Shown piece after piece: positions 1-64,000 of a stretch of 64,000 bases of DNA (the stretch's first letter is position 1; each line of letters begins with the position of its first letter). A program made the translations under genes and the position numbers. Source of the stretch: an uncultured Actinomycetota bacterium (GTDB lineage Bacteria; Actinomycetota; UBA4738; HRBIN12). The stretch covers positions 65,746 to 129,745 of the forward strand of contig CAVTEH010000008.1 in assembly GCA_963733635.1 (NCBI GenBank), in the 5' to 3' direction. The notes below the pieces were generated by a model. It saw only the letters and a list, made by a program, of their open reading frames with translations, did not search any database and was not told where the DNA came from.

Positions 1-657
1 GTTTCCTCCGGGAACAAGGGGATCGACAGCTTCTGGAACGTCAGGGCGTTGATGTTGGACTCCAGGGAATCTCGCTCGGCCGAGAGGCGCTGGTACTGCT
101 CGGATTCCCGGCTCCAGGCCCTCGAGCCGAACCTCGAGGTCGGCCCGTTGTCCCTCGAGCTCGTCGATCTGGTCCTCGATCTGCGCACGCCGATCGTCCA
201 GCACCTGTTGCGCCCGACCCTGCTTGAAGTCGAGGTAGGCCTCGGCGAAGGCGTTCGCGCCCAGCGCTGCTCCTCGTGGTCCTGCCGCGTCGAACGAGAT
301 GTCGAGGACCAGGGTTTCCGGGGTCGTTTCGACCGATACCCTCTTCAGCAGCGTCGGAAGCGGGGTGTCGAGCTGGAGATCGGCGGCGGCGGCTTGGGCG
401 ACGTCGGCCGAGGTCACCACGCGGGCCTCGGTCTCCAGGCTCACGAGCTGGTCGGGTCGCAAGGACGAGCTCGCCGGAGGCTGCAGCAGGATCTCGGTCA
501 CGCCGGTGTACACAGGGTCGGCGGTGAACGAGTAGAGCAGGGCGAGGCCTGTGCACGCAACGGTGAAGAACAGGATCGTCCATCGCCGGCGAGCAAGGAC
601 GCCGAGGTATTCCCTCAGGTCAACGGAATCATCGGTCTGGGTGCTCGATGCCACCAT
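1..657 (-). CDS. Wzz/PCP-like polysaccharide chain-length determinant (5' part; gene runs off the window start)
   Basis: This minus-strand frame is absent from the ORF track because it stays open to the window edge. ATG at 657 gives MVASSTQTDDSVDLREYLGVLARRRWTILFFTVACTGLALLYSF, an N-terminal TM helix typical of Wzz, then coiled-coil-like QVLDDRRAQIEDQIDELEGQRADLE. The frame seems to slip near 105-112, and ESEQYQRLSAERDSLESNINAL continues in another frame. The listed ORF 41..583(-) is an Arg/Pro-rich wrong frame. Confidence 0.6.
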   Translation of the reverse strand, partial: MVASSTQTDDSVDLREYLGVLARRRWTILFFTVACTGLALLYSFTADPVYTGVTEILLQPPASSSLRPDQLVSLETEARVVTSADVAQAAAADLQLDTPLPTLLKRVSVETTPETLVLDISFDAAGPRGAALGANAFAEAYLDFKQGRAQQVLDDRRAQIEDQIDELEGQRADLEVRLEGLEPGIRAVPAPLGRARFPGVQHQRPDVPEAVDPLVPGGN

Positions 658-964
658 GCGCCGCTCCTGGATCATGCTGGACCGCGGAACGCCGGCTGGC
701 TCGCGGGTTCGTTTGCTGGGTTCGATGGTTGCGAGTGTACGTGGCCCGTCGCGCCAGCCTCAATCACCCATCGTGCCGTTCTTGTGGGGAAAGTCCTACG
801 CCATGCGCTCAGTACGGCGTCCGGGTGCGCAGGCTCAGCCGCATGGGTCGTAGATCCTTCGTTCGTTCCGGAGCCCCAACGTGGACGCTAGACTCCCTCA
901 GGTGCATCCCCCCACGACGTCCCCCGAGGAGCCGACCCATGCCCATGCTGTCTCCCTCGAAGGA

Positions 965-1917
965 GTGAGGCCGGGCCTCGAGAGTCGGGTGCTGTACATC
1001 GGCGGCTGCCAGCGGAGCGGCAGCACCATGCTGGAACGATTCGTCGGACAGGTGCCCGGATTCGTGTCCGTCGGCGAGGTGGTCCACCTGTGGACGCGCG
1101 GCCTCCAACGCGACGAGTCGTGCGGTTGCGGGCTGCCGTTCCGCGCGTGTCCGTTCTGGACGGAGGTGGGCCGACGAGCCTTCGGGGGATGGGATCGGAT
1201 CGATCCCCAGGCGATCATCGATCTGCAACATCGGGTCGACCGGACGCGATACATCCCGTTCATGGTGGCGCCGGCGGTCTTCCCTGGCTACCGTCGCTCA
1301 CTCCAGGCGTACCGAACGGTCCTGGCCACGCTGTACGCGGCGATCGCGGAGGTCGGCGGCGGCATCGTGATCGATTCGTCCAAGCACGCGTCCACCGCCT
1401 TCCTCATCCGGGGCATGTCCACGATCACGTTGGAGATCGTGCATCTCGTTCGTGACAGTCGTGGCGTCGCATACTCGTTGATGAAGAAGGTTCGCAGCCG
1501 GAAGGCAGTGGGAACGAGTCCTACATGCATCGAGCAGGTCCGGTTCGTTCCGGCGTGGAATGGGTGGCGTTCAACGCCCTGTTCCGTGCCGTGCGCGGTG
1601 AGCGAGCTCCCGTGCGCCGTATCCGATACGAGGACCTCGCGGCAGATCCCTCCAGCGTCATCGAACAGGTCGTCGCAGATGTTCGTCGCGACGGGGAAGA
1701 CGGCTCCGCCGGATCGGGATTCCTGCGAGGGAACGTGGCCATGCTCAACCTCGATCACACCGTCGCGGGGAATCCCTTGAGGTTCGCGCACGGAAGCTTC
1801 ACGATCCGCCAGGACGATGACTGGCGACGCTCGCTTCCGTCCTGGGCTCGCCGCGTCACGACGGCGTTGACATGGCCGCTGCTCGTCGCCTACGGCTACC
1901 CGCTGTCACCCCGATGA
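965..1917 (+). CDS. Sulfotransferase family protein (paralog of 7898..8821); one frame break as assembled
   Basis: ORF 881..1780 contains VLYIGGCQRSGSTML, CGCGLPFRACPFW and VHLVRDSRGVAYS. The C-terminal third continues in the frame of ORF 1525..1917 (RIRYEDLAADP, HTVAGNPLRF), colinear with the intact paralog. The frame switch is near 1505-1525. The start is uncertain (GTG 881, 965 or 989). Confidence 0.7.
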
Positions 1918-2852
1918 TCGCTCGAGACCCGGAGATGCCGACTGATCCGATCGACGTGTCGGTCGTCGTGCCCACGAGACAGCGTCCCGAGCTGCTCGCC
2001 CGTGCCCTTCGCTCGATCCTGGAGCAGCGGTTCGACGGACAGATCGAGGTCATCGTGGTGTTCGACCAGGACGAGCCGGTCGAGCCCGAGGTTGCGATCG
2101 GCGAGGGCCGAAGGCTGAGGCTGCTGCGGAACGAGCGCCAACCCGGCCTGGCGGGCGCTCGGAACACGGGCATCCTCGCGGCGCGTGGCTCGTACGTGGC
2201 TCACTGCGACGACGATGACGAATGGCTTCCGGACAAGCTGTCCCGACAACGACTGGCGATCGAGGACGCACAGGGAGATGTGGTCGTCACCGGTACGACG
2301 ATCGTCTATGAAGACCACACCATCGATCGGATCCCACGGTCGACGTCGGTCGGGCTCCACGAGCTCGCTGCGGTCTCGCATGCAGGAGACCACCCCTCCT
2401 CGATCATGGTGCGCCGCGAGGCCCTGCTGGATGAGATCGGACTGGTGGACGAGGACATCCCTTGGAGCTATGGCGAGGACTATGAGTGGCTCCTGCGGGC
2501 CGCCCGGCTCCGTCCTCTCGTCGTGCTGCCCGATCCGCTGGTGCGTGCCCACTGGCACCGATCGTCCTTCTTCGCGCAGCGGTGGCGCGCCATCGTGGAA
2601 GGCAGTGAGTACCTCCTCGCCCGGTACCCGGAGTTCCGTGAGGAGCGCAAGGGGTTCGCCTGGTTGCAGAGTCGGATGGCATTCGCGTATGCGGCGATGG
2701 GTGAAGGCTCGAGAGCTCGCGCCCTCGCGGGCCGCACCCTCCGGCTCGATCCGATCCAACCCCGTGCGTACCTGGCGATCTTGGTCAGCACGGGGCTGAT
2801 CTCAGCGGATGCACTCATGCGGCTTGCTCACCGAGCGGGCAGGGGCATCTGA
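1914..2852 (+). CDS. Family 2 glycosyltransferase
   Basis: The product has VSVVVPTRQRPELLARALRSILEQ, GLAGARNTGILAARGSYVAHCDDDDEW (a DxD-type motif) and a GT-A fold signature. ATG 1914 overlaps the upstream stop (ATGA), which suggests translational coupling. Confidence 0.85.
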   Translation: MIARDPEMPTDPIDVSVVVPTRQRPELLARALRSILEQRFDGQIEVIVVFDQDEPVEPEVAIGEGRRLRLLRNERQPGLAGARNTGILAARGSYVAHCDDDDEWLPDKLSRQRLAIEDAQGDVVVTGTTIVYEDHTIDRIPRSTSVGLHELAAVSHAGDHPSSIMVRREALLDEIGLVDEDIPWSYGEDYEWLLRAARLRPLVVLPDPLVRAHWHRSSFFAQRWRAIVEGSEYLLARYPEFREERKGFAWLQSRMAFAYAAMGEGSRARALAGRTLRLDPIQPRAYLAILVSTGLISADALMRLAHRAGRGI

Positions 2853-4177
2853 TGAGCGTGACGACCGGTCAGATCCAGCGCGGCGGGCTCAGACTCAGGC
2901 CGGGGTGGCCCATCTCGGCGTTGTTCCTGGGTTTCCCGCTGTGGTGGTTCTTGGGGCTGGGTGGATTCATCTGGCCCATCGCGGCCGTGTTCATGCTGGC
3001 GTCGCTGGTGCGGCGTCGCACGATCAAGGCGCCCCGGGGATTCTCGATCTGGGCAGCGTTCCTCTTGTGGATGGTGTTCACGGGGATCCAGGTCGACAGC
3101 CTGGGTCGCGCGGTTGGATTCGCATACCGAGCGACCATCTACCTGTCCGCCACCGTCGCGTTGCTCTATGTGTACAACGCTTCGCGCGAGAACCTGCCCA
3201 TGGAACGTGTGGTGGCCGTGCTCTCGATCTTCTGGTCGTACATCGTGATCGGTGGCTATCTGGGCCTGCTCTTGCCCGACGTGCAGTTCACCAGCTTCAT
3301 GGAAACGATCATGCCCGGTTTCCTGATCGAGAACGACTTCGTGCGCGAGCTGGTGCATCCGGGCTTCGCGCAGGTGATGCATATCCTCGGCTACGACACG
3401 CCTCGACCATCGGCTCCGTTCGTCTACACGAACGATTGGGGAGCGAACTTCGCGGTGTTGGTTCCCATCGTCTTCGTCGCCCTGGGCAGCTCGGTCAGCC
3501 CGAGGCTCAAGACGTGGTTGGTCGTCGTCGGTGTGGCTTCGATCGTCCCCATGATCATGTCGCTCAATCGCGGCCTTTGGCTGAGCCTGACGCTGGGCAT
3601 GCTGTACGCGGCGGTCCGCTTGTTCCTGCGAGGCCGCGAGAAGCCGTTGCTGGGGATCATGGCCACGATCGTGGTCGTTGCTGTGGTGCTGCTGTTGAGC
3701 CCGCTGCGAGGACTCATCGACGACCGGCTGGCGACTCCTCATAGCAACGACCGGCGGCTTTCCCTGTACGAGGAGGCGCTCGAAGGTGCGGTCGGATCGC
3801 CGGTGTTCGGCTACGGCGCCCCCCGGCCTTCGGCCTGGAACCCCGACGCGCCGTCGGTGGGAACCCAAGGAACGGTATGGCTCGTACTGTTCTCACACGG
3901 CATCCCCGGGGTCCTGCTCTACGTGGGGTGGTTCGGAGCCTGTTTCTGGAGGCTGAGGCGAGATGGCTCGGCGTTGGGCTTCTGGGTCCATGTGATGTTG
4001 TTGATCCTCGCCGTCCAATGGCCGGTTTACGGCATGCTTCCTGCCCAGATCCACATCGTGATGCTGGCGATCGGGATCGCGATGCGCGAACGCAACGCGA
4101 AGGCGGGTCCGGTTTCCGAGAGCGGCCTCGGTGGAGGTTCGGCCTGGCCAGCTGCTCCGGGTCCGGTGCATGTATGA
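2852..4177 (+). CDS. O-antigen ligase/polymerase (Wzy-like) family membrane protein
   Basis: 441 aa and highly hydrophobic, with about 10 or more TM segments. It has the Wzy_C-like motif SLNRGLWLSLTLGML. The start overlaps the GT2 stop (TGATGA). Confidence 0.75.
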   Translation: MSVTTGQIQRGGLRLRPGWPISALFLGFPLWWFLGLGGFIWPIAAVFMLASLVRRRTIKAPRGFSIWAAFLLWMVFTGIQVDSLGRAVGFAYRATIYLSATVALLYVYNASRENLPMERVVAVLSIFWSYIVIGGYLGLLLPDVQFTSFMETIMPGFLIENDFVRELVHPGFAQVMHILGYDTPRPSAPFVYTNDWGANFAVLVPIVFVALGSSVSPRLKTWLVVVGVASIVPMIMSLNRGLWLSLTLGMLYAAVRLFLRGREKPLLGIMATIVVVAVVLLLSPLRGLIDDRLATPHSNDRRLSLYEEALEGAVGSPVFGYGAPRPSAWNPDAPSVGTQGTVWLVLFSHGIPGVLLYVGWFGACFWRLRRDGSALGFWVHVMLLILAVQWPVYGMLPAQIHIVMLAIGIAMRERNAKAGPVSESGLGGGSAWPAAPGPVHV

Positions 4178-5403
4178 CGTCGGGCCTGGACGACCCTGCT
4201 CAGGTGCTGGACCCTCCCGCATGGCTCGGGGAAGTGCTGGGCTGGCGTCTCACGTCGGCCACTGACCGAGCCGCGAACCGAGGCCAGGATGTTCGTCCGT
4301 ATTGGGCATTGCCGTCCGGTCACGAGCCTCGCCTGCTCGTCCCGAGAGGATGGTCCGGGCGAGGCACCCTGAACAGCTTCAACGACTCGATGTCGCAACC
4401 CTCGAGGATGAAGAAGGCCGCGTTCGGCCTGTTCCTCGGGCTCGGGACGCCGTGGGCGCCGGGAGCCGACCGGATCGCGGCCGTGACGGGCGACGGAGAC
4501 GCTCGCGATGGCGGCGACGGGTCACTGATCGGACACCTGCAGACCGTCGTCGGTGGTCAGATCCACGTCGGAGCGACATGTGGCCACGACCTCAGGCCGA
4601 ATCGCAAACCCGTGCTCCAGGTCGTCGATGGTCATGGACGGATCGTGGCCTTCGCCAAGATCGGTTGGAACGAGCACACCAAAGGCCTGGTCGATCGTGA
4701 GGCCGCCGCCCTGGCGCATCTGCACGGGCAGCGGCGGACGTTCAGCACCCCGGAGCTGATGCACTTCGGGGAGTGGAACGACCGGACCGTCCTGGTCGTG
4801 TCCCCAGGCCCACGCTCGCTGTTCCGCCGGGGCCGTCGCAACGCGCTGCCCTCCGTGGAGATGGAGCTCGACGTCGCCCGAACCAGCGCCATCTCCACGC
4901 TTGAGCTGGGTTCCAGTCCCTATCTGGCGAAGCTCCGCGCCAAGATCCAGCCACCGGGGATCTCGTCGGTCATCGCCGAGAGGCTGGGATCGATCTTCCA
5001 TCGTCTCGTGACCCGACACGGTGCATCGACCGTCTCGTTCGGCGCGTGGCACGGCGATTGGGCACCGTGGAACATGATCCGCGGGAACGATGGACTCTTC
5101 GTGATGGATTGGGAGCGGTACGAACAAGGAGTGCCGATCGGCTTCGACCACCTTCACGTGCGGTTCCAGCTCGCCCACCAGGTTGCTCGCCGGCCTCTCG
5201 GCATCGCCGCGGGCCAAGCGCTCGCTTCACTCCGCGACGCGGCTCCCCGATCCGGGATCGATGAAGGCACCGCAGAGGCGGTGCTGACCTGCTACCTGAT
5301 GGAGCGGGTCGTTCGGATCGAGGACGGCGCTGCCGCGGGCATGCCGACCCGCGATTCGTTGGCGCGGGCGATCCTCGATCACCTGGATGCGCCGCACCGA
5401 TGA
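4174..5403 (+). CDS. Phosphotransferase (APH/choline-kinase-like) family protein
   Basis: The kinase-like C-lobe has FGAWHGDWAPWNM and LFVMDWERY (a Brenner-type HxDxxxxN motif and a DxE/D metal motif). ATG 4174 overlaps the Wzy stop (ATGA). The track ORF 3877..5403 has a spurious 5' extension. Confidence 0.65.
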   Translation: MTSGLDDPAQVLDPPAWLGEVLGWRLTSATDRAANRGQDVRPYWALPSGHEPRLLVPRGWSGRGTLNSFNDSMSQPSRMKKAAFGLFLGLGTPWAPGADRIAAVTGDGDARDGGDGSLIGHLQTVVGGQIHVGATCGHDLRPNRKPVLQVVDGHGRIVAFAKIGWNEHTKGLVDREAAALAHLHGQRRTFSTPELMHFGEWNDRTVLVVSPGPRSLFRRGRRNALPSVEMELDVARTSAISTLELGSSPYLAKLRAKIQPPGISSVIAERLGSIFHRLVTRHGASTVSFGAWHGDWAPWNMIRGNDGLFVMDWERYEQGVPIGFDHLHVRFQLAHQVARRPLGIAAGQALASLRDAAPRSGIDEGTAEAVLTCYLMERVVRIEDGAAAGMPTRDSLARAILDHLDAPHR

Positions 5404-6286
5404 GCCCGAGCTCTCCCGGGTGATGGCCCGCGAGGCGGCGAAGAAAGCGTCGCGATTGGTGACGGCGCCCACCGCAGGCCTTCGTCCGCTGCCGGACTTC
5501 CTGATCATCGGGGCGCAACGATGCGGGACCACCTCGCTCTACCGCTACCTGTGCTCGCATCCCGAGGTCGCTCCGGTCGTCTTGAACGTCTTGAACAAGG
5601 GCATCCACTACTTCGACACGAACTACGCGAAGGGCGAACGCTGGTATCGCTCGCATTTCCCATCGACGCCATACCGCGCCATGATGCGCCGGCGAGGCGA
5701 TGCGCCGCTGATCATCACCGGCGAAGCGAGCCCGTACTACATCTTCCATCCACAGGCAGCGGAACGGATCAGCCTGTGCGTGCCGGACGCTCGATTCGTC
5801 TTGCTCCTTCGCGATCCCGTCGCCCGGGCGTACTCGCACTATCAGCACGAGGTGGCTCGGGGATTCGAATCGATGACCTTCGAGGACGCGCTCAGGAGTG
5901 AAGAGGAACGGCTCGCCGGCGAAGTCGAGAAGATGCGTGCTGATATCGGCTACGTGAGCTTCGAGCACCAGCACCATACCTATCTGGCTCGGGGTATGTA
6001 TCTCGAGCAGATCCGTCGGTGGAACTCGTTCCTTTCCGGTGACCAGCTGCTCGTCATCGACAGCGCCGACTTCTTCGATGATCCCGACGGAACGTACGGA
6101 AGGGTCCTGTCGTTCCTCGGCCTCTCGGGTCGATCATTACCGCGGTATCGGAAGCTGAACGCGCACGACTACCGCGATATGTCCGATCAAGCTCGCAACT
6201 TCCTGCACGAGCGGTTGGACGCACCCAGCTCAGCGCTGCAGGACTACCTCGGCCGCCAGCTCCGATGGGAAGGCCTGGATCGGTGA
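5387..6286 (+). CDS. Sulfotransferase domain protein (Sulfotransfer_1-like, PAPS-dependent type)
   Basis: It has the 5'-PSB motif PDFLIIGAQRCGTTSL and the 3'-PB motif LLLRDPVARAYSHY. An alternative start is at 5420/5423. Confidence 0.85.
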   Translation: MRRTDEPELSRVMAREAAKKASRLVTAPTAGLRPLPDFLIIGAQRCGTTSLYRYLCSHPEVAPVVLNVLNKGIHYFDTNYAKGERWYRSHFPSTPYRAMMRRRGDAPLIITGEASPYYIFHPQAAERISLCVPDARFVLLLRDPVARAYSHYQHEVARGFESMTFEDALRSEEERLAGEVEKMRADIGYVSFEHQHHTYLARGMYLEQIRRWNSFLSGDQLLVIDSADFFDDPDGTYGRVLSFLGLSGRSLPRYRKLNAHDYRDMSDQARNFLHERLDAPSSALQDYLGRQLRWEGLDR

Positions 6287-7905
6287 GACCTCCGCGCTCC
6301 GGAGGCGTTGAGCTGGGTCACGAACTCGCGGATCCTCCCCACGGATCGGGAACCACCGGCGCCGACCTCCCACGCATCGCGCGAGGCGGCGTCCTCAATC
6401 TGGTCGGGGCCGTCAGCAACTCGCTGCTGGGCTTCGTGCTCATCCTCATCGTGACGCGCGGGGTCGGCGTGGAAGGGTCCGGCATCTTCTTCGAATCGAT
6501 CGCCCTGCTGAGCTTGCTGAGCAGCATCGCTGAGTGGGGCGTCGAGACGGGCTTGGTGAGATGGGTCCCACACTTGCGCGTGCTCGGCCGCAAGGAGGAC
6601 GTTCGTTCTGCGCTGCGCGCGGGCTTCGTCCCGGTCGCAGTCGCGGGGCTGCTCATGGGGATCGTCATGTTCGCGTTCGCCAAACCCCTGGGGGACCTCC
6701 TGACGAACGGCGCTCATGGCGCCGAGCTCGAGCCGGTCGTCCGGGTATTGGCCCCGTTCCTGCCGCTTCAGGCCGTGTTCACCGTTGCGCTGGCGGCCAC
6801 CAGAGGGTTCGGCACGATGAAGCCCACCGTGCTGATCGACAAGATGGGACGCCCGAGCGCGCAGGTGCTCCTCGCGCTCGTCGTCGTGATCCTCGGGTTG
6901 TCCTCGGTGGCCCTGGCCATCGCCTGGGCTGTGCCGGTCGCGCTCGGTCTCGCCGTGGCGCTGGCCTGGACCAACTCGTTGCTCCACGCGTGGGAGGCCA
7001 CACCGGCGGTGGCGGATTCCTCGGGCCGACGCACGACCTTCATCGAGTTCTGGCGTTTCACCATCCCGCGGGGGCTCGCGGGGGTGTTCGCGGTGACCAT
7101 CCTGTGGCTCGACACGCTCCTGCTGGGGGCGCTCAGGTCGACCGAAGAGGCGGGCATCTATGCGGCGGCATCACGCTATCTAGTGGTCGGCCAGTTCGTC
7201 GGCCTCGCCATCATCCAGGTCGTGGGTCCCAAGCTGAGTGAGTTGCTGACCGGGAAGGACAAGGCCGGCGCGTCAGAGGTCTACCGATCGAGCACCGCGT
7301 GGCTGATGCTGGCGGCGTGGCCGATCTATCTCTCGATGGTGATCATGGCGCCGGCATTGCTGTCCCTTTTCGGTGAGCCCTACATGCAGGCGAGTACCGC
7401 GGTCGTGATCTTGGGAGCCTCGATGCTGGTGGCAACCGCCATCGGACCGATCGACATGGTGTTGCTCATGGCGGGCAAGAGCAGCTGGAACCTGATCAAC
7501 ACCGTGGTGGCCGTGGTCGTGAACGTGAGCTTGAACCTGCTCCTCATCCCACGCCTCGGCATCACGGGTGCGGCGATCGCCTGGTCCGCGAGCATCCTCG
7601 TGAACAATCTCCTGCCGTTGCTTCAGGTCTGGCTGAGCCTGCGGATCCACCCGTTCGGACGAGGGTGGCTGGTGGCGTCCTCGATCGCCGTCGCATCGGT
7701 CGGCACGTCGGAGGTCTTGGGAAGGCTCATCGCCGGGCCGAGCCTCCTGACGCTCGTCCTGTCGGGCTCGATCGGGATGCTGATCCTGGGAGCCCTGGCC
7801 TGGCAGTTCCGAGACCAGCTCCATCTGGACGCCTTCCGAGAAGCGTTCCGCAGGCGCGTTGCCGGGCCTGCCCATCCCACCACGTCTGAGGGGACGCATG
7901 CCTGA
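6283..7905 (+). CDS. Polysaccharide flippase (Wzx/MOP superfamily)
   Basis: About 540 aa with roughly 12-14 TM segments. The N-terminus VLNLVGAVSNSLLGFVLILIVTRGVGVEGSGIFF is typical of polysaccharide biosynthesis/export (PST) proteins. GTG 6283 overlaps the upstream stop (GTGA). The track start of 6265 is also possible. Confidence 0.8.
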   Translation: MRPPRSGGVELGHELADPPHGSGTTGADLPRIARGGVLNLVGAVSNSLLGFVLILIVTRGVGVEGSGIFFESIALLSLLSSIAEWGVETGLVRWVPHLRVLGRKEDVRSALRAGFVPVAVAGLLMGIVMFAFAKPLGDLLTNGAHGAELEPVVRVLAPFLPLQAVFTVALAATRGFGTMKPTVLIDKMGRPSAQVLLALVVVILGLSSVALAIAWAVPVALGLAVALAWTNSLLHAWEATPAVADSSGRRTTFIEFWRFTIPRGLAGVFAVTILWLDTLLLGALRSTEEAGIYAAASRYLVVGQFVGLAIIQVVGPKLSELLTGKDKAGASEVYRSSTAWLMLAAWPIYLSMVIMAPALLSLFGEPYMQASTAVVILGASMLVATAIGPIDMVLLMAGKSSWNLINTVVAVVVNVSLNLLLIPRLGITGAAIAWSASILVNNLLPLLQVWLSLRIHPFGRGWLVASSIAVASVGTSEVLGRLIAGPSLLTLVLSGSIGMLILGALAWQFRDQLHLDAFREAFRRRVAGPAHPTTSEGTHA

Positions 7906-8821
7906 CCCGGCGGTGCTGTTCATCGGAGGATTGGGCCGGAGCGGAAGCACGATCCTGGATCTCATGCTCGGACAGGTCCCTGGGTTCGTGGCGGTCGGGG
8001 AGCTGGCCTACCTGTGGAGGCGATCGGACAAGGATCTGTGCGGATGCGGCCGACCGTTCGACGGATGTCCGTTCTGGACGGAGGTCGGCACCACGGCGTT
8101 CGGAGGTTGGTCAGCAGTGAACCGATCACGCATCGCCGGCATCCGTGCCCGAGTGGAGCGGAACCGCCGGATCCCCGGCATGCTCCGCGACGAGAGGGAC
8201 GCTTCCCCCGAGCGCAGGGAGCTGGACGACACGCTCCGGCGGCTCCATCGGGCCATCGCCCAGGTGAGCGGAGCGCGAGTGGTGATCGACTCGACGAAGG
8301 ATCCTGCCAGCGCGTTCCACCTTCGATCGATGGGTGGCGTGGATCTGCGAGTGGTGCACCTCGTTCGCGATGCGCGTGGGGTGGCCTACTCGTGGACCAA
8401 GCACAAGGAACGTCCGGGCATCGCCGGAGGCGCCGTCATGGACCGGTATCCGCCCTGGCGGATCGCGGGACGGTGGCTGTCGTACAACGGTGCCTTCCAC
8501 GTGCTGGCACGCCGGGGCGTGCCCACGTTGCGGCTGCGCTACGAAGATCTCGTCGCGGATCCGGCATCGTGGCTCGCCCGACTGGCCGCGTTCGGCTCAG
8601 GAGGCGTGTCCCCGGCCCCGGCGACCTTCCCGTTCCTCCGGGACCACTCCGTCTCGCTCGTGGAGGAGCACACGATCGCTGGCAACCCGATGCGTTTCGA
8701 GCGCGGAGCGGTCGAGCTTCACCGCGACGACGCATGGAGGACGGGCCTTCCTGACTCCGCGCGAAGGCTCGTGACGCTCATCGACGCGCCGCTCCTTCGC
8801 CGGTACGGCTACCTCGAGTGA
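7898..8821 (+). CDS. Sulfotransferase family protein (intact paralog of 965..1917)
   Basis: MPDPAVLFIGGLGRSGSTILD, CGCGRPFDGCPFW, VHLVRDARGVAYS, HTIAGNPMRF. ATG 7898 follows GAGGGGA and sits just before the flippase stop at 7903-7905. Confidence 0.8.
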   Translation: MPDPAVLFIGGLGRSGSTILDLMLGQVPGFVAVGELAYLWRRSDKDLCGCGRPFDGCPFWTEVGTTAFGGWSAVNRSRIAGIRARVERNRRIPGMLRDERDASPERRELDDTLRRLHRAIAQVSGARVVIDSTKDPASAFHLRSMGGVDLRVVHLVRDARGVAYSWTKHKERPGIAGGAVMDRYPPWRIAGRWLSYNGAFHVLARRGVPTLRLRYEDLVADPASWLARLAAFGSGGVSPAPATFPFLRDHSVSLVEEHTIAGNPMRFERGAVELHRDDAWRTGLPDSARRLVTLIDAPLLRRYGYLE

Positions 8822-8858
8822 GGCCCCCTGAACGTCGCGGTCACTGCCGATCGTTCCA

Positions 8859-10604
8859 TCAACGAGCCGCGTCATCCCCGAGCCAGCCGACCACGCTGAG
8901 GGAGGGAACGTCGGTCCAGAAACGTGTTGCTCCTCGCTCCGGTCCCACCCGCCCGATCGATATCCGGTTGGTGCCTGCCCCGAAATCCTCGCCCGTGACC
9001 CGCACGATGTCGGTGGGCGTGTCGCCGGGGTCGTTGTAGAGACGAAGCTCTGCCGTTCCTGCGGCATGATCGATCGTCCACTCGATCCGCGCCCAGCCTT
9101 CGAGCTCGATCCGCTCATCGAGCCAGCCGACGCGTTCCCTTGATCCGTTCACCATCCCGAGCCTGCCGTTGCTCGCCAGGACGATCGCGAAGATCGTGTC
9201 CGATCCATCCTTGCCCCGGATCAATCGGAGCGTTCCCACCTTCGGCGGGTCGTTGAATCGGATGTACACCCTGCCCCAATAGGTGCTCTCCCACGCGAGC
9301 GAGTCCTGCCATCCGTAGAAGGCGGATCCGCCCTTGCCGGACGTATGCAAGGCGGAGAACCCGGCCCCTGGTCCCGTCGCGTCCCGGCGATCGAACACGA
9401 TGGGCGATGAGCCGCTTTGGGTGATCGAATCGAACGCGGAGCCCCCGCCACTGCTGTTGTCGATCGACAACGGCCGACCGAGCTCGCCGACGTCCAAACT
9501 ATTCACGAGCACGGTCGCGCTGCCCGCCGGCGCCGGCGCCGGGGGTGTTTGTGTCGGAGAGGGCGGCACGGTCGGTGTTGGTGTCGGTGTGGGCGGCGGC
9601 ACGGCCGCATCCTGCCGCAGATGTTGATCAGCGGAGATGGACGCGTACGCAGCCATCGTCCGTGAGGAGCTGTCCGTGTCCCACGGATACTCCTTGGTCG
9701 AATCGAAATAGATCAGCGCTTTGAGGAGGGGCCAGGTCTTGACCGTGTCGAGCATGTCCTTGAGCCATGCACCCTTCCGAGATGGGTCACCCGGGTCCTC
9801 CTGCGCGCCGTACTCCACGACCATCCACGGTTTGTCGTGCTGAGCCGCGAAACCGTTGGCGTCGCTGAACACGTCGTTGAACCGGGTCCATCTCGCTCCA
9901 GGGCGGAGTGGAGCCCAGTTGTAGCCGTCGGCACCGATGAAGTCGACATAGTCATCGCCGGGATACCAGTCGGGGATGTTCTCGCCGGAACGCACGTCGA
10001 ACGACCAGGCCATCATGGTCCAGACGAACGCGACGTTGGTCACGCCACGGGCGCGGAAGATGTCGACCACATGCCGGAACGCTCGAACGAAATCGCCCTT
10101 CGAGCCGAAGCTGCCGTCGTTCTCGGGTTCGTGATGCATGGAGAGGTAGACCGGAGAGCCGAAGGTCTTGAAGGCATCGGCCCGCGAAGCGATCCACTGA
10201 TCGTGTGAGCCTTCACCGACCGATCTCCACGGGCTTGGCATCTTCCAATTGATGAACGGGATCCGTCCCTGCCCGACCGTCCACGTTTCGTGAGCTGTCG
10301 GGATCGACGTGTTCCATTGGTAGTACTGGTGGTCGATGGCGAACCGCCGGCCGATCTGCTGTTCCACACGCCGGATCGAGTCCCTGGTCGTTTCTCCGCC
10401 CCTGGGCTTCACCCAGGTACCGAGGAACGCCCCGTTCTTCGGAAACAAGGCCGCGGGCGGGGCCGACGCGGCTGCCTCGGCTCCACTGCGGGGCAGGAGT
10501 CCGGCAAACAGGAGGCCCACCAGGGTCAGCACCAGGATGGTCGTCGGTGTTCGGTGCTTTCGCGCGTGCGTCGCCCACGCGGTGCCAGCCTCATGGATGG
10601 TCAT
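8859..10604 (-). CDS. Secreted clan GH-A glycoside hydrolase (GH26-like) with Pro/Thr linker and C-terminal lectin/ConA-like domain
   Basis: It has a signal peptide (TILVLTLVGLLFAGLL..AEA). The catalytic-type motifs are YLSMHHEPEND (acid/base) and PWMVVEYGAQ (nucleophile), plus GADGYNW. A linker PPPTPTPTPTVPPSPTQTPPAPAP is followed by a beta-rich domain of about 230 aa. Confidence 0.65.
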   Translation of the reverse strand: MTIHEAGTAWATHARKHRTPTTILVLTLVGLLFAGLLPRSGAEAAASAPPAALFPKNGAFLGTWVKPRGGETTRDSIRRVEQQIGRRFAIDHQYYQWNTSIPTAHETWTVGQGRIPFINWKMPSPWRSVGEGSHDQWIASRADAFKTFGSPVYLSMHHEPENDGSFGSKGDFVRAFRHVVDIFRARGVTNVAFVWTMMAWSFDVRSGENIPDWYPGDDYVDFIGADGYNWAPLRPGARWTRFNDVFSDANGFAAQHDKPWMVVEYGAQEDPGDPSRKGAWLKDMLDTVKTWPLLKALIYFDSTKEYPWDTDSSSRTMAAYASISADQHLRQDAAVPPPTPTPTPTVPPSPTQTPPAPAPAGSATVLVNSLDVGELGRPLSIDNSSGGGSAFDSITQSGSSPIVFDRRDATGPGAGFSALHTSGKGGSAFYGWQDSLAWESTYWGRVYIRFNDPPKVGTLRLIRGKDGSDTIFAIVLASNGRLGMVNGSRERVGWLDERIELEGWARIEWTIDHAAGTAELRLYNDPGDTPTDIVRVTGEDFGAGTNRISIGRVGPERGATRFWTDVPSLSVVGWLGDDAAR

Positions 10605-10735
10605 CCATCGCCTCTCTGATCGTGCTCGTCTCGCGACGGGCTACGCCGTGGCGAGGATCGCTCTGGAGACCTATCGGCCTCGCCGTGCTGAAGCCTTGAG
10701 CCCGTTCTCTGGGCGCAGGATGGGGGGTCGGTCGG

Positions 10736-11758
10736 TTATCTGCGGAAGTAGCGAGAAGCAGCCAGGTCGTGGAAGGCGCGGGTCGCCAAGCGGGAACTAT
10801 CCACCGCCCAATAGAAGCTCGTCTTGATGGAATCGAAATACAGCACAGCGGCTAGCTCTTTCCACTGCCTCGCCGCTACAAGGGTCTGCCGGATCCACGC
10901 TGCCTTCCGGGTGGGGGTGCTCGGATCTTCGATGGCGCCGAACTCGGCGACGATCCACGGCTTGTGATGACGCAGCGCGAACTTTCGCGTGCCCTGGAAG
11001 ATGGAGCCGAACTGCCGCCATTCCTCGCCGGATCTGGCCCCGTACCAGTTGTAACCATCGCTCGCGACGAAATCGACGTACCTGTCACCTGGGTAGTACA
11101 TGCCTGCGACCGAGTTGTTCGAATCGAAGCTCCAAGCCATCATCGTCCACACGAACGCGACGTTCCTGACCCCCTGTTGGCGGAAGACCGTGACGATCCG
11201 ACGGAATGCGGCGGCGAAGTCGTACGGGGTGCCGAACTGCGGCACGTTGTTCTCGGGCTCGTGTTGGAACGTGAGGTAGATGGGATGTCCGAAGCGTTTG
11301 AAGTCATGCGCTCGATGCGCGATCAGACGGTCCTGTGATCCATTGGCGATCTCGCCCCACGGGACGAACGAGCCACCTTTCTTCAGGGCCGTCCAATTGA
11401 GGAAGGGGATACGGCCGTGCTGATGATCCCAGTGCTGCAGCTGCGACGGGAACACCGAGTCCCACTTGTAGTACTGGTGGTGGATCTTGGTCTTCCTGCC
11501 GATCGTTCGCTCGAACCTGAGGTAGGCGGAGGTGTTCGATTCACCCCCCCGAGGGCCGGCGTGAGCGCCGATGTAGGCGCCGCGGTGGGGGTTGAGACGG
11601 GCGGGATAAGCGAGCGCGGTGCCGGCGGTCAGGGCAGAGATCAAGGCCCCGAGCACCAAGATGAGGAAGGGGCGCCTCCTCGCGAGTGGGGGTTGCTGCG
11701 CGGTGGGTGCATGGTGCTGGTACAGCTTGGTCATCTGATCGAGTGAACGATCGAGCAT
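10736..11758 (-). CDS. Secreted GH26-like glycoside hydrolase (catalytic-domain-only paralog)
   Basis: It has a signal-like N-terminus (PFLILVLGALISALTAGTALA). YLTFQHEPENN, WIVAEFGAIE and ASDGYNWY are colinear with 8859..10604. Confidence 0.65.
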   Translation of the reverse strand: MLDRSLDQMTKLYQHHAPTAQQPPLARRRPFLILVLGALISALTAGTALAYPARLNPHRGAYIGAHAGPRGGESNTSAYLRFERTIGRKTKIHHQYYKWDSVFPSQLQHWDHQHGRIPFLNWTALKKGGSFVPWGEIANGSQDRLIAHRAHDFKRFGHPIYLTFQHEPENNVPQFGTPYDFAAAFRRIVTVFRQQGVRNVAFVWTMMAWSFDSNNSVAGMYYPGDRYVDFVASDGYNWYGARSGEEWRQFGSIFQGTRKFALRHHKPWIVAEFGAIEDPSTPTRKAAWIRQTLVAARQWKELAAVLYFDSIKTSFYWAVDSSRLATRAFHDLAASRYFRR

Positions 11759-12078
11759 TCATGCCTCCTCTGGGTGGAGGTCAACGCCACACGAGCGCTG
11801 ACACGCCTTCGGGAGTTGGATCGAAGCGCCTCACCGCCCTTCGGCAATCGTCGACAAGAACCTGGTCATTCCTTGAGGAGGATCTTGATCTGTCGAGGTG
11901 CGCCCGCCCCGAGATGTTGCGTTTCTGTCGCGACCGGGTGGCCCCAGAACGTAGCCGAGGCTCGACCGCCCCGCAACCAGCATCCGAGGCCTGCCGGATC
12001 CACCGCCGTCGGAGCCAGCAGAGAGCTGGGGGCCATCATCATTGGGCTGCACGGGGTGTGGGGCGGATCGCGATGCGT

Positions 12079-12861
12079 CTAGGGGGAGATCGGCCCAGTC
12101 GAAATATCAGCCATATGGCCTACATGGTTCAGAGAGCCGGGGGGTGCGTCTGTCGCCACTTCCGCCGGGACCACGTCGAGGAAGGGCCGGCGTTCGTCAT
12201 CAGGAGTGGGCAAGAAGGCCAGGTCGAACACGCCGGCAAGATGTCGTCGGATCGACGGCATGATCTGGGCGACCGTGACCCGCCGGCCGGTCAGGGCCGA
12301 CAAGGAGGTCACCCCGTTCCGAGGCAATCCGCACGCCACGATGCCGTCGAACCACGACAGATCGGTGTCACAGTTGATGGCGAACCCATGCAGCGTGACG
12401 CGGGTACGCATGAGCCGGACCCCGATCGCGCACACCTTGTCGTCGCCGCTGAACACACCGGTCTGCACGTCCTCCCGCCGGTGCAGCTCGACGCCCAGGT
12501 CGATCCCGGTTCGGATCACGGCTTCCTCGAGGAGCCGGAGGTAGCGAGCCGCATCCGGACGCACCCCCAGATGCAGGATCGGGTAGCCGACCAGCTGGCC
12601 GGGGCCATGGAACGTGAACGAGCCGCCGCGGTCGATGTGGTGGATCTCCGCTCCGTGGGCGGCGGCTTCATCGTCGTTCCACACCAGATGCTCGGGCCGG
12701 GCTCGCCGGCCCGCGGTGAACACCGGGGGGTGCTCGAGCAGGATCACGGTGTCGGGGATCTCATCGGCGAGGCGCCGTTCGGCGAGGCGGTGCATCGCCT
12801 CGTTGGCGGCCCCGTATGGGACCGGAACGCCGGGCTCGATCAACCAGGTGGGCCGGGGCAT
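12079..12861 (-). CDS. lipB: Octanoyltransferase (lipoyl(octanoyl) transferase)
   Basis: LLEHPPVFTAGRR, IDRGGSFTFHGPGQLVGYPIL, KVCAIGVRL and TLHGFAINC are classic LipB motifs. The gene lies 8 nt downstream of the E2 gene. Confidence 0.92.
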   Translation of the reverse strand: MPRPTWLIEPGVPVPYGAANEAMHRLAERRLADEIPDTVILLEHPPVFTAGRRARPEHLVWNDDEAAAHGAEIHHIDRGGSFTFHGPGQLVGYPILHLGVRPDAARYLRLLEEAVIRTGIDLGVELHRREDVQTGVFSGDDKVCAIGVRLMRTRVTLHGFAINCDTDLSWFDGIVACGLPRNGVTSLSALTGRRVTVAQIMPSIRRHLAGVFDLAFLPTPDDERRPFLDVVPAEVATDAPPGSLNHVGHMADISTGPISP

Positions 12862-12869
12862 CCGCGGGG

Positions 12870-14180
12870 CTAGACCCCCAGATCCTCGGCGAAGTCCCAG
12901 GTTTCCAGGTTCTGCCTCACGCGAGCCAGGAACCGTGTCGCCACCTCGCCGTCGATCACACGGTGGTCCCAGCTCATCGAGATGTAGACCATGGAACGGA
13001 TCGCGATGGCATCGTCCACCACTACCGGACGCTGCTGGATGGTGTCCAGCGACAAGATGCCGGCATTCGGCTGGTTGATGATCGGCACGCTGAGCAGGGA
13101 CCCGTAAGGACCTGGGTTGGTGATCGTGAACGTAGCCCCGGCGACCTCGCCGGGTTGGAGCTGGTGCGATCGAGCCCTGGCCGCGAGATCGGCGATCGCA
13201 CGAGCGATGCCCGGGACGTTCATGGCCTCGACCCCGTGGACCACCGGAACGATGAGCCCCTGGTCATAGCTCACAGCGATGCCCATGTTCACGTGCTTGC
13301 GAACGACGAGCTCTTCACCGCGCAGCTCGGCATTGACCATGGGGAACGCGAGCAGAGCATCGGACGTGGCCCGTGTCACCAGCGGCAGGTACGTGAGCTT
13401 GACCCCGTGCCGTTCCTGGAAGGCCGCCTTCACCTGCGCTCTGAGCTTCACCAGCCGGTCGACGTTGACCTCCACCATGGTCCACGCGCGCGCCGAGGTC
13501 GCCAGCGATGCCACCATGTGGTCGCCGATCGCCTTCCTGATGTGGGTGAGCGGAACGATCTGCTCGCCGTCGCCGGCGGCGGCCGGGGTTGCGGGCTGTG
13601 CGACCGCGGCGGGCGGGGTCGGTAGCGGCGCCGGCGCGGCCGCATGATCGGTCGAGGGCGAGGCGGTCGCGGGAGCGGTGGCGGTCCCTGCGCCTGCTGC
13701 GATGGCGGCCTGCACGTCCTGTTTGGTGATCCTGCCCCCCGTGCCGGTCCCCGCGATGGCGCTGAGGTCGAGATCGTGCTCCGCCGCGAGCTTGCGCACC
13801 AATGGTGAGAGGACCTGGGAACGAGGGCCCGCCTTGGCCGGTTGCTCGACGGCCGACTGCGGCTCCGCGGCGGCCGCTGCCGGTTCGGCGGCAGCCACGT
13901 CTGACACGGCTCCGTCGGCTTTGGCTCCGTCGACTTTGGCTCCGCCGACTGAGTCGATCTCGGCGAGCTCGGTTCCGACCGCCACGGTCTGACCCTCTTC
14001 CACCAAGATCTTCGTGATGGTGCCGGCCACCGGTGAGGGAACCTCGGTGTCCACCTTGTCGGTGGAGATCTCGAACAGCGGCTCGTCTCGCTCGATCGCG
14101 TCGCCTTCGCGCTTGAGCCACTTCAAGATCGTGCCTTCGATGATCGTCTCGCCGAGCTGAGGCATCTGGATCGACGTCAC
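12870..14180 (-). CDS. 2-oxoacid dehydrogenase E2 component (dihydrolipoamide acyltransferase)
   Basis: It has a lipoyl domain (EISTDKVDTEVPSPVAG), an Ala/Pro linker, a PSBD (SPLVRKLAAEHDLDLS) and a catalytic MSWDHRVIDG motif. I place the start at GTG 14180, 7 nt after AGGAGGA. The track ORF extends spuriously to 14279. Confidence 0.9.
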   Translation of the reverse strand: MTSIQMPQLGETIIEGTILKWLKREGDAIERDEPLFEISTDKVDTEVPSPVAGTITKILVEEGQTVAVGTELAEIDSVGGAKVDGAKADGAVSDVAAAEPAAAAAEPQSAVEQPAKAGPRSQVLSPLVRKLAAEHDLDLSAIAGTGTGGRITKQDVQAAIAAGAGTATAPATASPSTDHAAAPAPLPTPPAAVAQPATPAAAGDGEQIVPLTHIRKAIGDHMVASLATSARAWTMVEVNVDRLVKLRAQVKAAFQERHGVKLTYLPLVTRATSDALLAFPMVNAELRGEELVVRKHVNMGIAVSYDQGLIVPVVHGVEAMNVPGIARAIADLAARARSHQLQPGEVAGATFTITNPGPYGSLLSVPIINQPNAGILSLDTIQQRPVVVDDAIAIRSMVYISMSWDHRVIDGEVATRFLARVRQNLETWDFAEDLGV

Positions 14181-14217
14181 AGGTCCATCCTCCTGGGATC
14201 GGGTCCGACGGTGCGGG

Positions 14218-15279
14218 TCACCATGCCGAGAGCCGTTCCACCGCGGCCTCGATGTCGGAGATCTGCGGCAGGTATGCATCTTCCAGTGGAGGGGAGAACG
14301 GGACAGGTGTGCTGGGCGGGGCCAGACGCATCACCGGCGCGTCGAGGTGCTGGAAGGCCTTCTCGGCGATCACTGCCGCCACTTCGGCGCCCACCCCCAG
14401 GAACCGCTGGCTCTCGTACAACACGAGCGCCCGTGAGGTCTTGGCGATGCTCTCCAACACCGTCGTCTCGTCGAGCGGCACGATGGAGCGCAGGTCGACG
14501 ACCTCCGTCGAGACGCCGCGTCCCTCCAGAGCCTCCGCGGCCTCCAGGGCCTTGTGCACCATGGCGCCGTAAGTGATGACGCTGACGTCGGCCCCCTGGC
14601 GCCTCACGGCGGCCTCGCCCAGCGGTACCAGGAAGTCGGGATCCGTGGGGACCTGTTCCTTGATGCGCCGGTAGATCCATTTGTGCTCCAGGTAGATCAC
14701 CGGGTTGTCGTCGCGCACCGCGGACTTGAGCAGGCCTTTCGCGTCGGTCGGGAACGCCGGACAGACCACCTTCAGGCCCGGCGTCTGCGCGAACCAGGGC
14801 TCCGGATTGGTCGAGTGGAAGTTGGACGCGCGCACGCCACCACCGCTCGGGGCGCGAAGCACCACCGGCAACCGCACGCCGGTCCGATAGTGGTAGCGCG
14901 CCAGCGTGGTGGTGATCTCATCGAAGCCGCTCGTCATGAAGTCGGCGTACTGGAACTCCGCCACCGGCCGCAGGCCTTCCATCGCGGCTCCCACCGCCAC
15001 GCCGACGATCGTCTCCTCGGCGATCGGCGTGTCCATCACCCGGTCGGTCCCGAACCGTTCCACGAAGCCCTCGGTCACCTTGAAGGCGCCGCCGTAGACG
15101 CCGATGTCCTCGCCCAGCATGAACACCCGCTCCTCGCGCTCCATCTCTTCCCAGAGCGCCTCGGCGATCGCGATCAGGTAGGTGGCTTGGCCGTCGTCCG
15201 TGCGCTTGCCGCGCGGTTCGGCGCCGTGTCCAGCCGCACCCGCGTCGACCTTGGTGGCTTGCCCGCCCGCGCGGCTCAT
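14218..15279 (-). CDS. 2-oxoacid dehydrogenase E1 component beta subunit
   Basis: MLGEDIGVYGGAFKVTEGFVERFG..RVMDTPIAEE is a transketolase-like pyrimidine-binding domain. ATG 15279 overlaps the E1-alpha stop (ATGA). Confidence 0.9.
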   Translation of the reverse strand: MSRAGGQATKVDAGAAGHGAEPRGKRTDDGQATYLIAIAEALWEEMEREERVFMLGEDIGVYGGAFKVTEGFVERFGTDRVMDTPIAEETIVGVAVGAAMEGLRPVAEFQYADFMTSGFDEITTTLARYHYRTGVRLPVVLRAPSGGGVRASNFHSTNPEPWFAQTPGLKVVCPAFPTDAKGLLKSAVRDDNPVIYLEHKWIYRRIKEQVPTDPDFLVPLGEAAVRRQGADVSVITYGAMVHKALEAAEALEGRGVSTEVVDLRSIVPLDETTVLESIAKTSRALVLYESQRFLGVGAEVAAVIAEKAFQHLDAPVMRLAPPSTPVPFSPPLEDAYLPQISDIEAAVERLSAW

Positions 15280-16340
15280 CAGCCCTCCGTCCCGCCGCCG
15301 CGTCCGGGTTCTGCGTCCCAGTACCCGTCCTCGGCCCACACGCCCTTGGTGACGTCCCCCGGCTCGGGGAACGGTGATGCTTGCGCGAACTCGTACGCAG
15401 CGTCGAACTCCTGCTCGACGCGCTGGACGATGGCTTCGAGGTCATCCTCGGTGACGACGCCCTGGGCCAACATCCACTCCTCGAAGTTCTTCACCGGATC
15501 CTTCTCGGCCATGTGTCGCTCGAGCAGCTCGTCCGGCATGTACTTCGCGGGATCGTGACCGGCGTGGCCGCGCCATCGCAGCGACACCGATTCGATCAGC
15601 GTGGGCCCGTCGCCGTTGCGGGCCCGCCCCACGGCCTCGGCCGCGGCTCCGTAGACCTCCAGGACATCGCCACCGTCGACACGCACTCCAGGCATCCCGT
15701 ATGCCTGGGCGCGTTCGGCGATCGTGGGGACCTTGAATTCCAGCGTGTTCGGCGTGGAGTACGCGTACTGGTTGTTGTTGACGACCCAGACCACGGGTAG
15801 CTGGTGAACGGCCGACCAGTTGAGGGCCTCGTGCCATCGGCCGTTCGAGGTGGAACCGTCGCCACAGATGGCGAGCGCGACCCGCCGGTCTCCGGCCTTC
15901 TTGTATGCCGTGGCGGCCCCGCACGCGACGGGGTAGGCGATGGGGAGGTGGGAGATCACGGCGAACGTCCGGTTGCCGTCCCAATCGCCGATGTGACTGT
16001 TGCCGTCGCGGCCCCTCAGGTAGCCGTCGATCCGCCCCCAGAATTGCGCCATGACCCGTTTCAGGTCCAGCCCTTTCGTGAGCTGGGCCGAGAGATCGCG
16101 ATGGGTCGGGAACAGCGAATCGGCCGGCTCCAGCGCGAAGGTCACCCCGACGTGTGTGCCCTCCTGACCACGTCCGGAGTAGATCGCCCCCGGCAGCCGC
16201 CCCTGCCGGTAGAGCGCCTCCATGCGCTCGTCGAAGTACCGGCACAGCTTGAGCATGTAGAGCATCGCCTTGAGCTGCTCGTCAGGCAGGGGGCGGCGCT
16301 CCTCGGTGGTCGTGGGCTCGACCTTGGTCGACACAGGCAC
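15279..16340 (-). CDS. 2-oxoacid dehydrogenase E1 component alpha subunit (TPP-dependent)
   Basis: It has the TPP motif ICGDGSTSNGRWHEALNWSAV..VVWVVNNNQYAYSTP. GTG 16340 is preceded by AAGGAG, which overlaps the lpdA stop. Confidence 0.9.
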   Translation of the reverse strand: MPVSTKVEPTTTEERRPLPDEQLKAMLYMLKLCRYFDERMEALYRQGRLPGAIYSGRGQEGTHVGVTFALEPADSLFPTHRDLSAQLTKGLDLKRVMAQFWGRIDGYLRGRDGNSHIGDWDGNRTFAVISHLPIAYPVACGAATAYKKAGDRRVALAICGDGSTSNGRWHEALNWSAVHQLPVVWVVNNNQYAYSTPNTLEFKVPTIAERAQAYGMPGVRVDGGDVLEVYGAAAEAVGRARNGDGPTLIESVSLRWRGHAGHDPAKYMPDELLERHMAEKDPVKNFEEWMLAQGVVTEDDLEAIVQRVEQEFDAAYEFAQASPFPEPGDVTKGVWAEDGYWDAEPGRGGGTEG

Positions 16341-16347
16341 AGGCTCC

Positions 16348-17757
16348 TTAGGCGGAATGCAGGGGCTTGCCGGCGAGTGCGAGCATCGCCTCGCCGAGGC
16401 CTTCGGACAACGACGGGTGCGGGTGATGCAGGTGGGCCACGTCGCCGACGGTCGCCTCCCAGTTGGTGATGAGCATGCCTTCGGCGATGAGGTCGGTGAC
16501 GTGCGGACCGATCATGTGGATGCCCAGGACCGTGCCCGCGGCGCCGCCTAACGGGTCGGCCTCGGCGACGACCTTGACGAAGCCACCCTCGCCGACGATA
16601 TTTGCCTTGCCGATCCCTCGGAGGTCCAGCTTCTCGGTGAGGACCTCGAGACCTCGTTCGCGTGCCTGCGCCTCGGTGAGACCCACGCTCGCGATCTCGG
16701 GTGTGCAGTAGGTGACGCGCGGGATGTTCACATAGTCGACGTCGGCGACGTCGAGGCCCGCGATGCGCTCGGCGACCGCATAGCCCTCATCGAACGACAC
16801 GTGGGCGAGCTGCAGGGGTGTCGCGGCGACGTCACCCACCGCCCAGACGCCGTCCATGCTGGTGCGGAGCTGGCCGTCCACCTGGACGAACCCTCGCTCG
16901 TGGATGGAGACGCCCGCCTCACCCAACCCCAGGCTGCTGGTGACGGGCCCGCGACCGATCGCCACCAAGCAGATCTCTGCCGATACGGTGGTGGGCTCAC
17001 CGCCCGCCGTGAACGTGACCTCCACCCCTGAGCCCGTGTCGGCGACACCTTCGACGGAAGCGCCGGACGCCGTCGTGATGCCACGTTTGCGGAACGCACG
17101 GGCGATCTCCTTGGAGATCTCCTCGTCCTCCAGCGGCGCGAGCGCCGGGAGCGCTTCCAGGAGTGTGACCTCGGCGCCGAACGATCGGTAGAGCGACGCG
17201 AACTCCAGCCCCACGGCGCCGGCCCCGATCACCACCGCGGACGTGGGGATGCGGTCGTACCAGAGCGCCTGGTCGCTGGTGATGACGTGCTCACTGATCT
17301 CGACTCCCGGCAGGAGCCTTGGGGCCGAGCCCGTCGCGATCACCACATCGGCGGCCTCCACGCGACGGGTTTCGCCGCCGGTTTCGACCACGACTGCGGG
17401 CCCGGTGACCAGCGTTGCCTGGCCCTTGATCACCTCGACCCCACGCATCTCGATCAACCCGGTGACTCCCTTGACGAGCTTGTCGACGATGCGTTCTTCG
17501 AAAGCGAGCACCTTCTCCCAATCGGGCTTGCCCGACGCGTCGATGCCCCATTCGCCGGCCCGGTTCACCGAGTCGAGCACGGCGGCCGACTGCAGGAGCG
17601 CCTTGGTGGGGATGCATCCGCGCAGCAGGCATGTGCCGCCGATGCGATCGTCGCGCTCGATCATGGCCACGCGTTGGCCGAGCTGGGCCGATCGCAGGGC
17701 GGTGGAATAGCCACCGGTCCCGGCTCCGATCACGACGACGTCGTAGGCATCAGCCAT
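16348..17757 (-). CDS. lpdA: Dihydrolipoyl dehydrogenase (E3)
   Basis: YDVVVIGAGTGGY (FAD site), the redox-active disulfide GGTCLLRGCIPTKAL, and a C-terminal HPSLSE dimerisation motif. The start is ATG 17757 (MADAYDVVV). The track ORF runs spuriously upstream to 18063. Confidence 0.92.
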   Translation of the reverse strand: MADAYDVVVIGAGTGGYSTALRSAQLGQRVAMIERDDRIGGTCLLRGCIPTKALLQSAAVLDSVNRAGEWGIDASGKPDWEKVLAFEERIVDKLVKGVTGLIEMRGVEVIKGQATLVTGPAVVVETGGETRRVEAADVVIATGSAPRLLPGVEISEHVITSDQALWYDRIPTSAVVIGAGAVGLEFASLYRSFGAEVTLLEALPALAPLEDEEISKEIARAFRKRGITTASGASVEGVADTGSGVEVTFTAGGEPTTVSAEICLVAIGRGPVTSSLGLGEAGVSIHERGFVQVDGQLRTSMDGVWAVGDVAATPLQLAHVSFDEGYAVAERIAGLDVADVDYVNIPRVTYCTPEIASVGLTEAQARERGLEVLTEKLDLRGIGKANIVGEGGFVKVVAEADPLGGAAGTVLGIHMIGPHVTDLIAEGMLITNWEATVGDVAHLHHPHPSLSEGLGEAMLALAGKPLHSA

Positions 17758-17823
17758 CCGATCAGGAAGTCTACCCGGGTCCCCCAGATGCCCATGCTCG
17801 TTCGAGTGCGTACGATGCCGCCG

Positions 17824-18943
17824 ATGGACGAGACCGCCCAAGAACAGGACCTGAAGCACACTCCGCTCGCAGGCCGAGCACCAGGCGTTGGGCGCGAAGA
17901 TAGGCCCGTTCGCCGGGTGGGACATGCCGATCGAGTACGAGGGCGCGCTGGCCGAACACCGGGCGGTGCGTGAACGGGTCGGCCTGTTCGACCTGACACA
18001 CCTGGGCAAGGTCGAGGTCAGTGGCGCCGGTGCGTTGGCCATGCTGCAGTCCGTCGTGACCAACGACCTGAGCGCAGCCGCCGTCGGTGAGGCGCTCTAC
18101 AACCTGGTCCTCAACGAGGGCGGCGGCGTGATCGAGGATCTCATCGTCTATCGCCTGGATGAGTCGCGGTTCTTCGTCGTGCCGAACGCCGCCAACGCCC
18201 AGCGCGTCCTGCAGATCCTGGAGGAGACGCCGGCGCCGGATCGTCTCCACCTCATGTACCACCAGGACTGGTGCTTCCTGGCGGTGCAAGGTCCCGAAGC
18301 GGTGCATGTGATGCGACGGGTGTTCCCCGCCTCGGGCGATCTCGCGTTCATGCAGTGTGCCGAAACCGAGTTCAAGAGGCGGCCGGTCATCGTGACCCGG
18401 TCGGGCTACACGGGCGAGGTGGGATTCGAGCTCTTCACCTACCAGGACATCGCACGAGAGCTGTGGACCGAGCTGATGGAAGCGATGGAACCCTACGGTG
18501 GCCTGCCCTGCGGTCTGGCGGCGCGCGACGTGCTTCGCTTGGAGATGGGATACCCCCTCTACGGCCAGGACCTGTTCGAGTCCGTGACGGCACTGGAGGC
18601 GGGCTTGGGATGGGCCGTCAGCTTCGACAAGGGCGACTTCCGGGGGCGTGACGCGCTGGAGCGCCAGCGAAGCGAGGGCTTGCCCAGCCGGCTGCGCGGG
18701 TTGCGGATGCAAGAGCGCCGGAACATCCCGAGGGCGCATCAGCCGGTCTTCGTGGGCGACCAGCTGGTCGGTGAGGTCACGTCGGGAACGTTCTCACCAT
18801 TGCTGGGGACCGGGATCGGGCTGGCGTATCTGTGGCCTGCGGGCGTCGTCGATCTCGGTGATGCGGTCGAGGTGGACATCCGCGGTCGCCGTGCCGAAGC
18901 CGAGGTGGTGCGTCCGCCCTTCGTCGACCGCGATCCGCGCTGA
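17824..18943 (+). CDS. gcvT: Glycine cleavage system T protein (aminomethyltransferase); N-terminal frame break
   Basis: FAGWDMPIEYEGALAEHRAVRERVGLFDL..., GYTGEVGFEL. The expected N-terminus MDETAQEQDLKHTPLA is in the neighbouring frame (ATG 17824 or 17815). A one-base shift near 17866-17870 joins it to AEHQALGAKIGPF. Confidence 0.85.
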
Positions 18944-18948
18944 GCGTC

Positions 18949-19653
18949 TCAGCCTCGACCGTACCGACCGGCGATCTTGTGAACTCGGGCACCGTCGAGC
19001 CGCCGAAGCTCGTGTGCTCGATCAACCGTGAGAGGGTCGCTTCCGCTCGGCGCGAGTCGGGCATGACCGCCACGACCACGTACAACCCCGAGGCGGGGAT
19101 GCCCATAGAGCGGACCGGGCCGAAGCCCGGCGCGGCCACGAAGTATGCCCATCGGGTGGGCGTGCCGCCGACGTTGCAGGTGCCCTGGCCCTGAGCCACG
19201 TAGTCACCGCCTCTGTGCTGTTCCAGGTCGAACGTGGGCCGGTGGTTGAGGTAGACCAAGTGCGCGTTCGGAGACACAGGAATCCGAGTGTGTGAGCTGG
19301 GAGAACAAGGGCCCGCTGGCGGCTAGGTAGTAGAAGTCCGACGGCACGCCGACCTCGGTGGCGTCGACCCACGTGGCCGACATCCCTTCGATCGAGCCGT
19401 CCATGCGCATCCAGGCCTTGGGTTCGGGCGAGGCCATGAACCCAGCCCTGGCGGTGCCCATGACCGCGGCCGGCCGCGCGTGCCACCCATCGGGGACGAT
19501 CGCCTTGACCTGGCCGGCCGTGACCCGTGAGAACGGGGATGCGGAGGCCTGGACGGTCAGCGGTGGGAGCACGACCCCAGGGTCGACGGCGCCGGGTGTC
19601 GAGCACCCCGCGCCCAAGAAGGCGATAGCGGCACCTACGATGATCTTCCGCAT
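18949..19653 (-). CDS. Lipoprotein, unknown function (frame broken as assembled; 3' end uncertain)
   Basis: ATG 19653 gives MRKIIVGAAIAFLGAGCSTP, a lipobox L-G-A-G-C. The body continues from ORF 19204..20079 into ORF 18777..19277, with a switch near 19270. That frame has no stop until 166 nt inside gcvT. A further shift to the frame that ends at 18949 is therefore likely. Confidence 0.5.
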
Positions 19654-19729
19654 CCGCGACCAGCCACGAGGATAGTCCCGCGCCCGCTGGAGCGCCATGG
19701 TGGTGCCGGACGGAAGCCTCGGCCGCGGT

Positions 19730-20953
19730 TCAGGCCGCTCCGGCCGGGGGAGAGGCAAGCCGCTGCCCGGCGTGCGACGGGATGCAGAAAGCAGCTCTCG
19801 TACCGCCGCCCGGCAGGGGGTCGGCCCACAGGATCCCGCCGTGCTCCACCACCATCTGGCGCGCCAGGTGAAGACCCACCCCCACCCCCGCTTTCTCCTT
19901 GCGCAGTGTGCCCTCGCCGGTCGAGAACGGTTCCTCGAACGATTGCGTGGCGACGGCTCGGTCCAGACCCTCGCCGTGATCGGTGATCGTGATGACGACG
20001 CCTTCGTCGAGCGCACGCGCCGTGAGTTCGACGGGTCGTCCCTGTGGTGAGTAGCGGCATGCGTTGTCCAGCAGCTCACGGACGACCCCTCCGATCCGTG
20101 CGCCGTCCGCGATGGCGTGCAGCGAATCGGCGACGCTGTCCTCGATGCGCACGTCCGGGTACGCCAGCTTCGTCTCGTCGACTGCGTGGCGAACGAGCGG
20201 GGCCAGGTCCGTCTCGGTCAGGTTCAGCTCGAACGTGCCACGCTCCAGCTCGGCGACCGTGATGATCTCATCGACGATGCCCATCAGCTTGTCGAGCGAG
20301 GACTGTAGCTGCGTCAGGAAGTCGCTGCGCTCATGTTCCGGGACCTCAGGGTTCCGCAGCACGTAGGCGATGCCCTTGGCCACGGTGACGGGCGTCCTGA
20401 GCTCGTGCGAGATGTTGGCCAGGAAGTCGGCCTTCGCCGAGGTCCCTTGCGTCACCTCGTCCTTGACCCTGGCCAGCTCGCTCTCCAGCTCGGTCGCCCG
20501 GGCCAGCGCGATGGCAAGTTCCTGACCCAGGTGTCCGGCCACGGATGCGGAGAAGGCAACCGAGCCTTCGGCCGAGGTCCGGATCGCGGCCAGCAGCTCG
20601 TCCGGCGAATCATCCTTCGACAGGTATCCGGCTGCCCCCGCGGTCAGCACCTGGGCCACCCGGCCTGGGTCGCGTCCCATGGTCCAGACCAGCACTTTGG
20701 AATCAGGGGATGAGGCGTGGAGCCTCTTCACCAGCTCGACGCCGCGCAGATCCTTGACCAGGTCGAGTCCCTCGACGTCGGGCTCGCACACGACGACGTG
20801 GGGCCGGATCCGGGCCGCCATCTCCACGGCACGGAACGGGTCGGTGGTGACCTCTACGGCCAGGTCGGCCCCGGCGCGCAGGAAGTGGTACTGGAGCCGG
20901 GCCAGCTCGTCCGCCGAGTCGCACAACAGGACATTCAGCTGCATGTCCGGCAT
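19730..20953 (-). CDS. Cytoplasmic sensor histidine kinase with N-terminal receiver-like domain
   Basis: It has an N-terminal REC-like fold (VLLCDSADE..HVVVCEPDVEG..AAGYLSKDD), a HisKA domain (FLANISHELRTPV) and a HATPase_c domain (RELLDNACRY, DHGEGL, GVGVGLHLAR). No TM segments are evident. Confidence 0.85.
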   Translation of the reverse strand: MPDMQLNVLLCDSADELARLQYHFLRAGADLAVEVTTDPFRAVEMAARIRPHVVVCEPDVEGLDLVKDLRGVELVKRLHASSPDSKVLVWTMGRDPGRVAQVLTAGAAGYLSKDDSPDELLAAIRTSAEGSVAFSASVAGHLGQELAIALARATELESELARVKDEVTQGTSAKADFLANISHELRTPVTVAKGIAYVLRNPEVPEHERSDFLTQLQSSLDKLMGIVDEIITVAELERGTFELNLTETDLAPLVRHAVDETKLAYPDVRIEDSVADSLHAIADGARIGGVVRELLDNACRYSPQGRPVELTARALDEGVVITITDHGEGLDRAVATQSFEEPFSTGEGTLRKEKAGVGVGLHLARQMVVEHGGILWADPLPGGGTRAAFCIPSHAGQRLASPPAGAA

Positions 20954-21009
20954 ATCGGGTCCGGCGGGAGGGTGGTTGAGGGACGAGTGCCGACGGCCTG
21001 TGCCAGGCG

Positions 21010-21654
21010 TCAGTGCACGATGCCGGTTCGGATGGCGATCGCGACCGCCTGAGCGCGATCGTTGGCGCTGAGCTTCTCGAAGATCCGCTCGAGGTGGGTC
21101 TTGACCGTGTGTGGCGAGATGCCGAGCTCGCTCGCCACCTGCCGCGTGGTGGACCCGTCGGCCACCTTCTGCAGGATCTCACGCTCGCGTTTGGACAACG
21201 GGGTGGACTTGGGTGTTTCACTATCGCTCAGACGCACCTCCTCGATGAAGGTCTTCGTCAGCTGCGGGTGGATCACCGCATTGCCCTCGACCGCGTTCTT
21301 CGCGGCGTCGACGAGGGCGTCGGGGGAGGCGTCCTTCAGCAGATACCCCGATACGCCCGCCTGGATCGCCTCCGAGATGGCACCCCGCGATTCGTCGATC
21401 GTGATGAGGATCACCTTCGTCTCGGGGGCGGCCTGGCGGATCCTCCGGGTTGCTTCGATGCCGTCCATGCCCGGCATGCGCACGTCCATGAACACCACGT
21501 CGGGGCTCAGCTCCCGCGCGCGCTCGACAGCTTCTTCACCGCTCGCGGCTTCACCGACGACGAGCACGACATCGTCTGAGAGCTCCAGCGCCGTCTTGAG
21601 ACCCTCGCGGGTGACGGGGTGGTCATCCACGATGAGCGCACGGATCGAAGGCAT
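21010..21654 (-). CDS. LuxR/NarL-family response regulator
   Basis: It has a REC domain (ALIVDDHP, VVFMDVRMPGMDG) and an HTH_LuxR domain (LSKREREILQKVADGSTTRQVASELGISPHTVKTHL). Confidence 0.92.
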   Translation of the reverse strand: MPSIRALIVDDHPVTREGLKTALELSDDVVLVVGEAASGEEAVERARELSPDVVFMDVRMPGMDGIEATRRIRQAAPETKVILITIDESRGAISEAIQAGVSGYLLKDASPDALVDAAKNAVEGNAVIHPQLTKTFIEEVRLSDSETPKSTPLSKREREILQKVADGSTTRQVASELGISPHTVKTHLERIFEKLSANDRAQAVAIAIRTGIVH

Positions 21655-21730
21655 CGTCGGGGTGCTCCTTCTCTTCGGGGAAGTACGAAGTACGCTGTCA
21701 GGATAGGACGACTCGAGGCAGGACGCTCAC

Positions 21731-22141
21731 ATGCATGAAGAAATCGTTTCCACAACCGCAGAATTGGCTGAGGATGCGGCCACCGCGACCGTGCCGGAGG
21801 CTGGCCCGCAGCGCAGCGACGAGTCCACGGACGCGCCTGGCGCCGACCGCGACGCCGTCGTCGAGGCGCTGAAGAATGTCATCGACCCCGAACTGGGCCT
21901 CAACATCGTCGACCTCGGGCTCGTGTACGAGATCGATATCGACCCGCAGGGCGACGTCGACATCCAGTACTCGCTCACCACCATGGGGTGTCCCATCGGA
22001 CCCATGATCGAGGACCAGATGCGCTCGTTCTTGCAAGGCGTGCCCGGTATCGGCGAGGTGCGGCCTGAGTTCGTGCTTCGGCCACCGTGGACGCCCGAGA
22101 TGATGTCGGACGAGGCGAAGGCGGCGCTCGGCATCTTCTAG
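21731..22141 (+). CDS. DUF59 / SufT-like Fe-S cluster assembly protein
   Basis: VIDPELGLNIVDLGLVY..TMGCPIGPMI is the typical MIP18/DUF59 signature. Confidence 0.85.
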   Translation: MHEEIVSTTAELAEDAATATVPEAGPQRSDESTDAPGADRDAVVEALKNVIDPELGLNIVDLGLVYEIDIDPQGDVDIQYSLTTMGCPIGPMIEDQMRSFLQGVPGIGEVRPEFVLRPPWTPEMMSDEAKAALGIF

Positions 22142-22195
22142 GATGGCGCCCGGTGTGCGTGCGAGATCCGGGCATCGAAACGAGGGAGGGCAACC

Positions 22196-23041
22196 ATGGG
22201 GGAGTACGCGAAGTCAGACGTGTTGGTCACCACCGACTGGGTCGAGGAGCATCTCGACGATGACGGTGTTCGCCTGATCGAGGTCGACGAGGACACGTCG
22301 GCCTACGACAAGGGGCACATCCGCGGAGCGGTGCGATGGGACTGGAGCACGGACCTGCACACCGAGGTGGGCCGGGACTTCCGGGACCAAGCTGGATTCT
22401 CGTCGCTGCTCTCCGACGCCGGGGTGGGTCCGGACACCACCGTGGTGCTGTACGGGGGCAACAACAACTGGTTCGCGGCGTACGCCTACTGGCTCCTGAA
22501 GCTGCGAGGGTTCGACGACGTCAAGCTGGTGAACGGCGGCCGCAAGAAGTGGGAGCTGGAGAGCCGCGAGCTGGTGCAGGAGGTGCCCAGCTTCGAGGCG
22601 ACCGGGTTCACGATCGCAGGCCGGGAGCGGCCCGAGCTTCGCGCCATGCGCGACGAGGTCATCGGCAAGGTCGGGAGCGAGACGGGCTTCGTTGACGTGC
22701 GCTCCCCCGAAGAGTTCCGAGGCGAGAAGCTGGCGCCCGACCATCTCCCACAGGAGCAGTCGCAGGTTCCGGGCCATATCGCCGGGGCGGCCAACATCCC
22801 GTGGGCGAAGGCCGCGAACGACGACGGTACTTTCAAGACCGCCGATGAGCTCCGCGAGCTGTACCGCGCCGAGGGCATCACCGGCGATGGCGAGATCATC
22901 GCCTACTGTCGAATCGGAGAGCGTTCGAGCCATACGTGGTTCGCGCTGCAAGAGCTGCTGGGGTACGAGAACGTCAAGAACTATGATGGCTCGTGGACCG
23001 AGTACGGCTCCTTGGTGGGTGCTCCGGTCGAGATGGGATAA
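22196..23041 (+). CDS. Thiosulfate/3-mercaptopyruvate sulfurtransferase (tandem rhodanese)
   Basis: It has two rhodanese domains. The active-site loop is YCRIGERSSHTW, and HIRGAV and HIAGAANIPW are also present. Confidence 0.88.
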   Translation: MGEYAKSDVLVTTDWVEEHLDDDGVRLIEVDEDTSAYDKGHIRGAVRWDWSTDLHTEVGRDFRDQAGFSSLLSDAGVGPDTTVVLYGGNNNWFAAYAYWLLKLRGFDDVKLVNGGRKKWELESRELVQEVPSFEATGFTIAGRERPELRAMRDEVIGKVGSETGFVDVRSPEEFRGEKLAPDHLPQEQSQVPGHIAGAANIPWAKAANDDGTFKTADELRELYRAEGITGDGEIIAYCRIGERSSHTWFALQELLGYENVKNYDGSWTEYGSLVGAPVEMG

Positions 23042-23655
23042 GGCACGCCGACGGCGAGATTGACGACCCCGCCGATCGCGAGCCCCAGACCCAGCCCCCC
23101 CGCAACATCCAGTGGGTTGTGCGCGCCCAGGTAGATGCGGGCGACGGCGACGAGCGCCACCGCGACCCAGGGCAGCACCCGCCATCGGCCGTGCAGGTAC
23201 GGAGCGATCGCCCACGCTAGGCCCGTCACCAATACGACGTGGCCCGAGACGAAGGAGACCCCCGACGTCGGCGTCCCGGCCCGAACGATCGCACCGGGCT
23301 CGGTGACGCCCGGGCGCTCGCGCTGGATGACCTCCCACACGAGGCGTTCGGCGGCCAGCTTGACCACCGTGATCAGCGCAGCGGCCAGTGCCAGGCGGTA
23401 CCTGCGCAGCACCAGCGCGACCAGCGCGACGAGCGGGCCGATCGCTAGGATCCCCAGGAACTGCGCGCCGGCCATGAGCGGTTCCAGGGCGTCGGGCAGG
23501 CCGTTGATCGCCTCGAACGCTTCTTGCTCGCGCTCCCCGACGGTGCCGGCTCTGGCGCCGGCTGCGCACACCGCGAAGAGCATGAACCCGGCGAGTGCGA
23601 TCCAGCCGTCGACCCTGCGGCGGCCGAACCCGGCGAGCTGCGAGCCGGCGTGCAC
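22981..23655 (-). CDS. PAP2-family phosphatase (membrane)
   Basis: The acid-phosphatase motifs are KLAAERLV..RERP, FVSGH and IYLGAHNPLDVAGG. There are several TM segments. The 3' end overlaps the convergent rhodanese gene by 61 nt. Confidence 0.8.
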   Translation of the reverse strand: MHAGSQLAGFGRRRVDGWIALAGFMLFAVCAAGARAGTVGEREQEAFEAINGLPDALEPLMAGAQFLGILAIGPLVALVALVLRRYRLALAAALITVVKLAAERLVWEVIQRERPGVTEPGAIVRAGTPTSGVSFVSGHVVLVTGLAWAIAPYLHGRWRVLPWVAVALVAVARIYLGAHNPLDVAGGLGLGLAIGGVVNLAVGVPYPISTGAPTKEPYSVHEPS

Positions 23656-23661
23656 GAGCGC

Positions 23662-24792
23662 CTAAGCGGGAGGCGCCACGGCGGCGCTCCTCTGCGCATC
23701 GGCGAGCTCACCGGCGATCGATCCCGGTGGTGGCGTGTCGCGCATCCAGCTCTTCTTGCCTCGCCAGATCAGATAGGTGAATCCGCCGATCGGGATCTGG
23801 ATGCCGTAGGTCAGCAGTCGGAAGATCAGGACGCCTGCCACGATGGCGCTCTTCTCACCGTCATAGAACCCGGTCAGACCGGCGATGTAGCCCAGGTCGA
23901 TCACGCCGACCCCGCCGGGCGTGATCGGGATGGCCGTCAGCAGCCGGCTGAACGCATAGACGGAGAAGATCTCGACCGCCGGCAGCTCCTCCTCGGAGAT
24001 CCCCATGCTCCGCAGCGACAGGATCAGGACGGCGCACAGGGCCACCTGAGACAGGATCGTGGTCCAAGTGAGCCGGATCCAGCGGCGACGAACCAGCACG
24101 ATCGTCTCTTGCCGGAACTTCACCGCCCGGTCGCCCATGTCGGTCGCCGGTGCCTTCCGGAACAGGTGCTTCACCCAGGAGATCACCCTGCCCAGGAACT
24201 CGCCGACCTTCCGAGCCATGGGTTCGCTTCGGAAGACCAAGGCCAGCAGCACCACGGCGACCGCCAGGATGGCGACTCCCACCACCGCGAGCGTCACGAG
24301 CTGCGCACTCGTGCTGCCCGCAAGGACCAAGAGGGCGAGGGCGATGACCGGCAGCGCCAGCTTCGTGAAGATGTTCCAGATGCCGGTGACCCCGATGTAC
24401 AGCGTCGTCTCCGCAGGAGTGAACCCCCAGGAGCCCAGCATGGCGAAGGTGACACCCAAGGCGATCGCGCCACCGGCAGGCAGAGTGTTGGCGACCGAGG
24501 TCGGTGTCTGCGTGAGGACCGCCGCCTGCCAGAACCCGAGCCCCGGCAGCGCTGCGAGGTTGGCGAGCCAGTACGTGACCAGGTTGAGGAACGTGACCGC
24601 CACGAGTGACCCGATCTCGAGCGGAGTGAGATCGCCGAACGCCCTGGCGATGTCTCGGTAGTTCGCGAACTTCGGGATCGCGAACACGAAGATCCCGACA
24701 ACGATCACCAGGCCTACCACGAACGTGGCGATCTGCTTCGGACCGATCTTGCGCTTTACGGGTGGCTGACCGGTGTCGGTCACAGCGGACAT
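23662..24792 (-). CDS. Lysylphosphatidylglycerol-synthase-TM-like (UPF0104, flippase-like) membrane protein
   Basis: It has about 8 TM segments and the motif ITPGGVGVIDLGYIAGL, which is characteristic of the LPG_synthase_TM family. Confidence 0.7.
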   Translation of the reverse strand: MSAVTDTGQPPVKRKIGPKQIATFVVGLVIVVGIFVFAIPKFANYRDIARAFGDLTPLEIGSLVAVTFLNLVTYWLANLAALPGLGFWQAAVLTQTPTSVANTLPAGGAIALGVTFAMLGSWGFTPAETTLYIGVTGIWNIFTKLALPVIALALLVLAGSTSAQLVTLAVVGVAILAVAVVLLALVFRSEPMARKVGEFLGRVISWVKHLFRKAPATDMGDRAVKFRQETIVLVRRRWIRLTWTTILSQVALCAVLILSLRSMGISEEELPAVEIFSVYAFSRLLTAIPITPGGVGVIDLGYIAGLTGFYDGEKSAIVAGVLIFRLLTYGIQIPIGGFTYLIWRGKKSWMRDTPPPGSIAGELADAQRSAAVAPPA

Positions 24793-24807
24793 GCGGCGAA
24801 CGTTACG

Positions 24808-24978
24808 TCACCAGCGCCACAAGCGCACCCCGACGTCGCCGGCCACCAGCACCAACGTCAGCCGGACCGCCCAGGAATCGCCCGTCGTGGCGGCGACCGC
24901 CAGGGCCCCGACGGCGACGACGACCGCGAGCACCTTCGCGACGGTCTTCGTGGAACCGGTGTCGTGTCCAGCATCCAT
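24808..24978 (-). CDS. Small (56 aa) predicted membrane protein
   Basis: This ORF is below the track's size cutoff. GAGGAGGAACACCG precedes ATG 24978, giving MDAGHDTGSTKTVAKVLAVVVAVGALAVAATTGDSWAVRLTLVLVAGDVGVRLWRW. It ends 15 nt before the start of 23662..24792. Confidence 0.45.
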   Translation of the reverse strand: MDAGHDTGSTKTVAKVLAVVVAVGALAVAATTGDSWAVRLTLVLVAGDVGVRLWRW

Positions 24979-25175
24979 CGGTGTTCCTCCTCGTCCGTGG
25001 TCGGTCGCCCGTGTGGAGAGAGCGTTTTCGAAAGCGGAAGCCTATGCGCTGCAGGGTGATGCGCGCAAATCCGACCCATGCGGTGGACTTTCGGCGCGGC
25101 GGGGCGGTACCCTAGATGTGTTCAGCGGATCCGTCCGGATCCGGTGCTCGCAGGATCAGGCCGGGAGGCATCGAC

Positions 25176-26591
25176 GTGGTCGTCAGCCAGGAAGAACACC
25201 TCAAAGCGCTCGACACGGGCTATCGCTTCGACTGGAAGGATCCCTCCCACGCCGTCTTCGAGCCCAAGCGTGGCCTGAGCGCGCAGGTCGTCGAGGAGAT
25301 CTCGGCGCTGAAGAACGAGCCGGAGTGGATGCGCAAGATCCGGCTGAAGGCCCTGCGGTACTTCGACATGCGTCCCATGCCGTGGTGGGGCGCCGACCTG
25401 TCGCGACATCGACTTCCAGAACATCTACTACTTCATCCGCTCTACCGAGAATCAGGCCGCCAACTGGGACGAGCTGCCCGAGGACATCAAGGGCACGTGG
25501 GACAAGCTCGGCATCCCGCAGGCGGAGCAGAAGTACCTCGGCGGGGTGAGCGCCCAGTACGAGAGCGAGGTCGTGTACCACAAGATCAAGAAGGAGCTGG
25601 ACGACCTCGGCGTCCTGTTCACGGACATGGACACCGCGTTGCGCGAGTACCCCGATCTGGTACGCGAGCACTTCGGCACGGTGATCCCGCCCAACGACAA
25701 TAAGTTCGCGGCGCTCAACACCGCCGTGTGGTCGGGCGGGTCGTTCATCTACGTGCCGCCCGGCGTGCAGGTCGACATCCCGCTGCAGGCGTACTTCCGC
25801 ATCAACGCCGAGAACATGGGCCAGTTCGAGCGCACGCTGATCATCGCCGACGAAGGCAGCTACGTGCACTACGTCGAAGGGCTGCTCGGCCCCGATCTAC
25901 ACCAGCGACTCGCTGCACTCGGCCGTGGTCGAGATCAAGGCCATGAAGGGCGCGCGGGTGCGTTACACGACGATCCAGAACTGGTCGACCAACGTGTACA
26001 ACCTGGTCACCAAGCGTGCGGTCGCCCACGAGGACGCCGTCATGGAATGGGTCGACGGCAACATCGGCTCGAAGGTCACGATGAAGTACCCATCGATCTA
26101 CCTGATGGGCAAGGGTGCCCGCGGTGAGGTGCTGTCCGTGGCCTACGCGGGCAAGGGCATGCACACCGACGCCGGCGGCAAGGCCATCCACGCCGCGCCC
26201 TACACCACCAGCGTCATCACCTCGAAGTCCGTCTCCAAGGACGGTGGCCGCACCGGCTACCGGGGACTGGTCCGTGTGGAGCCCGACGCCCACCACGCGA
26301 AGTCGACCGTGCGCTGCGACGCGCTGATCCTGGACGACGAGAGCCGCTCCGACACCTACCCCTACATCGAGGTCGAGGAAGAGACCGCCGCGCTCGGGCC
26401 ACGAGGCCACGGTCTCGAAGGTCGGCGACGACCAGCTCTTCTACCTGATGAGCCGGGGCCTGTCCGAGGTCGAAGCCACCGCCATGATCGTCAACGGTTT
26501 CATCGAGCCCATCACCCGCGAGCTGCCCATGGAGTACGCCGTCGAGCTGAACCGCCTTGTCGAGCTCCAGATGGAAGGTTCGGTCGGCTAG
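25176..26591 (+). pseudogene. sufB: Fe-S cluster assembly protein SufB, at least 3 frameshifts as assembled (probable indel errors)
   Basis: GTG 25176 follows GGGAGG. Stitching ORFs 25116..25703, 25546..26127 and 25925..26686 gives a colinear SufB of about 471 aa ([69 protein letters not shown]). The breaks are near 25403, at 25879-25881 (GGG run) and at 26396-26398 (GGG run). Confidence 0.88.
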
Positions 26592-26600
26592 GGCTGAACG

Positions 26601-27131
26601 ATGCGATCGCACGTCGAGCTCCTGCGCGAGGAGCTCTACGACGCGTATCGCATGATTCGAGACCGGGTCAAGGGACTTTCCGATGAGGAGTTCTGGTGGG
26701 CCCCCGTCGACGATGCATGGACCGTGCGCGAGACCCAGCGCGGCACGTGGGCTGCGGACTACGAGGAACCGGACCCCGATCCCGCGCCGATCACCACGAT
26801 CGGTTGGCGTCTCGTCCACGCGGCGGAGTGCAAGCTCATGTATCACGAGTACGCCTTCGGTGAGGCTCGTTTGACGTGGCCCCAGCTGGATAGTCCGCAC
26901 ACGGCGGCGGACGCGATCGGGGCTCTCGAACGCGGTCAGGATCTCGTCGCAGCAGACCTTCGATCGCTCGACGACGGCGGGCTCGATCGACTGGTGATGA
27001 CGAACTGGGGAGAGACCTGGCCGGCGTGGAGGATCTTCTGGACGATGATCCATCACGATCTCTGGCACGGCGGGGAGATCGGCGCACTGCGGGATCTGTT
27101 CCGCGTTGCAGCGCAAGGTCAGGTTGGGTGA
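26601..27131 (+). CDS. DinB-family (DinB_2-like) protein
   Basis: The product has a four-helix-bundle-type pattern ([37 protein letters not shown]) with His-rich metal-ligand positions. It sits between sufB and sufD. Confidence 0.7.
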
Positions 27132-27159
27132 ATCCGACCTCCCAGGTAGCATTTAGTCC

Positions 27160-28485
27160 GTGACCACCGAAACCCAGCCGGAACTCACCACTTTCGACGA
27201 GCGTGCGCTCGCCGCTCTGCCCGAAGTGGCAGGGTTCACCGGCGACCTGCGCCGGCAGGCATTCGCCGACTTCGAGGCGCTCCCGATGCCGAGCCAAGAG
27301 ACCGAGGAGTGGCGCTACACCGACCTGTCCGCGTTCGAGCTCACCCACACCCCCTACACACCCGGCGGGCGGGCCGAGAACCTCGACGGCGTCCCCGGCG
27401 AGGTCCTGGCCGCCGCCGGAGACATCGGCGAACGGGCCGGATTGCAGATCCAGCACGACTCCGACGTGATGGTGACCCATCTGGAGCCCGTCCTGGAAGC
27501 CAGGGGCGTGATCTTCACCGACCTCGATGTCGCGGCCGCCGAGCACACGGACCTGGTCGAGCGCTATCTCCATGACCTGGTGCCCGCGAAGCGCACCCGG
27601 TTCACGGCGCTGCACGCGGCGTTCCGCACCGGGGGGACGTTCCTGTACGTCCCGCGCGACACCAAGGTCGATCTACCGTTGCAGACGCTCACCTACGTGG
27701 ACGTGAACGGAGCGGCAGTGTTCCCGCACACGCTGATCGTCGTGGAAGCAGGGGCCGAGGTGACCTTCATCGAACGGTTCGCCTCGCCCAACCTGACCAG
27801 GGCGTTCAGCGACGCCATCACGGAGATCCACGTAGGCGACGGCGCGCACGTTCGCTACGCATCGATCCAGGACTGGGGCTCAGGCATGACCCACCTGGCG
27901 ATCCAGCGTTCCCGGACCGGCCGAGACGCGGATCTGCGCACGCTGAGCCTGGGGTTCGGGGCCGACCTGGCCCGCACCGAGACGGAGGTCGAGCTGGCCG
28001 AGCCCGGCGGGTTCAGCGAGCAGCTCGGCGTGTTCTTCGCGGATGAGGAACAGCACTTCGACCACCGTTCGGTCCAGGAGCACGTGGCGCCCAACTGTCG
28101 CAGCGATCTGCTCTACAAGGGGGCCCTGCGCGATCGTTCCCGCGCCGTGTACTCCGGGTGGGTCTACGTCCGGCCAGGCGCGCAGAAGACCGACGCCATG
28201 CAGACCAGCCGCAACATCGTGCTCAGCGAGCACGCCAAGGCCGACGCCATCCCCAACCTGGAGATCGAAGCCAACGATGTGAAGTGCGGCCATGCCGCCA
28301 GCGTCGGTCCCGTCGACGACGACGCGCTCTTCTATCTGGAGTCTCGTGGGATCGCGCGCGACGAGGCAGAGCGGCTCATCGTGACCGGTTTCTTCCAGGA
28401 GGTGCTCGATCGCGTCCAGATCGACGAGGTGCGCGAGGGCGCCGAGGCCGCGATCGCTGCCGAGCTAGAGCGTGGTATCCGATGA
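27160..28485 (+). CDS. sufD: Fe-S cluster assembly protein SufD
   Basis: 441 aa with EEWRYTDLS, GAHVRY..IQDWG, CRSDLLYKGAL and ANDVKCGHAASVG (SufB/D beta-helix). The position in the operon also fits. Confidence 0.88.
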   Translation: MTTETQPELTTFDERALAALPEVAGFTGDLRRQAFADFEALPMPSQETEEWRYTDLSAFELTHTPYTPGGRAENLDGVPGEVLAAAGDIGERAGLQIQHDSDVMVTHLEPVLEARGVIFTDLDVAAAEHTDLVERYLHDLVPAKRTRFTALHAAFRTGGTFLYVPRDTKVDLPLQTLTYVDVNGAAVFPHTLIVVEAGAEVTFIERFASPNLTRAFSDAITEIHVGDGAHVRYASIQDWGSGMTHLAIQRSRTGRDADLRTLSLGFGADLARTETEVELAEPGGFSEQLGVFFADEEQHFDHRSVQEHVAPNCRSDLLYKGALRDRSRAVYSGWVYVRPGAQKTDAMQTSRNIVLSEHAKADAIPNLEIEANDVKCGHAASVGPVDDDALFYLESRGIARDEAERLIVTGFFQEVLDRVQIDEVREGAEAAIAAELERGIR

Positions 28486-28811
28486 GTCCGGCCGTGCGCG
28501 TGTGCGAGACCAAGGACGTGCCGCCGGGCGAGGCGCGCCGTTTCTCCCTGGAAGGCCGCGAGGTCGCCGTGGTGAACCTGGGCGAAGAGGGCTTCCGCGC
28601 CCTCGACGCCATCTGCAGCCACGCCCACTACCATTTGGACGAGGGTGAGGTTGACGTCGATTTCGAGACGATCGAGTGCCCCAAGCACGGGTCGACGTTC
28701 GACCTGAACTCGGGCAAGCCCCGCACCTTGCCGGCTACCCAACCCGTCGATGTGTTCCCCGTAAGCGCCGACGGCGACAACATCCTGATCGATGTGAGGA
28801 CCCAGACATGA
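28482..28811 (+). CDS. Rieske (2Fe-2S) ferredoxin-like protein
   Basis: CSHAHYHL...CPKHGSTF is the Rieske CxH...CxxH motif. There are ATGA overlaps with sufD upstream and sufC downstream. Confidence 0.85.
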   Translation: MSPAVRVCETKDVPPGEARRFSLEGREVAVVNLGEEGFRALDAICSHAHYHLDEGEVDVDFETIECPKHGSTFDLNSGKPRTLPATQPVDVFPVSADGDNILIDVRTQT

Positions 28812-29617
28812 CTGACGACACAGCGACACCAGCTGCTCTCGCCACCCTGGAGGTGCACGATCTGCATGCCTCCGTCGAGGGAAAGCCCATCCTCAACGGG
28901 ATCGACCTGGTCGTGCGACAAGGGGAGACCCACGCGTTGATGGGTCCCAACGGCTCGGGCAAGTCCACCCTGAGCAACGTCATCATGGGCCGCCCGGGCT
29001 ACGTGATCACCGAGGGGAGGGTGGTCTTCAACGGTGAGGACATCACCGTTCTGACGCCCGACGAACGCGCCAAACGGGGCCTGTTCCTGGCGATGCAGTA
29101 CCCCACGGAGGTGCCGGGGGTCAGCGTCGTGAACTTCATGCGGACCGCCTACCAGGCAGTGAAAGGCGAGCAGATCAGCGCACTCGCGTTCCGCAAGCAC
29201 ATGAAGGACCAGATGGACCGGCTCGGCATCGAGGACGCCATGGTGAACCGCTACGTGAACCAGGGCTTCTCAGGCGGAGAGAAGAAGCGGAACGAGGTGT
29301 TGCAGCTCGCCGTGCTCGAGCCTCAGATCGCGATCTTGGACGAGACCGACTCGGGGCTCGACATCGACTCATTGAAGCTGGTGGCCGAGGGCGTCAAGGA
29401 GCTCGTCGGGCCCGGTTTGGGCGTGCTGCTCATCACGCACTACCAACGCATGCTCAACTACATCACGCCCGACCATGTTCACGTGATGCTGCGCGGGCGT
29501 ATCGTGAAGTCCGGCGGCCCGGAGCTGGCCCACGCCCTGGAGGAGAAGGGGTATGAGGGCCTTCGCAGCGAGCTGGGACTGAGCGCCGACGAGGACGAGA
29601 TCGCAGAGGCGGGATGA
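28808..29617 (+). CDS. sufC: Fe-S cluster assembly ATPase SufC
   Basis: Walker A GPNGSGKST, ABC signature FSGGEKKRNE and Walker B AILDETDSGLD. ATG 28808 overlaps the Rieske stop. Confidence 0.93.
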   Translation: MTDDTATPAALATLEVHDLHASVEGKPILNGIDLVVRQGETHALMGPNGSGKSTLSNVIMGRPGYVITEGRVVFNGEDITVLTPDERAKRGLFLAMQYPTEVPGVSVVNFMRTAYQAVKGEQISALAFRKHMKDQMDRLGIEDAMVNRYVNQGFSGGEKKRNEVLQLAVLEPQIAILDETDSGLDIDSLKLVAEGVKELVGPGLGVLLITHYQRMLNYITPDHVHVMLRGRIVKSGGPELAHALEEKGYEGLRSELGLSADEDEIAEAG

Positions 29618-29639
29618 TGAGCGAGCACAGAGGGGCACG

Positions 29640-30858
29640 TTGGACGTCGAGGCGATCCGTCGCGACTTCCCCATCCTGTCCCGCACGGTCGGTGACCATC
29701 CGCTCGTCTACCTCGACAGCGCCGCCACCAGCCAGAAGCCCAACCAGGTGATCGACGCCGAGGCCGACTTCTACCGGCGCCACAACGCCAACGCGCATCG
29801 AGGGATCCACATGCTGGGCGAGGAGGCCACCGAGGCCTACGAAGGCGCCCGGGCTACCGTGGCTCGGTTCCTCGGTGCCCCGTCGCCCGAGACGATCGTG
29901 TTCACGCGCGGGGTCACCGAGTCCCTCAACCTCGTGGCCCAGGGGTGGGGACGGAAGTTCCTGACCGAAGGCGACGAGATCCTGCTCACCGAGATGGAGC
30001 ACCATTCCAACATCGTGCCCTGGCAGATGACGGCGGCGGTCACGGGCGCGACGCTGCGCTACATCCCGCTCACCGACGACGGGCTGCTCGACCTGTCGGG
30101 ACTGGGGTCCTTGCTCACTGAACGCACGAAGATCCTGGGCGTCACCGGCATGTCGAACGCGCTGGGCACGATCACGCCGCTCCGTCAGCTCGCCGATGCG
30201 GCGCACGCAGTGGGTGCCATCATCGCCGTCGACGCCGCCCAGCTTGCACCGCACCTGTCGATCGACGTCGCAGGCGCTGGACGTCGATCTGTTGTGCTTC
30301 ACCGGCCACAAGATGCTGGGACCCACCGCCAGCGGCGGGCTGTTCGGCACGCCTGAGATCTTGGATGCCATGGACCCCATGCTGGGCGGCGGCGAGATGA
30401 TCCACGAGGTCTTCCCCGACCACAGCACGTACAAGCCCGCGCCCTTCAAGTTCGAAGGTGGCACGATGCCGTTGGCTCAGCAGGTGGGCCTGGCGGCCGC
30501 GATCGACTACTTGGACGACTTGGGCATGGACAACGTCCGTGCCCACGAAGAGGAGGTCACCCGCTACGCGCTGGACCGCTTGCTCGACGCAGGCGCCACG
30601 ATCTTCGGCCCCAAGGACGCCAGCATCCGCGGTGGAGCGGTGAGCTTCTGGTTCAAGGACGTGCACCCGCACGACCTGGCCACGATCGTCAACGAGCAGG
30701 GCGTGGCGATCCGCGCCGGGCATCATTGCGCGCAGCTGGTCATGCGTCGGTACGGCGTGCCGGCCACGGCCCGCGCGTCGTTCTACGTGTACAACACCAC
30801 CGGCGAGGTCGATGCGCTGATCGACGCACTCGACCACGCGCAGTCCATCTTCAGCTGA
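29640..30858 (+). CDS. sufS: Cysteine desulfurase SufS (class V aminotransferase); one internal frame break
   Basis: ORFs 29640..30356 and 30196..30858 are colinear with SufS (YLDSAATSQKP, HHSNIVPWQ, FTGHKMLGPT with the PLP lysine, RAGHHCAQ). The break is near 30270. TTG 29640 is in frame. ATG 29617 would be usable only after an indel in the GGGG run at 29632-29635. Confidence 0.88.
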
Positions 30859-30873
30859 ACGAGAGAGGCAACC

Positions 30874-31334
30874 GTGGCGCTCGACGACATCTACAAGGAA
30901 GTCATCCTCGATCACTACAAGAGCCCGCGGAACAAGCGGGAGCTGCCGGGCGCCGAGCGGCAGGGCCACGCGAACAACCCGCTGTGTGGAGACGAGATCA
31001 CCGTCTTCGCGCACGTGGAGGGCGACGCGGTCGCCGAGGTGACGTTCCAGGGCGCGGGGTGCTCGATCAGCCAGTCGAGCGCGTCGATGATGACCGAGGC
31101 CGTCACGGGCGCTCCCGTCGCCGATGCGCTGAGGCGTGGCGTCGGACTTCCGCGGCATGATGGCCGGAGACGCTCGAGCCGTCCGAAGACGAGTTCGGTG
31201 ACCTTGTGGCCCTGAAGGGCGTCGTGCAGTACCCGATCCGCATCAAGTGCGCGGTCCTGGCGTGGGACGTGCTGCAGGATGCTCTCGACGGCTCGGGTAA
31301 CGCCAGCGGTGCCCAGCCGCACGCGGCGGGCTAG
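30874..31334 (+). pseudogene. sufU: SufU/IscU-like sulfur-transfer scaffold, about 2 frameshifts as assembled
   Basis: The product reads ILDHYKSPRN, NPLCGDEI, GCSISQSSASMMTE, then after shifts near 31140 and 31170 continues DFRGMMAGD / LEPSEDEFGDLVALKGVVQYPIRIKCAVLAW, ending at TAG 31332-31334. Confidence 0.8.
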
Positions 31335-31370
31335 CTCGCCCGCGGCTTTGGCACCATCTAATCTGGCGCG

Positions 31371-32433
31371 ATGCCGCGCCTGAAACCGTCGCTCGACTGG
31401 CTCCTGGTGTTGGTGCCGGTCGTCATCGTCCTCGAGGTCGTGGGTGGCGCCGACCTCGCGATCTTCCTGACGTCGGCGGCGGCGATCTTGCCGCTGGCGG
31501 GCCTGATCGGGCAGGTCCACCGAGCAGCTCGCGTTGCACACCGGACCAAGGATCGGCGGGCTCATCAACGCCACGTTCGGCAACGTCACCGAGCTGATCA
31601 TCGCGTTCTTCCTGATCCTGGACGACAAGACCGAGATCGTGAAGGCCTCGCTCACGGGATCGATCATCGGGAACCTGCTGCTGGTGCTCGGGCTGTCGTT
31701 CCTGTTGGGTGGATTCCGCCACTCCGAGCAGCACTACAGCGCAGGCGCGGCGTCGGTGCACTCCACGTCGCTGGTCCTGGCCGTGACCGGCCTGTTGATG
31801 CCGGCGTTGTTCGCCCTGGGATCCAACGGAGAGAACCTGCTGGAGCGCGAGGTCGTCAGCGGCATCGTGGCGGCGGTGCTGATCGCCCTCTACGTGGCCG
31901 CCCTGGTCTTCACCTTGGTGACGCACGAGCACCTGTTCCACGTGCCGGATGAAACCGAGCAGCCCGCGTGGTCGCGCCGCAGGGCGATCAGCATGCTCCT
32001 GCTGGCGACCGGCCTGGTGGCGCTGATGTCGGAGTTCCTGGTGGGATCGCTGGAAACGGCCCTCGACGACATCGGCATCTCGGAGTTCTTCGTCGGACTC
32101 ATCCTGATCCCCATCATCGGCAACGCCGCGGAGCACTCGTCGGCGGTGCTGTTCGCCCTCCGCAACAAGGTGGACGTCACGCTGGAGATCGCGATCGGCT
32201 CCTCGACCCAGATCGCGCTATTCGTAGCGCCGGCGCTCGTGTTCATCTCGCTCGCGGTGGGCCACCCCATGGACTTCATCTTCTCGACGTTTGAGGTGGC
32301 GGCGGTGGCGCTTTCGACCATCCTGGTGTTCATGATCTCCAGCGACGGTCGGAGCAATTGGCTCGAGGGCGCCCAGCTCACGGGCGCCTACATGATCATG
32401 GCCATCTCCTTCTTCTTCGTGGAGCACCTGTGA
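31371..32433 (+). CDS. Ca2+/H+ antiporter (CaCA/ChaA-like); one frame break
   Basis: It has alpha-repeat motifs (GLINATFGNVTELIIA and PIIGNAAEHSSAV) and about 11 TM segments. The N-terminal 48 aa (ORF 31371) join ORF 31534..32433 through a shift near 31515. Confidence 0.82.
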
Positions 32434-34250
32434 TCAGCCGGCGGCGTGCGTGCCGTGTGGGGCGGATCGCGGTCGTGTCGATCGCGTGCATCGCCGCGAT
32501 GTGGGTGCCGGCCTCGGCGTGGGCCCAGTTCACCGAACAGATCGACCGCTACGACGTTCGCATCGACATCGGAACGGACGGGTCGCTGCGGATCACCGAG
32601 ACGATCGACTACGACTTCGGCATCTCCGAGCGTCACGGCATCTACCGCGACGTACCCACGCGGCTGGAGTACGACGACACCTACGACCGCGACTACCCCC
32701 TCACCGTGGAAGAGGTCACCGCCAGCGACGGCGCGTCGGCCGACTACGAGGTGGAAGGCATCGCGGGAGGGCTGACCCGGATCAAGATCGGCGACGCCGA
32801 CGAGACGATCTCCGGCGAGCATCGCTACACGATCGTGTATCGGGTCGAGGCGGCGATGAACGGGTTCGAAGAGCACGACGAGCTGTACTGGAACGCGATC
32901 GGCACCGAATGGTCCGTGCCGATCCTGAGGGCCAGCGTGCAGGTCACGGCCCCGGCCTCGATCAGCGCGACCGCATGCTTCCAGGGCCCCCTGCGGAGCA
33001 ACCTGGAATGCGCCGTGCAAAGGACCGATGGGGACCGTGCCAGGTTCGCTCACACCGGTCTCGGCCCATACGACGGGCTCGCGATCGTGGTGGCGCTGCC
33101 GAAAGGGAGCGTGACGAGCACTGCGCCGATATTGACGGAACGATGGAGCATCCAACGCGCGTTCAGCATCTCGCCCGTGACCGGCGGCCTCGCCGGCGTG
33201 ATGCTCGCCGGCTCGCTAGGTGCGGTTGGTGCGCTGCTCTGGCGCAGCGGGCGTGATCGCCGGTTCCGCGGGTCGCCCATCGATCAGGTGATGGGCAACC
33301 CTGACGGCAGCGACGAGTCCGTTCCGCTGTTCGACGCCGACAGCGAGTCTCCGGTGGAGTTCGCCCCTCCGGGCGACATGCGACCCGGGCAGATGGGAAC
33401 CCTGGTCGACGAGCAGGCCAACACGTTGGACGTGTCGGCCACGATCGTGGACCTCGCGGTGCGCGGGCATCTCATGATCCAGGAGATCCCCAAGGAAGGG
33501 TGGTTCGGCAAACCCGACTGGACCCTGATCCGTCTGGAAGAGTCCGCGGAAGGCCTGCTCACCTACGAGCGCCGGCTGCTGGACGGACTCTTCCGAGACG
33601 GCGCCGAGGTGACGATCTCGGCCCTGCGGAACACCTTCGCGACACGGCTCGCGGGCGTCGAAGAGTCGATGTACGTTGACGCCGTCAACCGCGGATGGTT
33701 CCGCGTCCGGCCGGACAAGGTCCGTGAATCGTGGAGGAACCGCGGGATCCTGCTGTTGTTGGTGGGGGCCGCCCTGACGTTCGTGCTGGCGCGGTGGACC
33801 CACTTCGGGTTGCTGGGCATCCCTGTCATCGTGGCCGCGCTCGTGATGGTGATCGGTGCCAAGCACATGCCGTCCCGGACCGCCAACGGCACCGCCATGC
33901 TGCGGCGGGTCCGCGGGTTCCGCCGTGTGATCGAGACGGCCGAGACACACATGTCGCAGTGGGCGGAGAAGGAGATGGTGTTCACCCGGCTCCTTCCCTA
34001 CGCTGTGGTCTTCGGGTGCACCGATCGATGGGCGCGAGCCTTCGAGGCGCTCGGCGTGCAACCGGACACCTCGTGGTACGTCTCACCCAGGCCGTTCGTC
34101 TACCTCGAGTTCGGCCGGGCCATGGACGGGTTCGCGGTGACCACCGGTGGCACGATCGCCTCCACCCCGTCCGGTTCGGGTTCCAGCGGCTTCGGAGGCG
34201 GTGGCTTCTCGGGCGGTGGTGGTGGCGGCGGGGGAGGCGGAAGCTGGTGA
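32430..34250 (+). CDS. DUF2207 domain-containing membrane protein
   Basis: It has a signal/TM segment, then YDVRIDIGTDGSLRITETIDYDF..HGIYRDVP, central and C-terminal TM helices and a Gly-rich tail (GSGSSGFGGGGFSGGGGGGGGGGSW). GTG 32430 overlaps the cax stop. Confidence 0.7.
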   Translation: MISRRRACRVGRIAVVSIACIAAMWVPASAWAQFTEQIDRYDVRIDIGTDGSLRITETIDYDFGISERHGIYRDVPTRLEYDDTYDRDYPLTVEEVTASDGASADYEVEGIAGGLTRIKIGDADETISGEHRYTIVYRVEAAMNGFEEHDELYWNAIGTEWSVPILRASVQVTAPASISATACFQGPLRSNLECAVQRTDGDRARFAHTGLGPYDGLAIVVALPKGSVTSTAPILTERWSIQRAFSISPVTGGLAGVMLAGSLGAVGALLWRSGRDRRFRGSPIDQVMGNPDGSDESVPLFDADSESPVEFAPPGDMRPGQMGTLVDEQANTLDVSATIVDLAVRGHLMIQEIPKEGWFGKPDWTLIRLEESAEGLLTYERRLLDGLFRDGAEVTISALRNTFATRLAGVEESMYVDAVNRGWFRVRPDKVRESWRNRGILLLLVGAALTFVLARWTHFGLLGIPVIVAALVMVIGAKHMPSRTANGTAMLRRVRGFRRVIETAETHMSQWAEKEMVFTRLLPYAVVFGCTDRWARAFEALGVQPDTSWYVSPRPFVYLEFGRAMDGFAVTTGGTIASTPSGSGSSGFGGGGFSGGGGGGGGGGSW

Positions 34251-35245
34251 CGAGGATCGTCTTCTCCGATGACGGGCGTGACTTCCGGCGCCGCGGGTGG
34301 GCCGAGCTGGTCGAGGCCGACCCCGCGGGCACGTTCTTCCACACCCCGGCCTACCTGAAGCTGTACTGGGAGGAGTTCGGCGAGACCCCCGAGCACCTGC
34401 TCCTGGCGTTCGCCGAGGAAGATGACGGAACGCAGGTGGGCGCCGTGGCGTTCGAGCGGATCGACGAGACCCTTCGCTTCCTGGGCGGCACCGAGGTCAC
34501 CGACTACATGGGCCCCGTAGGACTGCCCGGCCGGCAGGACGCCATCGCGAAGGAGCTGTGGTCCGCTCTGCTCGCGCGGGAGGATTGGTCCGGAGCCGAC
34601 CTGCGCGGCCTGCTCGAGGTGCATCCATGGGTCGGTCTGCTCCGCGATGCCGCGGCAGCGCAAGGGCTCTCCGTGGAGGAGTCCGACGACCAGAACGGGG
34701 TCGCGCCGTACCTGCCGTTGGCGCCGACCTGGGACGGCTACCTGGAGACGCTCTCCTCGAAGTACCGGCATGAGATCAAGCGCAAGGCCCGCAAGCTCAT
34801 CGAGGAAGCCGGCCCCTACCGCATCGTGGCCGCCACCAGGGACACCCTCATCCCATTGCTGGATCGGTTCGTGGAGCTCCACCGCATGTCCGAAGGTCCC
34901 AAGGGCGTATTCATGGTGCCGGGCATGGAGATCTTCTTCCGGCGTCTGGGCGAGGCATTCTGCGCCGAGGGCCTGTTCCGGATGACGTTCATCGAGGTCG
35001 GCGGCCAGCTGGCCGCGGGCACGATCGGATTCGAATTCGGCGGCGAGTCGCTGCTCTACAACTCGGCCTTCGATCGAACGTGGGGGAACCTGGCGCCCGG
35101 CATGGTCCTGGTGGGCGAGGACATCCGCCTCGCGATCGAGTCGGGCTGTACCGCCTTCGACATGCTGAAGGGCGACTACCAGTACAAGTACCGATTCGGC
35201 GCCGAGCCACGAGCCGTCAAACGCCTCCAGGTCACCAGGACGTGA
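34247..35245 (+). CDS. GNAT-fold acetyltransferase, BioF2/CelD/FemAB-like (Acetyltransf_6 type)
   Basis: FHTPAYLKLYWEEFG, SSKYRHEIKRKARKL, and the C-terminal YNSAFD...GMVLVGEDIRLAIESGCTAFDMLKGDYQYKYRFGA. GTG 34247 overlaps the DUF2207 stop (GTGA). Confidence 0.65.
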   Translation: MTRIVFSDDGRDFRRRGWAELVEADPAGTFFHTPAYLKLYWEEFGETPEHLLLAFAEEDDGTQVGAVAFERIDETLRFLGGTEVTDYMGPVGLPGRQDAIAKELWSALLAREDWSGADLRGLLEVHPWVGLLRDAAAAQGLSVEESDDQNGVAPYLPLAPTWDGYLETLSSKYRHEIKRKARKLIEEAGPYRIVAATRDTLIPLLDRFVELHRMSEGPKGVFMVPGMEIFFRRLGEAFCAEGLFRMTFIEVGGQLAAGTIGFEFGGESLLYNSAFDRTWGNLAPGMVLVGEDIRLAIESGCTAFDMLKGDYQYKYRFGAEPRAVKRLQVTRT

Positions 35246-35278
35246 CTTTCCGCGCGGGGCGGATCAACACCGTCGGTC

Positions 35279-35565
35279 CTGACCGGGGTCGCCGCGGGGC
35301 ACGCGCCGGCGGCAGCGCTTCCCTCGCTCGTCGCTCCGCGACATCGCTCAGTCCAGATGCTGCCTCTGGCGCGACCCCGCGTCGATACGACGGTCAGGCC
35401 GTGTGCGTGGTGGTGGTTCGCCCGGCGGGCGTGAGAGGCCGAACCGGCGAAGGATCCGGGTGCCGTCCGGAGGACTGCATCTGGACTGAACGAAGCGAGC
35501 GGAGCGAGCGAGAGAGGGGAGCGCAGGCCGCGGGACGGTCCCGGAGCCTCCCCGCCGAGTGCGGG
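35279..35565. repeat. Intergenic repeat copy A (~287 bp, internally quasi-palindromic); inverted partner at 36957..37250
   Basis: A hand alignment to the reverse complement of 36957..37250 gives roughly 90% identity across the full length. For example, GGGGTCGCCGCGGGGCACGCGCCGGCGGCAGCGCTTCCCTCGC is identical in both, and so is CCGGGTGCCGTCCGGAGGACTGCATCTGGACTGAACGAAGCGAGCG. The copy lies between convergent genes. Confidence 0.85.
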
Positions 35566-35596
35566 GGTCTTGCCTCATGCACCGACCAGCCAGCGG

Positions 35597-36319
35597 TCAG
35601 GCCGGTTCGATGCGTCCGGTTGCCAGGGTTGAGCCGTTGTCGCGGGTGAGCGTGACTCGATCGAAGGGTTGAAGGTCGACGGACGTCACGAGCCATCCGT
35701 AGCCGTCGCCGTCGCGGTCGATCGAGATGGGCCATGTGTCCAGGGTTCGGCCGTCGGCCGTACGAAGCGTGGCGATCGCCTCACCCGAGACTCCCGAGGT
35801 CCGCACGAAGACGAGCACCCACGATTGATCGACGTGGGAGTCGTAGACGACCACGCTGCCGTCCAGTGGCTGGTGGCCTGTCGACGAGAGCTTGCCCAGG
35901 CGGAAGTCCTTGCCTCCCAACGTTTCGAGCAGCCGGTCGTAGCTCTGCGCCCCGTCTGCCGCCACCTGCGCCCGCTGCGTCTGGACCGCGGCGACGCTCA
36001 CCGACGCGACCAGCAGCGCGGCCACGACCGCCGCGGCGATGAGCATCCAGGTGGGCCGACGTGTCGCGCCTCGCTGGCCGTCGAGATCTCGCCACTCCTC
36101 TTGGAGCGCGGCCCGGACCTGGTCCTGGAGCTCGGGCGGTGGCACACCGTCGTGGACGGCTCGCGCGAAGAGCCCGAGGCCCTCGCTCAGATCGTTCATC
36201 TCGCTCCGGCATGCGGCGCAGCCCCGCAGGTGCCGGCGGGTCGAGCGGTCTTCGTCCGCGCTCAGCGTGCCCAGCACGTGCTCTGCTGCCCGCTCGCGAA
36301 TCTGTTCACACGTCGTCAT
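35597..36319 (-). CDS. Anti-sigma factor (zf-HC2 type, single-pass membrane)
   Basis: ATG 36319 gives MTTCEQIRERAAEHVLGTLSADEDRSTRRHLRGCAACRSE (an H-x3-C-x2-C zinc motif). A TM helix (WMLIAAAVVAALLVASVSVAAV) and an extracytoplasmic domain follow. The gene overlaps the sigma gene's 3' end by 14 nt. Confidence 0.85.
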   Translation of the reverse strand: MTTCEQIRERAAEHVLGTLSADEDRSTRRHLRGCAACRSEMNDLSEGLGLFARAVHDGVPPPELQDQVRAALQEEWRDLDGQRGATRRPTWMLIAAAVVAALLVASVSVAAVQTQRAQVAADGAQSYDRLLETLGGKDFRLGKLSSTGHQPLDGSVVVYDSHVDQSWVLVFVRTSGVSGEAIATLRTADGRTLDTWPISIDRDGDGYGWLVTSVDLQPFDRVTLTRDNGSTLATGRIEPA

Positions 36320-36887
36320 GGATGTCCTCCGACATCGCCTCGCGCAGGCGAAGCAGCGCGGTGCGGATGCGGGTCTTGGCGGTTCCCACGGGGATCCCTT
36401 CCAGCTCGGCGACCTCCGCGCTGGTCTTGCCGCCGAAGTAGGCCAGCTGCAGCGCCGCACGTTGTTCCGCGCTCAGTGAGGTCATGGCCTGTCGCGCTCG
36501 GTCTGCAAGGTCGCCCGTCGCGGCGAGCTCGTCTGGCCCGGCGCCCGGGTCGGTGTCGCCGGGCGCGCCAGTGGCTTGCAACGAGCGTACCTCAAGCACG
36601 CGCCGACGCAGCGAGTCGATCGCGAGCGACCGGGCCATGAGCAACACCCACGTTTCCAGCCTGCCCCGTGTGGTGTCGTAGCGATCGGCGCTGCGGAACA
36701 CCTTCACGAAGGTGTCCTGCACCAGATCCTGCGCGGCGGCATCACTGCCCAACATCACGATGCCCAGCCCATAGATCCTGGATGCGAATCGCTCATACAA
36801 GGTGTCGGCCGCCCCCTGGTCGCGCGCGGCGAAGGCGCGCATCAACGCGGCATCATGCTCCGGCTCTCGAGTGCTCACATGTGGCAC
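36306..36887 (-). CDS. ECF-type RNA polymerase sigma-70 family factor
   Basis: It has region 2 (AQDLVQDTFVKVFR..TWVLLMARSLAIDSLRRR) and region 4 (LSAEQRAALQLAYFGGKTSAEVAELEGIPVGTAKTRIRTAL). GTG 36887 follows CCAGGAGAACC. Confidence 0.9.
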   Translation of the reverse strand: MPHVSTREPEHDAALMRAFAARDQGAADTLYERFASRIYGLGIVMLGSDAAAQDLVQDTFVKVFRSADRYDTTRGRLETWVLLMARSLAIDSLRRRVLEVRSLQATGAPGDTDPGAGPDELAATGDLADRARQAMTSLSAEQRAALQLAYFGGKTSAEVAELEGIPVGTAKTRIRTALLRLREAMSEDIHDDV

Positions 36888-36956
36888 GGTTCTCCTGGCA
36901 CGTTACTCCCAAGCAATACGAACGAGCGCATCTGTGGGTTTCTCCAAGAGCACAAC

Positions 36957-37250
36957 CCGCCGCGCTCGGCGGGGAGGCTCCGGGACCGTCCTGCGGCCTG
37001 CTTCTTCCCTCTCTGGCTCGCTTCGCTCGCTTCGTTCAGTCCAGATGCAGTCCTCCGGACGGCACCCGGATCTTCGCCGGTTCCGCCTCTCACGCCCCGG
37101 CGGACGAACCACCACCACGCACACGGTCTGACCGTCCTACCGACGCGGGGTCGCGCCAGAGGCAGCATCTGGACTGAGCCGATGCGAGCGAAGCGAGCGA
37201 GCGAGGGAAGCGCTGCCGCCGGCGCGTGCCCCGCGGCGACCCCCGTCAAG
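36957..37250. repeat. Intergenic repeat copy B (~294 bp), inverted relative to copy A
   Basis: See 35279..35565. It has the same 13-bp perfect internal inverted core (TCAGTCCAGATGC at 37036-37048 and GCATCTGGACTGA at 37165-37177), spaced 116 nt apart as in copy A. Confidence 0.85.
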
Positions 37251-37278
37251 CGACGATGACCTTGCTCTTGTCCTCTCA

Positions 37279-38110
37279 CTACGGGAACGCGCGCAAGTGG
37301 CGGAGCACCAGCTCGCTGAGCTCACGGTCGCCGCCGAGGACCACGTTGCCCGACAGGAGGGCGTCGTCGACCTTGAGGCGCTGGCCTGCGACCAGGGCCA
37401 GCTGGGGAGCGCGCCCGACGAGCTGGGCGTCGGGCTTCTTCTCGCCGGCCGGCATCTCGCCGGATCCAAGGCCCCAGTGCCAGCTGCCTTGGCCGGCGCC
37501 GTCGACCTGCACCTCGACCGAGAGGCCCGTAAGGTCGTAACCGGAGCGGCCGAGCGACCAGGGGAGCATGCGGACGGCCAGGTCGATCGTGAGGTAGATC
37601 GGCCAGTGCTGCCACTGCGGGCCGAGGCCGTTGGTGGCGCGCATGTCCTCGCCGTGCAGCCACCATTCCACGACCCGGGTCTGCACCAGGTACTTCGCCG
37701 CGATCGGACCCTCGACGTACTCGAAACGTCGCTCGGCCCAGTCTCGGTCCGAGAGCGTGGCGCAGTGGGCCAGGAACGACCCGGCCGCCTGACCCCACGT
37801 CGTGAGCACCTCGCGCGTGTCTTGGCCCGAGCGACGGTTCACCGTCCAGTGGTTGAAGGCGTCCAGGTCGAACGGAGCCTCACCGAGCTCGGCTCGGAAC
37901 TCGTCGAGCTCGACCGTGGGCTCATCGGCGACGAGCTGGGCGGCGATCGTGTCGCCTGCCGCGAGGTGGGCCATGACGTCGCGATTCCACCAGCCGTCGG
38001 CGGCGCTGGGCTGCTCCCACGTGCTCGGGGTCGGCGTACTGGATCGTGCGTCCCAGTCGCTGGCGCTCGGCGTGGGCCACGCCCAGGAGCTGCTCACGGT
38101 CCAGGCTCAC
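37279..38110 (-). CDS. Mycothiol-dependent maleylpyruvate-isomerase-like (MDMPI/DinB superfamily) protein; one N-terminal frame break
   Basis: GTG 38110 gives MSLDREQLLGVAHAERQRLGRTIQYADP. A shift in the GGGG run at 38026-38029 then leads to STWEQPSAADGWWNRDVMAHLAAGD in ORF 37279..38097. Confidence 0.75.
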
Positions 38111-38184
38111 GCGGTCGTCCTTTCCTTGGCTCCTCGGCCTCCCCGACGGGAACGCGCTGTCGGCGCGGATTGTACATTCGCCGG

Positions 38185-39316
38185 GTGCGCGTCCTGGTCG
38201 CTCCCGACAAGTTCAAGGGCACGCTGACCGCCCGCCAGGCGTGCGATGCCGTAGCGGCGGGCTGGTCCCGGGTCCGGCCGGACGACCGGCTCGAGACGGT
38301 GCCGATGGCCGATGGGGGAGAGGGCACGATGCAGGCGCTCCTCGACGCCCTCGGGGGCCAGCTTGGTGGCCGCGACGGTGACGGGACCGCTGGGCGACCG
38401 GGTCGACGCCGAGCTCGCCCTGGCGCGAACGCCGGACGGGGTGCTCGGCGTCGTGGAGATGGCGAGGGCGTCGGGGCTCCAGCTGCTTGCAGGCGCCCGC
38501 CGCGATCCGAATCGAGCCACGACCCGGGGGACCGGCGATCTGATGCTGGCAGCCATGGAGGCCGGTGCGGAGCGGTTGCTGGTGTGCATCGGCGGGAGCG
38601 CTACGAACGACGGTGGTGCTGGCATGGCGGAGGCCTTGGGCTTCCGGTTCCTCGACGCCGCGGGAGACGACATCCCGGCCGGGGGCGTCGGACTCCTGCA
38701 GCTCGCGCGCATCGACGCGACCCGCATCCGTCCGGAGCTCGCCCGCGTGTCGATCGTGGCTGCGTGCGACGTGGACAATCCGCTCACCGGTCCTGCAGGC
38801 GCGAGCACCGTCTACGGCCCCCAGAAGGGCGCCTCCCCCGGCGACGTGATGGTGCTCGACCGGGCGCTCGGTCACCTCGCCGCGGTGGTCCAGCACGATC
38901 TGGGGGTGTCCTTCAAGGACCAACTGGGCGCGGGCGCGGCCGGAGGCCTCGGGTTCGGCCTGCTGGCGTTCTGCGGCGCCCGTCTGCGACCGGGGGTCGA
39001 GGTCATCATGGACGCCGTCGAGCTTCCGCGCCGTATCGCCGATGCCGACCTGGTGATCACCGGCGAGGGGTCACTCGATGCCCAATCGTTGCACGGCAAG
39101 ACACCGGCGGGCGTGCTGGGGGCCTGCCGGCTCGCCCAGGTTCCGGTCGTGGTCGTCTGCGGACGAGCCGAGATCGATCTGGGACCCGTGCCCGTGGTGT
39201 CCCTGATCGATCGCGTGGGGGCGCACGCCGCTATCGAGGATTCCCGAGCGGCGCTGACCCAGGTTGCGGCGGAGCTCGCCGCCTCGGCGAACGAGCTGGC
39301 GGGCGTGTCACGATGA
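38185..39316 (+). CDS. Glycerate kinase; one frame break
   Basis: VRVLVAPDKFKGTLTA..VPMADGGEGT lies in the frame of the 830-aa track ORF. A shift near 38360 joins it to ORF 38312..39316 (IGGSATNDGGAGMAEALG, NPLTGPAGAS.VYGPQKGA, ITGEGSLDAQSLHGK). Confidence 0.85.
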
Positions 39317-39789
39317 GCGGCGCCATCGAGCGCTTCATGGCGGCGAGCATGGCGCTGGGGCTGACGCCGCAGGTTCGTCGCTTCCCCCAGGGCACGAAGA
39401 CCGCGGCCGATGCTGCCGACGCGATCGGGTGTGAGGTGGCGCAGATCGTGAAGTCGCTCGTGTTCATGGCGGACGATCGTGCGGTGCTGGCCCTCACGTC
39501 CGGCGCCAACCGAGTGGACGAAGCCGCGCTCGCGTGGGTCAGCGGTGCCCGGTCCGTGCGGCGAGCAACACCTGAAGAAGCGAGGACCTACACCGGCTTC
39601 GCGGTGGGCGGGACCCCACCGTTCGGGCACACGACCGATGTCACGACCTACCTCGATCCACAGCTGCAGCGCTACGACGAGGTATGGGCGGCCGCGGGAA
39701 CGCCCGACTCGGTCTTCCCGCTCACGCCGGACGAGCTCCTTCGCCTGAGTGGGGCCCGGATCGTCGATGTCACGGTCGATGTCTCGTAA
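39313..39789 (+). CDS. YbaK/EbsC-type aminoacyl-tRNA editing (deacylase) domain protein
   Basis: MSGAIERFMA..., IVKSLVFMADDRAVLALTSG, FAVGGTPPFGH. ATG 39313 overlaps the glycerate kinase stop (ATGA). Confidence 0.78.
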   Translation: MSGAIERFMAASMALGLTPQVRRFPQGTKTAADAADAIGCEVAQIVKSLVFMADDRAVLALTSGANRVDEAALAWVSGARSVRRATPEEARTYTGFAVGGTPPFGHTTDVTTYLDPQLQRYDEVWAAAGTPDSVFPLTPDELLRLSGARIVDVTVDVS

Positions 39790-39850
39790 GATAGGAATGT
39801 CGACTCGCGGGTCCGTGCAGGATCCCCGCCTGAACAAAGGACCACCCGCC

Positions 39851-40171
39851 ATGATCACGCTCACCGAGAACGCTGCCGGCAAGGTCAAGGAGCTGCTGGC
39901 CGAGGAAGGCCGCGACGACATCGCGCTCCGCGTCGCCGTACAGCCCGGTGGATGCTCCGGCCTGCGGTACGCCATGTACCTGGACGACCAGCTCAGCGAG
40001 AAGGATCAGGCCGAAGAGCAGTTCGGTGTCCGGCTGGTGATCGACAAGATGAGCGTCCCGTATCTCTCCGCTGCAACGATCGACTTCGTGGACACCCTGG
40101 AGCAGTCGGGTTTCACGATCGACAACCCGGCGGCACAGGGCGGTTGCGCCTGCGGCAACTCCTTCCACTAG
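39851..40171 (+). CDS. HesB/IscA/ErpA-family Fe-S cluster insertion protein
   Basis: MITLTENAAGKVKELL, LRVAVQPGGCSGLRY, and the C-terminal CACGNSF motif. Confidence 0.9.
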   Translation: MITLTENAAGKVKELLAEEGRDDIALRVAVQPGGCSGLRYAMYLDDQLSEKDQAEEQFGVRLVIDKMSVPYLSAATIDFVDTLEQSGFTIDNPAAQGGCACGNSFH

Positions 40172-40330
40172 CTTCTTCGCTCACTCACGGCGGCCCGTTG
40201 GGGCCCGGGGATATGGCTTTTCGTCGTGGTTCCGACGCGGTGTTTGTCTCACGCGACCGTAGGGCCTACAGTGCCAGGACTCCCCCTGACGGCCCATACC
40301 CGGCCTCCCCCGAAAGGACGACGAACCTCG

Positions 40331-42256
40331 ATGCACATCGCAGCTCCTCGGCGTGCCGTGACGGCCGGCCTCGCCGCCCTGGTTGTCATGGCCGGCATGG
40401 TCGCGCTGACGATCCACTCCTCCGTCACCGCGACAGAGATGACTCAGACGGTCATCGTCAACCCGGATCCCGTGAACAACACGCCCCACGTGATGAACGG
40501 GCGGGTCCTGCAGTTCGCACGCATCGGCAACACGATCTACGTAGCGGGCAGCTTCACGCGGGTACAAAGGTCGAGCGGGGGGCCGGTGCTCGATCGGACC
40601 AACGTGTTCGCGTTCGACGTCAACACGGGGGCGATCTCCACGACGTGGACCCCGCGCGTCGATGGGGAGGTCAACTCCTTGCAAGTCATGCCCAACGGCT
40701 CGGGCGTCTTCCTGGGAGGAACGTTCCGGAACGTCGGTGGCGTGGCCAGCCGCGGTGTCGCGAAGGTGCACCCAACGACCGGCGCACGGATCGCGGCGTT
40801 CTCTGCGCCGACCAACGGCAACGTGGCGGCGCTCGCGCTGAACGGCACCCGCCTGTTCGTGGGCGGCCGATTCTCGACGATCAAGGGTGTGCCCCGTTCC
40901 CGCCTCGCCGCCGTCAACACCACGACCGGCGCGGTGGACTCCGGGTTCAACGTGCCCATCACCGATCCCTACACCTCGGGCACCGCCGTGGACGTCGCGA
41001 AGATGGATGTCACTCCCTCGGGAGACCGCATGGTCATCGTGGGCAACTTCCGCACGGTCGGTGGTCAGACCCGCGTGCAGCTCGCGCAGATCGACCTGAC
41101 GGCGAACGCGGTCGCGAGCTGGCGCACCGACGACATGGACGTCGGCCGCTGTGCTTCTGTGTTCTACCTGTATCCGCGTGACGTGCAGTACTCGCCCGAC
41201 GGTTCGTACTTCGCCATGGTGACCACCGGCGCCGGCTATTTCCCCCAGACCCTCTGTGACACCACCACCCGGTGGGAGACCTACGAAGCAGGCCCCGGCC
41301 GCCACCCGACATGGATCGACTACTCGGGGGGCGACACCCTGTACGGCGTGGCCATCACCGGTGCGGCGATCTACGTCGGCGGACACCAGCGCTGGATGAA
41401 CAACGCCGCCGTCGGTGACGTGGCCGCCGAGGGCGCGGTGGCGCGCGAAGGCATCGCGGCGCTCGACCCCGTCAGCGGCCGGCCGTTCAGCTGGAACCCC
41501 GGCCGCGCGCGGGGCGTCGGCGTGTTCGACATGCTGGCAGTGCCTCGAGGATTGCTGGTGGGCAGCGACACACAGCGTTTGGGCGGCGAGACGCACCGGC
41601 GCCTCGGCCTGTTCCCGATCGCGGGTGGCAGGGTGCCGGTCGTCGGTCAGGCGTCGGTCCTGCCCGGAGACCTGTACACGCTGGCCGCGTCGGAGTCGAT
41701 GCTGCGCTTCGACGACTTCAACGGTGGCCCTCCCGACACCACCCCCACGCCCGTGAACACACCCGGCACGAACTGGTCGACGGCGAGCGGGGCGTTCACC
41801 TTGAACGGTCGCGTCTACGCAGGGTTCCAGAACGGCAACCTGCTGTCGTGGGCTTTCGACGGCGCCGCCCTGACCGACCAGCGGAACGTCCTGGCCCAGG
41901 GCAACTACGTGCTGGGGGAGGACTGGATCAGCTTCTCCTCGATGACCGGCATGTACTGGAAGGACGGCCGCCTCTACTACACCCAACAGGGTGAGGATGA
42001 GCTCTTCTACCGGTTCTTCTCGGCCGACAGCGGGTTGATCGGCAGCGTCGAGCACGTCGCCGACCCCAACGGCTGGAGCGGTGTGGATGGCATGACGGAG
42101 GCGGGGAACTTCGTGTTCTACGTCTCGGAAGACGGCAGCCTGCACCGGGTCGCCGACGATGCGCGGGGGGTGCCGTTCGGGCCCGACACCGTGATCGGCG
42201 GTCCCGGCATCGACGGACGAGACTACGGCAACGACGGCATGTTCGTGATCACGTGA
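40331..42256 (+). CDS. Secreted repeat protein, predicted beta-propeller (delta-60/DUF5122-like repeats)
   Basis: ATG 40331 begins a signal peptide (MHIAAPRRAVTAGLAALVVMAGMVAL). There are at least 4 tandem repeats of the pattern h-x-V-G-G-x-F-x-x-V-x-G-x-x-R-x-x-hA-x-h-x-x-x-TGA. Examples are VFLGGTFRNVGGVASRGVAKVHPTTGA and LFVGGRFSTIKGVPRSRLAAVNTTTGA. Confidence 0.6.
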   Translation: MHIAAPRRAVTAGLAALVVMAGMVALTIHSSVTATEMTQTVIVNPDPVNNTPHVMNGRVLQFARIGNTIYVAGSFTRVQRSSGGPVLDRTNVFAFDVNTGAISTTWTPRVDGEVNSLQVMPNGSGVFLGGTFRNVGGVASRGVAKVHPTTGARIAAFSAPTNGNVAALALNGTRLFVGGRFSTIKGVPRSRLAAVNTTTGAVDSGFNVPITDPYTSGTAVDVAKMDVTPSGDRMVIVGNFRTVGGQTRVQLAQIDLTANAVASWRTDDMDVGRCASVFYLYPRDVQYSPDGSYFAMVTTGAGYFPQTLCDTTTRWETYEAGPGRHPTWIDYSGGDTLYGVAITGAAIYVGGHQRWMNNAAVGDVAAEGAVAREGIAALDPVSGRPFSWNPGRARGVGVFDMLAVPRGLLVGSDTQRLGGETHRRLGLFPIAGGRVPVVGQASVLPGDLYTLAASESMLRFDDFNGGPPDTTPTPVNTPGTNWSTASGAFTLNGRVYAGFQNGNLLSWAFDGAALTDQRNVLAQGNYVLGEDWISFSSMTGMYWKDGRLYYTQQGEDELFYRFFSADSGLIGSVEHVADPNGWSGVDGMTEAGNFVFYVSEDGSLHRVADDARGVPFGPDTVIGGPGIDGRDYGNDGMFVIT

Positions 42257-42290
42257 TCTCCGAACCGGACGCTCGCTAGTCTGTGATGGA

Positions 42291-43546
42291 CTAGTACGCG
42301 GCGAGGGCGTCGAGCCCTGCCCGGAAGCGTTCGGCGAGCTGGGCGACCTCGGCGTCGGTGATCACCAGCGGCGGTGACACCGCCACCGCACCGCCCACCA
42401 GCGGCCGCACCAACATGCCGTGTTCGCGGCAGGCCGCCCCGACCTGGGCTCCCAACGTGGGCTCGTCTGCGAGCAGCTCGGGACGGATGCCGACCGCCGC
42501 CAACACGCCCGTGCCGCCGCGGACCTCCTCCACGAGCTCGTGATCGGCGAGCGGGGCCAAAGCGTCGATCAGGGTCTCCTCCAAGGATCGCGCTCGGGCA
42601 CACAGGTCCTCGCGCTCGATGATGTCGAGATTGGCCACCGCGGCCGCGGCGACCGTGGCGTGGCCGCTGTAGGTGTATCCGTGGCGCCACATGCCGGCGC
42701 CCGGTTCCCAGAAGGGCTCGGCCACCCAGGGAGCGGCGATCACGGCGCCCATCGGCAGGTAGCCGCTCGTGATGCCTTTGGCACACGTGATGATGTCTGG
42801 CTCCAAGCCGAAGCGGCCGGAGGCGAACCAATCCCCGCACCGCCCGAATCCGGTGATGACCTCGTCGGCGATGAAGAGCACGTCATGCTCCCTGCACACC
42901 TGTCGTGCGGCCTTGAGGTAGCCCTCGGGCGGCGGGAACACACCGCCGGCGCCGATCACGGGTTCGCAGAAGAACGCGGCCACGCGATCGGGTCCGTCGC
43001 GCTCGATCGCTGCGTGCAGCCCTTCCGCGTCGTCCCACGCCACCCCCGTGACATCCTCGATCAGCTCACCGTGGCCCGCGGCGTTCGCCGGGATGCCGGC
43101 CAGCGAGGTTCCCGCCGTGTGCATGCCGTGGTAGGCCTTCTCACGCCGGATCAACACGGTGCGCTCGGGCGCTCCTCGCAGCTGCCAGTAGTGGCGGGCC
43201 ATCTTGGTGGCGGTGTCGATCGAGTCGGATCCCCCGCTCGTGAGGAACACCTTCGAGCCCGGCACAGGGGCCAGCGAGGCGACTCGGGAGGCGAGCTCGG
43301 ACGCGGGGCCGTTCGTCAGGTCGGCGAATGTCGAGTAGGCGGGGAGCAGTCGCATCTGGGCGGCCGCGGCGTCGGCGATCTCGGTGCGCCCCCACCCAAC
43401 GTTGCAGTACCACAGCGATGCGGTGGCATCGAGGTAGGGCCGGTTCCGGTCGTCGAACACCCAGACGCCTTCGCCGCGCACAGCTCGAGCTCGCCATCGG
43501 CCTGCACAGCTGCCATATCCGCGAACGGGTGCCAGAAGTCGGTCAC
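42291..43546 (-). CDS. Class III (omega-type) PLP aminotransferase; one N-terminal frame break
   Basis: LTSGGSDSIDTA, FFCEPVIGAGG, FIADEVITGFGR, ITCAKGITSGY (PLP lysine). The N-terminus MTDFWHPFADMAAVQADGELEL is in ORF 43316..43546 and joins near 43483. Confidence 0.85.
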
Positions 43547-43550
43547 GATC

Positions 43551-47206
<3,656 letters not shown>

Positions 47207-47443
47207 CCATCCACCCTAGCCGCCGGTTCGAGGCTACGACCAGCACGAACGCCGACCTGGGTGCGACGAACCGACCGGTCCCATGGCAGGCACGGCGGCA
47301 GCCGGGGTAGGCTCCCGGCATGAGCCAGAGCCTGCCGGACATGGTGCGCCGCGAAGCCGGAAAACCCCTCGGCATCGCATCAGCCGGAGCAGGCCCCTCG
47401 TCGAACCAAGCGCGAGACCGCAACCGCGCTCGCCGGGGTACCG

Positions 47444-47845
47444 ATGTTCGCCGGCTTCTCCAAGAGACACCTGCACCGCCTGGCCGGGGACAGCGACGTG
47501 CTGGTGTTCGAGCCCGGGCAGAAGATCGTGAACGAGGGTGACCCGGGCGAAACCCTGTTCGTCGTGTTGTCGGGCCAAGGCAAGGTCGTCCGGGGCACGC
47601 GCAAGGTCGGGTCGGTAATGCCCGGCGACTTCTTCGGTGAGCTGTCCGCCATCGACGGCGGTCCCCGCAGCGCATCGGTGGTGGCCGAGACGCCCATGCA
47701 GGTGCTCCGCTTGTTCCGCAGGACGTTGATGTCGCTCATCAACGACGAGCCCCAGGTGACGATGAAGCTCTTGGACGGCATCACCCGACGGGTCCGCGAG
47801 GTCGATCGCGCACAGAGCCTGGCAGAGCGTTCCGGCCAGCTCTAG
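47444..47845 (+). CDS. Stand-alone cyclic-nucleotide-binding (CAP_ED) domain protein
   Basis: GDPGETLFVVLSGQGKV, FFGELSAIDGGPRSASVVA. The in-frame upstream sequence ..TALAGVP has no start codon. The true N-terminus may therefore be ATG 47320, reached through an indel. Confidence 0.75.
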   Translation: MFAGFSKRHLHRLAGDSDVLVFEPGQKIVNEGDPGETLFVVLSGQGKVVRGTRKVGSVMPGDFFGELSAIDGGPRSASVVAETPMQVLRLFRRTLMSLINDEPQVTMKLLDGITRRVREVDRAQSLAERSGQL

Positions 47846-48770
47846 GCGATCAGCTCGTCCAGCTCCGCGAGCGTCGAGGCATCGAGGGTGATGTCGCCGG
47901 CCGCCGCGTTGGCGTGGACGTGATCGGGGTTGCGGCTGCCGGCGATCGCGCTCGTCACGCCAGGTTGCTGACGGTTCCACGCCAGGGCCATCTGCGCCAG
48001 CGAGATCCCGAGGCGCTCGGCAACCGGCCGAAGCTAGATCGACGATCGGGAGCGCGCGGTCAGGTTCGTCGCCGCCGAAGACGGCGGATCACCTCGCTCG
48101 TCCTGCGCCAGTCCGGTGACCGCGTCGGCGCTCGCTCGGTCGAACGCCCCGGTGAGCAAGCCGAAGGCCAACGGGCCGTACGAGACGACCCCACACCCTG
48201 CTCGCCGCACCAGGCGATCAGCTCGCGATGCTGCAGATCGAGCATGCGGAACGCAGGCTGCAGCGAATCGACGTGGCGGATCGCCTCGCATCGTTCGATC
48301 AGCTCCCGATCGAAGTTGGAGACACCGATCCATCGAACCACGCCCTCGTCGACCAGCGCGCTCATGGCGCCCCACGTGTCCTCGATCGGGCGACACCGCT
48401 CTCGTCGGGCCAGTGCAGCTGGAACAGATCGATGTGCTCGACGCCGAGTCGCTCCAGCGAGGCATCGGCACCCGGCTCCCACCTATCGGGCCGGAACCCG
48501 CTGCCCTCGGGCTGGGGCGCCACCTTGGTGGCACGATCACGTCGTCGCGGCGGCCGTCGATGGCGCGGCCCACGAGACGCTCCGACACCCCGTCGCCGTA
48601 GACCTCGGCGGTGTCGATCCAGTTGATGCCGGCATCGAGCGCGGCGTGCATCGCGGCGATCACGGCGTCATCGGACTCGTTGGGACCCCATTGGTCCCGC
48701 CCGCCTCCCACGCGCCGAAGCCGATCACCGACAGTTCCGGTCCGTTCGAGCCCAATCGCTGCGTCTGCAT
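47842..48770 (-). pseudogene. Aldo/keto reductase, multiple frameshifts as assembled
   Basis: ATG 48770 gives MQTQRLGSNGPELSVIGFGAW. The stitched fragments read INWIDTAEVYGDGVSERLVG, HIDLFQLHWPD, VRWIGVSNF, VVSYGPLAFGLLTG and LAQMALAWN..VTSAIAGSRNPDHV, ending at 47842. Confidence 0.8.
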
Positions 48771-48835
48771 GCGGAGAATCTATCAGCTGCCGGCGAGCGG
48801 TGGCAGGCGTGAGAGGGCGCAGTACCCTGGAGGTC

Positions 48836-50689
48836 ATGACCAAGACCGTCCAGGAGAAAGAACGGATCGTCGTCCGATTCGCCGGCGACTCCGGTGACGG
48901 CATGCAGCTGACCGGGTGATCGCTTCACCTCCGCCACCGCGGTGCTGGGCAACGACCTGGCGACCCTGCCCGATTTCCCGGCCGAGATCCGGGCTCCCGC
49001 CGGCACCGTGCACGGCGTGTCGGCGTTCCAGATCCAATTCGCCTCGACCGACATCACGACGCCCGGCGACCATGCCGACGTGCTGATCGCCATGAACCCC
49101 GCCGCCCTGAAGGCCGACCTGCACACCGTGGAACGCGGGCGGCACCGTGATCCTCAACGAGGACGCGTTCACGCAGCGGAACGTGGAGAAGGCCGGCTAC
49201 GCCGCCGACCCACGGCAGCGACGGCACGCTGGAGGGCTTCCAGGTGTTCGAGGTGCCCATGACCTCGATCACCGTGCGTGCCACCGAGGACCTGGGCATC
49301 GGCAAGAAGGAAGCCGAGCGGGCCAAGAACATGTTCGCGCTGGGCCTGGTCTCGTGGATGTTCGGGCGGCCCGACCGAGACCACGTTGCAGTGGCTGGAG
49401 CGCAAGTTCGGCAGCAGGCCGGAGATCTTCGACGCGAACGTCGCGGCGTTCAAGGCGGGCTACAACTTCGGCGAGACCACGGAGCTGTTCGCCCAGTCGT
49501 ACACGGTGGCCGCGGCCCCGGCCGGCCGGGCACCTACCGCAACATCGCCGGCTCGGTGGCGCTGTCGTGGGGACTGGTCGCGGCCGCCGAGCGCGAGCGG
49601 GCTGACGCTGTTCTACGCCAGCTATCCGATCACGCCGGCCTCCGAGCTGCTGCACGAGCTCAGTCCGGCACAAGAACTTCGGCGTGATCACGCTGCAGGC
49701 CGAGGACGAGATCGCGGCCGCCAACGTGGCGCTGGGCGCGGCGTTCGCCGGCGACCTGGCGGTGACCGGCACCAGCGGTCCCGGCATGGATCTGAAGGCC
49801 GAGACGCTGGGGCTGGCGGTGATCATGGAGCTGCCGATGATCATCGTCGACGTGCAGCGCGGCGGTCCGTCCACCGGCCTGCCCACGAAGACCGAGCAGG
49901 CCGACCTGCTGCTGGCCATGTTCGGCCGGCACGGCGAGTCGCCGTTGCCGATCGTGGCGGCGGCCTCGCCCGCGGACTGCTTCGCGATGGCGATGGAGGC
50001 GGCGCGCATCGCGGTGCGCTACCGCACGCCCGTCATCGTGCTCTCCGACACGTTCCTGTCGAACTCGTCCGAGCCCTGGAAGCTGCCGGCGATCGAGGAC
50101 CTGCCGGTGATCGAGCCCAACTTCGCCAAGGAACGCAGCAGCTCCAACGGCGCCGGGTTCATGCCGTACGAGCGCGACGAGCAAGCTCGCCCGGCCGTGG
50201 GCGATCCCGGGCACCGAGGGCTCGTGCACCGCATCGGCGGCCTCGAGCGCGAGGACGGCACCGGCAACATCAGCTACGACCCCGCCAACCACGAGCGCAT
50301 GACGCACCTGCGCCAGGCGAAGGTGGACGGCATCGCCGACGACATCCCGGCGCTCGAGGTCGACGATCCCGACGGCGACGCCCAGCTGCTGGTGCTGGGC
50401 TGGGGCTCGTCGCTGGGCACGATCCGGGCCGCGAGCCGGCGTGCTCGGGCCGCCGGTCACAAGGTGGCGACGGCGCACCTGCGCCACCTCAACCCGTTCC
50501 CGGCCAACACCGGCGACGTGGTCGCGCGCCTATCCGAAGGTGCTGATCCCCGAGATGAACCTGGGTCAGCTGGCGATGTTGATCCGGGCCAAGTTCCTCG
50601 TGGACGCCATCAGCTTCACCAAGGTCCAGGGCCTTCCGATCTTCGCGGAGGACCTGGAGCAGGAGATCCTGCGGGTGCTCGATGAGTGA
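48836..50689 (+). pseudogene. korA: 2-oxoglutarate/2-oxoacid:ferredoxin oxidoreductase alpha subunit, at least 8 frameshifts as assembled
   Basis: ATG 48836 follows GGAGG and gives [28 protein letters not shown] premature TGA at 48917 sits right after the GGG run at 48914-48916. The fragments in ORFs 48942.., 49147.., 49244.., 49278.., 49684.. and 50441..50689 are colinear with KorA ([50 protein letters not shown]). Confidence 0.88.
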
Positions 50690-51692
50690 GATCGCGACGC
50701 TGAACAAGAAGGACTTCACCTCCGACCAGGAGGTGCGGTGGTGCCCCGGGTGCGGCGACTACGCGATCCTGTCGGCGGTCCAGGGGTTCATGCCGGAGCT
50801 GGGGATCGAGCCGCACAAGACCGTGTTCGTCAGCGGCATCGGCTGCAGCGGCCGGTTCACCTACTACATGGACACCTACGGGGTGCACGGCATCCACGGC
50901 CGCGCCCCCGCGATCGCCACCGGCATCGCCACCGCCAACCCCGACCTGTCGGTCTGGGTCGTGACCGGCGACGGCGACGGACTCTCGATCGGTGGCAACC
51001 ACCTGATCCACGCCCTCCGCCGCAACGTGAACCTCAAGATCCTGCTGTTCAACAACCAGATCTACGGGCTCACGAAGGGCCAGTACTCGCCGACCAGCGA
51101 GGAGGGCAAGGTCACGAAGTCGACGCCGTTCGGCTCGGTGGACCACCCGTTCAACCCGATCGCGGTGGCGCTGGGCGCCGAGGGCACGTTCGTGGCGCGC
51201 ACCATGGACAACGATCGCCAGCACCTGACCGAGGTGTTGCGACAGGCCGTGGCGCACCGGGGAACCGCGTTCGTCGAGATCTATCAGAACTGCAACGTGT
51301 TCAACGACGGCGCGTTCGACCTGCTCCGCGAGAAGTCGCAGGCGGTGCACCACCAGATCCGCCTGGTCGACGGCGAGCCGATCATCTTCGACGAGGGCAC
51401 GAAATGCGTCATCGTCGGCGACAACGGGCGGCTGCAGGTGCACCCGACCACCGAGGTCGACCCCGACCGCATCGTGGTGCATCAGGCGGGCGGACGGCCG
51501 TCGCTGCCGTTCGGGCTGGCGCACCTCTCGCTCGGCCCGCACGAGGCCACCTGCTTCGGGGTGTTCCGCAACTTCGAACGGCCGGTCTACGGCGAGGCGA
51601 TGCACGCGCAGCTGCAGAGCGTCCAGGAGCGCCTGGGCAAGGGGGACCTGGAGAAGCTCCTCCACGGCGGCGACACCTGGACGGTGGGCTAG
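50682..51692 (+). CDS. korB: 2-oxoglutarate/2-oxoacid:ferredoxin oxidoreductase beta subunit
   Basis: The ORF is intact at 336 aa: [32 protein letters not shown] (TPP motif), [11 protein letters not shown]. It overlaps the korA stop by 8 nt. Confidence 0.92.
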
Positions 51693-51718
51693 CGAGGTCA
51701 CCTCGCGCTCCGGTCGGC

Positions 51719-52915
51719 TCAGGCCTGCTCCGGGGGACGGAACTTCGCGAGCGCCGCCGTCGAGACCTGCTCGACCTGCTGCAGCTCCTCGACCAGGCCG
51801 GGGAGGACCTCGAGGAGTGCGTCGACGTCGTCCGCCGTGCTGGTCGGGCCCCAGGCCGATCCGGAAGGCGCTGATGTTGGGCAGGCCCAGTCGTTCGAGC
51901 ACCGGTGAGGCGTCCTCGGGCCGGCCGTTGCACATGGAGCCCGCGCCCAACCGCAGGCCGCGATCGTCCAGCGCCATCATGAGGGTCGCAGCGTCGAGCC
52001 CGTCCACGCTGAAGCAGACCAGATGGGGCGTGCGGTGGGTCGGGTGCCCATAGACATGGGCACCGGGCACCGATGCCTCGATGCCTTCCCGAAGGGTCGC
52101 GGTGAGCGCCCACTGCGTGGCGGCGGCATCGCCCATGGAGGCCAGGGACACCGGCAGGGCGGCCGCCATGGCGGCGATGCCCGGTGTGTTCTCCATGCCG
52201 GAGCGCCGTTTGCGCTCCCGGTCGTCACCGCACGGATACGCGGTGACCCCGACGCCACGCCGCACGTAGAGGGCCCCGACGCCCGGCGGTCCGCCGAACT
52301 TGTGCGCCGACAGCGACAGCAGATCCACGCCCGAGCCCGTCGACGTCGACCGGCAGGCGCCCGACCGTCTGGCACGCGTCGGTGTGGAACCGAACGCTTC
52401 GCCTCGCGCGCCAAGCGGGCCGCCTCGCCCACCTGCTGCATCGTGCCCAGCTCGTGGTTGGCGTGTTGCACGCTGGCCAGCAGGGTGCCGGGGACCCGGA
52501 TCTCGGCGGCGAACCGATCCATGTCCATGCGCCGTACGTCGTCGGCCGGGATCTCCACCAGCTCGAACCCGTCGCTGGCCAGCACGTTGCCGACGCCGCC
52601 GACGGAGGGATGCTCCACGGCGCTCACGACCACCCGGCTCCCCAGCTCGCGCATGGCGCGCACGCCGCCCCAGATCGCCAGGGCCACAGATTCCGTGCCA
52701 CCCGATGTGAACACGATCTCGTCGGCCTGGGCGCCGATGGCGGCGGCCACGGCCTCGCGACCCTCGTCCAGCATGGATCGGGCGAGCCGGCCGGGCCCGT
52801 GGATCATGAGCGGGTCGCCGAAGGTGTCGGCGGCGGCGATGAACGCCTCACGGGCTTCGGGCAGCAGCGGGGTGGCCGACGCCGCGTCCAGATAGATCGT
52901 GCTCACCATCTCCAC
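51719..52915 (-). pseudogene. Cysteine desulfurase (NifS/IscS-like class V aminotransferase), about 2 frameshifts as assembled
   Basis: [26 protein letters not shown], then after a shift near 52385 [18 protein letters not shown] (PLP lysine), SGMENTPGI. After a shift near 51850 the C-terminus reads ..[17 protein letters not shown] and ends at 51719. Confidence 0.82.
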
Positions 52916-52943
52916 AGACTATCCGTGGCTCGGCGACGGAACG

Positions 52944-53634
52944 TCAGGGCGTGAGCGGTTCCTTGTCCTTCAGGAACGCGGCCCAGTAGAGGACTCCCGC
53001 GATGATGCCCCCTGCGATGGGGCCGACCAGCCACACGTACCAGTCGGACCAGTCGGTCGTGGCGAGCGCCGGGCCGAGCCAGCGTGCAGGGTTCATGGCG
53101 GCGCCCGTGTAGGGGCCGAAGGCCATGATGTCGAACGCGATCACCAGGCCGATCGTCAGCCCTGCCGTCTTCGCGAAGGGTCCGCGATCGTCGACCGCCG
53201 TGCCGAACACCGCGAACACCAGGAAGAAGGTGCAGGTCGCCTCGATCAGGATGCCCTTGCCGATCGCGATGCCGTCGCCGAGTGCCGGGATCCCGCCGTT
53301 GCCGGCATCGAAGATGGTGCCGGGCACCAGGAACTTCAGCAGGAACGCGCCGGCGATCGCCCCCGCCAGCTCCGCCGCGATCAGGATCGCGGCACGTGGG
53401 GTGGGCAGCTTGCCGGTCACCCAGAGCGAGATCGCCACGGCGGGATTCACGAGGCCCCCGGAGATGCGCGGCGGTCACCGAGATCATGATCGCCAACGCG
53501 AGCCCGTGCGCCAGGGCGACACCCGTCAGATCGAGCTGACCCGCCGCGTTGAGCAGGACCGCACCGGCACCGATGAAGATGAGCGTGAACGTCGCGACGA
53601 ACTCCGCGACCGCCGCCTTCGCGTTGCTGTCCAC
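52944..53634 (-). CDS. MIP-family channel (aquaporin/glycerol facilitator); one frame break
   Basis: GTG 53634 follows AGGAGGAACC and gives VDSNAKAAVAEFVATFTLIFIG. After a shift near 53462, ISGGLVNPAV (first NPA) continues in ORF 52944..53450, which carries the second NPA (AAMNPAR). Confidence 0.85.
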
Positions 53635-53724
53635 GGTTCCTCCTGCGCGCTGTCGTGCTGCTGAGTCGGGCGAGCCTATCCGAGGCCGCGACGGGCGGCA
53701 AAGCGTTGCGGCGTCCGTAGTATC

Positions 53725-54120
53725 GTGCCTGCCGTGGACGTGTTGCTGGTGTCGCCCGAGGCTGGTTCCAGGGATCAGATGGCGCTCGCGGTGCGCAGCA
53801 TCGAGCGTGCGCTGAGCACCCAGCTCCGGTTCCGCGCGGCTGCCAACGGCGAGCTGGGGATCCGCGCCGCGCTCCGCGATCGTCCCGACATCGTGGTGGC
53901 CGACGAGATCGCCTCGCGGGCCGGGGCCTTCGCTCTGGCCAAGGCGTTGCGCGACGACGCGGTGCCCTTCCGGGGGGTCATCGTGATCTTGCTCGAGCGC
54001 AAGCACGATGCCTGGTTGGCGCGATGGTCGGGGGCCGACGCCTGGTACGTGAAGCCGGTCGATCCGTTCGAGCTGGCCGACCGGCTGCTGGAACTGGTCA
54101 GCGAGAAGGAGAGCGCGTGA
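53725..54120 (+). CDS. Receiver (REC)-like single-domain protein, atypical
   Basis: VLLVSPEAGS (lacks the acidic pair), PDIVVADEIAS, GADAWYVKPVDPFEL (the conserved K-P of receivers). Confidence 0.6.
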   Translation: MPAVDVLLVSPEAGSRDQMALAVRSIERALSTQLRFRAAANGELGIRAALRDRPDIVVADEIASRAGAFALAKALRDDAVPFRGVIVILLERKHDAWLARWSGADAWYVKPVDPFELADRLLELVSEKESA

Positions 54121-54405
54121 AGATCCAGGGCACCGACAAGCGCACCCAACGCGAGCTGCTGGTGGAGCAGGTCATCGAGAACGGTGGCAGCTCGCCATGG
54201 GACGGTCAGCCGTACAGCCCCGACTACGCCGTCACGCTGGTGAACGCGCTCCGCGACGCCGCCGACGCCGGCTCGAAGCTGGAGGAGGCGCTGAGGCGTC
54301 ATCGCCGACCTGCGGCCGGACTTCACGTTGGACGAGGCCAGCATCGTGGGGCCGTTGCGGCTGCAGCTGGACCGGCTCAATCGCAACCTGGTGCAGCAGG
54401 GCTAG
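54117..54405 (+). CDS. Hypothetical protein (~95 aa); one frame break
   Basis: GTG 54117 overlaps the upstream stop (GTGA) and gives VKIQGTDKRTQRELLVEQVIENGGSSPWDGQPYSPDYAVTLVNALRDAADAGSKLEEAL. After a shift near 54295 it continues ..DLRPDFTLDEASIVGPLRLQLDRLNRNLVQQG and ends at TAG 54403-54405. I recognise no family. Confidence 0.45.
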
Positions 54406-54413
54406 GCGGCGAC

Positions 54414-54650
54414 ATGTCGGCGGGCGAGAACGGGTTCGGGGTGGAGCTCCGTGAGGGCGAGCACGGGTGGCAGGTGACCATCGTCGACGCCGCCGGCGCC
54501 GTCGTCTCCGAGCGGCCCTGTCGTGATCATCCCGAGGCCCGGATCCTGGCCTCGACCGTTCGCCAGCACATCTACTGGCTTTCGGCGGACCGGTTCCGCA
54601 GCTACTACGGCATCGAAGGCTCGGAGCCCGAGACGGTCGTGGTGCCCTGA
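54414..54650 (+). CDS. Hypothetical protein (78 aa)
   Basis: ATG 54414 gives MSAGENGFGVELREGEHGWQVTIVDAAGAVVSERPCRDHPEARILASTVRQHIYWLSADRFRSYYGIEG. Codon usage matches the neighbouring genes. The stop overlaps the next ATG. Confidence 0.5.
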   Translation: MSAGENGFGVELREGEHGWQVTIVDAAGAVVSERPCRDHPEARILASTVRQHIYWLSADRFRSYYGIEGSEPETVVVP

Positions 54651-54757
54651 TGGGCTTCAACTATCAGCAGCCCGGCAAGGTCAAGAAGGTGGACCTCATC
54701 ATCTTCGGCGTGGCGGTCGTCGTGATCGTGGCGCTCGTGCTCTGGGCGATCCTGTAG
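54650..54757 (+). CDS. Small (35 aa) single-TM peptide
   Basis: TGATG overlap with the upstream gene. The product is MGFNYQQPGKVKKVDLIIFGVAVVVIVALVLWAIL. It is below the track's size cutoff. Confidence 0.4.
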   Translation: MGFNYQQPGKVKKVDLIIFGVAVVVIVALVLWAIL

Positions 54758-54765
54758 GCGGGTCC

Positions 54766-55145
54766 GTGACCTCGGATCGCTCGGCGCTGGACTTCTGCTA
54801 CCTCACGACCACGGGCCGGGTCACCGGCATGCCCCATCGCATCGAGATCTGGTTCGCGCTGCACGAGAGCACGGTCTACCTGATGGCCGGTGACCGCGAC
54901 CGCAGCGACTGGGTGCGCAACCTCATGGCCGACCCCGAGGTCACCCTCGAGTCGGCGATCGCAAGCGCGCGACGCCGGGCGCGCGTGGTCGAGGCCGGCA
55001 CGACGAGGATGCCCTGGCCCGCCGTCTGCTGTTGGAGAAGTACGGTGACCGGCCTGGCTCGGGCGACCTGACGGTGTGGGGCCGGTCCGCGCTGCCCGTC
55101 GCCATCGAGTGGCCGGCGGGCACCAGCTACACATCGCTCGGGTGA
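54766..55145 (+). CDS. DUF385 nitroreductase-family deazaflavin (F420)-dependent oxidoreductase-like protein; one frame break
   Basis: LTTTGRVTGMPHRIEIWFA..YLMAGDRDRSDWVRNLMADPEVTL. After a shift near 54955 it continues ..DEDALARRLLLEKYGDRP...GRSALPVAIEW and ends at TGA 55143-55145. Confidence 0.7.
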
Positions 55146-55178
55146 AGTGCGGCCGAGCGGCGACGCGAACCGGACTCG

Positions 55179-55470
55179 TCAGCCTTCGTCGAAGCCGATG
55201 GAGAACAGCCGCTCCAGGTCGTGCTTGGAGTAGACCTGGAAGCTGATCAGGGTTTCGGTGCGCTCCACGCCGTCGACCTTGGCGATGCCGCCGGGGATGA
55301 CCGAGGCCAGATCCTGGTGATCGGGCACTCGCACGATCGCGATCAGGTCGAACTCACCCGCGACCGAATACACCTCGCTCACGCCGTGCAACTCGGCGAT
55401 CGCCTGCGGCCGCCTCGGGGATCACGTCGATCTCGCATTGGATCAGGACCACGGCGTGGACGGTGCTCAT
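55179..55470 (-). CDS. Lrp/AsnC ligand-binding-domain (RAM) protein, about 96 aa; one frame break
   Basis: ATG 55470 gives MSTVHAVVLIQCEIDVIPEAA. After a shift near 55405 it continues ..ELHGVSEVYSVAGEFDLIAIVRV..VERTETLISF in ORF 55179..55391. Confidence 0.75.
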
Positions 55471-55498
55471 GGGCGGTGACGGCTCCTTCCCTGCGCCC

Positions 55499-56683
55499 TC
55501 AGGCGCGCTCCAGCACGACGGCGAGACCCTGGCCGCCCGAGATGCACAGGGTCGCCAGGCCCAGCGTCAGGTCGCGCTCGGCGCATCTCGTAGGCGAGGC
55601 GTCAGGATCACGCGCGCACCGCTCATGCCGATCGGATGGCCCAGGGAGATGCCGCCACCCTTGGTGTTGAGCTTGGCGCGGTCGAACTTCAGCTCGCGCT
55701 CGCACGCGATGACCTGAGCTGCGAAGGCCTCGTTGATCTCGATCGCATCGAAGTCGTCGATCGTGCAGCCCAGCCGATCCATCACCTTCTGGGTGGCCGG
55801 CACCGGGCCGATGCCCATGATCTCCGGCGGCACGCCCGCCCACGACATGGCGGCGATCGAGGCGAGCGGCTCGCGTCCTTCCGCCTCGGCGCGCGTGACT
55901 CGCTCATGAGCACCATCGCTGCCGCGCCGTCGGTGATGCCGCTGGCGTTGCCGGCGGTCACGCTGCCGCCCTCACGGAAGACCGGCTCGCAGGGCGGCGA
56001 GGGAGTCCATGGTGGACATCGGGCCGGACGTGCTCGTCGTCGGTGATCGTGCTCGTCTCGCGTCCGAGCCGGGACCTCGACCGGCAACGATCTCGTCCGC
56101 CCGAGAGGTCGGCGCCCTCGGCCGCCAGCTGCTGCGATCGCAGCGCGAACTCGTCCTGCTCGGTTCGTGCAGATGTCGTACATGTCGACGAGGTTCTCGG
56201 CGGTCTCGCCCATGATGAGATCGCAGAGCGGGTCGAACAGGCCGTCGCGGTACATCGCGTCGACCACCTCGGTGTTGCCCAGCCGGTGCCCGAGCCGCAT
56301 GTCGGGCAGCAGGAAGGGCACGCGGGTCATGTTCTCCATGCCGCCGACCAGCACGACCTCGGACGTCGCCGAGCATGGATCTGCTGCGCACCCAGCTGCG
56401 TCGCTTTCATGCCGGACCCGCAGGCGATGTTGACGTTGTAGGCGCTGACTTCCTTGGGGACTCCGGCGCGGATGCTCACCTGGCGCCCGGTGTTGGGACC
56501 GTTGCCGGCCTGGCGCGCGTGTCCCAGGATCGTCTGGTCGACCTGGTCGGGGTCCACGTTCGCCCGGCGCATCGCCTCGACCGCCGCCCGTGTGCCCAGC
56601 TCCACCGCGGTGGTCTCGGCGAACGAGCCCAGGAACTTGCCGATGGGGGTGCGTGCGCCCTCGACGATGACCGCTCGTTCCAT
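55499..56683 (-). pseudogene. Acetyl-CoA acetyltransferase (thiolase), at least 5 frameshifts as assembled
   Basis: MERAVIVEGARTPIGKF, NIACGSGMKA (active-site Cys), VLVGGMENM, SVTAGNASGITDGAAA, NEAFAAQV, GGGISLGHPIGMSGAR, LCISGGQGLAVVLE. These motifs are spread over at least 5 frames/ORFs in colinear order. Confidence 0.88.
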
Positions 56684-56721
56684 GCGGCCAGTCTAGCCGG
56701 CCGGTCCCGGCCGACCCGGCG

Positions 56722-58362
56722 TCAGTCGTCGCGCTCCGATCGGCGCTGCTGCGCGAGGATGCGCGCGATCGTGGCGCCTCCTCGACGGGCTCGTGCGGAG
56801 CGACATCGGCGGTCATGACCGCGCCCGGATGGCGGCGCGAGCCAGGAACGCACGGCGCCGAGCTCGGTCGGCGCGCTCGCGAGGACAGGGGAGCGAGATC
56901 GGTCCTTCCGGCGAGCGCGGTCGTCACGAGCGCCCCCCCGTCGAAGCGGCAGAGCGACCCGTCGGCGACCGACACCTCAAGTCGCCCCGCCCCGACGATC
57001 CAGGCATCCTGACGGTCGCGATGGAGCGCCGCGGCCAGCGCCCGCAACCGATCGCGGACCAGGGCCGCCTGCTCGTACCGTTCTTGGGCCGCCAGGTCGT
57101 CCATCTGGCGTTCGAGCGCTTCGAGGAGCCCGCCCGGCGAGGCGGTCAGGGAGGAGACGAGCCCGCGGACGAGCTCTCCGTAGCGCTCGGGGGTGGTCCT
57201 GCCGTCGCAGGGTGCGAGGCAACGGCCCATGTCGGCCAGGGCGCACGCCGCGAAGCGCGTGCGGGCACCCATGGCGGTGGTGCATCGGCGGATCGGGATG
57301 AGCGTTTCGAGCGCATCCTTGACGTCGCGGGCACGAGCGGACGAGGAGAACGGCCCGAGGTAGCGGCACCCGTCATCGGGTCTGGCGGCGCGGACGATCT
57401 TCAGACGGGGGTAGGCCTCGGATGGGTCGAGCTTGAGGTAGGCGCCCTTCCTCCATCCCTTGCCTCGCCGGTTGTAGGGGGGCTCGTGGCGCCGGATCAT
57501 GCGGGCTTCGACCACCAGGGCTTCGAGCTCGCCGGCGCATGCGATGCCCTCGACCGCGCGCACCTCGGCTCAGCAGGTGCTCGACCTTCTTGCGCTCGTC
57601 GCCGTAGAAGTAGGACTTCACCCGGGCCCGCAGGTCGTTGGACTTGCCCACGTAGAGCACCTGGCCGTCGCGTCCCCGGAACACGTAGACGCCCGGTGCG
57701 TGCGGCAGGCCGTCGGCCAGGGCGATCTTGCCGAAGTTGGGCCGGCCCCGCGCCTTGCACGACCTCGTGCAGGTCGCCGAGCGTGCGGATCCCCAGCCGT
57801 CCACCCAGCGCCAGCAGGCCCTGCAGCACCTCGGCGCACGCCTCGGCGTCGTCCAGTGCGCGATGGATGGGCGTGGCGCGTGTCCGGAAGTACTCCGCCA
57901 GCGTTCGAAGCTTCACGTTGGGTACGTCGGGCCACACGACCCTGCGGGCGAGGCGGGCGGTGCACACCGGCGGTCCGGGCAGCAGCGGGTAGTCGAGGGC
58001 CGCAGGTTCTCGTTGAGGAACGTGAAGTCGAATCGCGCGTTGTGCGCCACGATCGTGGCCCCTCGAGCGAACTCGCAGAACGCCGGCAACACTTGCTCGA
58101 TGGGAGGCTCGCCGGCGACGAGGCGATCGTCGATGCCGGTGAGATGGGCGATGCGGGCGGGGATGTGCTGGCGGGGATCGACGAGCGACTGGAACGACCC
58201 CAGCCGCTCGCCGCCCAGGTAGCGCACCGCGCCGACCTCGGTGATGCGGCTGGTCCGTGGGGAGCCGCCCGTGGTCTCGAGGTCGACGACGCAGAAATGG
58301 ACCTGGTCCAGCGGCACGCCTTGGTCGAGCGTGGTCTGGATGGGTTCGGCCAGCACCGCCAT
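56722..58362 (-). pseudogene. DEDDh 3'-5' exonuclease (DnaQ-like) / GIY-YIG (UvrC/Cho-like) nuclease fusion, at least 4 frameshifts as assembled
   Basis: ATG 58362 gives ...FCVVDLETTG, IVAHNARFDFTFL and HRALDDAEA (exonuclease motifs I-III). [43 protein letters not shown] (GIY-YIG) and a UvrC-like middle region follow. The junctions are near 57995, 57760, 57570 and 56800. Confidence 0.8.
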
Positions 58363-58463
58363 CGCCTCCGTCGGAAGGGGCCGAACGGAGCCGGACGGTA
58401 TCGAACACCTGTTCGGATGTCAAGGGTGACGGGAACGATCAACCCGTGACGGCGCCGACGAGC

Positions 58464-59071
<608 letters not shown>

Positions 59072-59075
<4 letters not shown>

Positions 59076-60128
59076 GATCGCGCCTCGGTGGGGGACCAGA
59101 CCTCGTCCCCCCGGCGGGCCCGCACCCCGTGGAGGTCGAAGTCGAACGGCGCGAACTGCCCGCCCATGGCTTCCAAGCGAGGCCCGCACCTGCGCCCGGA
59201 CCTCGGGCGAGCAGGCGATCAACAGGTACCCGCCTCCGCCCGCTCCGCAGATCTTGCCCCCCGTCGCGCCGGCCGCCTGCGCGCGCCTCGAGCATCGCGT
59301 CGATGGGTGTGTCGTCGGTGACGTGCGGGTTCATGCGCTTCTTGGACTCGAACGCCTCGCGCAGCATGCCGCCCAGGTCCTCGAGGTCGCCGTGCTCGAT
59401 GATCTCGCGCATCGCGTAAGCCATCTCGACGAACTGCTTCATGCCGAGCAGGGTGTCTTCGCGGTCCCGTCGGAACAGCTCGATCTGGGTGTCGATGAGC
59501 CCGACGTTGCGCCGTACGGTGCCCGTGTAGCACAGCAGCAGGCTCCGCCGCGAGATCCTCCAGGCGCGCGGCGTCGGCTCGCACCGGCGTCACGGTGGTC
59601 CCGTCCGCTCGGAACTCGATCAGGTTGCAGCCGCCGAACGCCGCGGCGTACTGATCCTGCCACCGCCGCTGATCCCGAGGTCGTCGCGCTCCACGGCGTA
59701 GGAAAGGGCCGCGAGCTCGTGCGCGGTCGAGGGAGCGATCCTGCACCATGGCGAGGCCCGCGACCACGGCGGTCACCAGAGCCGAGGACCCGCCCAGGCC
59801 GCTGCCCGGCGGCGCCTCGGATTCGATGTCCACGTCGACGCCGGTCTCCACGCCCATCCGCGCGATCGCGGCCTTGGCCAGGTCCAGGACCCCGTCGTAG
59901 TGCGGGGGCTCATCGAGGCGGTACTCCACCAGGTGGCCCAGATCGAGGGAACGAACGCGGACCTGGCGATCGGCGCGAGGTTCGATCGTGACCCGCACGA
60001 CGTGGTCGATCGTCGCCGAGAGCACCGCGCCCCCGTGCTGGCGGTACCAATGCGGGAAGTCGGTGCCGCCGCCCACGAAGCTGATGCGCAGCGGAGCGAC
60101 GGCGTGGATCCGGGTCTGGTCGGGCCAT
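59072..60128 (-). pseudogene. GHMP-family sugar kinase (D-glycero-D-manno-heptose-7-phosphate kinase-like), at least 4 frameshifts as assembled
   Basis: APLRISFVGGGTDFPHWY, the GHMP motif PPGSGLGGSSALV, QDQYAAAFGG, LLLCYTG, GGKICGAGGGGYLL. The start ATG 60128 needs an indel near 60115-60120 to join the main frame. Confidence 0.75.
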
Positions 60129-60189
60129 GGCAGGAACCCGCAGTCTAGGGGAGCCGGGAACGCGCGGCGAGGCGATCACTGGTCGCGGC

Positions 60190-60468
60190 TCAGGCGACCT
60201 GACGCTGCAGCCGCCGTCGCTGCTGCTCGGTGAGCCCGCCCCACACGCCGTAGCGCTCGCCGTTCTTGAGCGCCCAGGCCAGGCATTCGGTCTTGATACG
60301 GCATGCGTTGCAGAAGGTGAGTGCCGGGCCGGCTTCCTCTTCGGAGATGGGGAAGAACAGGTCGGGGTCGATGCCGAAACATGCCGCGCGGTCTTGCCAG
60401 AAGTCCGGGGGTGAAGGATTCCTCGGCAGCAGATCGATGTCGACGTTCGGGAATCGTTCGATCCTCAC
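60190..60468 (-). CDS. WhiB-family (Wbl) Fe-S transcriptional regulator
   Basis: It has four Cys in the Wbl arrangement (AACFG..., FCNACRIKTEC) followed by GVWGG and a basic tail (QQRRRLQR). Confidence 0.92.
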   Translation of the reverse strand: MRIERFPNVDIDLLPRNPSPPDFWQDRAACFGIDPDLFFPISEEEAGPALTFCNACRIKTECLAWALKNGERYGVWGGLTEQQRRRLQRQVA

Positions 60469-60618
60469 GTGTTGCTACCTCCCCCTCGGATCGCCGCGGC
60501 GGCGGGCGCCTCACCGCGGGGGACGATTCATAACAGAGCGCGCGCCGTCCAGCGGAAGGGGTCGAACGCAGGCAATCCCGTCACCCCCGGCAGAGGGACA
60601 GGAAATGACTCGAACGGG

Positions 60619-61501
60619 CTAGTCCGGCCGGTCACACAGGCGCCAAACGGGCACCTCCGGGGAGGTGAGGACGGCCGCGCGCGACGCCCAGACGACCCGG
60701 GCGATGCCGACGGTCCCGCACCGCGGGCCGCCACGGCGCTCGTCACCGACCCGGCCTCATGCGCCGTCCATCGAGGAGCGGTGCGCCCGGCGCGACCGCA
60801 CGCCTCGCTGCGACGATGGCGCAGCACCGTGGGCGGGTGGCCCAGATTGCGGATCTTGGCGACGGACTCCTGGCCGAGGAAGCACCCCTTGGTGACGTCG
60901 ATCGTGTCGTCGAGGCCGGCCTCGGCCGGAAGGGCGCCCTCCTCGAAGTCGACGCCCATCCGCGGGTCGCCTCGGCGGACCCGCCACACCTCCAACGACG
61001 GCTCGCCCACCTCGACGAGTCTCGTCGAGCGCCCGTGCGCGTGACCGATGCCCGCGGTCGTGGCCGACGAGATCGCGGCCCGGGCCGAGGAACGAGGGAC
61101 TCATGCCCCGCTCGGCCCGGCCGGCAGCCGTACGCCACCAGCGTCCAGACCGGGAGGTCGGCGGTCCGATCGATCGAGGCTGACGTCGGAGGAAAGACGT
61201 AGATCGACAGCAGCTCGTCGATCGCCTGCGGTTGGTCCGTGCGCTGGAGCAGCACGGAACCCGTCGTCGATCGCGCGCCCACCATGAAGTCCGCCCTGAT
61301 CCGTCCGGTCGGCGTCAGCAGGAGCGATCGGCGGGCCTGCCCGGGTTCCAGCGAGGCGACATCGGTCGTGACCAGGTCGTGGAGCCACGCGGCGCATCGG
61401 AGCCCCGGACCTCGACGATCCGGACCTCGGCCGGACGCGCCAATGCGCGTCCTTCGCTCGATCGCGGCGAGCTCGTCGGGGGTCGCGTCCAGCGTTTCCA
61501 T
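60619..61501 (-). pseudogene. ygfZ: YgfZ/GcvT-like folate-binding protein, at least 3 frameshifts as assembled
   Basis: N-terminal GcvT-like region (LHDLVTTDVASLEPGQARRSLLLTPTGRIRADF), the signature KGCFLGQESVAKI, and a C-terminus ..GIARVVW..; the inferred stop is at 60619-60621. Confidence 0.7.
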
Positions 61502-61524
61502 CCCTCTGCGAGGATATCGGCGCC

Positions 61525-62664
61525 GTGGACGTTCCCCACACCCTCGTGGTCACGAACGACTACCCGCCCCGCGTGGGGGGCATCCAGCGAACGCTCGAGG
61601 CGCTGGTGAAGGAGTTGCCTCCCGACCGGGTCGGGCGTGTTCTGTCCGGCGTGGGACGAGGCGGCGACGTTCGACGGCGCCGCTCCCTACCGCGTGTTCC
61701 GCCAAGCCGAACGGACGCTGACGCCGACGCCGGACGTCGGGCGACGCGTTCGGCGGCGGTCGAGTGCGATGGGCGCCGAGGTCGTGCTGTTCGGAGCGAC
61801 CTACCCGCTTGGCGATGCTCGGGCCCGCGCTCGCGTCCGAGGGACGCCCGTACCTGCGGCGGCGCACGGCTTCGAGTACTGGTTGTCCGTCGCGCCGGGA
61901 GCGCACAGCATGATGCGCTACGCGACCTCGAGGGCCGCGCGGGTGCCGGTGATGTGCAGCGAGTTCATCGCCCGGACGGTGCGCACCGCCGTGCCTCGAT
62001 CGGTGCCGGTCTCGGTGCTGTATCCGGGTGCCGACGTGGAATCGTTCCGCCCAGATCTGCCGACCGCGGACCTCCGTGAGCGCCACGGGATCGGCGACCG
62101 GCCGTTGGTGGTCTGCGTGAGCCGGCTGGTGGCTCGCGAAGGGCCAAGACGTGTTGATCCGTGGCATCGAACGCGGTTCGCGCGCCGGGTGCCGGACGCG
62201 GCGCTGCTCATCGTGGGCGGCGGTCCCGTACGAGGGGAAGCTGCGGGCGATCGCCGAGCTCGCGCCCGCGGGCTCGGTGTTCTTCTCCGGCCAGGTGTCC
62301 GAGCACGACCTTCCGCGCTACTACGCGGTCGGCGACGTGTTCGCGATGCCGTGCCGGACCCGGCTGGCCGGCATGGAGGTCGAGGGCTGGGGCAACGTGT
62401 TCATGGAGGCCGCCGCGTGCGCGAAGCCGGTCGTCGTGGGTGATTCCGGCGGGGCTCGGGAGACGCTGATCGACGGTGAGACCGGACTCCTGGTGGACGG
62501 AACGGACGTCGATCGGGTCGCCGACGCGGTCGCCGACCTGCTTGGCCGACCCCGATCGGGCCGCGCGATGGGGGAGGCCGGGCGGGCTCGGGTGCTCGCG
62601 CGCTTCACCTGGCCCGCCGTGGCGGCGCGGCTGGCCCTGTGGCTCCAGGCCGCGTGCTCGCTGA
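61525..62664 (+). pseudogene. GT4 (GT-B) glycosyltransferase, PimB-like mannosyltransferase; multiple frameshifts as assembled
   Basis: LVVTNDYPPRVGGIQRTLE, SEFIARTV, PLVVCVSRLV, LLIVGGGPYEGKL, and the E-x7-E region EGWGNVFMEAAACAKPVVVGDSGGARE. The 3' end is uncertain: there is a TGA at 62662-62664 in one frame. Confidence 0.75.
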
Positions 62665-62706
62665 GCGCTTCCCCGCCCGGGCCACTTCGGGGGGTACCCT
62701 GGCGCC

Positions 62707-63429
62707 ATGCAGGGGTCGGGGCCGGGCGAGGAGGCCGCCGGGCCGGGGATCGACGGTGCCCGGACTGCGGCGCCCTGGTGAGCGAGGACGCCGCTGGTGC
62801 GGCCAGTGCTTCCGATCGCTGATCGAGCCGGTGCCCGAGCCCGAGCGCGATCGGCCCGGTCCGCCTCGGATGCGCTCGAGGCGCCGAGCCCCGACCGGCG
62901 AGACGCGCGTCCGACGCGGTGGCGCCGTCCGCGGGACCTCGCCGATGGCGCCGCGAAGGCAGCCGACCTGGCCGTGCCCGGCATGCGGCAACGAGAACCC
63001 GCATCGAGCTCGACGTCTGCGTCGTGTGCGGCACGTCGTTCGCGGCCATGATGCGCCACGGCGAGCCCGCTCGACGATCGATCCCGCGACGCGGTGAAGG
63101 CGTCGCTGCATCTTCCCGGTCTCGGGCATCGCAAGGCCGGACGAGGGGCCGACGGGCTGGCGCGTGGCGTGCTGTTCACGCTGGTGCTGGCCATGGCGAT
63201 CCTGACCGGGCTGTCGGGCCTGTCGACGACGGCGCGGTGGGCATCTTCCTGATGTACTTGGTCACCGCGATCGCGGTCTACGTGGGATCGGCGTACGAGG
63301 CTCGCCACATCGCCGCCGGAGGGCGAGCCGTTCATCGGCGCCAGGACAGCTGCTGTGGGTCACGGTGGGGTTGATCCTGGCGTCCGTGGCCCTGGTGGGG
63401 ACGCTCGTGGTGTTCGGGGCGCGCCGGTG
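62707..63429 (+). pseudogene. Zinc-ribbon domain membrane protein, multiple frameshifts as assembled
   Basis: It has two CxxC...CxxC ribbons (CPDCGALVSEDA.RWCGQCF and CPACGNENP..LDVCVVCG). Hydrophobic segments follow (GVLFTLVLAMAILTGL, IFLMYLVTAIAVYVG, LLWVTVGLILASVALVGTLVVF). Confidence 0.55.
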
Positions 63430-63467
63430 AACGGAACGTCCGAGTCAGACGGTAGGATTCCGAGCCC

Positions 63468-63907
63468 ATGGAGCACGCCGAAGGATCGATCGTGATCGAG
63501 GCGCCCCTCGAGGACGTGATGGAGGTCATCGAGGCCTACGAGGCCTATCCCGAGTGGGCCGACGTGCGAACCGTCGAGGTCCGGGCGCGGGGCGAGGGTG
63601 GACCGAGCCACCGAGGTGGCGTTCGAGGTGGATGTCCCCGTGCTGGGGAAGGCGTCCTACACCCTGCACTACCAGTACGCGCCCGGAGACACGGGCCTGT
63701 CCTGGGTCACACCGACGCGCGCGGCGCCATCCGCGACATCCGGGGTGAGTACCTGCTCGACGAGCTCGTCGAGGCGAGACCAAGGTCACCTACCGGCTCG
63801 GCGTCGAGCTGGGTGTGCTGGTCCCGGGGTTCCTTCGGACCGAAGGCGCCAAGCGAGTCATCGAGAACGCGCTGGAGAAGCTCAAGCGCCGCGTCGAGAT
63901 GGGCTAA
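63468..63907 (+). pseudogene. SRPBCC (polyketide cyclase/dehydrase-like) family protein, about 3 frameshifts as assembled
   Basis: MEHAEGSIVIEAPLEDVMEVIEAYEAYPEWA.., EVAFEVDVPVLGKASYTLHYQY, IRGEYLLDEL, KVTYRLGVELGVLVPGFLRTEGAKRVIENALEKLKRRVE. These are recovered from three frames. Confidence 0.65.
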
Positions 63908-63959
63908 GCGGCCGAGGGCTCGAGCGAGCGTCAGCCGTGCCCACCGGTAGACTGGCCTG

Positions 63960-64000
63960 ATGCGCGTCGTGTTGTTCACGGGGAAGGGCGGGGTGGGCAA
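63960..64000 (+). CDS. ArsA/ParA-like P-loop ATPase (5' end only; continues beyond the window)
   Basis: ATG 63960 gives MRVVLFTGKGGVG.., a deviant Walker A beginning. Only 13 codons are visible. Confidence 0.4.
   Translation, partial: MRVVLFTGKGGVG

Follow-up and report, generated by a model that had tools for sequence, protein, structure and literature searches.

MITE-type elements, among them Correia/NEMIS, ERIC and MITEAba12, have been reviewed in bacteria, and some MITE families number as few as 1-22 copies per genome (PMC10969869). REPINs are ~100 nt long, are built of 20-40-nt REPs, are mobilised by RAYT and reach tens to hundreds of copies alongside a single RAYT gene (PMC3116915; PMC2817692). 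TIME-COMPs are composite structures bounded by MITEs (PMC13367494; PMC4133298). Among the described hairpin repeats, SPRITE is found in S. pneumoniae (PMC10969869), and TRIT of M. tuberculosis is a conserved non-canonical terminator hairpin of Actinobacteria (PMC3384566).

The locus compared with these systems is an ECF sigma factor operon framed by two inverted repeats, located in a 64,000-nt stretch of DNA from an uncultured Actinomycetota bacterium (the window). An earlier note on this DNA had treated a regulator framed in this way as lacking precedent, which does not hold for the category, as MITE pairs around genes are known in the form of TIME-COMPs (PMC13367494). In our view the repeat is likely a dispersed element of MITE/REPIN type, ~320 bp long, non-coding and able to form a hairpin, which occurs at low copy number in a clade of uncultured Actinomycetes. 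Two insertions of it, made separately beside a core operon that is old and vertically inherited, would account for the bracket, so that the framing of this operon is most probably incidental. The features of the locus are as follows.

34247-35245, + strand: GNAT (Acetyltransf_6) gene, convergent with the anti-sigma gene; stop codon 35243-35245, with copy A ~20 nt past it
35266-35578, + strand: copy A of the hairpin repeat (BLASTN; nhmmer E = 8e-89), in the reference orientation of left arm, centre and right arm
35306-35369, + strand: left arm core of copy A, pairing with 35467-35534 and holding the invariant TCAGTCCAGATGC (self-alignment, folds and alignments)
35467-35534, + strand: right arm core of copy A, where conservation across the family is highest, with CCGGAGGACTGCATCTGGACTGA and GGACGGTCCCGGAGCCTCCCCGCC invariant in 6 copies
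35597-36319, - strand: anti-sigma factor gene (zf-HC2), overlapping the sigma gene by 14 nt; stop codon 35597-35599
36306-36887, - strand: ECF sigma factor gene (Sigma70_r2 and Sigma70_r4_2 in Pfam), an ancestral core gene of the clade
36905-36945, - strand: promoter-like block, GAGAAAC, 13 nt and CGTTCGTA, followed by a GGGAG ribosome-binding site (read from sequences)
36946-37264, - strand: copy B of the hairpin repeat (repeat search, BLASTN; nhmmer E = 1e-93), with the termini CAAGAGCA and TGCTCTTG
37279-38097, - strand: MDMPI_N-domain gene, with copy B in its 3′ region, ~8 nt past its stop codon (37279-37281)

The coordinates previously assigned to the sigma and anti-sigma genes were correct, and the Pfam domains agree with them. 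The sigma factor has 1298 homologues at E <= 1e-30, and the best 120 of these are 73-100% identical to it. Copy A occupies the space between the stop codons of the convergent GNAT and anti-sigma genes, and copy B separates the MDMPI_N stop codon from the promoter-like block, in agreement with the earlier placement of the former between convergent 3′ ends and of the latter between the upstream gene's 3′ end and the sigma promoter region. The block itself, a putative ECF-type promoter, separates copy B from the sigma start and is kept in all 13 syntenic loci, with or without the element. Of the 48 window ORFs scanned with Pfam, those with a match are housekeeping genes and the rest have none; no transposase, recombinase or Y1_Tnp (RAYT) was found among them. 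The earlier note had likewise seen no recombinase or transposase. A search for tRNA/tmRNA genes returned none.

The ~290-bp, ~90% identical inverted repeats that the earlier note had described by eye are real. The note had named an identity far below about 85% in a self-alignment as the outcome that would weaken its claim; BLASTN self-alignment of the window gave 92% over 293 nt (270 identical positions, E = 6e-115, six one-base gaps), or 94% over aligned, non-gap columns. A repeat search returned collinear inverted-repeat blocks at 35280-35567 and 36957-37248, each 93-98% complementary. The two copies differ by 17 substitutions, one compensatory pair among them, and share exact blocks of 49, 46 and 39 nt. 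With copy ends defined by the match to a family profile built from seven members (nhmmer), the element is 313-319 nt long (~320 bp) and reaches ~12-14 nt beyond the previously given coordinates at each end.

Several window genes are split by frameshifts, which suggests that the assembly probably carries indel errors, and some of the six one-base gaps in the A/B alignment may therefore be artefactual. Many split genes, as in error-prone long-read assemblies, could also point to one copy, probably A, being a long-read foldback or a misassembly, and copy A was found in no other assembly. A foldback, however, would yield a near-perfect inverted copy of adjacent sequence, whereas copy A carries the 17 substitutions relative to B, compensatory pair included, and has flanks of its own. 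Copy B is confirmed independently, as three further assemblies carry it at this site, and we regard an artefactual origin of one copy as highly improbable.

Each copy is in itself a ~150-bp imperfect hairpin, a feature that the earlier note overlooked. Positions 28-91 of the unit are complementary to positions 189-256 at 79% (BLASTN), and the folding energies from RNAfold are -189 and -175 kcal/mol (z about -5 for either strand). Pairing between the arms extends over ~104 bp, as expected of the inverted repeats of a MITE, and the terminal inverted repeats CAAGAGCA/TGCTCTTG are perfect over 8 bp in copy B and degenerate in the other copies. In the arm alignment, 94% of cells are paired and eight pairs are changed on both sides, among them a 3-nt indel that L001/L002 carry in matching form in the two arms, and a U-A pair in one of the copies A and B that is C-G in the other. 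The observed co-variation values were reached by only 0-7 of 500 shuffles. Compensatory changes of this type are characteristic of REPIN/REP hairpins; the co-variation could also come from templated quasi-palindrome correction instead of selection.

The element, at 313-319 nt, falls within the small (<~500 bp) non-coding class of MITEs. ORFs overlapping it had no Pfam match and its frames are disrupted by 1-nt indels between the copies (BLASTN), and a coding element was rejected on both grounds. No ORFs were called on the element copies of L007 or L014. A six-frame translation used as protein query retrieved 8000 word-sharing candidates, of which none scored; gene callers skipping ORFs on the element are probably the cause of this empty result.

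The relatives allow the history of both sites to be read. The synteny set comprised 13 loci from nine distinct lineages, and the gene order GlyK / MDMPI / sigma / anti-sigma / GNAT / DUF2207 is identical in all 13. Because this order is the same in every syntenic locus, the sigma/anti-sigma operon is ancestral rather than cargo. The downstream (anti-sigma/GNAT) gap measures 351 nt here vs an overlap to 27 nt in all ten relatives covering the site, which marks copy A as an insertion specific to this lineage. The upstream gap is free of the element, at 63-105 nt, in six lineages (L008/9, L015/16, L017/18, L019, L020 and L021), and holds the element in the orientation of copy B in L007 and L014, whose copies are orthologous to copy B by site and orientation. 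In L006 this gap contains a flipped, deleted remnant of the element, and in L005 a 27-nt left-end remnant. The downstream site is empty in 10/10 relatives, and the upstream one in six lineages against four that have it filled, the presence/absence pattern of a mobile MITE. All upstream-occupied lineages fall in one clade of the host tree, and the pattern fits one older gain. The two copies are of different age, B being common to L007/L014 and A unique to the window's lineage, and they are each other's nearest relatives. L006 and L007 have ~98% identical flanks and represent a single species, in which both an intact copy and the flipped, deleted remnant occur. The L006 remnant was not accepted as a simple deletion of the L007 copy; its sequence corresponds to the left arm in reverse complement and matches the L007 arm at only 84%, though the flanks are 98% identical.

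These observations bear directly on the idea that repeats and operon arrived as one unit, like a TIME-COMP or an IS-flanked transposon. On the one hand, a discrete transcription unit is indeed flanked by two related repeats, and composites bounded by MITEs are known (PMC13367494). On the other hand, the operon lies between the same neighbours in every relative, repeats or not, its sigma factor has >1000 close homologues, the two copies were gained at different times, and no duplication surrounds the whole unit. Cargo and repeats are not present or absent together, as they would be in a composite; the operon is in place in 13/13 loci with zero or one repeat, which effectively refutes the composite transposon, and we give it almost no weight.

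The earlier note had also raised the possibility that the repeats are a substrate for RecA-mediated inversion of the 1.4-kb cassette. Recombination of this type between A and B would give two heritable orientations of the operon with differing read-through context. The repeats are inverted and 92% identical, and exact blocks of 49, 46 and 39 nt suffice in principle for homologous recombination (minimal processing segments). However, the orientation of the operon relative to its neighbours is the same in 13/13 related loci, no syntenic locus carries both copies, which argues against a conserved switch, and the 8% divergence reduces recombination. Flipping would not switch the operon off, because the promoter-like block lies within the invertible segment and stays coupled to the genes. 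With no recombinase among the 48 window ORFs (Pfam), the ancestral orientation in all loci and an internal promoter-like block, the locus lacks the marks of an inverton. Inversion is physically possible but unsupported, and we think it very unlikely.

A role of the repeats as insulators or terminators, likewise put forward in the earlier note, is plausible from the arrangement of the locus. The hairpins would then be host-maintained bidirectional terminators or RNA-stabilising 3′ structures, the pair being kept to isolate an auto-regulated sigma operon from MDMPI read-through and from convergent GNAT transcription. Both copies begin ~8-25 nt from stop codons, the conserved promoter-like block follows directly downstream of copy B, and the hairpin is kept through compensatory changes. 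The element is also more conserved than third codon positions: between copy B and L007 it is 88% identical vs 70% at the third codon positions of three flanking genes, and between copy B and L014 80% vs 63%. Even lineages with flanks 79-84% identical to one another still keep it in the same place. In addition, U-tract terminators are often absent in Actinobacteria, where other hairpins such as TRIT are used (PMC3384566), and a terminator role has been proposed for MITE hairpins (PMC10969869). Nevertheless, the downstream copy is absent in nine related lineages and both copies are absent in six, so the frame is not required for the operon. A scan of 34800-37800 found no canonical intrinsic terminator (stem-loop plus U-tract) in either copy, with no terminator-like site scored at either and a U-tract absent, and the orientation to neighbouring genes varies among loci. 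As an explanation for the pair, insulation is plausible but seems unlikely.

A host-selected RNA/DNA element that duplicates rarely would likewise be compatible with the long stay of the repeat at orthologous sites and with its being better conserved than third codon positions. In a fuller version of this idea, a host-retained, selected ~320-nt hairpin module would spread rarely into stop-proximal gaps by a single-strand mechanism without target duplication and act as a bidirectional transcription barrier. In this genome, the inverted pair would further permit modulation of the ECF sigma operon, either through a long-range RNA duplex of 290 bp in transcripts that read through from MDMPI to anti-sigma or through infrequent inversion of the DNA. 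We hold this scenario to be distinctly unlikely.

Beyond the orthologous sites, the family includes copies at unrelated loci in two other MAGs. The L003 copy lies upstream of a KdpD-like kinase, with L002 at the same site in a genome with 78% identical flanks, and the L001 copy is located downstream of a PotA-like ATPase. In total the copies occupy four unrelated genomic contexts, and their orientation relative to neighbouring genes is inconsistent across loci. These unrelated loci elsewhere, together with the emptiness of both sites in relatives, support the suggestion of the earlier note that a MITE/REP-like element landed twice. Copies are few: the window has two, and only three intact ones were found in a scan of 185,579 species (one genome each). 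Other BLASTN matches in the window were no better than E = 0.05, the nhmmer profile found no third copy there and no further copies in 215 kb of related DNA, and 1-2 copies were detected per related MAG. The family sample is only seven full copies. Two sets of candidates from wider scans were discarded, namely L004, a chance match from the metagenome-contig scan that shares the invariant 21-mer alone, and four viral-contig loci with no similarity beyond the 17-mer used to find them.

Rfam gave no matches in the window at the gathering threshold and, with relaxed filters, a chance snoRNA match only (E = 1.8), and BLASTN against plasmid and phage collections gave no match to the element. With nothing matching it in Rfam or among plasmids and phages, the repeat family appears to be undescribed so far. 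Retron, attC, dif-module and riboswitch identities were dropped on account of the absence of a reverse transcriptase or integrase nearby, the wrong size, the inconsistent orientation and the position of copy B upstream of the promoter-like block.

The element could instead be a duplicated ~300-nt non-coding RNA gene or cis-regulatory leader and not mobile DNA. Its strong conserved secondary structure with co-variation, one arm that is almost invariant across genomes, conservation above third codon positions and a location upstream of regulators at two loci (the sigma factor and the KdpD-like kinase) would all suit such a gene. Yet it has no Rfam match, both strands fold equally well, the sigma and kinase sites have it in opposite orientations relative to the gene that follows, other copies lie at gene 3′ ends, and copy B, being upstream of the promoter-like block, is outside any leader. 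Moreover, entry into a gap of <=27 nt between stop codons resembles DNA insertion rather than gene duplication. An RNA gene or leader is improbable to us.

Candidate target-site duplications of 4-6 bp occur at only some copies (CGAACC at L014, CGCC at L006), the ends being degenerate, and flank alignment of eight copies with such ends gave no consistent duplication length. No autonomous partner element was found in the window or in the plasmid and phage collections. The absence of a clear target-site duplication, the absence of a partner transposase and the very low copy number are points that weigh against a MITE/REPIN affiliation.

Under the preferred reading of a twice-inserted hairpin repeat, copy B would have been gained between the MDMPI gene and the sigma promoter in the ancestor of the window lineage, L014, L006/L007 and L005, and since then retained or reworked at this upstream site. 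Copy A would be a later gain in the window's lineage only, into a gap of 3-27 nt between the convergent anti-sigma and GNAT stops, its source being most likely a B-like copy of the same genome. Because the two insertions would be separate, the inverted bracket would be their by-product, neither a designed cassette nor a composite transposon. The element may have moved in trans, the gene for its enzyme lying elsewhere and the substrate probably being a single-stranded hairpin. As a side-effect or a co-opted role, the element could provide a bidirectional 3′ UTR RNA hairpin, serving as transcription barrier or RNA stabiliser, either of which would protect the auto-regulated sigma operon against read-through and against transcription from the convergent side.

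The apparent oddity of a framed regulator cassette is removed if it represents two independent insertions of a hairpin repeat by a conserved core operon. The family nevertheless has uncommon traits, namely almost full self-complementarity, very low copy number and retention at orthologous sites, and offers a small, clean case of the persistence of a palindromic repeat and its possible co-option as terminator in Actinobacteria, where canonical terminators are scarce. The element is also a likely break point in short-read assemblies and a potential substrate for recombination.

Compared with the known systems, the element is like MITEs in being ~320 bp long, non-coding and intergenic, with inverted-repeat arms and stable transcript hairpins, in its variable presence or absence at orthologous sites and in the dispersal of its copies at unrelated loci. 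Unlike MITEs, it has no clear target-site duplication, parent IS or transposase that could be found, it is self-complementary over nearly its whole length whereas MITEs have terminal repeats only, and it is very low-copy (two in 64 kb, 1-2 detected per related MAG) and long kept at the same sites. With REPINs and REP-BIME it shares the form of a palindromic doublet able to make an ssDNA or RNA hairpin, with conserved arms and a variable centre, as well as compensatory changes that preserve the stem, an extragenic location and no obvious target-site duplication. However, it is three times longer than REPINs and low-copy, with no RAYT among the 48 window ORFs, and a ~320-nt unit in two copies per 64 kb lies outside the size and copy range of REPINs and REPs. 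The locus is like TIME-COMPs in that a gene set is flanked by two miniature inverted-repeat copies, but the enclosed operon is ancestral in all relatives, the copies arrived separately and there is no sign of the unit moving. Like TRIT and SPRITE, the element is a repeated, conserved hairpin just past stop codons, also between convergent genes. TRIT is a short (~50-nt) motif with many copies; in contrast, the element is ~320 nt long and rare, and termination is only a candidate function for it.

Gapped BLASTN of the window against itself matched 35279-35570 to the reverse-complemented segment 36957-37248, with 270 of 293 positions identical (92%; E = 6e-115), the next best self-match in the 64 kb having an E value of 0.05, and a repeat scan resolved the pair into collinear inverted blocks (35280-35567 vs 36957-37248), each 93-98% complementary. 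Both the inverted repeats claimed in the earlier note and its coordinates for the sigma and anti-sigma genes were thus borne out, the latter by Pfam domain matches. A family profile built from seven members located both copies and no third one in the 64-kb window. The features are as follows:

35266-35578, plus strand, copy A of the repeat (family profile search)
36946-37264, minus strand, copy B of the repeat (family profile search)
36306-36887, minus strand, ECF sigma gene (Sigma70_r2 and Sigma70_r4_2 matches)
35597-36319, minus strand, anti-sigma gene (zf-HC2 match)
37279, end of the MDMPI_N gene
35245, end of the GNAT gene

Copy A occupies the 3′ regions of two convergent genes, and copy B lies ~8 nt past the MDMPI stop, ahead of a promoter-like block of the sigma gene. 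Several housekeeping genes of the window (25348-26686; 29583-30858; 43551-47040; 55567-56692) are broken across reading frames, namely SufB (SufBD_N and SUFBD_core pieces), SufS, MetH (three pieces) and thiolase (N and C pieces), and the glycerate kinase and anti-sigma genes are similarly split in the related long-read loci L007 and L009. These splits are probably indel errors of long-read assembly rather than pseudogenes, and the six 1-nt gaps between the repeat copies therefore need cautious reading.

A feature overlooked in the earlier note is that either copy on its own forms a long imperfect palindrome, in which unit positions 28-91 pair with 189-256. In computed folds, a 311-nt stretch forms a single ~150-bp stem on either strand (-189 and -175 kcal/mol, z about -5), and the consensus hairpin common to six copies has 104 pairs, with 94% of cells paired. 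Both-sided changes were found in eight of these pairs, among them a 3-nt insertion matched in both arms of L001/L002 (family copies at loci elsewhere) and a U-A to C-G swap in the stem between copies A and B. The observed pairing and co-variation values were reached by few or none of 500 shuffles, and sliding the pairing partner by 1-3 columns as a control lowered the pairing to about 40%. Templated quasi-palindrome correction could alternatively produce such arm co-variation without function. Seven full copies and a single remnant made up the material of the analysis. Across genomes the right arm hardly varies, and the centre is variable. Element identity between orthologous copies is 88% (B-L007) and 80% (B-L014), compared with 70% (window-L007) and 63% (window-L014) at the third codon positions of three flanking genes, indicating that the element evolves slower than largely synonymous sites; selection, be it host or selfish, and homogenisation by conserved copies could each account for this. 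A protein-coding element was rejected on the basis of single-base indels between copies and overlapping ORFs without a Pfam match. The element matched no Rfam family at the gathering or a relaxed threshold, and the window scan yielded no tRNA or tmRNA genes.

The sigma gene has 1298 homologues at E <= 1e-30, the best 120 at 73-100% identity, which marks it as part of the clade's core gene set. All 13 syntenic loci compared (nine distinct lineages) show the order Gly-kinase / MDMPI / sigma / anti-sigma / GNAT / DUF2207, with relative orientations as in the window. At the downstream site, the gap from anti-sigma stop to GNAT stop ranges from an overlap to 27 nt in all ten relatives covering it and is 351 nt in the window, which makes copy A an insertion specific to the lineage of the window. 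The upstream site, from MDMPI stop to sigma start, measures 63-105 nt and is element-free in L008/9, L015/16, L017/18, L019, L020 and L021, contains a full element oriented as copy B in L007 and L014, and contains a flipped remnant with an internal deletion in L006. In L005, the closest relative (sigma 90% identical), this gap spans 785 nt (L005:1847-2631) and holds an unrelated extra 182-aa gene with a hydrophobic lipoprotein-like N-terminus and no precomputed Pfam match; ahead of it lies a 27-nt piece, CAAGAGCGAGAACCATCGGTCCTGGCGG, matching the element's left end and closer to that of copy A than to that of copy B. The operon, in place at 13/13 loci while the repeats vary by site, is thus ancestral, and the repeats were gained in two separate events, which refutes a composite transposon. 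The neighbour-joining tree of the flanking genes, (L014,((L006,L007),(L005,window))), unites the upstream-occupied lineages in one clade with the empty ones outside, and fits one old acquisition of copy B in the ancestor of that clade. In the element tree, copies A and B group together as closest relatives, which fits a later origin of copy A out of a B-like copy within its own genome.

The upstream site is still being reworked within a species, since L006 and L007, whose 98% identical flanks place them in the same species, differ there by a 110-nt remnant (L006:5819-6000) vs a full element (L007:5639-6000). The remnant, preceded by about 15 nt of the element's other end, corresponds to the left arm in reverse complement, lies beside the promoter-like block and is only 84% identical to the L007 arm. 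Neither simple deletion nor arm-to-arm inversion of an L007-type copy fits this reversed, 84%-identical arm.

Homologous recombination between A and B, the RecA-mediated reading of the earlier note, could flip the 1.4-kb segment, and the copies share exact blocks of 49, 46 and 39 nt; however, the operon keeps its ancestral orientation, the two copies occur together in no other genome, a flip would carry the promoter-like block along with the genes, and no recombinase was found among 48 window ORFs scanned with Pfam. Transposase and Y1/RAYT genes were likewise absent from these ORFs, consistent with the earlier note, which had seen no recombinase or transposase. The set took in the 40 largest coding-like ORFs beyond the direct surroundings of the operon and consisted of housekeeping genes (polysaccharide synthesis, 2-oxoacid dehydrogenase, glycine cleavage, Suf, MetH, thiolase) and ORFs without a match. 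The only other contig with an identical sigma protein, a 1167-bp short-read Logan contig (ERR11571139), begins 97 nt ahead of the sigma start, about 27-40 nt inside copy B's promoter-proximal end, which would fit an assembly break at the repeat.

A scan for two invariant 11-mers at the right spacing, with one genome per species (185,579 species), yielded three further loci, all with flanks unrelated to the window's. L003, on a 1.49-Mb contig of an uncultured Actinomycetes MAG, carries a copy with 89-91% identity to those of the window; the copies of L001 and L002, on two contigs of one Actinomycetota MAG, are 79% identical to the window's and 90% to each other. In L003 and L002, syntenic over 3.4 kb at 78% identity, the element precedes a KdpD-like histidine kinase / KdpE-like regulator operon by ~230 nt, and in L001 it directly follows a stop codon, that of the gene for a PotA-like ABC ATPase. 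Read along the downstream gene, the sigma-upstream and kinase-upstream copies have opposite orientations, so orientation is not constant. Beyond the element upstream of the kinase, L003:7784-7860 and L002:210-283 (reverse strand) have a common conserved block, CAGCGCTAAGAAG(G/A)CGTGAAGGTTGC, and in L003 an APC-family permease (possibly a K+ transporter) follows the regulator. L001:40-75 contains an 11-nt tandem duplication (TAGAACACACC TAGAACACACC) exactly at the element's left boundary and L002 a similar near-duplicate (GAACACCC AAGAGCACAACCC), which may represent a sub-terminal repeat or the footprint left by an insertion.

Directly upstream of the sigma start, all 13 loci (L005-L009, L014-L021) contain GAAC/T, 13 nt, CGT(T/C)CGTA and then a GGGAG ribosome-binding site, at about 36905-36945 in the window, between copy B and the sigma gene. 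Judged by resemblance, this block is likely an auto-regulated ECF promoter; its spacing is shorter than the textbook ECF-type form. Past the conserved ribosome-binding site and ahead of the sigma start, the window carries a ~14-nt duplication (36882-36902; TGGCACG...TGGCACG, + strand), absent in relatives, that adds a second AGGAGA-like ribosome-binding site ahead of the annotated GTG. Positioned after stop codons, both copies would be transcribed as 3′ UTR hairpins, and the earlier note's insulator/terminator reading is plausible in the form of transcription barriers or stabilisers: U-tract terminators are scarce in Actinobacteria, which employ other hairpins, TRIT among them (PMC3384566), and a terminator role has been proposed for MITE hairpins (PMC10969869). 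On the other hand, no canonical terminator (stem plus U-tract) was scored at either copy, and the downstream copy is missing in most relatives.

The unrelated loci, filled and empty sites and separate arrivals support the remaining reading of the earlier note, a MITE/REP-like element that landed twice, and the framing of the regulator operon is best explained as incidental. The copies showed no consistent target duplication, the 48 ORFs no parent-element or RAYT gene, and the plasmid and phage collections no similarity to the element. The repeat represents a family that is new but of a kind already known, and is best classed among bacterial MITEs and palindromic repeats of the REPIN type (PMC10969869, PMC3116915), with which it has in common a small, non-coding, intergenic and hairpin-forming nature, filled and empty sites and compensatory stem changes; unlike REPINs, it is three times longer and far rarer. 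Mobile composites in which a pair of MITEs flanks genes have been described as TIME-COMPs (PMC13367494); the present case is not one of them, as the operon enclosed here is ancestral and its two repeats arrived separately.
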